This document shows positions 1 through 64,000 of a stretch of 64,000 bases of DNA, one piece after another. Each line of letters begins with the position of its first letter. Position 1 is the stretch's first letter. The position numbers and the translations under genes were made by a program. The notes under the pieces are model-generated. The model was not told where the DNA came from. It worked only from the letters and a program-made list of their open reading frames with translations, and did not search any database. Origin of the DNA: Octopus vulgaris (taxonomy: Eukaryota). Where the stretch lies: contig OX597814.1 in assembly GCA_951406725.2 (NCBI GenBank), forward strand, positions 37,944,001 to 38,008,000, written 5' to 3'.

Positions 1-217
1 CATTTCATATACCAAAGTTTGTAGAACAGAAGTGCCCGAAGAATACACACCTGATGTAAAATTTGACGAGAAACGATATTAGTTTTTATAAAAGCCAACA
101 GATGAGGGTCGAGTAAAAACTGGCCACACACAGACACACACACACACACACACACCGTGCGGAAACGCACACATATGTTTTACTGAAGGGGCAGTGTACA
201 TGATGAAGAGGGCCGTG

Positions 218-255
<38 letters not shown>

Positions 256-258
<3 letters not shown>

Positions 259-2936
259 ATCATTGTTGGTCTTTACAGGCCTCCTCAAGCACCTCTAAAG
301 TACTTTGAAGAGTGCCTTAACAAAATCAAGTCCTTCCTTCAAAAATACAACTCCGAAAACATACTAGTGATGGGTGATTTTAACCTCCCTCATATAAACT
401 GGCCCACAAATACTCTGAATTTAGGCAAATGCTCTACATCAGATAAAGCAGCATCAGAATATCTCTTTAATCTAATGGATAAATAAATCCTGACTCAGCT
501 AGTGCTCGAACCAACAAGACAGAATAAAACGATCTTGGATCTAATATTAACCAACCACTCTAGCTTCGTTCACAGTATTTCATTTGAAAAAACTCTCCAC
601 TCAGACCACGACATGGTACTCTGCAATTTTAATTTCCGACATATATAAACCAAACCAGCCAATACCACTTCCATGGCTCTCATTTGACAACATAAACTTC
701 CACAAAGCGGACTGGGGAACAATCAGAAAGGATTTGTCTTTCATCGACTGGTTTTTTACTCTCAATTCCACTCAAACTGAGATCGCATGGCAGCACTTTG
801 AGAACATTGTCACCTATACATGCTCTAAACGCGCTCCCACGAAATCTACTAACACAAACAGAAAACGGCTCCCTAAAAAGAAAAAAAAACACTCATCAGG
901 CGCATCAAAAGACTCAATAAAAAAATCAAGCAATTAAAATATTCCCACATGCAACATCCACATTCAACAACAATAAAAAGGCTAGAGTTGGAAAAACTTC
1001 ATCTGCAGACCGACATGAAACCTCCATTGAAAATCAAAGAGCTGTGGAGGAACAGTGGGTAATCAAAAACATCAAAGAGAACCCAAAAGTGTTCTATTCT
1101 TATGCAAATATGCATAGAACCACTGTCACACCCATTGGGCCATTGATTGATGATAACGTCATTCCCCAACACGATGCTAAAGAAATGGCAGAAATACTGC
1201 AGAAACAATACTGCTCAGTCTTTAGTGTTCCCACTGATATTGACGTAAGAGAAGCGAACGAAGTTGATTCCCAACATAAAATCTCAGACATAACTTTCAC
1301 TGCCTCTGAAATCATAGCAGCAATAAATGAGGTCAAATACTATTCTGCTGTAGGCCCTGATAGATTCCCTGCTAGTCTCCTGAAGGAATGTAGACACCAA
1401 CTTGCAGATCCTCTGACCAACCTCTGGAGAAATTCGTTAGACTCAGGTTATATACCGAAACAGCTTCTATCCCAGTCTGTCATCCAGGTTTTCAAATAAG
1501 GAAACAGATCCCTCGCAGTCAACTATCGCCCAATCTCACTCACCTCTCACATCATGAAAGTGTTTGAAAGAGTGTTAAGATCAAGGATAGCTGATTTCCT
1601 GGAGACCCACACACTTCTAAATGCAAATCAGCATGGCATTCGCTGTGGCAGGGACTGTCTAACACAGCTCTTACACCACATTGAAGATATACTCAAAGCC
1701 TTGAGAATAGATTCGAAATCTGATGTCATATATCTTGACTTCAGTAAAGCGTTCGACAGGGTTGACCATAATATCCTACTCTCAAAATTGGCAAATGTTG
1801 GAATCAGTGGAATACCTCTACACTGCATTAAGTATTTCCTGGCGAATAGAACACAGCATGTTGTAGTTGATGGAGTCCACTCAAGCCCAGCAAAAGTCAC
1901 CAGCGGTGTTCCCCAGGGGACTGTTTTGGGTCCGCTACTCTTTATAATTTACATAAACGACCTTTCCAGGGTCGTACATTACTGCAAATTGAAAATATTT
2001 GCTGATGACACTAAGCTCCAGCAAATCATCAATGAAGAAGCAGACCGAACTCAAATCCAGTCTGATCTATATGATGTGAGTCAATGGGCAGACAGAAACA
2101 AAATGCAACTGAACGAGGGAAAATTTGAGCTGATGCATTTTGAAAGAAATTCCTCACTAAAACAGCCATACTCTCTTCCTTCAGGGGAACCGCTCACAGC
2201 CTCTAACAATATCAGAAATCTGGGTGTAATTGTTGATTACACCTCAGTTGGAGTTCACACATCAACAATAAGGTCGATATAGCTCGTAGGATGAGATCCT
2301 GTATCTTTAGAACTTTTCGGTCCAGAGAACAAGGTGTCATCATACCACTTCTCTCCTCCTTTGTACGGCCACACCTCGAATACTGCTGCCCACTGTGGTC
2401 TCCCCATACAAGACAAAACATGTCGAGGACTGAATCACCCCAGAGGGCACTACTAAACGAATTGAAGACACGGTTGCTCTCGATTATTGGGACCGCCATT
2501 AGCGGTACATCATTTGTACGATGTGGAGAATATACTGCCAACTTTGCCCAGGCGACCTGAACATTAGCTTCAAGGTTAATCCGAGACTGGGACAACGGGC
2601 CATACGTCCCCTGCCCAATTCAAGACCACAGCATACATGTACACTGCAACATAATTTCTTTTCCTCAACAGGACCTGCCCTATTTAACATTGTCCCGAAA
2701 GAGATCAAAGAGGAAAAGGATCCCGTCAACTTTAAACGGAGTCTGGATAGATTCCTTCAGGGAATACCAGATAAGCCACCCATAATTGGATACAACTCAC
2801 CCAACAAAAACTCACTACTTGAATGGACCATAAACAAAAGTTGACTTAAACAGGATTTAGATAATCCTATCAGGTGGTGCTATTAAGTTAGACATGGCCT
2901 GGACCAATCGAAACATATCTAACTTTTATCTAAGTT
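256..2936 (+). mobile_element. CR1-group non-LTR retrotransposon, 5'-truncated, with APE endonuclease and RT broken by stops and frameshifts
   Basis: From 256 the frame reads IIIVGLYRPP...ILVMGDFNLP...ILDLILTN...HSDHD (APE motifs). RT motifs: QHGIRCGRDC, YLDFSKAFDRVDH, GVPQGTVLGPLLF, FADD. C-terminal motifs RPHLEYCCPLWSP and NSLLEW follow. The short 3' tail runs into (TA)n. Confidence 0.93.
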
Positions 2937-2958
2937 TATATATATATATATATATATA

Positions 2959-3499
2959 TTAGTCAATTTAGGGTAGTAAAAAATTCAATAGAAATTTATC
3001 GCTACCAACGGCCTAGTGGAAAAGAGAAAATAGTCAACGACTAAGTATATAAATATAACAATTTAGGAATGACCCTAACAGGTCCACCAGAAAGAGCAGC
3101 CATAACTCACACCGCCAAGTTGTAGTAATTCAAAAATTAGGTGAAAATTCAAAAACATTTACCCTAATTCATCTTTTAGACGTTGCAACGTTTCTGTGTC
3201 ATTAATGATTAAATTAGCTTAATTAAATTAAATTAAGCTAATCTACCATAGGTTACACTTCATCAGTAAAAAACCTGGGAGAGACAAATATACACGAGGC
3301 GTCTGTATCGATGCCTAGGGAATATCTGTCTTAAAATTTTCAAGACTGACGTATTCGCGCCAAACTTATCAGCAGTAAATATAAACTGCCGATTCAATCT
3401 CAGAATTATTCAGAAAATTATCAATTAGTCAATTTAGGTAGCAAAAAAATTCAATAGAAATTTATCGCTACCAACGGCCTAGTGGAAAAGAGAAAATAG
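2959..3499 (-). mobile_element. Penelope-like pseudo-LTR or retrozyme-like fragment, partial tandem (unit about 466 bp)
   Basis: A ~75 bp direct repeat at 2959-3033 and 3425-3499 (ttagtcaattt...gaaaagagaaaatag) brackets a hammerhead motif. Confidence 0.65.
3174..3271 (-). ncRNA. Type I hammerhead ribozyme motif with intact core
   Basis: Minus strand: tttta CTGATGA a gtgt-[long insert with 12-bp hairpin]-acac a GAAA cgttgcaacg TC taaaa. Stem I is 5 bp, stem III is palindromic, and the triplet is GUC. Confidence 0.85.
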
Positions 3500-3690
3500 C
3501 TGTTTCAGCCCTTCAAAATTATCAATTACTTCTTCTTCTACTTCTCCACCCTTACCCCTTAACTTTGTAATATAATTAAAAAAAATTTTTTTTCTAATTT
3601 TTCTCACCTGCTCCCATAAGTAACAAAAGGAAGTTTATGATTAAATTATATATATATATATATACATTTGAAATGCTCCTGTCACAACCT

Positions 3691-3734
3691 GGGACCTTGA
3701 AGACTGCTATAATGCAAGAAAGTTTACTAGTCCC
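3691..3734 (+). ncRNA. Degenerate minimal type I hammerhead motif
   Basis: gggac c TTGAAGA c tgc tataat gca a GAAA g ttta c TA gtccc. Stem I is gggac/gtccc, and the core has C3>U. Confidence 0.6.
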
Positions 3735-3934
3735 TGAATATTTTATATTTTATATTCAATATTTCATCTATTCAATAAGACAATCAATACTTCATTTCAT
3801 TTTACTATATATATATTATTTATACTATATATTCTATATTCTACATTAATATTATAAAGAATATAAAATAAAACATAAAAAACAGAGAGAATTGGAATTT
3901 CTTTGAATAATATATACATACATACATACATATA

Positions 3935-3973
<39 letters not shown>

Positions 3974-4222
3974 GGTTTTTAATCTAGTATAACGATGATT
4001 GGGTTCCACGTTTATAATGTGCTGATTTACCTTTTTTATCACTTTTATAAGGGTGTTTTATCTTATATGGTTTCAACTTGGAATAGATAATAAATATATT
4101 TTATTTCTTCAGTAGGAATCTATATTGATAAAATCGTGTCTTATAACTTAATTATAAGTATGTCATTATACATAAATCTTAACTGAAGCTACATAAACAC
4201 CGTAATGAAATATATATATTTG

Positions 4223-4367
<145 letters not shown>

Positions 4368-5397
4368 AGTCGATTAAACGGATATGTTGAAAGGTGTATG
4401 TACGTTGAATATAAATGAATTTCTGTTCTTTTTCACCACTATGAAAACAATTTCATACTTGTAGAAATAAATTTCATTAACCATCTGAAGAAAAGGAAGA
4501 AAGAGAAAGTATTTACTGCATTAGCTTATTTACGTACATTTAATATTTAGAGTGCATTTAGGAGTTTAAGAAATTTGTCGTGGAGAGGTACGATTTAAAA
4601 TTTACACTTGCTAATCCTTTCATACTAAACTGCTATAGTTTACACAACAATTCAAATAAGTATTGCTGGATTTAAGTAATAGACATGGCATAAAACATAG
4701 CCAGTATCTCGTACTAGTGAGTGTCGTGGAGATGAGTGACATCCAACGAACACTAATATGAGTGTCGTGAATCACTAGTGTGAGTGTCGTGAAGTCTATT
4801 GGCAAAGAACGATCACTGATTATTTTTCGAAACATCAGAGTTTTTATAACTGCTCAAAGCTGAATTCTAAGGACCGTATTTCGTGAAAGATTTCACTTTG
4901 ACGAAAGTTTACTATTCAAATATGAGCAGTAATTGTAACCAATGGGAAAATAACAATTGTACTTGTACGGGCAACATGACTATTACGACATATTACCGCC
5001 TTTTGGGACTTGCTACACTATATAAATGCAGATATTAGCATAACAGCTTTTGTAATTTGATATACATTAGACGTGTAACAATGTTAGACGAGGATATTCA
5101 ACGATGACCAGTATCTCGTAAACATTGTATGATTTATTCATATTATATTAATTGAAAATTTTCTTCTCTAAGCAAAACAATCTGCAACTTCATTTATGTA
5201 TGACCACTATTGATTTATATAATCATATCCGTGAGATACATGCTACGTTTGTGATTAAATACGATTATGGAGACCGATAGCGTTATAACATGCAATAATT
5301 ATTCAATAAATGTAAAAAAAAAAGCGCTCCTATATAACCGTAAACGCACGCACAAATATGAACATAAAATGCTGTAATTTATGCCATGCATTATGAA

Positions 5398-6136
<739 letters not shown>

Positions 6137-6183
6137 GAAAAAACAAGTCAAAATAGTAAATGTTAAAATAATTTTATAAAGAA

Positions 6184-6231
6184 CATTTCAGTACCGGTTT
6201 CGGTCATTTTGAGACCTTTTCAACTGTAACG
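6184..6231 (-). ncRNA. Minimal type I hammerhead, U3-A8 core variant (left arm)
   Basis: cgttacag TTGAAAA ggtc tcaaaat gacc GAAA ccgg TA ctgaaatg. Confidence 0.72.
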
Positions 6232-6614
6232 ATTAAATAATTAAATTTAGAAAAATTAGAAGAAAAGTTTTTTTAAAGGAATATTTGTATAGTGTTCAGA
6301 TATAAGTGGCATTCTGCATTTCTCTGACTCCCTTGTTTGCACTTGTGTGTTCGAGGTCGTTGTGAATTCTCGGTAGGGTAGAAGAAGAAGAAGGCTGATG
6401 AGGAGAGGGGGTGGACAAATTTGGGAGTTCCTTGATTGTTGTATTTTGAATGGTCAGTGAACTTCTACCCTACCAAGAATTCACAACGACCTCGAACACA
6501 CAAGTGCAAACAAGGGAGTCAGAGAAAGGCAGAATGCCACTTATAACTGAACACTATACAAATATTCCTTTAAAAAAACTTTTCTTCTAATTTTTCTAAA
6601 TTTAATTATTTAAT

Positions 6615-6662
6615 CGTTACAGTTGAAAAGGTCTCAAAATGACCGAAACCGGTACTGAAATG
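6615..6662 (+). ncRNA. Minimal type I hammerhead, U3-A8 core variant (right arm)
   Basis: Identical motif to 6184-6231 on the opposite strand. Confidence 0.72.
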
Positions 6663-6802
6663 TTTTTTATAAAATTATTTTAGCATTTTCTATTTTGACT
6701 TGTTTTTTCATATACATCAACTCGTGTGTTCCTTTTCACCCTTATACATATATATGTATATATATACTTACATATATATATATATATGTCTATATATAGA
6801 TA

Positions 6803-6840
<38 letters not shown>

Positions 6841-6846
<6 letters not shown>

Positions 6847-6967
6847 CACGTGATCACGTGACCGACCAGACCATCATATGTTGTTACACACCGCTGGTCA
6901 CAATGCGTTCGCATTGTTTTAGCCTTCGAATGACGCCACCCCGCTGGCTAAGCGAGCAGGCCATGGC

Positions 6968-6972
<5 letters not shown>
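6841..6972 (-). mobile_element. Internally deleted copy of the tRNA-SINE at 51493-51770
   Basis: The reverse complement matches the 3' ~120 bp of 51493-51770 plus its first 8 nt (gtatggcc). Confidence 0.85.
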
Positions 6973-7052
<80 letters not shown>

Positions 7053-7572
7053 CCTCGTTTGCGTTATAAGCGATGAAATAAGTGTCTGATAAAGAAGAAA
7101 TACTCTAATAAAATAAGGAAATACACAGTCTTTTCAATTGTTATTGGAGAAGTGTAGAAAGACAACCATTTGCATATACACGGTATGAAAACGGAATCCT
7201 AAGCATCTTGACGTAATTTTGAAATTCGTTTATCACCTTCTACGGACAGTTGACATATTGGACGTGTAGTACACTAACAAAACTAAGTTTGATAATGAGT
7301 CAAGCTCTCCCTCCTTCTCTTTCCTCCTCTTTCTCTCTCTCTCTCTCACACGCACACACGTGAGATATGAGCAGTTTTGCAGTTTTCGTCATGGTGAATA
7401 AAACTAATTGATATGAGTGTGAGTACTCAAATAGCTATGCCACTAGATATCTGATTTGAACTGCAATTAAAGTTGTTATTTTGTGACTCACGCAGCCAAG
7501 GTGTCTAGAACTGGCATCCGCTTTTATTGGTAGGTATAGGGTAAAGTATAATGGAAAGGCCAACAATTTTGG

Positions 7573-8147
7573 TAAGACTTGACGTGGACATTAAATTTAA
7601 TTTAGCTATATGATGAAACGTTGGGATAGTCTCTGATGGTGTTTCTAGGTTATCGTAGCTACCGGAACATCGTGTCGAGCGAAAATGCAACATGCTGAGT
7701 ATTCCGTCATCTGAAAGATATAGGCTGAACAAATATAACAGTGGAAGAAAATTTCTCAGCAATGATAGTTGTTGTGGTTCATCATGTCTAGAAAGGGAGG
7801 AGAAATCCAATTAAATCCAGTTAGATCGGCGGATTACTCTCTAACCATTCAAACTGATCGTGGATGTTTCTAAGGATTACCCGATCCAATTAGATTTAAT
7901 TGGATTTCTCTTTTCATTCTAGATCTCTATGAAACCAAACAGCTTCCATTGATGGGAAACATCCACAATTTTTTCCAAGGACACGTTTGTTTACCCTACC
8001 TCTCTCCGATAACAGAATACTTAGCATGGGCAATCTTGGCTCGATACGATATTCCATTAGCTGGGATATCCTACACAAAGCTACCAGGGACTATTCCCAT
8101 CTTTTATTATATAAATAAATTAAATCAAATATCCTTGTCAAGTCTTA
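7573..8147. repeat. Long imperfect foldback (MITE-like), arms about 260 bp
   Basis: Paired segments: taagacttgac/gtcaagtctta at the ends, ggaacatcgtgtcgagc/gctcgatacgatattcc, catgctgagtattc/gaatacttagcatg, and inner arms 7801-7829/7881-7909. Confidence 0.8.
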
Positions 8148-8269
8148 GATTTTCGTCTTCATACAGTGTAAATGCAATTGATTTTCTTTCTACTCTTGTT
8201 CTCCAACAAAAACAACAACATCAACAACAACAACAACAACGACAACAATAGTAATAATAATAATAATAA

Positions 8270-8470
8270 CTTTTTCTTTGGTTTGTTTCAGTCATTTAAC
8301 TGCGGCAATGCATGGGTACCACCTTTAGTCGAACAAATCGACACCAGGATTTATTCTTTGTATGTCTAGTACTTTTTCTATCGGCTTTATTTGCCGAACC
8401 GCTTGGTTACGGAGATGTAAACACACCAGCATCTGTTTTCGAGCGATGGTTGGGGTACAAACAGCGACAT
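8270..8470 (-). mobile_element. CORE-type tRNA-SINE, 3' half
   Basis: Aligns by eye to 32460-32650 (gtttcagtcatt...gccgaaccgct...aaacacaccagcatc). Confidence 0.85.
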
Positions 8471-9456
8471 ATATATGACTAAACATACACACACTCTTTT
8501 CCTTATTAGATTATATCTCTTCTATATTACATGTAAATGTTTGTACACTTACGAGTATCCTTCTACTCGTTGTTTTTTTCTTATATTTATATTGCCACGG
8601 CACCTCTACAACTCGAATAACATTTCGACCATATTGCCATTCGATATTCGTATCAAATAATACTAAGATTGATTAATACCTTAGAAATAATCTTTTTATT
8701 TTTTTATATATGAAATACACCTGTATAACCAACATATCACTACGCAAATTTTTGCTTCTTTAATTATCTCTTTCTCTGCTCATTTCTCTTTCCTACATAT
8801 ATTTTTTTCTTTCTAGCTTTATAATACTATTTTTAAATTCACATTTTTATCTTTATAAACAACGCAAGTACGTACTTCTTCAATTATAATATTAATAATT
8901 ACTTCTCTGTTTTTACTTATATTCTCCTTTATCATTAATAAGTGTTACATAATACGATTTTTTATGTAAACAAGAGTCCTTTGTATACATGAGCTTCTCT
9001 CTTTAACTCATTCTTATTCCTCTATTTTTTTGCTATCTCTTTACGTTAACTATCTAGTAGTAGCTCTCATATACCAATTCTTCACACTAAATTTCATTCG
9101 TCTATATTGATTAAAACATATATATATATTATGCTACGTACTGATTTCAACGGTTAGTTTTAATTTTAATTTAAATTTGGTATTGACTTCCCATTGAACA
9201 TTTCAGCTTCTCACTTGCCCTATGCTGCATATATGGATATATAATTCTAATTTCCATATTCATCTATAGAAGGAACGTCTCCGATACCTCTTTACCAATA
9301 TCTTCAAATAAACGTTTTAGCCACTAGCTATAGTTCAATATTCGACATACCTCCCATCTCTTTCTCACACGGATACGAATATGACTCTCATAGATCCAAT
9401 TTTTTTGGCCCTGTTCCGTTTTGAGTTCCTTGTATTAAGGTTTCTCTCCTCTTCCC

Positions 9457-9546
9457 GTACTGAAAGAGTGCGTTTATATTTATTTTATTTTATTCCATAT
9501 TGAATTTATATTATTATATTGCTGTACGCAACGATCGTTTGCAAGA
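9457..9546 (+). ncRNA. Decayed type I hammerhead relic
   Basis: gta CTGAAAGA gtgc-[AT-rich insert]-gtac GCAA cgatcg TT tgc. Two core lesions, with palindromic stem III retained. Confidence 0.4.
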
Positions 9547-9641
9547 ATTAAACGTCTTATAAATTTTAACAATTTGTTTCCTCCCTTCTGAACAAAATTG
9601 ATGGGATTTATAGAATTTGATTCCATAAATTCATCATACGT

Positions 9642-9830
<189 letters not shown>

Positions 9831-10004
9831 GTAAGATACGGGGATCGAGGTGCAGGAAAAAAGTTAGTTTAGAGTAATCCGAAGTGAGTACTTAAAAAAC
9901 AATAACTTTCAAGAATAAGAGTGGTTTACTGACACGCATGATCGCAGAAATTTTCTTGTATCGGAGAACGATGAACTGAAAATTTACGTTAATATTTCTC
10001 GGTA

Positions 10005-10075
10005 GGCAACCAGGTTTGCCGAGTGTGCAAAAAAAAATCGAAGTGTGGTGTATGCCACCGGCTACTCTTCAGGCC
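10005..10075 (-). ncRNA. Decayed type I hammerhead downstream of a GIY-YIG relic
   Basis: ggc CTGAAGA gta gccg...cggc AAA cctgg TT gcc. G12 and the base of stem II appear deleted. Confidence 0.55.
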
Positions 10076-10764
10076 AATGTTATCTTCTTTTGATTAAAAG
10101 TTACATTGTTGCAAAGATTCAGTGAGAATGTGTGGAGGGCACAGTATGTGAGATGTATACAAATGGGGAGAGAAATAAGCAATAGAAGAGAATTAGCCTA
10201 AAGATAAATAAATTGATAAATAAAAAAAGGAAATATAGGTGAGTGAGATAAAAGCGGAATTGGACGGGTCCGTCGTAGATAATAGAGTAGTGTTAGCTTA
10301 ATCACAGAGTTCGATAGTGGGATTGGCATTTGACTTGAGAAATTTGAGGGGACAGGGTGGGAAATATTTTTGGTTGTGGCAACAAAAGAACGTATGTATG
10401 AATGATGCAAAGTAGGGTGGGGAAAGCACGTATGAACAATGCAAGATAGATTACTGGTTTTATGGTTGAAGGGCATAAATAGGTACAAGAAAAAAATAAT
10501 TAAGGAATGAAGTGGTGAAAGTGTATTTGTATTTTTACGGGTGGAGGAGGTAGAATGGCGAGGGAGTAGAAATATAAGTAGGGAAGAATATTTTAGGTAG
10601 TAAGTAAAAATATATCCGCCTATTAAGGACTTAAATGGGGTGGGGAAGTAGTGTTGATTTAATACGCAGTGGTATTGAGAGTGGATGGGTGGGGAAAAGA
10701 ATATATGAGAGTTATGTGGAGATACGTGCGGCATGAGGTTCTATTATTTTGCATTTTGAGATTG

Positions 10765-11105
10765 GGTTTAATGCCCGATGTTTGCATGTGAATATTATAC
10801 TGCTGCGTTTAATGAAACAGTCCGAGGATTGCAAAATAGCCATGAGCTCGGCTTTCACAGATCACACCTATTATTATATATGTTGTAAGTCATGGTGTGG
10901 GTGATTAGAGACTATTTGAGAGTGATGGGAGTTGAATCAAGTGTTAATTATTGATAAGTTGAGATAATGATGTACTTTTAGATTCTATATGGGATTTGAA
11001 ACTAGAGTAGTGATTGCTCAGTCTAGCTTTGAAGTAGGTGCTACATCAGCTGATATAAATGTGGTTGCAGTTGTTAGTTATACGACTAATATAATGAATA
11101 CTAGA
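10765..11105 (-). pseudogene. Penelope-like element GIY-YIG endonuclease relic
   Basis: HIYIS*CSTYFKARLSNHYSSFK...STSLSQ / ITLK*SLI...YN...RCDL / AELMAIL...KRSSIIFTCKHR. This fits the PLE pattern YIG..FK.R..NH..SF..T.LS...I.W...C.LC..E...RSE..CRH. Confidence 0.75.
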
Positions 11106-11389
11106 ACTGTGCCATACAGCGTGCCGAATATAACATTCAGCTGATGCATACCCATGTGAGACATACCACTCTCAAATAAACCTGGAGAAAAAAAATAGTT
11201 CCGTTCCCCCATATGATAGGCCTAAACCGCATATTTCACTTTCGAGTACCCACCAAAACATTGCAGTAGAAATCGACCTAACAAGAGAACCCCTACCCGG
11301 TAACCTTTAAACATCACAACTCATCAAAGCCGGCACTAACACACACATGCAAAACACTGTGTCCCCCCAGGTAACTCTGCTAATCGGAT

Positions 11390-11570
11390 TAAACGAACAA
11401 GGACACAAGACGTCATATGGTTCCCCTGACCTTTGTCATTAACGTCCAAAATCGAGTGCCTTAACTCATCTTCACCCCACCCCCAAAACATTTCCCGAAA
11501 TCTACCTCCCCTCCAGAAAAATATTTACCCCTAAATCAATAAAATTATCCTCCTCTACCACCACAACCGC
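11390..11570 (+). pseudogene. PLE RT-to-endonuclease linker relic, opposite strand to the adjacent GIY-YIG
   Basis: RTQDVIWFP*PLS...PKHFPK...KIFTPKSIKLSSS resembles the PLE motif IIWFNPP..KHFP..KIFN..IKLSYS. Confidence 0.55.
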
Positions 11571-12097
11571 CATCAACAGTGCTGCAGATATCCGTCATGT
11601 TAATAAGAAGGAACTCCAAAATCTACTAACCGCTACGCCCACCCTGTATAAATGAATTCAGCATAACCCCAAACTCCATGCATATACACCCAAAAACACC
11701 AACTGACCCCCATTCAACACAATACAGACACAGACTAACCCACAGTTAGACTTAAAACTCATTCAATAAAAGTTTTTAAGCCACTCCCTTGTCAGGAACT
11801 CACAGGGATTTTTTTTAGACAATAGACAACTACACCTCTTCACTTTCTCTCTCACACTTTGAACGTTATACCAAATAATATTTAAAGAAGACTTAAGTGA
11901 AAAAAAATCCCGACATGTTTTTACTTCAATTTCTTACTTCAATTTTTTAATAATTTTTTACTGATATTTGGTAAAATAAAATTCATCACCGAAACCGGGA
12001 ATGCTTTCTTTATATAATATTTAATATGTTTTATTAAATTCCTTCTCGAATTGAAATGTTTTAAATTTACTTCTCTACTATTTCCAACTCCATCTTT

Positions 12098-12190
<93 letters not shown>

Positions 12191-12700
12191 GCATATATAT
12201 ATATATAGATACAAACACACACACAGTAATCTTTTGGGAACGAAGAAGGGATTATATATAAACTGTGTTTCAGTCAAAATTATTTGGCTGTACGAATGGT
12301 GTATTGCACACTCTTCTTCAGAAGAGACACGACATTGATTAGTGTAATTCCATTTCACAGAACTATTTGTATGAGACTATGAACATAGAACGTGTTTGTG
12401 CTTACGTTCTGAACCGCAAATTTATAAACATTCTATAAATATGTCTCAGCTAGAAATTTTTGAGATTAGATGACTGACGTGTGAAATGCGTGTCATCACT
12501 TTTGGAAAATATTCTTGCAATCGATTTCTTGAAATGTGCATATTCCTGGGCCACAGTGGCAACAGTAGTAAATTGTGTCTCGCACCGTTTTAACTTTAAC
12601 ATGCATTTCGCTACTTGCAATATTTGTTCCATTTCCACGAAAAATTAACGTGAATATAACAACAGATAAAATGGTTAATATAAACATATATTCATACATA

Positions 12701-12749
<49 letters not shown>

Positions 12750-12784
12750 AACATATATTCGTACATACCAATATACATGCATAT

Positions 12785-13090
12785 ATATATTTATATGTCT
12801 ATAAACGAAGTTTGAAAACACCACTATATAAAATAAATTTTAATTTTCTGAGATATTTTACATGTTCCGATTTTTCTTGAAAAAACGAACCTTATCAAAA
12901 ATTTATATTTTTAAAAGTTAAGGGTAATAAAAGGAAATGTATTTTTCTTTTATTACACTTAACTGTTAAAAATATAAATTTTTGAAAAGGTTCGTTTCTT
13001 CAAGAAGAACCGAGACATAAATTTCTCAGAAAATTAAAATGTATCTTATATAGTGGCGTTTTCAAACTTATTTTATTAATAAATATATAA
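12785..13090. repeat. About 300 bp imperfect palindrome with almost no spacer
   Basis: aagtttgaaaac/gttttcaaactt, cgaacctt/aaggttcg, tcaaaaatttatattttt/aaaaatataaatttttga. Centre at about 12939. Confidence 0.88.
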
Positions 13091-13299
13091 CCATTCGCAT
13101 ATAACCTACACTTTATATATATATATATATATATGTGTGTGTTTGTGTGTGCGTATATGTATATATACGTATGTCGCTGTCATCATTAACCAGCTGGAGG
13201 AGATGTCTTCCTGGGCCTATAAAAAACAGTAGCATCGTATCCAATGGACCTGCCATATTTAGGAGGCAAATATGGCCCTGTGCTACTGTTTACATTTCC

Positions 13300-14181
13300 C
13301 TCAAAGACTTAAAATTGCTCCTGTCTCCTTTTTCCAGTTCAGCAATAATTTATTTTTTCTTTGGTTTCTGCTTCATCGTCGGTGCTGATCTCTCTCCTAC
13401 TACTTCTCGCCAACTGTAGAGGTGTAGTTTCCCCTTTTCATTCTCAGCAGACTATTGTGCCCTTACGGACTGTGGAGGACATTTCGCTCTAAAGTGGACT
13501 TTTTGGCCACATTTTAAACATCAAATCCTACCCCCCACTCTAATTCTGTGTATTACTGTGTATTAACTGTAATTGTCTAAAACACATGTTGCAGGACCTC
13601 AAGGGCTGATTGTATTACCATATCCAGGCACTGCTCTTGCCAACTTTAATGTGTAGTACTGGTCGCTTCGAGGGCCACTTCTTTTCTTCTAGGTCCAGCA
13701 GTATAGCAGCTACTAGACAGGCAACATCTATTTCTGGGGAGATGTCTTCTATCATTACCCTGGAAGCACGTCTTGCAGAACTACCACCTCAACGGTTTTT
13801 AAGTGGATTGCCGAGCGTAACCTGCCAGAAATTTCTTCTCCGAACCACACCTCCACTGTTCTGTATTTCTCTTTTTCATGCAAGGTAAGAAATTCCCGAC
13901 CAGATTGGCTTTAGCACCTTTTCTGTAAGTCCTGTAGACTATAACTTTTCCATTCGTCTTCTGTGTGACTTCTTGGGAAGGAGTCAACTTTAGCTCTTGC
14001 TCCCCACTATGCATCATACCCTTGTATTTAGGAAGTTAACATCAATTTTTTGTTGTTGCTTTTTAGCCGCGGCTGCAAAATTCATTTTATTTTACTCATT
14101 TCTCTCCAGCACAGAAATTGCTCTTAGAAATCCTGATTCTGAAGATGTGCATCCCGATGAACTCAGGTTTTCATATTCCAT
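13300..14181 (-). pseudogene. Gag-like ORF1 relic of a retroelement with CCHC zinc knuckle
   Basis: CLKCGQKVHFRAKC (CX2CX4HX4C) at 13520-13479. Upstream pieces MNFAAAAKK and RVMIEDISPEID. Multiple stops. Confidence 0.6.
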
Positions 14182-15002
14182 TTCACAACTGTGCTACCCA
14201 CTTCAAACATAGAGGAAAGCACCAACAAAACTGCCGTAAGGCAGCAAAATATCTGTCTTAAGACACAGCAATTAATAAAAATTCAACTGGATAAAACATA
14301 TTAACTAACCTCTAGAACAAAGTAATGAATTGCCTTAAATCTAGTTGTCAGTCTGAATTCTTAATTGCCCACTAGAGGGCTAAACTTAGAGAGGACAGTA
14401 CAAGGACAGACAAAACACAATACAGGGGCAAAGAAAAAACAATGAAAAATTATGAATTAAATAATGAAAATGAAAACTGAAATTAAGCCACAAGATCCCA
14501 CATCCGTACGACCTCATTTATCGTCGTTATAACGATAGATCACTTTTTAAAAACTTTTAACACATAAAATGTCTATTTGAAAATTGTTAATAAGTTCCAA
14601 GTAACTTCCTGACTTTGGCAATCTCCTAGTGTCAATTGCAATTTCCCAGAAATGAGCATCGTTCCCGAATCCTCTCAGTCTTGGTATGTACTTGGGGTCC
14701 GTTAAAACGCAATTATAGAGCAAGGGCAACCTACTACATTGTGCAGTGTTTACCCATATAATATTCTCCCACCTATTTAACTCCTTCAGTAGCTTGTATT
14801 TTGGCAAATCGTAAACGATAATATTTTTTCTATTTATTTTCAGATGATTTGAGTTTGGGAGTTTGGGCTCTTATGTAATTATATTTAATGTATCGGTCTC
14901 AGTTAGGGGTAGAATGAGGGCAGATGCCTGCAAGGGAAGGTTGGAGTAGAGTGGGTCTGGGTGGAAATCGAGTAGACGTGGGATAGGGTTTTATCATTCA
15001 CA

Positions 15003-15150
15003 TATTGTGTATTTTTCTTCCTCTTTCTCCTATACTTGTCTTGTTTTTTTGTTTGTTTCTATTGTTCGGAAAAAAGTGTGTATTCCATGTCTCCGTGTTT
15101 CTTATTTCCTGTTGTTTACGTTTTATGACGTCCTGTACCCATATATGCAT
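15003..15150 (+). mobile_element. 3' fragment of the repeat family also at 32041-32200 and 39990-40390
   Basis: Shared T-rich body ending gtcctgtacccatata. Confidence 0.6.
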
Positions 15151-18100
15151 ATATACATATACATATATATATATATATATTATTTATATTATTATGCGAT
15201 TGAACACCACGCATCAATTTCCAAATAAGTTTATCTTTCTATATATGTATAGGTAGATAGATAGATATTTATATCACAAATATGAGGTTAATAAAGTGAA
15301 ATAATTTATTGCCAGTGGTTAGCATGCATAACTAAATGTCATAAGACAACATATTTTCAAAAATATAAGATTGTTTAAAATAGTTTTATATAGAAACCGG
15401 AGACAATTGGCAGGACACCTTAAAATCTGAATGGGCCTGTTGAAACCCAAACCACGAAAAAGAGTATTTATAAATACATATATATACACACACACACATA
15501 TATAATCATATATATACTTATATCTGTATACTTATATGTATATATACGTATATATATACATATATATACTTTTGCATATATATATATATATACTTACATA
15601 TATAATATATATAATATATTTATATACATACATGCATACATACATACACACATACATAAAAATAACGATAAGCACACAAAAAAATTCATATATATATATA
15701 TAAATTTCGATTTCTGTTTTCACAAGTAAACGACGTTAACACTTGGATTTCCACTTTAACTATCTTTGCTTTTTCCATTCTCTTATTGTGTCCATAACTC
15801 TGCTATATATGTAGCTTTCTTCACTGCATCGCACACTTTATCAACAACACGTGATATATTTGAATACACATTTAAAATATTTTTCAAAACATTATTCCAT
15901 TGCCTGCCTTATAAACAACAATCTACTATGAGATTGCAATTGTGTGCAATAGACATCTTCATAAAATAGACACTGTGCATCGTTATACCGACTTCATTGA
16001 AATTATACATTTTTGCCAGTGAACCTATGGTCAGTTCATCTGATGCAACCCAAAAATAAATCTTTGTGTTGGCCGTTTGTAGTTCAATCTAGTCATTCAT
16101 TTAGTACTTTGAAGCGTTGCTGATTTTATTTGCCTACGATTTGTTAGTTGTTTGGAATTATTCCAAATTGTTCGAAATTTCGCATTTCAAATGTAAAATT
16201 ATTATGTAGAAAAGAGAGTTTCGTACAAATGAATACATTGTGCAAAAACAAAAGAAGCTTTATCTCTAAGAATACACGAGTAAGTCTGATTGATTTAAAT
16301 GTTGGTGCGGTGTGTATTCTTGTGTTTCTATGAATGTGTGACCGGTTGAGTCTATAACCGAATTTTGTTTCATGTCATTCTCCACATCGATGACCTCCGA
16401 TGCGCCATCTCACCATTGAAACATATCATATAAATGTATACGTCACACACTATTGTTTTTATAGGTATAGTTAGCGGTGACTGTGATCACAACCTTTCAA
16501 TCGATGATGTCAAAGTCAGTGTTTGCAAACTTACAGCAGCCAATATTAGAACAACTGTATTGCATAGCTTATGATATATATATATAGCACAACACTTTTA
16601 GTATTTTTTTAAGAATATTCTATATTTTGCAGTTGTTTATAGATATCATATTTCCTAAATATATCTACGGAGCACTTATGCAAAACAATCATTGATATAC
16701 TATAAGAGACATTTTTGTTTCAAAAGTTGTTACGGTGTACAGAAGATTTCTGGTTTTATTTTTAATTCAAAAATACCTTGTGCAGTTACTGCACTTATAA
16801 ATTAGACATTTATAGTACAGTTTCTTATATAGTATATTATAAGGGTTTTGAACCATTATTTTTGAAATAGGAAATATGATAGCTACTACTATATTCAATG
16901 AATGTCAAACTGAAATAATCTGAATCGTCACATTCCATCTGAAATGATATATTCCCTCATTAGCGTTATTGATTAGTTGATTAAGTAAGTTGTGTTTCCT
17001 TGTACGGCCAGACAATTACCTCTATTTGTATGTGTCTTTTTTACAGAGGTTCAATTTCAAAGTTAGGATATAAATAATATATATATTTTGTATTCTCCTG
17101 CATCTAGTGGTTGTCTTTTGTTTAAACAATCCAAAGCATATGTTTTAAATCTAGCTTGTGGAAATGCTAAACAAATCTTGCTAATATAATGTATGAAATA
17201 AAAAACACAGTGTCTTATCAAAAAATGAATTCAAGTTCTTGATCACTGCCGTTCCCGGTTATGATAGGCCTGGAGGGAAGTAAAACAAATGTCTACTTCG
17301 AGTACTAAGAAAGTTAATATTGTATTCAATAAGTAGACATGAAAAATTGCCTAATGATTCTCAATTCCTTTGGTTGTAATTCAGTGTTTTGTTTCCATTC
17401 TTTCAAGAAGTAGATTCTCTTTGAAGTGACTCTAAATTTTGGTAGACATAGGAAACTGGATTATATACCTCAAGCAACATTCTGTAATAACTTTTAACGA
17501 ACCTCATTTAGAAGGAACCCACGAATAGGAATTTGACTGCAAAATTCTTGAATGTTGCAAAACACAGCTACTCAAATCAGCCTACTCAGAAACAACCAAA
17601 ATCGCACTTACATATGAACTCACACACATATATACACACATTGATATATAAATATATAAACACTGAGAGATAGACAGGCAGACGGTGGAATTCATAATTC
17701 ATAAGTACGTACGTAATATACTTTTTTGTGGGTGGTTTCCAAATTAAATTCTATTGAACTTGTGTCTATGCATATTTTTTATGGAACATGCATTATGCGC
17801 CGTCCAATTGGTTAGCAGAAAAGGAAATTCAGTAATAGCTATTTACATATGTGAATGTAATATGAATATTTCTATTCACATATTTACAAATTCTTCGTTT
17901 GCAGCGGTTTCTGAAACGTTATTAATATAATCGACTTCATATTCTATGATATCAAATGTTACCCTTCATTATAAATCATAGCAGAATACATGTAATTCTC
18001 AGTGTCATTTATATATCAGGTACCTCAAATTTTAAAATCATTCTTGGTAATATATCATGTGTGTCTAGCAACATTTTATTCCCTTTAATGAATTAACTGC

Positions 18101-19676
18101 GCTCTTAAAATTCATCATTACTACAGATAGTATATTTATAGACTTGACTTTTTTAAAATAATTCCTTAGTTGTATAGCTTAACTAAAAGCATCATTCTTG
18201 TAAACAGATTTATAAAACGGCAAATTTCTAAAAACGTGTTATATTGCTACATACATGGAAATGACATACAGTCAAACTTATATGTTTGCGTGTATGAGTG
18301 TGCGTGTGTGCTTGTGCGCACGTGTATGTATGTATTTGTGTGTATGCATATCCGTTAATCAGATGCTTTATAAACGTAATTGCAGAAATTGTTGTGTAAT
18401 AGCCAACGAGAGTAAGGACAGTAAAACCTATAATAAAAGGTATATGATATATAATTCTACCCCAGTGAACTTCCTCATTAGTCGATGTTGAGGCTTCAAA
18501 GGTCTTTGAGCGTTATGTGGCGCATATTTATAAGTGCAACTCAGTAGAGTTTATAGTAGAAATGTTATTTTCCCACCTAGGTAATCAATATTGCTTTAAT
18601 AAAAATAGATCTACTGTTGGAGAGAACCTCTACAAACTGGAGCATTTCCAAAACAGTTTTCAATTTCAAGTGTAAGTTCTTTGAATTTTAATTATTTTAT
18701 AGGTCAACCAGGTCTTCCATCCCTTTCTATACAATGATAGACAAAAAGAATTGAGTTATGGCGTATTCGAATTATTCACCTTTATGAATATTGGGTGTTA
18801 AATTTGAGAGTGAAATTGACTGCTTCTGAATACTAATATACAAATAATATGAAAACTTGTATGCAACTAAGTTTCTTTGAATTTTGTTATGAGATTATCA
18901 TGTTCATGTGGGAAATGATACGACAGGAAACATTATTATATATGTGTGTGTTCCTTTGACTGTGTGTTTTCGGGTGTGTTCGTATGTGTGTGGGTATGTG
19001 CGTTTGTGTTTATTTAGATATTTCGTGCGTACAGTAAAATCTACTACTACGTCTGTATGAGTTAATGCTCCACTTAGAGTATCGTTAAACCGCTAGGTGC
19101 CTGTAAAGTGGGAAGCCTACAACTGTTCTTGGTGGTATTACTAGTTCTGATACACAGAGCATATATAACGGAAAATTAGTGGTATATATGTTATAACTAG
19201 TGTTGTTATATAGAACTCAGCATTGGATATGCAAAGTGCATATGGATATCTAACAGCAATGAATCATCAGGGGATCACTACATTGCTTTCACTTACGGAA
19301 TAGCCACAATAGTACAAGGTGCGTAGAAACTAATAATCTATGTGCTTAACTTAATTTTCTATTTGTATGTGTATATACGCAAACACACACGTATATATAT
19401 GTATGTATATAGACGCACACACATATAGATATGTATATAACTATATATATATATATATATATGTACATATGTACACATATATATATATATATACGCACGC
19501 ACACACAGACACACATATATGTTTATACACACGCACAAACATGTATATATATATATAAAATTGAAATTTAGTTGAATTAGTTTCTTAAGTTGAAGCACCA
19601 AGTCAGTGCGGTATTATCCATACAACTCAAATTAATGTAAATATAATCAAAATAAGTAACACGATATCATTCGGTG

Positions 19677-19763
19677 ATGCAGTACGACCATTTCAAGCGG
19701 CTATATGCAATTGAATAATGCAATCATTACTCCAATTTAAATGCAGGCTTTCCTCAGATGCAT
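19677..19763 (-). ncRNA. Type I hammerhead, short dispersed family, copy 1
   Basis: atgcat CTGAGGA aagc-[long hairpin]-gctt GAAA tggtcg TA ctgcat. Confidence 0.75.
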
Positions 19764-20575
19764 AAAGAAATAGAATTTGCAATCAGTTGGACTCATTAAT
19801 ATAATTTTACTCGATTTCTCTAACAGAGCAAGAAGAGTGAAAAAGTGTACGTTGCTACTAATGTAGCTAAGACTATACTACATTACTAAGAGCTATATGA
19901 AATTTGATAGGGTTACAACTAGTAAAGGATTGTGGTTCATATTTACTTTATTAGTCTTTTGTTTATTAACCACCAAATCTAAAGTTCGAAGACAGTGTCA
20001 TTTAGATAAGAGTGAGTTGAATGTTTGAAGTTGTGTATCGTCATAAATATTGTCCGGCTTTTAAAATTTGTATATATAACTTTCTATAAAGGACGCTGGG
20101 TAGGGGAAGACCTCTAAATCAAGATGTTAATTACCAGTCAGAGGGGCAAGACAGTAATAAAACCTATGATGTTAATCCAGAGGAAATTATCAAGAGGTAC
20201 TTTGGATAATTATCTACTTATTACGTTGTTTCTATAAAGATTGCTCTGGCCATTTCCTTATGGAATACTCGGGCAATAAATCAAACTATATTTATATTAA
20301 TTATATGCTAAGAATCAGAAAAAATCGGAAAAAATAAACTGTCCACTGATATATACTGATATTTAACTCTGAGCACACATAGAAATATACACAAATATTT
20401 TTACTTTATTTTGGGTATGTTATAATCAAATCTCATAGACTTAAGTAACTAGGAAGTTTATATCTCTCTTTAAGAAAATTACCTTATAAGTGTTTATAAG
20501 GATTAATAGGTAAACGTATCAAAATAAGAAAAGAAAATAAGAAATTTCCTTCTTATATATAGCCCGTCCTATATA

Positions 20576-20620
<45 letters not shown>

Positions 20621-20625
<5 letters not shown>

Positions 20626-20825
20626 TGTCTGTTTGTACCCCAAACTCGCTTAACCACCGATGCTGGTGTGTATACGTCCCCGTAACTTAGCGGTTCGACA
20701 AAAAGTGACCGATAGAATAAGTACTATGTTTTCAAAGAATAACTCTAAGGTCGATTTCCTCGACTATAGACGGTGCTCCAGCATGGCCGCAGTCAACTGA
20801 CTGAAACAAGTAAAAGAGTAAAGAG
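20621..20825 (+). mobile_element. CORE-type tRNA-SINE, 3' half
   Basis: cccgtaacttagcggttcg...ggtgctccagcatggccgcagtcaactgactgaaacaagtaaaagag. Confidence 0.88.
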
Positions 20826-23800
20826 AGAGAGAGAGTAAAGAGCACATGCATGGATGTATATATATATATATACATATATATATATAAATATACATATACA
20901 CATACTTATGTGTGCGCGTACGTGTATGTATGTATATGTACGTAAGTATGTATATGTATGTGTGTGAGTTTAGTTCTGCCAGTATGGTTATTGTAATCAC
21001 CCTCAGATTTTCTTTTCTATTATGAAGTATAATTCACAATACATTAGTATTTACTAATGAATAGATATGAACATTTTGAAAGGAGAAATAAATATACTCT
21101 ATTCAGTAATACCCTCATCGTAATGTATGTGAGATTTCAACTCTTATTAACAATATCAGGATAAAACATATTTAGATGAAGTGTTAGGATTTGTTAAAAG
21201 TTTTGAATCTAATATGAGATATTAATTTATCAAAATTCTTAACATATACATTAATTCAAATTTCTCGGCAAGTATGCAGCCATCAAATGGTGATTGTATC
21301 GAATCTATTTTGCGTACAAATCACTATTTCTCTCATGATACTTATTTCATATAATCTGTTTCTAATACATTTTGTCTGCGAAGTATTTGACATTCCATTA
21401 ATTCTACATTGTAAAGGGCTTTCCATATCACTCAAATATGAGTGGAATACGATTCGATTCTGAAATACACATCCGTATACATTTTAACTTTTGACCGTCT
21501 CACAGATACATGTAGATTATTCTCTTTCTTATATAAATACATTAGTTTCCGTTCGTCGGTACGCAAACATCTCCGTTGAAAGCTATACAGCTCTCACAAA
21601 TCAATTAACTTAAATATTTTCAACAGGATTTAGTAGTTTATCAGAAGTTTGTTAGAAAAAAGTATCATTTCTAGATGTAACACACACACACACACACACA
21701 CATGCATGCACACGCATGCACATGCAGACACTCGCAGTCTCACGTACTCACACAAAGTCATATGTTTTCTAATGGGATATCAGAGCAGAGATACAAGCTC
21801 TAAGATCGTGAGGTGGATTTCTTCTTTTACCGTAAAATTAAATCTAAAATTAATGATTACCATGAACTTCAAATAGTATCAGTTTCACGTATTTCGTTCA
21901 CTAAGATATCTTTCTACACAGGTATTATGAATGTTTCTATACAGGTATTATGAAGGGTTTTTAAACCTGTTAACTTATATGAATTAGGAACACACATCCC
22001 TTTGGTCCATATTGCCTTACAAATGACGTCTGTTATAGTCGGAATATGAAATCATTAAAATGCTATTTATAGTGCACTTGAGAACACAAGATATTTGTTA
22101 ATTCTCTTAAGCATATATCTCTCACATTGGTATGAGTAACCATGTACGTAAGCTACACATGAAATATTGAAATATCGTTCTGAATTACAAGTTTAAGAGA
22201 ATGTCTGTCGTAAAACTGTACAAGTCATGTGGGTTATTGAAGCAGCACTTACAAAGTCATTACAAAGAAGGGGAAAAGTGTGCGAATGTTGGAGTGAGCC
22301 GTTACTGCAGTGTATGTGATGAGGTCTTGATAACTTTAAGGGCTTGAAGATCATTTCACATGACACTAGGAAAGAGCAATAATAGGTAGAGGAAGGAGTC
22401 AGGCCAATATTACAATGGCATAGCTAATCGAACTTTGGAAGTCATTCTCGATAACACTTTGACAAATCACAGAGAAACTAGTAGCCAAATTGCTTATATA
22501 CTGAACAATTACAATAGCTACAACCAAATGGAGCTACTAATATACATACCGCGTTAACATTTCATTAAGTAACAGGAGCCTGTCTACGGGGAACTCAGTC
22601 CACAGAGCACCAAGGCATGTTTTAATATAACATAGCTTGAAATCCCAAATATCGTGTTAATTTTTAGCATATGAATTAATGATTTGCATCCTCCCCTCAA
22701 GATTCCAAGTTCAGCCATACTATGCCCCAGACACCTTCATATGTATTCTGATACTACAATACAATGTATAAATATTTGTGTCGTGTGTCAGTGCGTGCGT
22801 GTCTTCGAGTGTGCATGTTTAAAATTTATGGATGTATATACTCATACATACGCACACACACGCCTATAATCCCTGATTACTGCAAGTATAGAAAATCAGC
22901 TGTTCTTTCTGGACGTAATTATCTCGAAGCATTTCAAGTTTTAATAGCAAAACATTTATTTTTATGTTTCTTTAATTTACTTTTATTCTTTGGAAATGTT
23001 TTAATTTTTAAAATTTTCTTTTAATATTTTCTTTTATTTCTTTATGAAATATTTCTACCACACATATTTATTTATTACAAAGAAAGTATATAGGTACTAA
23101 TATAACCTATGTTGTTGATCATTATTTTACATGTCGTCCAAACACGTCATTCTTCAGTCTTATTATATCTGAAACCACATTATCCAAATTATTCTCCATT
23201 ACTACTACTGTACCGTAAGTAATTCAAAAGATTTGCGCAAACATTTTAAGTGGTACAGAACAGGGGCTTTGTTGCAACAAATCTTTACTTAATGAAGAGA
23301 AGCGAAGCTTACCGTGTGCGCTTAAATTCATTAGCACAGAATCATACAACTTATAGAAAAACTGTAGTCATTTGCTATTTTATCCATATTTATATAGCAC
23401 AGATTGATGGAAAACAATTTTACAGGCGTGATAACTTTAACAGTGTGTTTAGAATTTCAATCGTCACCGCTCCAGTTCAACAAGCAATATAACTTTTAAT
23501 TGGTATAGATTCACAATCATTAGAGTAACATCACAATTACAGCATGAAAGAAACTGTTGTGTTCTATTTCTTCAAGGTCTTCACGTTCTGTGTTCAAACC
23601 CTGTGAGCAGCAATTTGATATCATCCATCTGAGAGTGGTAATATATTGCTAGTCTAGTAGTAGGTACATAATATAGACTAAAGCGCTCGATTCTAGATTT
23701 ATGATTGAATGCTTGCATTACAAACAACAGTTTAGGAGAGTTCAACTGAATCTCAGGATTTAATTAATTTCTATTCAGTGCAACTCGTTAAAGTAGACAA

Positions 23801-24946
23801 ACATGATCTCAAATTACAACTGATTTTCCATTTAGGATCTTGTATATTTTCTTGAAATTGAACTTCCAATAGTATATGTACTTTCTGCCGATAGATTATA
23901 TTACAAATATACCTAACATAAGCCAATGTCATAAGTTATTTTCTCACATATTTAAACTTTATTTGCATTGCTTCTGATAATATTTATCTCGTGAAGAACA
24001 TAGCTAGAAATTATATTGTCAGTTTGAATAAAATCTATAATTTTCTAAAAGAGGAATTCTAAGAGAATAGTTCAAACATGAATACGCTTACTTATTTGCG
24101 TGATTGTGTATTAACGTGAAATTTGTTTCATTTCTCTATGACTCTCCGAGTATTGAAAGATTACAGAAATGGGGAAACTACTTTTTCCTTCCTTATTAAT
24201 TAAAATTATTCGCCTCTTTTCCTTTCTCCCTCTCTTTCTCTCTCCCTCTCTCTCTATCTATCTATCTATATATATATATCTATCTATATATATATATATA
24301 TACATATATATAATATACATATATATATATAATATATATATATATGTATAAACACACACAACACACAAGCGCGCTTATACGCATATTTGTAAACACACAC
24401 ATCACACTCACACGCAAATATATGTGTGAGTGTGTCTGTATATTAAGATAATTTCGTTTGGTAATTACTTCTTGATGTTTCATCAAACGATATCCTACTT
24501 TTTACAGTCTGACTAATTACGAAATAACAACATAACTTATAGAATTAATTTCACATTAGTATTTTTATTGAGAGGTCAATAAAAGTGGATGTAAAGAACA
24601 TCCTCTTGTAATATAGGCCACTTAACCAGTCGATACGACATATTTATACTGTCAATACAAAATGATTCAGTATTCATCTTTCTTTAGAAATTATATTTGA
24701 TAACAGTATAGTAGTCAAAAGAAGATATTTCCTATCATTATATATTCAAACATATTTCACTTTTCACGTGAAATGTAACAATACACAATATCAAATTAAT
24801 GTGACAGAAGCAGAAAGAGGCAAAGAATTCAATATCAAACACATAATTCTTTGATAATGTCTACGAGAAAACATACATACGCTCTTTTTATTTGAAGAAG
24901 AAAATAGGGCATAAAAGGTAATTATACACCAGTATATGTATGTATG

Positions 24947-25013
<67 letters not shown>

Positions 25014-27140
25014 GTGTGTGTATGTATGTATGTATGTACGTATACATTTATATATATATATTTATTTATATATGTATATATATATTTTTGTGTGTATACA
25101 TACACACATTGAAACACAATAGATGCACATATTCCAAAAGTATGAACATTTTATATACGCTGTTTCACGTGACGTGTTCAATGATAACGAACCGTAATAT
25201 GAATAATTAATATCACATATTCTGGAACAAGAAAAACTCTTCGTGTCTGACCGTGGTGTCATCGAATAGAATAAAATATTGTATATTTTTTCTTTATTGT
25301 TTTAACAGAATAATGGGTTTTTTTTTTACCTCGAAACATGTCTATGTTCTTCACATTCCTCATCCTCTGGCTGCACTAAGTGTCATTAACATTAATTCAT
25401 TGCATGCTCATTAGTTAATCGGCGACTACTTGGAAAGCATGTGTCGGAATATAATACCTGTCCACGGGTGCTCTCGAAGAGAATGAAGATATGACTATCC
25501 GTAATACTAATATGGTGAGTCGAATATATAAGCCAAAGTGGTGTTGTAAAACAAATTTTTCATCCTAGCCTTCTTGAAGTTGGCATATGGCAAGCCAAAC
25601 ACAAGATAGTAGACCCTCTTGAACCTTTCGATATCAACCCACCTAAAGTCTCCCTGATTCCATCACACAGACTGCCTGTTTTAAATCTATCTAAATTAAT
25701 TGTTCCATCAAAATTTAATCTTAATTTATGTTCCAAATAGCAGATAAATGACGATGAACTTTATAAAATTTTTCATCGTTTACGGAAATAGCCGAAGACA
25801 GTGTTTTCGAGCATAAATATGGTACTAAAACTGATTAGTAGTAGAAAGTCATACAACAGGTAGAATATAACTGTTGAACATAAATGTGTATGAGGTTGCT
25901 GCAAGGATCATGGCAATCAATCGAGTGCTTCTTCTAGAAAACCGGTTTAAGATGTTTTTTTGTGGCAGTAGACTACATTTGCCTAGGTGTGGGAAAAAAA
26001 AACTCTGCTGTGTGATATTTTACGTTGATAGCCATCTTTAATATACTTTGTACTGTTTGATACTTTTGAGTAATACTGAAATTGATATTAAGAAGCATTC
26101 CGTAAAAGTACAAAGTTAATAAAATCATCTACCTCTCATGTAGTGAAAAACATATATGAAACTTTAGAATTTATGATTTATGTATATATGGGGCATATAA
26201 GATCGATGGCGCCGTCTCAGATATTTGGAAAATATACAGAGTGCTATATGAGACGTACGTCTCATTATCAGATCATCAAGCATTGCATTATTTTTTTTTT
26301 TTCCTTTTGCTTTATAACCATGTATTTGAATTAAATCACTGTTTAATATATAGAGTGCATATATTACAAAACAAATTAAAATTCTTAAATTATCTTTCTT
26401 CTATAATTTCTATTTCTGCTCGATATAAAATTCATAGTCACACATACCGAATCTATAATTACCTTAGAACGACTTGTGCAAAATAGATATGCTGCTGAAA
26501 TTGTTCATCTAACACAGCAGCTATCGACAAAGGAAATTTGCATTTTTATATCTTTATTATATGCTGAGTGAGAGAGACTTCTGACAGGGAGCGCTATGTC
26601 ATTAAATTGAAATAATTAATTGTATCATTTCGACAATTGTAGTTCCCAGTTCCTCTAATTGTAAAATGATATTATTGCTTCTAAAATATTTTATCATATA
26701 CAACCAAACATTTTTATTTACTTGTTTTTTTTTGTGAACTCCATGCTTTCCTTTGTTCTAATGATCTTACTAGAATGAGAAATTATTTATCTCCTTGAAA
26801 AAAAGAGTAAGATTTTCTAATAGCAAACAGAATGGTAATTAATTCAAACAATGTAAGCAGTGATTATATAAAAAAAACAGGAAGCGATAATACAAAGGAT
26901 ATTCTCTAATCACTGCCTGGTTTTCAAGTTCTTTCATTTCGGTCATTCCCTGACTATAAAACTGGAAGCAATTAAACAAATCCTACATGAAACTAATTGC
27001 TGAATCATTACCTTTAGGCGATGGCACATAATGCGCATGACATACTATCACTAATAACGAGAAAAATATTTCGTTGTGGCAATACAGTAAGTCTTTAACA
27101 AGAATGAAATTCTAGTATTACTTGACGTTATATTTTACAC

Positions 27141-27447
27141 TAGAGGTTCCCAAAAATTTTTCCGGCTACCGCACCCTTGACAATCGGCTGACATTCCTAT
27201 GGCCCCCATCCCAACTAACCATCACAACATAGAACTTTTTCTAAAGCAGATTCAAATCAACTGCATTTCACAAATAAAATTTAACCTCATGAATTCATTA
27301 TTTTGCTTTTATATGAATTCCTCTCCCATTATAGACCCAAATTTTTACATGAATCATAAACGCATCATCGCCTCACTTTTCTTCAACAGCCACTTAGAAC
27401 TTTTCACCAGCCCAAGGTAGCAATACTACCCACTTTGAGAGCTGTTG
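27141..27447. mobile_element. hAT (Charlie-like) MITE
   Basis: Degenerate TIRs tagaggttcccaaa/tttgagagctgttg. Exact 8-bp TSD ttttacac at 27133-27140 and 27448-27455. Confidence 0.8.
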
Positions 27448-27755
27448 TTTTACACTAGCTTTCAGTAATTTGCACTTGTGCTATTCTTTTAATATTCTAG
27501 AAATACAATACCTGTCAAAAATGAGCTGTATCAAATGTGTATCTTGTATAATCGAAAACATTCACAAAGCTAACAAAGGTTTCCCACATAATTATTATAC
27601 ATAAAATTCTACTCATTTCCAAAAAGACCCTTTCAGCTCTACGTAATGTGTTTCTTGGAAGATTAAAATGAAAGTGAATCAAAATTATTAATTAGACAGC
27701 ATTTGAAATCATCGAGTGAAAATCAGTTGTGGTTATTGCAAGGTGTAGATGAAGC

Positions 27756-27820
<65 letters not shown>

Positions 27821-28954
27821 GTGTGTGTGCAGGATACAATCTTTCATATTTACAGCAAGGAACAAATATATTGTAGAGGAATTGAAAAAAAAAAAGCTTC
27901 TACATGTCACAACGTGACCCTTCGAAGCAATAATGAGTCAGTAGCAATAATGAGCATTCGACATTTGCATTACTGACACATTTCCATTCCCTCCTCGGCA
28001 AGTCACTAGCGTTAAAAACAAAATGATCAAAGAATAGAATAACACTAGCTTAATTATTGTCTTATTTTCAGATGAATTCTGTGATTTTTCTTTGTTTTTT
28101 CCTAAGCAATTATCTGTGTTCCTATACCAAACGATGTATAATTGTATTAGTACTTCAGGAATATAGTGGAAGATCTGCCCTCATTTACGAAGACATAGAA
28201 AGAAAAAAGAAAGCAAAAAACACAAATTAAGTATTGCTGATATTTTTGTTCTCAACGTATAAGTAAAACGTTTTAATGTATTCATACGGCTACGTCTATA
28301 GATTAGTTATTCTTTAAATAAATAAAAGGTCACTGACTAACTTAAATTTTGGTATTATATAAATCCATAAACGTTACAGGATTGTATATATAAAATCTGA
28401 AATAAACAACATCGGCTTTCAATATACAAACTGCTTAGTCACTCCGCCAAGGAAGCGGATCAATATAATCCGATAAATCTGAATGTCAAGTTTCTTTATT
28501 TCATCATATTTTCTTTCTAATGATCTCCTACACTCTGTATAGGGTTCATTATTGAATTTACAAGGCATTCTTAACACTAAACATTATATAAGTGGCACTA
28601 CCGGCAAATTTACAGATTATATTTTAAATTATGGGTGAATTAACAAGTGAAAACACAGATAGTTACAAAGACGGTGATTATTGGAAATTCAAATACATAC
28701 TAACGCATGTGTTCTAACGAGGAAGTAAGTTAATTACGCTTGGATGTATTTACATATGAGTAAATATTTAAGCAATAGGTTTTAGTATGAGTACGTTTGT
28801 CGTAAATTAATATTAAGGTCTTAGTGAATACGATATTCAACCTATATATAATTACGAAGTCAACAATCATAGATGTGATTGCTTCTAACACTTTCATTCA
28901 ATATTCACATGTTTTGGATGCATGCATACACATTATACAACTATGTATATAAAT

Positions 28955-29198
<244 letters not shown>

Positions 29199-31774
29199 TA
29201 TATTATTATAGGCTCTCCAGTCGTAAAATGACGTATGGGGCTCTCAAGATTTCTGGCTGAACAACAGAAAGAGGAGCAATATATGCCACATGCCAGAGCA
29301 AAGAAGTGCAAACACAGTAAACTACGAGGTAGCATTACCTGCCTCAATTTACTGCTTAGGGAGAATATAGCAAAAAACATGATAAATACTGATATATCCG
29401 TGAGCAAGTAAATCTCCTCCGCGGAGCAAAATTAGAAACACACAAACACAACACTTCGCTGGAGCAGAGCCACTTAAAAACGTAGAGAATAACACGGACA
29501 GATTAAATAAGTGTTCTTTTATATTAAGTCTTACCAAACATGTAGTAGAAAATACTCTATGAAACTGAAGAAAGGGCCGCACGAAAGAAGCAGAATACAA
29601 TTGCTGTAAGTTACTAAATAAATTGATGGTCTTTTAAACCACACACATATACAGATAAGGTTGATCATATTCCAAAACATAAAGTGAAACAATATTCTTA
29701 TGTAAATGTGAAATGAAAGGAAAATGTATGAGGCATGTATATTAAAAGTCCACGCAACTTTATATATTACTTATCCCAAAATAATAGTCATTCTAAAATA
29801 TGTTTCATTAAATATTTTATGATTATGCACTTGATAAAACAGCAAGTAAAAAACAACAGTGATACGAGGATTGAAGCGACGTTAATACCTCCACCCATAG
29901 AGATCCAATAAGCCATTGAGAAAGTAGAGCACATTCAAATTTACAGAAATGTAACCAGAAACCTCTAAGTGAAAACAAAACAAAGAAATGCTACAAAAAG
30001 ACTTGCTTATTTTCAATCGTTGAAACATACTTAGAGCAGTAGTATTCAGAGAAATATCAGACAAGAATTATCTCTGGCTCAAAATATCCTTCCCACTTAT
30101 ATTAGCTATGAAAATAATATAAGAACCACGAATATATATTCGTTGCATTTGATATATACAGGTAAGTTTACTGTCAAAAATATCTTAAACGCAACGAAAT
30201 ATACATTTCCTCAAAAAATTCCAATGAAATCATATTCATGAAAATAGGTAAAAACTGCAACAAATGTATTTCGTAAATGAATCACAAAAAAACAGAAAAG
30301 AAAGGAATGAAAATATTTTTTACAGTTTGACAATTAAGATATCTTCACATTATCAAAATAGCTAAAGAACAATGTATAGCCAACATAATTTGACAAGTAT
30401 TTGTGCACTTTGGAGAAAAATTATTCATAAAGAAAATATTTGATAATATAAATAAACAAATCAATATACTAAAATAGAATGATAACAATATGAACAACAA
30501 ATCAAAACAGTGACCCGTAATAACTAACACGTTGCAAGAAAATATAAATCAATTATTTACATGTCACACATCAAGTAATGCAATCAAAAGCATGAAGAAA
30601 CGTGATTGGCTAATGGATATAAAATATATGAATATATACTTCGTTGTTGAAATTTATGTCAGCACTGATATTCAGAGAGGTACTCACAGACACACAAACA
30701 CAGGCATACCTAATATGTCCGTGTAATTGTGTATGTGAGTATAAATGTGTATGTACACATATAAGAATAATGTAATTTGCATGATACTTTGTATGTGTGA
30801 GGAAAGATTCTTGTAAGACATCTTTTGAAGACACAGTTCAGGACATAAACAATATAAGTATCTTGATGCTAACGAATGAAACCCAAGGGGAAAGATTTAG
30901 ATTTACCATTGAATGGCTGTTTAATGACTTTAGAATATTCCATAAAAAAAATATACTTTTGAAACGAGAGGGAAAATTCTTATATGTCACGAACTTTCTT
31001 TATTCTATTTGAACAAAAAACGGTTTAGCCAAAATGTTATTAGGTTATTAAATACCATATAGGATATAACAAAATAGTCTCATTCAATAACATCACATTA
31101 CATATGTCACGTAACTCCTGGTATGGATTGAGCAAGATATTTTCTAAGCAATTAACTGATGTATTATAATGCTAATGCCTCTTCACGTGTTCACATTCAC
31201 TCATTGCCTTGGTGCTATATGATATGATTGTCGAAAATTATATGGAGTGCAGCACGTATATAGTCTTCTTACTCTCCATTTCTTCAGCCGCTAAAACGGC
31301 GTACGTATTTATTATAAACATAAACACATACACACAGAGAAGCAAGCACATGCATACGTATACATACATATGTACATATACATATACATATACTAATACA
31401 TATACTAATACTATATACATATACTAATTCTAATACATACTAATACATACTAATACATACACCAACCCCATACATACGCACGTCCAGACCAATCCTACGC
31501 ACTAATACTCTCTCATACACACACACTTATACATACTAATACATACACCAACCCTATACATACACACGTCCAGACCCCTCCTACGCACTATTAGCTGGTC
31601 CTTCAACCCTATTATCAACCCTATTATCAACCCTATTATCTCCCCTTATTTCGCTCTCGCGTCTCATGTTTGATCTTTGACCTCTGGCCGAAATCAGATC
31701 GCCATGTTGATTCGTTAGCTACTGCACGCATTTTTTCTCTCTCCTTCTTTCTGTGTTTTTTTTCTCTCTGTGTA

Positions 31775-31812
31775 TCTTTCCGTTGAAGAGCGTAGGCTCG
31801 AAACGTTAAAGA
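31775..31812 (+). ncRNA. Minimal hammerhead-like motif with variant core, inside a PLE-like fragment (~31420-31912)
   Basis: tcttt CCGTTGA a gagc gtag gctc GAAA cg TT aaaga. Stems I and II are perfect, and stem III is the palindrome AACGTT. Confidence 0.6.
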
Positions 31813-31937
31813 CTTGTTTTATTTATATTTCCTGAGCGCCATACTAATACAATTGTTCGTTTGTTTTCCACCTGCCTTCGTCTTTTGTCTATTTTCATAA
31901 AGCTTCCCGTTACATATACATATACATATACATATAT

Positions 31938-31972
<35 letters not shown>

Positions 31973-31988
31973 AATATATATATATATC

Positions 31989-32033
<45 letters not shown>

Positions 32034-32040
32034 ATATATA

Positions 32041-32200
32041 TGAAGAAGGGGAATTTTCCTTGTTTTGTATGTCCTGTAATCTATTTTTTCGTTGTTTAAG
32101 AAAAATGTCCGTTTCATTGGTTTTGTGTGTGTTCTCGTTTCTCAATGCGTTCGACGTTTTTTTGGTGTCCTGTACCCATATATACATGTATATATACATG
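32041..32200 (+). mobile_element. 3' fragment of the 39990-40390 family, starting within the CTGAAGA box
   Basis: tgaagaaggggaattttcc...gtcctgtacccata matches the reverse complement of 40010-40149. Confidence 0.7.
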
Positions 32201-32268
32201 TAGAGGTAGGTACGTACATATATGTATGTATATATGCATATGTTTTATTTATTTATTAAATTATTATC

Positions 32269-32344
<76 letters not shown>

Positions 32345-32353
32345 CTAGCTACC

Positions 32354-32446
<93 letters not shown>

Positions 32447-32448
<2 letters not shown>

Positions 32449-32666
32449 TTCTCTTTCTCTTTTACTTGTTTCAGTCATTTGATCTGCGGCCATGCTGGAG
32501 CACCGACTTTAATCGAGCAACTCGACCCCGGGACTTATTCTTTTGTAAGCCCAGTACTTATTCTATCGGTCTTTTGCCGAACTGCTAAGTAACGGGGACA
32601 TAAACACACCAGTATCGGTTGTCAAGTAATGCTAGGGGGACAAACACAGACACACAAACACACACA

Positions 32667-32752
<86 letters not shown>

Positions 32753-32924
32753 CATATATACGACGGGCTTCTTTCAGTTTCCGTCTACGAAATCCACTCA
32801 CAAGGCTTTGGTCAGCCCGTGGCTATAGTAGAAGACACTTGCCGAAGGTGCCACGCAGTGGGACTGAACTCGGAACCATGTGGTTGGTAAACAAACTACT
32901 TGTCAAACAGTCATTCCTGCGCCT
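32447..32924 (-). mobile_element. Full-length CORE-type tRNA-SINE (resembles octopus OR2) with internal (TA)n/(TG)n
   Basis: Head aggcgcagga..., B-box-like gagttcagtccc, CORE-like ggcaccttcggcaagtgtcttct, and a LINE-like 3' tail. Confidence 0.9.
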
Positions 32925-33013
32925 ATATATATGTATATGTAAAAAATAACAAACTGGGACAAGAATGCAAAACATTTAGAAGACGATACAAAAAACACGG
33001 ACGGGACATTCGA

Positions 33014-33079
33014 AGCCTTCAATCTCCAGTGAAGAACCGGGTCATCCTTGCAATTTCGGCTGATTAATCTTGAGATCGC
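33014..33079 (-). ncRNA. Hammerhead-core motif with non-canonical strand order (candidate pseudoknotted HHR)
   Basis: gcga TC tcaaga ttaatc agcc GAAA ttgc aaggatgacccggt tcttca CTGGAGA ttgaa ggct. Confidence 0.6.
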
Positions 33080-33166
33080 TCCGATCCGGCCAACCCCAAA
33101 GAAAAACTAAGCTACGAGCTTTAGATATCTTGGAAAAAAAATCGTATGTATACGAAACAAGGACAG

Positions 33167-33259
<93 letters not shown>

Positions 33260-33269
33260 CAATTATTTT

Positions 33270-33400
33270 TCTCTTATTTGTTTCTGCCATTTGACCACGG
33301 CCATGCTTGAGCACCGTCTTTAGTCGAACAGTTTGACCCCAGGAATTAATCATTGTAAAATTAGTAATTAATCTGTCCTTAAGTTACGGTATAAATACAC
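33270..33400 (-). mobile_element. CORE-type SINE 3' fragment
   Basis: ggccatgcttgagcaccgtctttagtcgaac. Confidence 0.75.
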
Positions 33401-33402
33401 CC

Positions 33403-33454
<52 letters not shown>

Positions 33455-33456
<2 letters not shown>

Positions 33457-34725
33457 TTGTTTAGTTTTGACAATTTTCAGCTCATGAGCTGTGGCTATGC
33501 TGGGGCACTGCCATTTGAATTTGCTACAAAATCTTCTTTCAGTATTTCTATTCAGATTTTAATATTTGGTGCATGAGGGGGTTTCATGACAATGCCTTCA
33601 TCTGCATTTTCTGTGAAGTTGGTTCAGCTGGGACACTTGAGAGCAAGAGGACACTTGACAGTTGAAAACACTTACAACCACCCCATGTGGGCCTCTCAAT
33701 AATTTCGGGAGTATATTGAAGAGCTGTGGGCCTTTAAAGCATCGGCTGTTGCAATATTTTTTCCTTTATCTTGATGTCACAGTTGAAGTCTTTGGCAATA
33801 AACAGTTGTTCCTAGCTCTAGCATAAGTGTAACTCACGATACCAAAGTTTGGGACAAGTCCTTCTAGATGTATTTTCTGGTACATCTTTCCCGCCTACGC
33901 TCTAGGGAATAGAGTCTCATACTCTTGAGTCTTTCCCAGTAGCTTATATGCTGCATAGAGGCTAACTACATCTTGTAGCTTCGTTTCATTGTTTCAAGTA
34001 CTGCAATTAATTTTACACTGGTTGGTGACCATAGCTGTGAGCAATTTTCAAAATAGCGTCTTCAGGGTTCTGTATCACCTGTGAGACTTTTGCGTCGTGT
34101 AAATAAATTGTGATCATGGCTCTCTGTGTGGTTGAGGGCATATCTGAGGGGGCGGGGGTCATTATGAACTGTGGTGGTCCCAAAATAGTACCTTCTGGAA
34201 AACCGTTCATTATTTGCTTGTCATTAGCTACTACCATGACTTCTATCCTTCAGAAAGTTATGCAGCCATTACCTCAATTTCCCAGCTAAACCGAAATCAC
34301 ACAGTTTGTGGCATATCACTCTGTGATCGAATTTATCGAAGGCCTTTGCAATGTCGAAGTATATCACATCAACATTTGAGTAGTTGAGCCGCTGTTTAAA
34401 CACCCTGTCGGAAGTTTCTTAGAGCTGAGTCAGGCAGCTTTTTCCTGTTCGAAAACCATGTTGTGTGTCAGTCAGCAACTCATTTTCATCAAGGAAGGTG
34501 ATTAGAGTTCTTCTGACTAGTCGTTCAATGACTTTGCTTTTGGGTGAGGTCAGAGAAATAGGTTAGAAGTTTTTGCCTTCTGCTCTTTTACCTTGTAAAT
34601 GAATATGGCATATTTTACCCTCCCTCAGCTTGGAAGCTCTGGAAGAAGGACTGCAGTGATGCTGCAAGGATTTACTTATATGTGTTTAGAAGGATTGCTG
34701 GGAATTTTTTCAATCTCCAGCAGTT
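33455..34725 (-). mobile_element. CR1-group LINE, 5'-truncated, decayed RT plus 3' tail
   Basis: DTQHGFRTGKSCLTQ, NVDVIYFDIAKAFDKFDH, GFPEGTILGP, YWERLKSMRLYSLERRRER, FKGPQLFNILP. Confidence 0.85.
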
Positions 34726-36232
34726 GTATTTTTAGGTGGGAGTTTTCACTTCTTTTAGTTTGTTTGTTTAAGTGATTTGAACATTGTCTACACAGTTTCA
34801 GAAGAATTTTCCTCTCGCTGGGTATTTTGTTCTTGCGTACATTGACCTTTTCCTCCGGGACACATACTTAGTATATGGCTTGCAATACAGACATAAATTG
34901 TTAAAGTTTCATGTCGATATCGAGTGAGAAGACACATTTAGGCTAGTTCTGTTTCAGAAATTCTTTCATAATTTGTTTTCAGATGCCCCAATAACGAACT
35001 ACTTCAGCACACATATATAAGTACGCCATGCCCAGAACAAGAACAAAATAATGCAAATAAATTGATCATACAACAATTTTCAAATACGAGGAAGCAAACA
35101 TTACAAAGATGCCACTAAAAAGTAACGTCCCTTGATTCATTGATTCATCGTCTTGTTCACGTGAGTTTCCGAGAACTCTCGCAAATACAACTGACATGCA
35201 TGCGATTTTTAAAATGGTAGTGAACACCTCCAAGTGATACGCTTCAAAATTTGGTAAGACACTGGGATATATTCCTACCTTTCTTAACACGAAACCAGTG
35301 GTTGCCTTAATTTATAATTAAAAAAAAAAAAAAGATATCAACCAATGCGGTGTTGATCGCTCATTTTCATCGTTCGGCACTTAGGTATACATACATAAAA
35401 CCGTAAATTTCATTTGTATCTTATATTTCAAATGTATTAAACTGTTGTTTCATAAATATACAGTCTATTAAATTTATAATATATTATAGCGTTCTTATAT
35501 ACCGAATAATATGTAATAATATATATTCCACGAAAATAATATTTGGTCACGATTAACGTATGAACTGTACGTACAATTTTAATTTTAGTCTGTTTCTCTA
35601 AATACGTTGCACTCAAAACCCATACATTTATGTATACAAGCAAATGCTATATATGTGTATCATGTACATACGTCTATATCTATATATGTGTTCCTTCATA
35701 TGCACATATATATGTATAGGTAGGTGTGCTGGAGTGAGGGCTCTATACCCGGAACGGCAAAGACACTTCTACTTCGATTTTGTGTTGAAGTGTACATCCA
35801 GTAAAATTAAGCAAACTTTTATCCCATTTCATGTGATATATCTTGTTTAATTATTCTTTATTCATAATTCTGGCACAGTCACTAAAAGTTTCCTCAATTT
35901 TACTTTGCTCTACATTGCTTACAGTCACGTGCTTACAGATGCTTCTCCTCCTTCCTCTAATACCCCTATCATTTCTCTCGCTTCTATGTTTCAACCACAC
36001 TACTTCTTTTTATGTTCTCCTTTCTTTCACATTAAGGCCTTTCTCATTAAAGCAACAAATCCCCGTTTTATTTTTGTCTTATCACTAGATGCGTGAAACT
36101 AAAAACACGTTTGTGTTATTGTGCTTTTCATGTTTTTCCTTAATCATCAGATAGATATACATACTTATACATACATATATATGTGTGTGTCTATACATAC
36201 TATACATACATATATATGTGTGTGTGTGTGTG

Positions 36233-36296
<64 letters not shown>

Positions 36297-36353
36297 TATA
36301 AACATATACATATATGTATCATATATATTCATGTTTATATACATATATGTATA

Positions 36354-36399
<46 letters not shown>

Positions 36400-36503
36400 A
36401 GTGGGTGTATGTATATGTATATACATAATTATGTAGAGGTACATAATATTAATATATATACATACACATGTACGTACTTACATATCTGCATCTTCATTAT
36501 GAA

Positions 36504-36566
<63 letters not shown>

Positions 36567-37593
36567 GTCTATGATATACACACGCATATACATATACATA
36601 AAGAGTTGAAAAAGTTGGGGGGTGATTCCGCATGCTGGTAGATATACAATAAGGTGTTAGTTGAAAAACACAGAAATCCAGGGATATTTTTTGTCTCATG
36701 ATAATTTAGCCTCTGTAAGCGATAAATCACGGTATCATAAAACATAAATTCTCATGAAAACATAAATTCAAATTTAGTGTTGTTTATAATTTTGTCGCTT
36801 TTTACTCGACGTCAATAAAAGTACCTTCTTGAATTTCCCCTCCACTAATATACACGCTGAGATTATAAGACATTAATTTTCTGGTGACGTTAATTGCTTT
36901 TTCAAATTTATCAAAATATATAAACAAGCCTAAACACTTATATCATTTCCCAAATACTACCTTCAATTTTAATGTATGAGTGTGTTATATAGGTAAAGAT
37001 TATACCTATTTAAATAACATATTTTTTCTGATATTTTTTACAATTGCTATTACCTTCTCAGTACTCTTTTGAAGATTTTCTTATATATGTCAGATGGAAT
37101 ACAGAGTATCTATCAAATACGCTTTCATCACAATACGACATATATGAACTGAATAATTCACTGGATTCCTCAAATCCATCCGCCAGTTATGCTGTGTTTG
37201 AATTTTCTCGTTTAAATGTATACAAAATCAGGCAAATTAGCACCTGTGCACACCTTTGTGGTCACCTTCTGCGCCTACAATTTGACCCAGTGTTGGGTGT
37301 CAATAGCCCTGACAATCTAAGTTGGACCAGTACTAAGGCTGCATCTAAAATTCAGATTTCTTCAAAGCTCGAAGCAATTGCGAGCCCAACAGCAGTTGAT
37401 AGAGTACACATGCGAAGTAAAGCTCACCGAGGACAGTTGAGTTTTTCCTTATACTGCATAGTTGCTACAGACACGTTCTTTCCAAGGCTCATTCAGAGAA
37501 AATACGTTTGACTAGAATAATTGGAGAAGCTAACAGTATGTAAACACAACTGTTTCTAGTGACACATAGAATATAAAGTCGAGCAAATACCGA

Positions 37594-37824
37594 TTTCTTT
37601 ACTACCCACAAGGGGCTAAACACAGAGGGGACAAACAAGGACAGACAAACGGATTCAGTCGATTACATCGACCCCAGTGTGCAACTGGTACTTAATTTAT
37701 CGACCCCGAAAGGATGAAAGGCAAAGTCGACCTAAGCATAATTTGAATTCTGAACGTAGCGGCAGACGAAATACCGCTAAGCATTTTGCCCGGCGAGCTA
37801 ACGTTTCTGCCAGCTTACCGCCTT
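37594..37824 (-). mobile_element. Meta/MESC-domain tRNA-SINE, full length
   Basis: Head aaggcggtaagctggcagaa and central gcctttcatcctttcggggtcgataaattaagtacc. A tail fragment of the same family is at ~14360-14415. Confidence 0.85.
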
Positions 37825-38506
37825 AAAAAGCTATATGCTGAATAAGCACTGTTATGTTAACTGTATTATTGCGATCATCTAATCACACGATTGGTTAACA
37901 TACGGGTCAATATTTTCAGTTGGCTAGAGCTTAGAAATTGTTTATACGGAAAATACTCATTGGCCTGCAGTAGTCAATTCTGAATGCCATCAGTTGTTTC
38001 TAATGTGTTAATGCCATTTGTTATAAAGCAAGACATTTTGATAATGTAAATTCTTAAAATCCGAATATTTGATGTCAAAATTGGAAGGTGTTGGGATTTC
38101 CATCAGTAACAGACATACGTATACAGCATTCTAGGTACAGCCAAATTATTGGCTTCGTGGTTATCTGCGATTTGAGGTTAGACTGGAAACTGCTGTGCTC
38201 ATATTTCAAATTGAATACGGGTCTCAATATGTAAATGATTTCTACTATAACTCACGGCTGCTTAAAGACATTCCAATAGCAATTTTTATCAAAAAAATAG
38301 AACCTATAAAGTAGTTGTATATATCTGTGAGAGTTTGTTTATATATATGATACTTTATGCGTGTATATATATATATATATATATAAGTGTGTCTGTTTAG
38401 AAACGGAGCAATGCAAAAACCTGTGTATGAATATCCAATAATATACATGTGTATTTGTACATATATACATATAAATATATATGCATACACAAGTATGTAT
38501 CTATCT

Positions 38507-38545
<39 letters not shown>

Positions 38546-38698
38546 ACGTACATATACAGATATTCATATACATATGTTTACGTACGTATATGTACATATG
38601 CATACACATATATGCACACACATAAACATACATACATAATTTACTCGCACTAAGTGTGATTCAGTGTGCTGACTTACATACGTTGATAGAAGTAAGAT

Positions 38699-39003
38699 TT
38701 AAAATAAGCTTAATGCTGTAGGAAGAGCGCAGACATGCATGACGTCAGTGGAAATAACCTCCCTATACCGATTCGAAAATTTTTATAGTAGACGAGTAGC
38801 TCTTTGCAGTTCGTACACACCTTCGGTGAGGACCGCTTCATCGGTTAACGCTGGCTCCCAACATATTTGTATTTATCATTTATGTCTACAGAAGAGACGA
38901 AATTAGACGTCTACTCTGAAGATTTTTGAATCGGCATATGGCAGTTGATTTTGCATTCAGTATGTATGTCTGCAGTCTTCCTACAACATTACGAATATTT
39001 TAA
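38699..39003. repeat. Imperfect foldback (old MITE-like)
   Basis: taatgctgtaggaaga/tcttcctacaacatta, gcagacatgcat/atgtatgtctgc, ccgattcgaaaat/atttttgaatcgg, agtagacg/cgtctact. Confidence 0.78.
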
Positions 39004-39797
39004 CTCTTAATTCGAGCAAAGTAGGGGCGTGGCACGCTTTGTCAGAATTAATGATGACTGAATATTTCCTTTATGGTATTACGTTATATATAGCTGTTTA
39101 TATTAATTTTTCATATATATATATATATATATATACATGTTAGATATATATATGTGTGTACGTGAACATATATATATATGTGCATATATATATACATGTG
39201 TATATATATTTATGTGTTTATCTACGTTTGTGGGGTTATGGACATATGGTTATGTACATAATGCGAGTGTGTGAACATGGAGTTAAATATGGTGGAAAGT
39301 CACTTACGACATATCATTTTCATCTAGGACATGTTATTCTATGGTTTGATGAAGTAGGTGAGGGAGTAATTTGTATATGGGTCACAGCATACCAATTCCG
39401 AATAGCTGTGCTGTTGATGTATGTAATGACCGCCATAAAGATACAGTCAATAAAGTTACAGTCGAAAGCAACGGAATATATTAATATAAATACGAAAACA
39501 AAGAAATATAATTAGAACAAACGCGTACAGTAGAATAGAGGAGTATTCAAAAAATTCTCATCAAAATTGATGCATAATTATGTGCAGCAAATACAACTTA
39601 GGGAAATAGTGTAGACTACTTATTCTTCTGACTGATTGTCGGTACGTATGTAGAAAAAATCTACGAATTCGTGATAACAATAGAGTTCGATGATTAGATA
39701 ATAAACTCTTCATTTTAAAAGCTTTTTATTTCTGTATCAAAGATCTTGATTAGAGAGGTTGAGGGCAAGCATCTATCATATACAAACGCACACACAA

Positions 39798-39835
<38 letters not shown>

Positions 39836-39989
39836 TTCAGTGTATATGTGTACAGACACAAAGACACACACACAATTATGTATATACTTATGTTTGTGTC
39901 TGTTCATACATATATATATACAAATATATAAATAATATATAAATATATGCATATATACGTATATATATATATATACATACCTACATCTA

Positions 39990-40390
39990 CATGTATATAT
40001 ACATGCATATATGGGTGCAGAGCATCAAAAACACGTTGAACATAATGATAAACGAAAACATAAAAAGAAAAACATGGAAACGAACTTTTTTCAAACAACG
40101 AAAAAACAGAGTACAAGACATACAACAAATGGAATATTCCCCTTCTTCAGTTGTCACTGTTTCGTCTACTCCGCGTTTCTAAGTTAAGGCCAAGACGCAT
40201 CTTTGCTGAAACAGTCCTTCCCGCAAAGCAAATTAAATCAAATTTGGGATTTTTTGCGGAGGGGTAAAAGTGGTAACAAGAACAGGACAGTAAGAACAAA
40301 ACATGACAATAGAAACCATAACAGTAAAAGACAGAACAAAGAGAATAACACAGTAAAAACAACGATGAGGGCTGTTAAGCCAAGATGATG
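39990..40390 (-). mobile_element. Dispersed repeat (probable PLE-type 3' end) carrying a permuted hammerhead motif
   Basis: Homologous to 15003-15150 and 32041-32200. Confidence 0.65.
40139..40199 (-). ncRNA. Hammerhead-core motif with non-canonical strand order (candidate pseudoknotted HHR)
   Basis: tgcg TC ttg gccttaa ctta GAAA cgcg gagtagacgaaacagtga caa CTGAAGA agggg. Confidence 0.58.
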
Positions 40391-40730
40391 GGAAAATTAC
40401 TCTGAACGCTTAAGGAGACAGCTTATGAGAGAGACAGGATAAGTATCGAACGAAATTTTATCTTAATAATTATGATGCGCACTCTTCATCTTTACTATTT
40501 CTCCTCTGTCTAAATTTCTCCCTCTCTTGTTCTTCATTGTTTTTGGTTTTCTCTACCACCCTTCTCTATTCTTTTCTTCTCCCCTTCACCGTCCCCTCTC
40601 TCTTACTCTTCCTCCTCCTCCTCCTCCTCCTCGACTCTCCCGTCACTGACACGTGATCAGAGGAAAGCCATCTTTCCAACGGCTATCTTCCCCAAGACCA
40701 GACCGCATAAACTGTCTCTCTCATAAGTAT

Positions 40731-40793
40731 GTCGCTGAAGAAGCTCATCGTATCTATATGTGTGGGTCTGTGTTCGAAAAGCAGTTTTGGACT
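40731..40793 (+). ncRNA. Decayed type I hammerhead relic
   Basis: gtcg CTGAAGA agc...ttc GAAA agcagtt TT ggac. Stems I and II are poor. Confidence 0.35.
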
Positions 40794-43700
40794 GTGTACA
40801 TCCATGTCCTTAATAATACGTATTGGATTCGGTTAGTTCGACTAGATACCTCGAAGTCGGTATCACAGCAAAGCTGCAATTCAGTTGCTGAAGTAAGTGA
40901 AGATAAATAAACAAAATATATGAGTTCACCTATTGATCTCTCCCCTTCACTCTTTTTTCCCTCTCTCTCTATATCCTTCTGTTTTTCTTCCCCTCTCTCT
41001 CTTTCTCGCACATAAACACACGTATTGTTCATTCCTTTCTTAATTGAGAAACAGTGATTTAAAAATCCTGATTTGAAAAAATCTTCAAATTATTTGGTTT
41101 ATCTAATCCTATCCAACAGTACAGCTAAGTGACCAAAAATGATCAAAATAATTTATATATTGGATTTTAATTTCATTATCACATCAACATAAAAACAAAG
41201 GGCTTAAACAAAATTCTGCGAAAAGGGTTCAGAATTCTAGTATTCAACTACGATGCAAGTATGCCCTTGCAAAAGAAACATGCTTGGGCAATCACTGTTA
41301 TGTCGTTGGAAATCTTATTTATAAAATAACAGCTTAAATGATTTTACTACTTAATAATACTCGGAAATTTTATTCATTTGGTCTACATGTTTACGAATGT
41401 ATGCACAACGTTTGTGTTTGTGGTGGATGTGTATAATATATATGTCGATAAGCATACATAGAAGTGTCTCCAGAAGTTATTTATATGCTCTTATATGCTG
41501 TGTGTACTAACCAATCCATTTACAGACCTATAGATATGCTTCAGCTGCTGGATGTGTAGAATGATATGGTTGCTGTGTGCAATTTCATGTGAGAAAGTAT
41601 GAGAATCATTTCATCTTTGTTTATAAGGACGAATTTTGCGTACCATGGCCCGTACGTATGTGTTCTACTTACCTAGACATTCTATCTTTATACTGTGAAT
41701 ACTATTGCTATTAGAAAATTAATGTAACCTTAATTTAATATATAAATGTACTTAAGAGATTGAATAGCAAAAGTCTGAAAAGTGTAAGTGGGAGTGTTCA
41801 AGTAAACGTATCGGGTTGAGTGTTTTGAACGTTAATAATCCCTAGATTGTATGGAAGAGCATAGGAGTAATAAAAGAAGATAAGGAAACACAATAATTAT
41901 GAAAAATAGAACAACTTTGAAGAAACATAAATGGGAATAACTAATTAACGAAGAAAAGAGAAAAGGAAATATTAGCATATAAAGTGGTTTGAAAAGTGTT
42001 GTTTACAGTTTGGAGATTGGGCTTCGTATATAGTTGAAATCTACCTGGCCATCGGAGCGCGTCTTACAAAAGAAAACTCATTTTTCCAGGTGAGACAAGA
42101 CGTATAATACTTAATAATTTATACATCTGTGTATAATTACAAACGTCATTGCATGCGATCCAGAGCACATCATTTGATGGTAGACATGGTGTAGTATCGC
42201 TTAGGAAAGAACTTCTTCGAGAGCTGTTTTTTTTAATGAATTTATCTGCATAAATAATCTGAACTATTACAGACATTTCTCAATACACACTATATGTCTA
42301 TTTACAATACCAGATCAAACAAGATTTATAATGAATAATAGATATCGAGCAAAGAAATGCCGAAGCCATAATGACTCCGGACAAAATGTTGGCTGATGAA
42401 ATGTTCTTATCCATGCCTATTTTCTTCTCTTTTCTGTAAATTGCCGGACACATTCTTCACTTTTATTGTGATTTTCCTTTGTTGAGTGGAGTAAAACTTC
42501 TCATCGTAGTTTACATGTTTTCACCCATTGCAATAGGCATTACCGTTCTCTTGATCGTTTTTGCTCCTCCTTCTTTCCCTCTCTATCACGGTCATTACAT
42601 TCAATCTTCCCTCCCCTCCCCGCTCTCTGTTCTCTCATTTCCTTTCATTTTATGCCCTCTTTTCCCTCTGATTCCTACCACACATTTCCGTTCACGTTTC
42701 TCTCTCGAGATTAGCACTCACCTCCTATGGTCCATATTTCTATGTTTAGGTAGATTTTCCGTTTAAGTTAGAATGTCTCTGTATTGCCTCTGTCTTAAAT
42801 CGGAAGATGTTTTTGTTTACATTATAGAGCTGTATGTCTTCGTTATCCTGCTTGACTTTTATAATAGGTTTGTTTAATGTTAGTCGTATGAAGATTATGA
42901 ATGACCTGTTGGGTTCAGTAGTAAAACCTTTCGATTACAGAGCTACAGCATGACAGCGAACCAGCGTGGATTCAGAGCCCACAGGAATATTCTACTTCTC
43001 AGGTAGCTCCAAGTAGAACCAAAGGAACAAGGGTATGAGCCGTATATGGCATCTATATACTGTCCAAAAGTTTTCCACTTTGAACAAGAAGGACTTTTCG
43101 TTGTTGGTGGGGAGAAGTGTAATGATCAGCCATACTTTAGGAGAATAACCTAAATAACATGGAAAATTCAGTACCTCATTTCATTTAAAATAATATCATT
43201 TCATGCCTTTCACTGCAGTTTCGCACCTTCATGAGGAGCCTTTTTCGTTTGTCCTTATTTCTGTCTATGCGAAACCATTAAATCTACAGTTTTCTCTAGT
43301 CATCATGTCAAATATTCCTTATTTACATATTCTATTGATATACACAAAAGAGCCTACGTTAAGCTTATGTATATACTTAATGTAATTTTCAGGGAGAATA
43401 ATTATGACAATGTGTGATATATATAACTTGAACATTTTGAGACATCCTACAGTGTTCCAAGAAACTTCCGTCGACGCATTTATCGCACATAATTGTTAGA
43501 CACCAAGAACTACCTCAAAAGTCACGTATTTATGACGCTATGCGATCTAACCCAAAAGAGATTCTCGTAATGGCGAAGCAATGTTGTTTACTATTGAATC
43601 ATACTTATATCTACTTTTGGCAAATATCCAGTGAATGCTGATATCCGAAAAAAAATTCTATATTTTTTAGTTGATTGATTATATTCGGAGGATAAATATC

Positions 43701-43994
43701 GAAAAGTAATTTGGTCACATAGTGGCACGGTAATTATAGTTCTATAACCGATACACCGAAAACATTATTGTTTCTTAAATGTTTGTTTGCATTATTACAA
43801 TAATAGTGTAATAAAATAAGAAGTAGCAATAATATGAAACAATATTAAACACAGCAACTGAAAATTATCAAGAAAACGTGAAAATAATTAGTTTCATAAA
43901 TTAGATTACTTCATTTACCATTTAACCTTGCAGTTTATTAGATTCACTAAGCGGTAATTAGCTTAAGTAATTATGCTCACTGAACCACACTTAC

Positions 43995-44087
43995 ATGTGA
44001 CTGCTGAACTACTTTCAATTTGTGTTTCTAATGGAAATGTCAAATCTCCCACAACAAATATTCTATAGCATGCTAGATCTGCATCTT
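43995..44087 (-). other. Candidate 93-nt internal exon
   Basis: Acceptor ttcttgttggttggttttcag and donor cat|gtaagt. Open in phase 1: DADLACYRIFVVGDLTFPLETQIESSSAVT. No recognised homology. Confidence 0.25.
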
Positions 44088-46319
44088 CTGAAAACCAACC
44101 AACAAGAAATCACACATACAAAAACCACACTCATTTAAGCATAAAAATTCAAAACTGAAATGGAAATTGTCAACGAATATTTGGAGATTGGTAGATTTAA
44201 TACTAGCTTTGTATATAAGGTAAAGAACAACAAAATTAACTTTGTAACGTGAATGAGAACAGGAGAAAATGCATGCATTATATGAGAATTATAGGAGATC
44301 TTCAAACAGAAAAACTGAAGTTAGTAGGAAGAGCACGTATAATGGACTTACGTGGTTTGTTCGAATCCACTATTACATAACAAACAATGTGATTATGGCA
44401 GTTAACAATCTCACTCACTGGGTTTTACTTTCCAGTTGGAATGTTATCCCTTCTTGAGCTTCCATCAATTCAAAATACCACATTATGCTCTCAAATATAC
44501 AAATATATATAGTATTATATTTATATATATTGTCTTTGAAATGATAGTAATCTGCACTTTATGTAATACCATTCGTAAGTGTTGTACTACATCTTAATCT
44601 CCTTCTGTATTGTATAATAGAAATATGAATGCGATGGTGAAATGTAGATAGTATAGATAAACTTATCAAACAAGCTTTAGCTATTCGTTAATTTACTCAT
44701 TTCTCATGTGCCATATACAAACACGTTACCAATTATGATTAGCTGAAAAGCGTATCGGATATTTCATTAATATATGAAAATTAGAATCTCGAAAAGGCGA
44801 TTCACAGCCAATGATGTCGCTTAAATTGCTTTTGGCATACTTTTGCGTAAACCAACAGATATTTACATTAATACTTAGCGCCAAGTGCCAACATAATCAC
44901 GGTTGACTTCGTTGAAAACTGTGACAATAACAGCTTAATGACACAAAGAACGATATGTCAAGCAACGTAAGATCATTCTTCCCTTTCAATGGCGTACGCG
45001 TTGCACACTGATAATAAAGACATTTCAAAATAGAGGATATTAATGCATCCGAACAAAACAAATATGACTTGACATGAGACTAGAATTTTAACCAAAGGAA
45101 ACTCATTTATTTACAACTCACGGGAATGACAGCTGTAAGCAAATAATCAAGTATAATTGCAAATGGGATAAACAATTAAACAAGCGTAAAAAGAAAAATA
45201 AACTGGCTCTCTAGACACAGACTTAGGGAAATGGATTAATACCTCTATACATGTGTATATGTGTTGCAGTGTGTTTCTTAATTTGCAGTTTAGAAAGACT
45301 GGCAGTTGGATATAGGGGCAACCCTCAACACTGCCTACCAGTGATATTAGAGCTGATTTAGCTTGGAATCAGTGTCAAAGTCAGTATTGCTAATAGACAG
45401 CAATGGACTGACACAAATCCCACAAAGTACTGTGTCTGATCTTTTAACAGATATACAAGTCCCCTACTCTTGATTGATACTCTGTTTTCGATGCTAAACT
45501 AATAAAATGTAAGCTGACCTACTGCTTGATTTGACATCAGCACACAGAGACGGGACAGAAGTAGAAAGGCTTTTCTCTGCCACTCTGCCGCCTCTAAAAT
45601 TTAATAGAGCTACAAAAATATGTGATCATTGCTCTTGTTTGCTATCAATATTCTTTATATAAATGGAATGAGTGAATTCACATTAAAAGTTATTTTAAGA
45701 GGAATTAGTGGTATATTTCCTTTTTTTTATTATGGCCTTTACAACACCTATTACTTCGGCAAGATTGATGCTATCATTGTTCCACTTCAGCCTTTGTGAA
45801 TCGACGTCAAGCAGAGAATTCAAGAGAATTTACGAGCTGTCAAAGGAGGATGGGTGCAATTTTAAATATAAGACATATGGGTGTTTGAACACAAAACTGG
45901 TGTTGGAAAGGGGATAGTTAAGTGACATGTGAATGCCTGAATTACAAGTTATATAAACAATGTGCTATCGGAAGGTGAGGCTGTGTAAGATAATGAGGGG
46001 TGACATTTATAGAAAGTGTAGGAATTCCTCCTTGCTATTGCTTTGATGAATGGATATTTCTTTGAAATATAAATATTCGTATTTTTTGGAAGTTAAAAAA
46101 AGCACTCTGGTAATTTTCCACTGTGGAACGCTAACAGGGTCACTATACATTGAATTAGTATGCATTAACCATGTTACGTCTAGGTTGCATGTCGATGAAA
46201 CATGTTTCAAGATGTTACAGGAGCAATGAACAAGAAGGTCAAATACTTAAAAACGTGTTGTCTTACAATGCAACAAGTAATTCATTGATACTCGCAAACT
46301 TGCTCGCTTGAATCCTGCT

Positions 46320-47200
46320 TTTACCTGATGAGGTTGTGGTCATCCTAAACTAGTGGCCCCAGTGAGGTTATTGTGCGTAGAATCTACCAGGTTCTGCTCT
46401 ACTCTCCATCACTAGCAGTCTTTTGCTGTGTCCTCTGTAACCTCCAAGATGACGTCAGGCCTCTGGCTATGTTCTCCAATCAAGTCCAGCAATCTGATCG
46501 AAGTTTGCCACGAGGCCATTACAGCACGCAGCTGCTTGTCGGATCATTGCTGGTAAAATGATCTAATGGGAGACGGAGGATATGTCTGTATGGCTATGAG
46601 GTGGAAGGATGTGGGCAAATGTATGCGTGCACGTAATTCATTATTGGAAAGTTCATTGTTGGAAATCATATCATATTCTTGATGGTTCACAAGGCTCTGG
46701 TTTCAAAGCCATCGATCGTCTTTGTCAAGGTCTTCGAGAAGTGCCAGGTTTCTGCAACATAAAGGAAAATGGCGAGGTCTGGTGAGTTGTGGATGCAGAT
46801 ATTTTTCTTCTGGGAGATACAGCAGTAGCATCAAAGGTGCTTCTATTGTAAGTACAAGACACCCGTGGCCAGACCACATTTGCGGTTGATCTCCGAAGTT
46901 AGGTCGCTGTTGTTCGTTACTGTGGAGTCCAGGTATATGAAAGTGCTGACAAACCCCACGACAATGGGGCAAATATGTTTAATGGGGACCCAAGCAATCT
47001 CAAACGTGCATCAGATTCGTCTTTGCCAAGCTTACCTGAAGACTATGCCTTGCTGATTCTTCTCTGTTTATGGTTAGTGCATCCATGCTTCGGCCTATCG
47101 AGTTGCTGAGAAGTGTAGCATCATCCCCGTACTCCAGTTGGTTAGGTGGTATTTCCCGAAGGCAACGCCAGAGATTGTTCTCAGATGTTCGACATCTGAT
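46320..47200 (-). mobile_element. RTE-clade LINE relic (RT C-terminal half)
   Basis: LEYGDDATLL...ESARHSLQVSLAKT and FVSTFIYLDSTVTNNSDLTSEINRKCGLA. Confidence 0.8.
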
Positions 47201-48760
47201 AATCAATGACGCATTTGAAGAGGATCTGATAGAAAGCTAGTGATCGATGAAATGAGAGCAGTGTGTAAATAATAAGCGAAAGGTTTTAATCGGAGATTCA
47301 TGAGAGACACAGTCGAAACTCTTTGGTGATATCGAGGGCAAAGACATGATTTATACCAAATTTTCTCAATGCAGAAACCCGATTGTGGTCGCTGTGAAAC
47401 AGTAAATACATAACGAATGTGACTTAATTAAAGCCGCGCGGCTGAATATGTTAGTTCAGTAAGGTGAGTCAGGGGGGCAAAAAAAGAGATAGAGTGATAA
47501 AGAAACGGAAGGTGAGAGAATCAATGTTTTAGAGAATGTCATTGTTAATGGCTGACTCCATTACTCAGACTTTATGGAAATATGCCATAATTGGAGATGT
47601 GAGAGAGTTTCTGATTCTAAGGAATGAAACAACCTGTAAAACGTTAACAAGAATCGGAGGAAATCCGCGAGGAAACTGAGAAATTGAAGACAGAAAAATA
47701 TCCGTGATTCGCTAATGCGTTATGTTGGAGGGTGCAACAAATGAAAACATGAAGACTATTGGCGTTGTAGCGTTGAAGTGAAAGAAAATACATTTATATT
47801 TAGACGGAGCACCTACAGGTTTTGAAGATTTTAAGATTTACCTAGTCTGAGTATTTAGCAAAAATGGAAAATATTCTGCACCTTCTGAACTGATAAAGCT
47901 CATACAATCATAGTGTTTGTGAGGTGGAAGGGAAGTGGGCGCAAACCAACTTTTCAAGAGCGTAAATGATCAGCTGCTGTTTGAAATGAGAAATAACTTA
48001 AATGTATTTGGGTGCACAACTTTGTCTCACAGTTCGGATATTAGCTTGTATTATATTGTTGAGAAAACACTACCCGATTTTGTCGAGAGATATCGTGCGG
48101 CATTAACTTTTGTCGGAACAGTTTTGACAACTTGAGGCTTTCATTCTTTGGTTGCGTGTTGGATGTGATAGAACATGCCTAATGTCTCAAAGCTTAATTA
48201 AATTCACCTGCCCCACTCTCGTTAAAGCGTGATGATTGAGGTTTGTAGTTAGCATTAAGCCGAAATAGTTAGCATTAAGCTGACTCTGATCCGATTGTTG
48301 ACTGTCTTAATATAATACAATATGTCATACATTTCAATAAAATAATATAACATGCATTGAGGGAGATTGGTGTACAGCGGTTAAGATGTTTTTTTATCGC
48401 AAGTTACAGGTTAATGACAACTGCGTATGTTACAGAGTAACACAATTCATGTTGTTGTCTCTTCAAACATATGAACAAAAAAGAGGGGACGGAGAACATA
48501 TCGCTGCGGGAGTGCACTATAGAAGCCAACTTATAAGCTGTCGACTGATGTCCTAGGAATTTAACAGCCTGCTACCGACGGAGATATAAGGACTTAAAAT
48601 AGTTATACAGATTATCCCATTATACCTCTAACTTATTGCAACAATCTTCGCTCCACCTCATTTTTGTGGTACATTAAAGATGAGACAAAATCAGGATACA
48701 TATATGTCCATGAGCCGCCATGATTCGAATGATAACTTCAAGTAGACTTGTGAGTTGCCC
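47200..48760 (-). mobile_element. Heavily decayed APE-type LINE RT pieces, clade uncertain
   Basis: VSALRKFGINHVFALDITKEF/DCVSHE resembles ALDISKAFDRVWH. Boundaries approximate. Confidence 0.55.
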
Positions 48761-49837
48761 ATAGCAGTTGTAGTTAACGAAAAATCAAAATTGTGACGGC
48801 TAATTAAGGTTAAAAATATTCCAGAATTAACAGGCATTTCAGTGAGTATTTGAGACTTTCTAAAGTCATATATTTGTCGATGCAGTTACAACGACTAACT
48901 AGACAAATTGTGACGTGTGGTATGCAGATGCGTTTATTTTTAAGAAGCCAAAGATGCAAAATTAAACTTTTCCTGCGTAACGAAAGAGGCAAACGCAGAT
49001 AAAAAACACAAAGAAGACGAGAGTAATCTATTTACATATGCTCTTGACCTTACATCACATAATTACAAAGGTAAATTCACTACACTGTATGGTATAATCT
49101 TTACCAACAGAGAGAAAATTGCTAGATTTGAATTTTCAAACTGAAAATTACTATCAACGAGTTTGACGATAAATTCTGCACACTCTTTAAAACCACCAGT
49201 AATGTCAACTGCCTCTGTGTGTGTGTGCGTGTGTGTGTATGTGTGTAGTGCTACATAATTTTATTGGATATGTTATTTATCAACTACATGCTAAGCAGTA
49301 TTCAAGCTATACTTTATAAAATCATTAAACATTCCTCCGAAATGTTGACTGCAGTACATTTACGTGTTCAATACGTTTTTCCATCAACACTTAACATCAG
49401 GTGAATAATTCTATCATATTTAATATACTTTCACTAAGATTATAAATGTAAATGTTTATTTAGCAAAACTAACGAAGCTAAAATATTGAAGAAAGATTTT
49501 TATCGTTTTATATTTGAGATATTGTAAAAGAAAAGAATGCCAAAATTTTATGGAAAACTACGTTATTCATTATGAAAGGATTGATAATCTTCCGTATGAA
49601 TTTCACTGTACAATAACATTTTTTTGTGGTATTGATATGTTTACAAGATTTTGCTTGAAATTAAAAACTTTAATGCTATTTCTATAAAGTTTGCATAGTA
49701 TGTCTTCAACAAATGCATGTATATATCACTACATATTCTCACGCAATGCTTCAATTGTATAGAGACATATTATAACCTTCTATTTGTAACACAAGTAAAG
49801 AGCTATATGCAAATATGAATATATATATATGTGTGTT

Positions 49838-49905
<68 letters not shown>

Positions 49906-49935
49906 CAAAATAAGCAACAAGGATATCCAGAGGTA

Positions 49936-50019
49936 ATGCAGTACGATCGTTTCATGCGACTCCATTTAATTCAACAATGCAAATATTACATCAATTTAAA
50001 GAGCTATCTTCAGCTGCAT
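49936..50019 (-). ncRNA. Type I hammerhead, short dispersed family, copy 2
   Basis: atgcag CTGAAGA tagc-[long hairpin]-gcat GAAA cgatcg TA ctgcat. Stem I is 6 bp and stem III is palindromic. Confidence 0.82.
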
Positions 50020-51492
50020 AAAAATTATAGAATTTAGTTAAATTCGAAGGTTTCATTTGTATAGTTATCTTTTTGTCCAGAATCACAAAGAGGATAAGTA
50101 GATAGACAAAGAACGTGTTTCATCATAGTTGTAACTGATAAAATTTCCAAAGGAAGACACTGCTTATCATCGATTATATTTATACTGCTAACATTGGTAA
50201 ATGCTGTTCATGACTATATGAGAATAAATATTTAGGAGAAACTTAGGGGAAACTCTGATAGCAGAATAGCAGAGCGAGTTTCATTAAAACTATTATTAAA
50301 TTAACGGCTGCAGATTGATACGTAGAGACAGAGCTCGGGAAACACGAAATATTGGGAAGGAAAATGTTTTACAACACGCTTAATTTAATGATAAAACACG
50401 AAAGACACTAAGGGCTTTAAACAAGGAGATAAACGAGTACAACGATTACAACCTGCTCGGAGAAGGGAAAATGCTATTAGCAGCAATACAATGAAGTGAA
50501 TGTAACTATGTGACCACACCAATCCATCGAATATCTTTTAGTCCATGCTGTCTTAGATGTTGCTGTCTATAACAGCCGAATCATCTTATAAGTAGAAGCA
50601 GTATATATTTTTGTTTCGCATAAGCTACGTATGAGGATTGTACTTGATGGGTATGTTTTTGGTAATGAAGACAAACGATGAGATTTAAGATATCATATCC
50701 TCGATAAACGTTTTGATTCGGTAGCAGACACTAATATCGATATAGAAAAAAGGTAATATTTAGATTGATGGCACGAGCTCCGTTTCATACAGCTCCTCTT
50801 AATTGGAGTACGTTATGAAGATGCTTCTTGTTATACACATACGTAGGTAATTATTTATTATTTAATTAACTATATTGCTACAGGGTTGAATAATTTTGCT
50901 TCATGTTACTGTATTTAATAATAAACTGTATGATAGATTAAACGCTATTCATATACTTGGACATAATCGTGCCTTTGAAACAACCCTTCTTTCAGCCTAT
51001 ATACTACAACATTGTATCGCTTTTCGCCTTCATATTTAAGCATGTTTTTAAATAGTGTTTAAAATCGTTTTTTTTTATCATTATTGGGGTAGAGTGAAGT
51101 AACACAAGGCTAGACTTTGAGTTACCTGATGTTTCATTTTAACAGTATCCATTAATATTGAAACAGTGCATCATATGTATTTGCAGTGATAATGCACGTA
51201 AGTTACTACAGACACCATTTTTTAAAAATCATATATTCGACTTAATGCATATATTTGACGGGACTTAGATTCACCGGAGATATATTGTTCCGCTTCAGAC
51301 TTATTAGATTACCAGATAGAAAGTTTGCGATCTAGGAATTACTGCTAATGGCTGCAGATAGATGTGTTGATAGATATATCATTCACTCAATGCAAAAGGA
51401 GTAAAAAAATCTATATATCTATATTTATCGGAAACAACTTAACAATCTATTTATGGTTACATTACAACTAGTACATAAAGCATACGATATAT

Positions 51493-51763
51493 GTATGGCC
51501 TAGTGGTTAGGGCAGCGGACTCGCGGTTTCGATTCCCAGACCGGGCGTTGTGAGTGTTTATTGAGCGAAAACACCTAAAAGCTCCACGATGCTCCGGCAG
51601 GGGGTGGTGATCCCTGCTGTACTCTTTCACCACTCTTTTTCTCACTCTTGTGTTGGCCTGCTCGCTTAGCCAGCGGGGTGGCGTCATTCGAAGGCTAAAA
51701 CAATGCGAACGCATTGTGACCAGCGATGTGAAAAACATCTGATGGTCTGGTCGGTCACGTGAT

Positions 51764-51770
<7 letters not shown>
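51493..51770 (+). mobile_element. tRNA-derived SINE, near full length
   Basis: A box tggcctagtgg, B box ggtttcgattcc, and a 3' (tcacgtga)2 tail running into (TA)n. Confidence 0.9.
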
Positions 51771-51809
<39 letters not shown>

Positions 51810-51904
51810 ATTTATTTGTTTGATAGAGAATCGGTCAGTCATTGACTAATTTAGATGTATTTACATATATAATTATATTCACATATATTTATATTAATAA
51901 TTCA

Positions 51905-52116
51905 TCTTTCTTTAGTTCCTTTTCTCATTTGACTATGGGCATCCTGGGGCACCGTGCTGAAGGGTTTTAGTCGAACAAATGGACGCCAGGATTTTTTAAA
52001 AGCCTAGTATTTATTCTCTTGATTGAACCACTGAGTTAGTGGGACGTGGTCACTCCAACACTGATTCTGAAGTGGTGGTGTGGGAGAAACACAGTCACAA
52101 AGACACACACATATAG

Positions 52117-52172
<56 letters not shown>

Positions 52173-52338
52173 GTGACAGGCTTCCTATAGTTTTCGTGTA
52201 CCGCATCCACTCTAAAGACTTTATTCGGCCCGACTCCTTAGTAGCAGAGATTTGCCCAAAATATCACAGAGTGATACTCAACCGGGAAACTACGTAGCTG
52301 CGAAGCAAGCCCCTTACCGCACAACCACGCCTGCACGT
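51905..52338 (-). mobile_element. Diverged full-length CORE-type SINE
   Basis: Colinear with 32447-32924, including the internal microsatellite. Confidence 0.8.
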
Positions 52339-53144
52339 ATGTGTGTGTGTGTGTGTTCATGTCTATGTGAATATATTTTAATATATATATATTTTAAAGA
52401 AAATAAAGGAGTTCTCGAACTCAAAATAGTTGTGGAAACAGCTTAGAAAATCGGGTAAATATTATTTAGAAGACTGAGAAAACGTGACTAGCATGCTTTA
52501 CAGAGAACCGAACCTGAACATCTCAAATGCCTACATGATAAAGGCTATTACCTAGCATTCTAAACAGAGGGTATTTGTTTTCAGATTTCTATTAGTTTAA
52601 TGATACACATTGATCAGCAAGTAAGTTTACTAAACCGTTGGTACTCCCTCTCCTGCGGAGATGTTTTAAACAGGAATGGTGAACCCATCAATGGAAATAT
52701 TGATAATTTCAATCCGGATTAAATGGTAGAATTAACTTATAACGAAAGGGACCAGGGCACTAAAATTAAAATAACACGCACTGGAGTGAGGGGTGCATTA
52801 ACCTGAGAACCAGCAGTCAGAGGGAATCCACTCCAGAACATACCGATACATCCACAGGACAGGGTCCATGAACCGTGGAAATACTGGCACACAAACAGGA
52901 AGCTTAGAAATAATATTGGATCGATATATACGAGGAGAGCACAGTCTTCTAGTAGAGGCCATAACACGAAACATAATTTGGCTGTGGAACTCAGGAAAGC
53001 TGCAGCCGCAGCCGCGGCGAGTCTCTAAGTATTTCCCTGCAGTGGCGAGTGCGCAGCGCGACCAAAGGAGTTACGAGGCAGACGCCTGCTCCGCGTGATT
53101 GTCTTGTTCAGTCGAAGAGAAATTTTTTCACAAGCACGATGACT

Positions 53145-53520
53145 GGTCTGGAGACTGGGAACCAGTCTGAGATGCATTATGAAAAATCTCTTCTGAGAGA
53201 AAGATGTTCCTGTACATACGAGCAAGCTCTCTTAATTTTAAGAGAAGGCTAGGTAATAATTTAACTTATTTTAGAGATAGTAAAAATATGAATGATATTA
53301 GCATAAGCAAACTAATGCGGTTAAAGGATCCCTAGCTATACTATATTGTGGGAATTAATCAGTACAGCTAAACAATATCGGGTAGAGTGGAGTAGATATG
53401 ATCTAATTTAGAAGAATTATATCAAATATTTATATCAAGAAACACATTGCTTAAACCCAGACTTGAACAGGCCTTAAAATGCTTGCAGAAACAGATAAAT
53501 TTTTTAAAAGATTTAAAGAA
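53145..53520 (+). pseudogene. Penelope-like GIY-YIG endonuclease relic
   Basis: MFLYIRASSLNFKRRLGNNLTYFRDSKNMNDISISK / YTILWELISTAKQY...RYDL / EELYQIF...LLKPRLE..KC. Confidence 0.7.
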
Positions 53521-54295
53521 TGTTCTGGCCAGCCCACAGCTATGTGTGAAAGGACGGTTTCGAGGACATATCCTAAACTCCAAAAATTCATAGCTCACCT
53601 TAAGAAACCTACTTTATAATCTGTCCAATGTATAACGTAGAACATAAATAAAAAAGTCAAGAAAACGAACGTATTCAGAATTAAAGAATTTACATTGCAA
53701 GCATTACACTTGAAATCAAAGCTACAACGTACTCAATCAGCACAATAAACAAAGGGCCCTGTGAAAACACTAACATCAACGTTGACATAATTAGACTTAG
53801 TGTTAACTTCGGAAATCAACTGGTGAGCATCTGAGGTCAACTACACCAGTCTCAGAACTCAGTTTGAAGGCAGCAACCCCCCCCCAAAAAAAAAATACGT
53901 AGGTTGGTTCAAAACTAGTCAAAGACACCCTGAAGAAGTTGCAACAAAAATCGTGCCAGGTTGCATCTGAAATTGCCCATAATCTGTGCAGTAGAAACAA
54001 AATCCACAATAAGGTGGATAAATTTGTAAACGAAGAAGAAAAATTTCATGAGAATGAAAAGGAGATCATTTTCTATAACTTATAATTATTACTAATATAT
54101 ACTCCAGCCGATATTACCTTCCAGTGAAGCAAATGCAGAATTATACACCAGAGGAATTTATAGAGTGATTGGCAACTAAGAGTAGTCATATACGTTAAAT
54201 ACTGAACGATGCGGTTAGCTGTAACCTGGAACGTAACGGAAAGCCACCACGCCCTCCGCTCGTATGATATATCCTTCCAAACACTCTCCACCCCC

Positions 54296-54327
<32 letters not shown>

Positions 54328-57039
54328 CGCACACATACTGTTCGCAGTTTGATCTTTAGTCAGTCAATGAGTTATTGTTTTTCTAAAGATAATCGTATTT
54401 TTTTAATTTGTTCTTTGTCTATTATTATAGCTCAACAACTCACTGTTAGTAGACTGCTTTTATTTCTTTCCAAAACCTGGATTAACACGTTATCATCATT
54501 ATGCTGTCAGGCTTTGTATATTTCCAATGATTTCAGAAAAGTGCGGTAGTTCGCTTGAAGCAATTTATCAAGAAAACAGAAACGAAATAATGCGGAGAGC
54601 TTCTTACAATGCGAAAAGAGAATTGAGATATTTATATAAATTCTTCCTATATTTCGGGAGAATCACCCAGCTATAGAGGAATATCAGTTCACAAATACTT
54701 CTTGAACAGGCGATGTATGATTCACTCTAAATATATAAGAAATACAGAAATTAAAAATATATATAGTTAGTATTATAGATTTTGGAAAATTTATTTAATG
54801 TTTTTCTTTGAAAATATTTTTCTATTCTTGTATAATATACAGCATAAAGGTGAGAAAATGTGTATTATTGTCGTATTGCGCATAGTTTTGCACAGTTTTT
54901 TTAGTGAATATTCAAAACCATACACGTGCACAGAGACAGTCAGACACATTTTCACACGCATATGAAAAGAAGGGAGAAGGAAAGGAAGAATGAGAGGATA
55001 CATGGATATACATATAACTATCGAGACATATTCATTCAGACTTATATTCATATATGTGCATATATGTACATTGTTTGTATATACAAACACGCATGGACAC
55101 ACATACAATGCAAAGACAATTTCAACGTGCACAACCATAGATTATGCAAAAATTCGATCAGAGTGACGCTAACGATAACGTACAAGAACACTAAAACAAA
55201 TCGCCATCTAAAGATAGGTCGCTATTGTCACAAAGGCGCGTGTATACAAAAGCACATCTCCGTGAAACAACACGAGCACATATATTTACATATACCATGG
55301 AGTATGAAATTAATTCAATTTATGTTATATCAAATCGCAGAAGATAATATATTTTCCGTATATCATTATACCTTTTAAGTTAACTGTTAAAAAATAATCA
55401 TTATCTTTGTCTTAATTAAGAAAATATTCTATTGTCTACTGAATACATCCACAAGTTATAAGTTTTCCTTTATTGTCGAAATATATTAGAGTGATAGTGT
55501 GCAAATATATCTTTAATCAATAAATCTGAAAGTTGTCAAATGTGTATAGGTAGGTACGAATTTACATTCTACGACCGAGATACTTTACTTTTCTCTTAAC
55601 ACCAGTTAGCTTCAGTTACAGAATGCTAAATGTTGCTACATCACAAATATACATTTATACACACATATATATATACATCGTACACTCAAACTGTGGCAAC
55701 GTATTTTACGTATACTCCTCTCTTCCTTGCCCTCCTATTTCTCCTATTTTCTTCAATAACCACTATTCTTCACATTCATTTCACAAAGCTAGTTGTAATT
55801 CATTTATTGTTTCAATTATTCATTTTCTCTGAGATACTCATTTGCCCATCTTTTAATTTAACTTTTCCTTATTTCTATTTAATTCTATTTTAATCATTTG
55901 TATCATCTTATTTCTATATTTTTATACCCGTTCCAATATAATTTCAGCGTCTGATTTTTTTTTATTTTACTCCACTTTCGTTAATGTCTATTGATTTTCT
56001 GGCATCTAGATTTCATCAACAACCGAATAACATTTTTTTATCAAGAAAGTCACTGTTCTAAGCACATTGGTTCTATTAACGCCCACCAAGCTAATATCGT
56101 TAGCCCATCAGTAATTTAAGAAACAAAGCTCTATCTAGTGTGGGTTATATGCAGAAATCGGTGTGTCCGACAAACTGTATGGAATTGTTTATTTCACCAT
56201 CAATATTCAATGACCCAAGATATGATTAAAATTAATCCGACGGATCTCATTTATTCTGCGCATAAAAGTATTGAAACTTCATACATGGGTATTTATATTT
56301 GTTTATACATCATTGACTAAATTCCATTCATATATCCATCTACGCAGTAAGCATTAAAACAAATCAGTTTAACGCATCAGTAATTTCCATATCACGATAT
56401 CACCAGATTCTTCTCTTCTTAAACATTAAACAGAGAAATACCATCCGATTTTCTCCCCATAGAGACTCGTTATATTAGATATTTTATATATTTTAACAAT
56501 ATTTAAACATTTACCTATTTCGAAAATCTAAAACGGTTCTGCACCACATTTTCAGCGAATGCACAGCAAGGATAATTAGAGTGATCCATAGAAATCGGTC
56601 TCAGTTCCTGCACTCTATAAATATCTTTAATCTACTAATCTGTCTATGAAATGAATACAGAAAATCTGTCAGTGAGGAAGATTTATCAGTAACTGAATGT
56701 AACCAAATCTATATTGATTTGGCCTAAGTATAGGTGAAATACTTGAGTATAACAAATATACTTGGCTTTTACACAATTGTGTTGTATGCTTCTAAACAAA
56801 AATTGCATATTATAAAAAAGAGTTTCGGCTATTTACTTTCACATTACAATCTAAATAACTTGTAAAGAAAATATTTTTTTTAAGTAACTCGCAAAATTTT
56901 CAATGTTTCAAATAGTTGATTTTTTTCAAATTGATAAACTAAATTTGTATCCTATTTGTGTACCAAATAAATATGCAAACAGAGAGCAGTTGTTTGTTCC
57001 TTTTTTTGGCGTATAAAGAGATAAAAAAACGCTTATTCT

Positions 57040-57680
57040 ACTGCAAGCGAAGGACCATAAAGGGCATGGTCCGACATAATCCAGTCGCTTTCATCTCTGA
57101 GGATATAGACTTTGTCACCTTCGGGCAGCGGTGGGCTACCTACAACAACAACTAGACATAATTTCTATTACCATACAATTACTCAATTGCCAAATTTTAA
57201 AATCACGAAGTTTAAGTTGCATTAATTGTATAGAAAATCTTTGATAACACTTTGGAAAGAAAGGAGCGGTAATCCCAGAGTTCAAAGATCAATGCAGGGC
57301 CCGGGGATGCATATGAGCCACGATGTATTGTTTCAAGTGCGTATCACCAACATGCAGAATATGTGTAGGCGTATGGCCGGATGGATACTGACAACATTCA
57401 GAAAAAGGGACAACATTCACAACAAGGGACGAAGACACTGGTATAAATCAGCAGTGTGTGCACCAAAAAGATAGCCTCAACACTACACCTGAGCTCCCTG
57501 GAGAGATTGAGGGAATTGTGACTGTAGTCTGTACTCTAATACACATGGAAGATCCTAGAGAGGCTGGCAGCAGGAGACATATACCAAGCACCGAACAGAC
57601 CATGCTGCGTTATTCCAAAAATCCCACCCAACCCGTCTAAAGTAAAGATCAGGTACTGTAATAGCTTCGAATCTTAAAGC
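57040..57680 (+). mobile_element. CR1-group LINE 3' fragment, related to 33455-34725
   Basis: MCRRMAGWILTTFR, TWKILE, KIRYCNSF. Confidence 0.7.
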
Positions 57681-58396
57681 CAACTATTAATCAATGAATG
57701 TATACAAGTGATGATTCAATGAGATACTGAATTGTCGTCAAGTTTCACTTTAAGAAAAATGTTCTTTATATGTCTGATTGTTTCTGTCTGTCTGTCTGTC
57801 TTGAACACACACTCTCTCTCTCTCTTTCTCTCTATTTATGTATATTTCTGTTTCAGCAGAACTAAAACCAGTCCTGTAGCCCCGTAACTACTGATTTCTT
57901 CTCCCTGAGCACTTCCCAGCTCCACCCACAAAGTTACCTCAGTTAAAACTGCATCAATGACGAACGGATATCTACGCTACCTCTCGCCTAGCTAAAAGTA
58001 ATTGTGACATATTTCTCCCGACAGCAACTTTATGAAGTGAAGAGGAGACGTGTATATGGCTTTCTTTAATATAAAGACTGCGCCAGAATTATATTTCTAG
58101 TAGTTTATTAACCATAAAACTTTCGAACACTATTTGATTTAAGGTCGAAGAAAAAACAGGTAAGGAGTTTTATGCAGTATCCAAACATAACTTATAAGAA
58201 TGTACTATTTCTTTCTTTCCACGATCTCATTGATTTTATGCCGATAGTTCACCAGATATTTCATACACGTTACCTATGTCCATGGGTTTAATATAGTTAG
58301 TTACCCGCCACGCCACAAACTTACACACGTGCATACGTACATATATACATGTATACATATACACACAAACCTACACACGTATATACATGCATACGT

Positions 58397-58478
<82 letters not shown>

Positions 58479-58664
58479 CTGAGTGTGAAGTGGTTAATCA
58501 TGAAATCAGTCTAATTGTTAACTCACAGGCTTCCTGCATTTTTGCTTTATCATTTTGACAGCATGTTTTTGATCTCATCCTGTATATTGATCACTCATGT
58601 CACATTCCCCGAGACACTTAAAATTTACATGTTTGGTGACTGTTCACTTGTATTTTCTCTTACC

Positions 58665-58915
58665 ATATTCAAGAACTTCATTATCCGTTATGAGACATCA
58701 TATCCCTTTAGTCTCTGAGCATTCTGGACTTAATCGTCTCGACTTATTTTGCGCCTACTCGTAAAATTTCTGTTATTTCAAAGGAACATATGTCGCACTG
58801 ATCTCACCATATTCAGAAATTCCGACATACCAGGGCTCTGTTTTAACCAAACCCTTCATTTTTAACGAAACTCTTATAAGGAAACAGCACCCAACATTTT
58901 CAATTCGCATCTCAT
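58665..58915 (-). mobile_element. Possible RTE LINE relic
   Basis: RVSLKMKGLV plus weak downstream resemblance to the RTE C-terminal region. Confidence 0.3.
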
Positions 58916-60277
58916 TAAATAAATACACATTTCGACGAATTACAATTTTGATACACTTCAGATTTCTTCTTATAATCAGTAAGTAGGGTTATACAGATAA
59001 AGTATATCCACTACTGAATATTCTGTCCATAAAATAGGATTCAGTGCATGTGTATATAATTTTTATATTGAATTTTAAGTCTATACCACTATCCAATATT
59101 ACTTGGACGGTAATACGTTGCATGATATACTTTGGAAATAAACATTATTTAAACAATTCCGTTTACTGACATGCAAAAACAGGAAGTCTGTATGGATGCA
59201 GTGAAGCTAAATGAATTTTAATGAATAAACATTAAATGGGATTAAATGCTATACTGATATATTCCAGTAGGTCTACAGAACTGTTCATCTTCTGTACAGT
59301 TTACTGTGACACTAAATCTAACTGTTTCCGAATATAAGACGAGTGTCATATTCACAATGTCTAGCAACAGGAAAAATAACGTAATGAACAAGAGAAGCTC
59401 ATTTACAATGAGTTAAATATGTTTAGTTTGCAAAACCGACAAGTAGAGAAAAACACTGTAAGAAAGACTGCTTATTTAAAGTTATATATTCATGACCTTT
59501 TTTTTATTTTTTCGATCTGGTCTCATTTTTGTGATTTATAGGTTTCCCTATCGTTATACAAATTATTTACGATATTTTTTCCGTCTTACTTCCCTTATAT
59601 TTTTTTGGTTTTTGTTAAATGACTGAAAAGTTTATCACAGCGGAAGACTTCACTTCTTTCCTTACATTATTTACACAAATTATTTTCTTTGAGTATGAAT
59701 AAAAAAGAACTTCTGTGTTTGAGGATCGATACACGTTCATTATTTTCCATGTATAGATATTCAGATAACATTGATATATTCGCTTCATAATAGAAGTGAA
59801 GTGAACAAGGAATTATAATGCTAGCGATTTAAAAGCAAATGCCATCTCTGACTGACAACAAAATGAAAGGTAAGACAACTGCAAAGAGAAGAAATGAAAA
59901 AAGGAATGAGAAAAAGAAATGAAGAGATTTTTAACAATATTAATTTCTGTATAAAACATTTTAAACAATAAATCTGAAGTATTGACGTCTATAGTTAACA
60001 AATATTACGTCAAAGAGACTTATGCGAATGCACGCTTTTATAAAAAAGAGCATTCAAATGCACTGAATCAATCTTATGCGCAGATAAGTAACGCATTAAA
60101 GCAAACATATTTACTTCCAAAACGTACAGACACACAAACAAACAGGTTCAAGATCAATATTTAAACCAACATAGCCACACAACACAAGATCACAACATAT
60201 ACACATATACAAACACATCCACAAACGCGTACACATATATCTACATTCTAAATGTGCATACATATACATTTGCGTAT

Positions 60278-60349
<72 letters not shown>

Positions 60350-60475
60350 ATATATATATATGTATATATATATATTTATAAGTATATATATGTATTATGT
60401 ATAAATATATGTATATGCATGTATATAAATATATGTATAAGTATATATATGCATATATATATATATATATATATG

Positions 60476-60512
<37 letters not shown>

Positions 60513-60588
60513 CTTTAGACGGTATTATCCGTACAAGTTCAAAATAAGATGAATAAAATCAAAATACGCAACTGTACATACAGTGGTA

Positions 60589-60676
60589 ATGCAGTACGAC
60601 AGTTTCAAGGGGGTCCATTTAAATGAACAATGCAATCATTACATCAATTTAAATGCAGGGCTCTCCTGAACTGCAT
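60589..60676 (-). ncRNA. Type I hammerhead, short dispersed family, copy 3 (core mutated)
   Basis: atgcag TTCAGGA gagc-[long hairpin]-cctt GAAA ctgtcg TA ctgcat. Confidence 0.65.
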
Positions 60677-60823
60677 AAATAAATAAATAGAAGTTTTTAA
60701 TCATTCGGACACATTTGCATAATGTTACTTAAATCCACTAATAGGGTAACAAAACAGACAAAGTTCATGCTGTTGTCAATACTGCTTAGAAGGCTCTTAG
60801 TCGTTAGGAAAAAAATGTTTGTG

Positions 60824-60873
<50 letters not shown>

Positions 60874-61485
60874 GGGCACAAATGTGCACGCTCACATCAA
60901 TAAATACATGCACTCAAAACAATATGAGCGCATCCAAACACACACAAATGCAACTATATACTTTCTCATACCGCCCCTTCTTACCTCCCCTCAAGCAACC
61001 TGACCGATTTTCTGTCCACTACATGGTCCACTACATGATCAATTTCCAGTCCTTCTTATGGTCGATTTCCAGTTCACCGTACGGTGTTTTCCAACTAACT
61101 ATCGTCACTATACTACGGTTATACTAACTTCAAACCACGACACCATGTGACGTTACTCGACCGATTGCAGCCCACCCTATGTTAATGATATCAACTTCTT
61201 TCATTCAAATTCAAAGCGATTGAAGATTACATCACACTTGAAAGTCTCGGATTATATATAACGCTTTATATGTGTTTTCTCTTAGTGTTTTCATGTTTGG
61301 ATTAGCTTTATGCATGTATGTTTGTATATTTATATATATATATATATACAGGAATTCAGTAAAAAAACAGTCCCAAGCATTGCTATAATCTATAAGGTGC
61401 CAAATTTAGGTCATTTAAACATTTAACACCTGATTATTTTCACACTATCTACATTCTTTCTTATTCTCCCTTCTCTTTCTTCATC

Positions 61486-61664
61486 TTCTTCTTCGCCGTC
61501 TTCTTCTTCTTCTTCGCCGTCTTCTTCTTCTTCTTCTTCTTCTTCTTCTTCTTCTTCTTCTTCTTCTTCTTCTTCTTCTTCTTCTTCTTCTTCTTCTTCT
61601 TCTTCTTCTTCTTCTTCTTCTTCTTCTTCTTCTTCTTCTTCTTCTTCTTCTTCTTCTTCTTCTT
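61486..61664. repeat. (TTC)n trinucleotide tract
   Basis: Direct inspection. Confidence 0.97.
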
Positions 61665-61860
61665 CTCTTTCTACCTCTTCGTCTTCGTCTCCTTTCTTGT
61701 CCGTCTTAACTTTATCACTAATGCTGTTTTGCTACGCAATTTTTTAAAACAACACATTCAAAAGAAATATTTTCAAAAATTGAACAGCAACTGCTACCAT
61801 CCACTGTGGGTCATTTTTGGGGCAGCGCAGCTGACCATTCAGCATATGGTGTATAGCCTA

Positions 61861-64000
61861 ATGTATCTATCTACCTAAAGAAAAAGAGGCAAAAGCACTA
61901 GGCCAATTTAGACCGATTTCACTACTAAATACAGAAGGGAAAATCATGTTCGGAATAATTGCTAGACGAATTATAAGATTCGTACAGCATTTTCCATCTG
62001 GGAAGCCATCACCTGTGCAAAACAAATGAAGAAAAACCTGTATATTGTTTGGCTAGATCTTGCCAACGCCTATGCATCTGTTCTGCACGCAATAATAAAA
62101 ACAGCGATGGACTTCTTTTAGATTCCAAAAGATGTTCAACGAATGCTCATGCCGTACTACGACAACCTGGGGATGAGATTTACAGCAGGAAAGTTTACAA
62201 CGGAGTGGCAACGGCTTGAAATAGGTATTGCAGCCGGATGCACGATATCAGTCATCTTATTCGTGCTAGTCATGGAAATGCTACTCAGATCTACAAACTG
62301 TGAGAAAGCTGTTACAAAGACACCATTAAGGGCTTTTATGGACGATGTAACTATATTATCGGAAAGTAGAGAAGCAGCAGATAGGATGAGCAAGGATGAA
62401 TTTCAAAGCCAAAAAATTTCGAAGCGTGGCTTTCGTGTAAGGAAGGCAAGAAGAAGTGAAATTTAGGATAGGAAGTGAAGACATACCAACGGTGAAAGAA
62501 CAACCAGTAAAGAGTCTCGGCAGATGGTATAAAGATTTATTAAGTGAAAAGAAGCAAGGGAAAGAAACGCACGAGTTAGTAGAACAAGGATTAAATGCAA
62601 TTGACAGAACAACGCTGCCGGGAAAATTCAAATGATGGATACTGCAATTTGGGCTGTACCCAAGAATAATGTGGCCATTGCAAATGTACGAAATAGCCTC
62701 GAGTATAGTAGAAAGGATGGAGCAAAGATGCAGTGTGTTTATCAGAAAATTGCTTGGTCTGCCGAAACCACTGAATACAACTGCACTATATGGAAAACCC
62801 GTGCCGCAACTACCGATAACATCAATCGCCGAAGAATATAAGGCAGGAAAGGCAAGGACAGTAATGGTGCTAATGTATTCAAAAGATCAGAGCATCCGGG
62901 AAAACCCTCCAAAGGTAAGAACAGGGAGGAAATGGAAGGCGGAAGAGGCAGTAAACAGGGCGATCGGAAAACTAAGGCACGCAGATGTAGTCGGAGCGAC
63001 GCAAGAAGCTAGAACCGGCCTAGGGTCGCAAAACTTTAGGCCATTTTGCAAGAGCAGTGTAAAAGAGATGAAAGAGGCAGTGGTATAATAATTGAGAAAG
63101 TAGGAAGGAGAAAGGCGAAATGTCCATTTGGTGCAAAGCAACAGGGACAGTACCTGAGATGGGAGGAATATGTGATCAACCGCAGAATATCATGGAAGGA
63201 ACTTTGGGCTTGGGAACAAGCAAGAACATCCTTCCTGATCAAGTCTACCTTCGACGTTCTACTCTCACCGGCGAACTTAGTCCGGTTGAACATAAAAACA
63301 ACCGACGAGTGTATATGCGGAGAGAAAGCGACGGTTAGACATGTTCTGTCAGGTTGCAGACTAGCACTAGAAAGATATACATGGCGGCATAATCAAGTCC
63401 TCGGCGTCATAAGCGCAGCACTCAAGGATAATATCGAGAGGTACAATAGGGGAGAATACCCAAAAGTAGAAAAGCGCAGGAGAGTATACTTTCAGAAGGA
63501 GGGAAAAGGTTATAAAACCAGGCCTACAAGTAAAGTATACGAGAAAAATGGAAGTGATACTGGGAGGTGGCCCACGGACTTGGAAAAACAAGTAATGTTT
63601 CCTCTAATAAAAACAACAAAAATACGTATTTAATTCTTTGGAACAGAGACCGGAGAATGGGAATTTTACTAGAACTGACAGTACCTTGGGAAGAGAACAT
63701 CGGCAATGCAGAGAAACGAAAGGAGAAGAGGTATGAAAAGCTAATCGAATAATGCAAAGAACAGGGATGGAATGTCGAATATTATCACCTGGCAGTGGGG
63801 GCTACAGGCTTCATTGAAAAGAAAATGACAACGCTTTTCAAAAGAAGATTTGTTTTTTCTAGCCCCGAGCTGCGTAACTAATAAGGAGGGTACAGAGGGC
63901 GGTCAAAAAAGCTAGCTTCTATATATGGCTGAAGCGGGAAGACCGAAAATTGCTTGAAAATGAGACAAGCTGACTGCCTTGTGACGGTCGTTTAGAAGAA
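61861..64000 (+). mobile_element. RLE-type (R2 group, HERO/NeSL-like) non-LTR retrotransposon, 5'-truncated and frameshifted; 3' UTR runs off the window
   Basis: IYLPKE..FRPISLLNTEGKI, WLDLANAY, GIAAGCTISVILF, AFMDD, zinc motif CICGEKATVRHVLSGC + YTWRHNQVL, and RLE motif LELTVPWEEN..KEKRY. Confidence 0.92.

Follow-up and report, generated by a model that had tools for sequence, protein, structure and literature searches.

A conserved six-helix RNA with a hammerhead core and an upstream stem II strand, predicted to cut itself, in Penelope-like repeats of Octopus vulgaris

Intact relatives of a decayed repeat copy in the window (the whole 64,000-nucleotide stretch of Octopus vulgaris DNA analysed here) fold into a conserved RNA of six helices that contains the whole hammerhead core and has the 5' strand of stem II (IIa) upstream of the cleavage site; judged from sequence, this RNA is likely to cut itself, probably as a dimer, and we give this reading a probability of about 0.7. 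Conservation of the six-helix fold is almost certain and cleavage by intact copies appears probable; the need for a dimer, should cleavage occur, is somewhat more likely than not. The widest form of the proposal, which we hold to be an even bet, is a seventh wiring of the hammerhead, outside the six thought possible, that is opened in the core by a four-way junction, acts as an obligate head-to-tail dimer and is the ribozyme so far missing from much of the Naiad clade across animal phyla, with tens of thousands of copies in this genome. The interest lies in the family rather than in the window copy.

An earlier note on this DNA had described a hammerhead in the reverse order site-GAAA-CUGANGA at 40139-40199. 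The reverse complement of this interval agrees with the sequence and boxes given there and places the motif on the minus strand. The note was also right that this copy (family B) has the order of boxes, and none of the stem sequences, of a copy at 33014-33079, which represents a second family (family A). The motif is longer than the 61 nt first assigned to it and covers about 40264-40139. The features of the window are as follows.

39926..40443, minus strand: family B copy, a 5'-truncated non-coding Penelope-like repeat of about 0.8 kb (blastn against a longer copy, 89% over 521 nt)
40453..40727, plus strand: inverted piece of the family B unit adjoining the 5' end (87% over 275 nt)
40264-40260, minus strand: P5 5' strand (CCCCU), partner 40143-40139 (MFE fold, alignment, swap test)
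40221..40259, minus strand: P6 hairpin, adjoining P5 and stem II with zero unpaired bases at the four-way junction (alignment, MFE)
40220-40216, minus strand: stem II 5' strand GAAGG, first base G10.1, displaced 5' of the cleavage site (swap test and alignment)
40208..40214, minus strand: P4 5' strand, counterpart of the type-SGC stem I-II interaction helix (swap test, helix table, MFE)
40188..40199, minus strand: block S, with stem III strand 40199-40195, predicted cleavage nucleotide C40194 (GUC) and stem I strand 40193-40188
40172..40184, minus strand: block G, with stem II 3' strand 40184-40180, GAAA 40179-40176 and the stem III strand
40163-40151, minus strand (within 40139..40163): P4 3' strand 40163-40157 and stem I strand 40156-40151
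40150-40139, minus strand (within 40139..40163): CUGAAGA 40150-40144, then P5 3' strand AGGGG 40143-40139
32926..33169, minus strand: family A copy with the same architecture, unrelated stems, a decayed core box (CUGGAGA) and predicted site C33074
32041..32264, plus strand: truncated B-group copy (84% identity) that follows a (TA)n/(TG)n run and starts within the CUGAAGA box
14968..15192, plus strand: diverged 3' tail of a B-like element without the ribozyme core (local score 190, maximum of 200 shuffles 133)

Two truncated relatives had been proposed at 32041 and 15003; the first stands, and the second holds only as a diverged tail. The family B copy ends in (TA)n-rich sequence, and the inverted piece at its 5' end is typical of Penelope-like insertions, with the same layout at L002, L015 and L018. 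Helix assignment bears out C40194 as H17, with the cut predicted 3' of it. Stem II has decayed in this copy: its 3' strand, CCUUC in the family, has lost C11.1, and 2 of 5 stem II pairs and 2 of 6 stem I pairs are gone. Unconstrained minimum free energy (MFE) folding nevertheless recovers P5, P6, P4 and stem III (z = -1.2). The copy is probably a degenerate, dead insertion and very unlikely to be active itself; since C11.1 and part of stems I and II are lost, it is a poor substrate for a cleavage assay. Elsewhere in the window, reading of the translations shows broken LINE-type reverse transcriptase (RT) frames at 551-2844 (plus strand) and, at 62122-63633 (plus strand), the remains of another non-LTR element, its RT and C-terminal zinc-finger-like frames both broken. 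A 256-nt inverted repeat at 6129-6717, 98% complementary with its arms 77 nt apart and with (TA)n flanks, resembles a hairpin-like insertion.

The architecture was read from a helix table for 20 of 21 representatives. From 5' to 3' it runs P5a, P6 hairpin, IIa, P4a, loop, IIIa, UH, Ia, linker, IIb, GAAA, IIIb, loop, P4b, Ib, CUGANGA and P5b; automatic assignment of stems I and III failed for L135 and L184, and that of P5 and P6 is doubtful for L105, L174 and L137. The strand preceding GAAA finds its partner roughly 20-28 nt 5' of the cleavage site. P5, P6 and stem II adjoin with 0-2 unpaired bases, so that A9 and G10.1 meet at a four-way junction, which carries two extra helices and replaces the A9-G10.1 link. 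The pairs G10.1-C11.1 and U16.1-A15.1 occur in 20/20 representatives, and most other positions show 3-4 pair types; the presence of an upstream stem II in 20/20 follows in part from the method, which takes the best partner within 32 nt, and the swap test described below is its control. The linker between stems I and II measures 1-7 nt in 19/20 and 23 nt in L249, stem III has 4-12 bp, and the GAAA-to-CUGA spacing ranges from 19 to 33 nt. Seven folds were compared with shuffled sequence, with z of -3.1 (L192), -5.8 (L201) and -4.3 (L198) and weak values (-1.4 to +0.2) for the other 4/7.

The joint between stem III and P4 differs among elements. Family A (L045, L128) and the octopus Naiad end (L167) carry a kink-turn-like GA/NNNGA loop, which we take to match the kink-turn consensus. 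The B group has a loop-E-like AGUA/GAA motif; a small purine loop occurs in L193 and the B group, a 3-nt bulge in L192 and an inserted hairpin in L201 and L249. In the published Naiad_EuTe sequence, as far as it was available, the arm contains by eye a single bulged base between helices of 10 bp and 5 bp.

Covariation among unrelated sequences carries the fold. From 204 box matches, 88 had stems I and III of at least 8 bp, selection being on these stems alone, and they formed 33 clusters. When partner strands were exchanged among clusters, a test in which related families raise the null and clusters are phylogenetically non-independent, the native strands scored 11.9 against 7.8±0.5 for upstream stem II, 13.5 against 10.3 for P4 and 14.6 against 11.8 for P5 (0/5000 each). 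Six metagenome clusters alone gave 9/5000, 30/5000 and 9/5000 for the same three helices. In a MAFFT alignment of 16 B-group sequences, scored over five helices with P4 excluded because its columns were misaligned, 93% of cells were paired and 15/24 pairs were changed on both sides, compared with 37-50% in slid controls; the covariation score was 0.52 against 0.25 (0/500). Both sides had changed in 3/4 pairs of P6 and 3/5 pairs of stem II, and P5 was paired in 92% of cells with both sides changed in 1/5 pairs. No alignment row has G at H. Throughout the families, CUGANGA lies beside stem I, GAAA lies between stems II and III, and an NUH site accompanies U16.1-A15.1; stems I-III covary and G10.1-C11.1 is kept, from which the window copy departs through the loss of C11.1.

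These data support the proposal of the earlier note that the two copies share a reverse-order structural class, supported by natural covariation, at the ends of Penelope-like repeats, and they change its pairing scheme. Stem I had been drawn as ttg/caa; the family stem I is longer, with 6 bp (UUGUCC/GGACAA), of which the window copy keeps 4/6. The weak stem II (ctt/ggg) was mispaired: the partner of AGGGG is CCCCU at 40264-40260, and that of the strand before GAAA is GAAGG at 40220-40216. That first reading had recognised the class without three further helices, the Naiad link, the published type-SGC class or the loss of C11.1 and part of stems I and II. A stem II register consuming G8 and A9 in families A and B was considered as well and given up in favour of the upstream partner. 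The boxes are not those of two canonical hammerheads side by side: no neighbouring canonical box pair explains them, and stems I and III covary in site-GAAA-CUGANGA (S-G-C) order.

The reverse order is abundant beyond chance. In the genome (2.8 Gb, 227 contigs), CGAAA-N20-30-CTGANGA matches 42,011 times against 7,713 for the reversed-pattern control, an excess of about 34,000 spread over many families with different stems; another S-G-C pattern gave 12,961 against 3,220. Among the first 30 box matches, chosen regardless of pairing, 13 had stems I and III of at least 8 bp (swaps 1.7±1.2, maximum 6 in 5000). A first look yielded 2,472 candidates for family B, of which 40 were scored (90-100% identity) and 30 aligned, and 2,412 for family A; stems I and III are better in most copies of both families than in the window copies. 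Strict intactness at fixed positions was found in 7/30 family B copies, some failures reflecting mis-anchoring by indels, and most changes among copies fall at CpG, as in neutral decay. Canonical-order boxes are also frequent (74,977 against 21,305 in the control, for example C1:170323-170354). In one dominant canonical-order family a single base is inserted after A9 and the stem II strands are those of rewired family A, which may point to a common origin or to exchange. A further repeat group (L100, L101, L107, L108; C1:13.1-23.9 Mb) has site-GAAA-CUGANGA boxes with U for C before GAAA and a longer spacer; its stems gave no clean fit from single copies, and L100 contains two inverted copies 3.5 kb apart.

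Families A and B are non-coding units of about 0.8-0.9 kb. In each the 3' end is fixed and lies in (TA)n, the 5' end is truncated to varying extents, inverted pieces occur at the 5' side and a short tail repeats the start of the unit. Partial tandems are found (L035, L045, L058, L060), including three copies 832 bp apart at L092; together these are the traits of Penelope-like and Naiad elements. No GIY-YIG plus RT open reading frame (ORF) is present in the units, whose longest Met-initiated ORFs measure 69-170 aa. In the accessible part of Craig et al. 2021 (PMC8557442), Naiads show the same (TA)n bias, partial tandems, inverted 5' pieces and a tail of 30-40 bp, and they differ in having an ORF with N-terminal GIY-YIG and RT, whereas family B is non-coding and lacks an ORF.

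Coding Naiads carry the motif at the expected place. Naiad remnants in this genome closely match, by eye, the available part of the published octopus Naiad consensus, and 10/30 RT remnants are followed by the motif in sense orientation at a distance of 1.2-1.7 kb; antisense matches numbered 2. The motifs after the remnants are of the Naiad sequence type and not family B. The GIY-YIG remnant L114 led to 13 proteins (3/3 scanned have N-terminal GIY-YIG plus RT), and an alignment of these proteins led to 77 metagenome loci. In 7/77 of the loci the motif follows the ORF match in sense orientation at a distance of 143-1,781 nt, with different stems in each; in the other 70/77 none was found after the ORF within the available DNA, which is often short, and CUGANGA alone showed no sense-strand enrichment (16 vs 16). 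One locus (L247) has a copy upstream of the ORF too, as a pseudo-LTR would place it. In a separate remnant, L113:1025-1300, the 5' part of a Naiad runs straight into the 3' ribozyme end, beyond which lies the 3' half of a motif from another family.

In the parts of PMC8557442 available to us, Naiads are reported to lack a canonical hammerhead, no structure being given, and an 'HHR_half_core' is noted in eight of them including that of Octopus vulgaris, the other half lying 35-50 nt to one side or the other. Among the box occurrences surveyed by eye in the accessible consensus file of that paper, a part of the whole and some hidden by line breaks, we found the whole fold in Naiad_Ovul, the record before it, three Acropora records and Naiad_EuTe, and in at least one further record near part 12 of the supplement. 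Stems I-III and P4 are visible in two other records (parts 9 and 12), and the fold with a short stem I in Naiad_Bfor, again by eye in the accessible portion. By eye, then, published Naiad consensus sequences with the fold include cnidarian, crustacean and octopus ones. Parts 13-19 of the supplement, where accessible, hold nematode Naiads with canonical-order boxes and long insertions, and several arthropod records with a CCCC-CUGACGA box in a different arrangement. Sequence homology between family B and an autonomous Naiad was not found, the link being RNA architecture and target preference; we infer that family B is a non-autonomous passenger of Naiad-type enzymes.

How might such an RNA work? 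P5, P6, P4 and stem III would fold first into a nested scaffold with two loops left over, one terminal (H17, Ia, IIb, GAA) and one at the junction (IIa, Ib, CUGANGA). When these dock, stems I and II and the hammerhead core would form, followed by a cut 3' of H17. The docking partners would be two copies, either tandem pseudo-LTR copies or two transcripts; we consider this most likely because the arm formed by stem III and P4 is nearly straight in several elements (L192, Naiad_EuTe), and by analogy it fits the partial tandems and the dimer behaviour of other Penelope-like hammerheads. Cleavage could then reduce multimeric transcripts to single units that serve the Naiad RT as templates, as has been proposed for the canonical hammerheads of other Penelope-like elements.

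A first rival is the same rewired hammerhead acting as a monomer, its III-P4 arm folding back through a kink-turn, bulge or three-way junction while P4 bridges the tips of stems I and II, which we regard as unlikely. In a crude reach estimate based on A-form helix dimensions, bends of up to 120 degrees leave a monomer gap of 27-68 Å, against linkers that span 7-14 Å. A full U-turn narrows this gap to 9-15 Å, which, with the kink-turn-like loops of family A, L128 and the octopus Naiad, makes a monomer possible in group A and the octopus Naiad; the loop could allow fold-back or help to close a dimer ring. The hairpins at the III-P4 joint in L201 and L249 speak for a monomer too, as does the accessible part of PMC10085705, where a few SGC RNAs have stem III linked directly to the interaction helix and the tested SGC constructs cut during transcription. 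Against it, the arms of L192, L193, the B group and, in the part seen, Naiad_EuTe cannot easily reverse, and the GAAA-to-CUGA spacing is variable. If the RNA does not cut at all, it may be a cis-element derived from a hammerhead, such as an RT-binding or packaging signal, whose core words are kept for folding. The scaffold is indeed bigger than catalysis needs, and cleavage is a prediction; yet C3-A9, G12-A15.1, U16.1, an H that is not G and G10.1-C11.1 remain fixed while every helix changes, the expected residue of selection for cleavage, and we consider this explanation improbable. Four presumed-RNA contig sets contain the family sequence with a dip in depth over the core; as contigs do not reveal RNA ends, and the flanks are common to related families to a greater degree than the core, nothing is concluded from the dip.

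Whether the motif is an ordinary type-SGC hammerhead turns on the partner of stem II. In that case the bases that follow CUGANGA would make up stem II, allowing for a small insertion, and pairings further upstream would be alternative or regulatory folds. The B group taken alone agrees with this: GGGG/CUUC pairs in 95% of cells, mostly through G-U, with one column changed on both sides, and a one-base insertion after A9 has precedent in Penelope-like (PLE) hammerheads (PMC4209133, accessible text). The B group by itself does not settle the partner, and the distant sequences do, on sequence grounds. Across the 33 clusters the downstream stem II, even with 0-6 inserted bases, scores 6.2 against 6.0 after swapping (1582/5000, non-significant), and the canonical A9+1:G12-1 pair of a downstream stem II is present in 4/20 representatives. 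Moreover, the strand after A9 is occupied by P5, and L192, L193, L201 and L252 offer at most 3 downstream pairs in any register. An ordinary type-SGC fold is thus highly improbable. Chance boxes in an AT-rich repeat, multiplied by copy number, have virtually no probability left. CUGANGA and GAAA are short, the 61-nt piece folded alone is no better than shuffles (z 0.25), and Rfam gave no hammerhead among the 150 listed of 182 matches at E<=1 in the window, which were microsatellite-driven microRNA noise, and 0 matches at gathering score for seven loci; no Rfam hammerhead match is expected, since the strand order is changed. Unrelated sequences from independent sources nevertheless share one fold in the swap tests and the alignment, and a descriptor blind to CUGANGA refutes chance. 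Built from four helices, GAAA and U16.1, with CUGANGA and H free, and run on both strands of 508 kb, it made 6 matches, all on the sense strand after an ORF and all among the seven metagenome motif loci (L252 was missed), with CUGANGA in place in 6/6 and H never G.

If the rewired, dimer-forming hammerhead is real, the reported absence of hammerheads from Naiads would be explained for at least part of the clade, the strand order having been invisible to standard descriptors. Non-circularly permuted ribozymes would move from anonymous metatranscriptome RNAs to animal genomes, at very high copy number, and the assumption that CUGAnGA must continue straight into stem II would be broken. As natural intact copies exist, a simple transcription assay would suffice to examine cleavage, the partner of stem II and the formation of dimers separately.

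The order of the blocks is published; the wiring appears to be new. In the full-text literature, outside most subscription papers, we found no SGC-like or core-opened hammerhead in Penelope-like elements and no test of a chain break at A9-G10.1, although the supplements of Eckert et al. and of a bioRxiv study of non-LTR retrozymes (10.64898/2026.07.22.740005) could overlap. According to the accessible text of Cervera and de la Pena 2014 (PMC4209133), PLE pseudo-LTR hammerheads are minimal type I ribozymes that act as dimers in tandem, and one-base insertions after A9 are known in them. With these and with the retrozymes, as far as the sources were available, our motif has in common its position in terminal repeats, massive copy number, tandem non-autonomous units, proposed dimer action and tolerance of an extra base 5' of stem II. 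In contrast, those ribozymes have the order CUGANGA-GAAA-site with a short or palindromic helix III, whereas the rewired motif has the longer stem III given above, and any dimer would form through loop-loop docking. Tandems are present, but the ribozyme is not of type I, which sets the motif apart from non-LTR retrozymes.

The closest known system is the type-SGC class (HRIMA-1 and variants) of Eckert et al. 2023 (PMC10085705), which is non-circularly permuted and has the order site-GAAA-CUGANGA. In the part of that paper available, its RNAs come from metatranscriptomes, none having been found in genomes of known organisms, and they cleave in vitro at 0.007-0.19 per min; CUGAnGA and the adjacent stem strands ('block C') are assumed to be inseparable. 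Measured against the accessible description, the S-G-C order, the short linker between stems I and II, mutually crossing stems and a fourth helix between the tips of stems I and II, the counterpart of P4, are shared, and an intact block C is absent. The stem II 5' strand follows CUGAnGA directly in type SGC and lies upstream in the rewired fold, where both P4 strands join stem III and the chain is open at A9-G10.1 through the P5/P6 four-way junction; the rewired motif resides in animal retroelement DNA, type SGC in metatranscriptome RNA. Given its four-way junction, the motif can be read as a type SGC hammerhead whose ends have been joined and which has been reopened inside block C.
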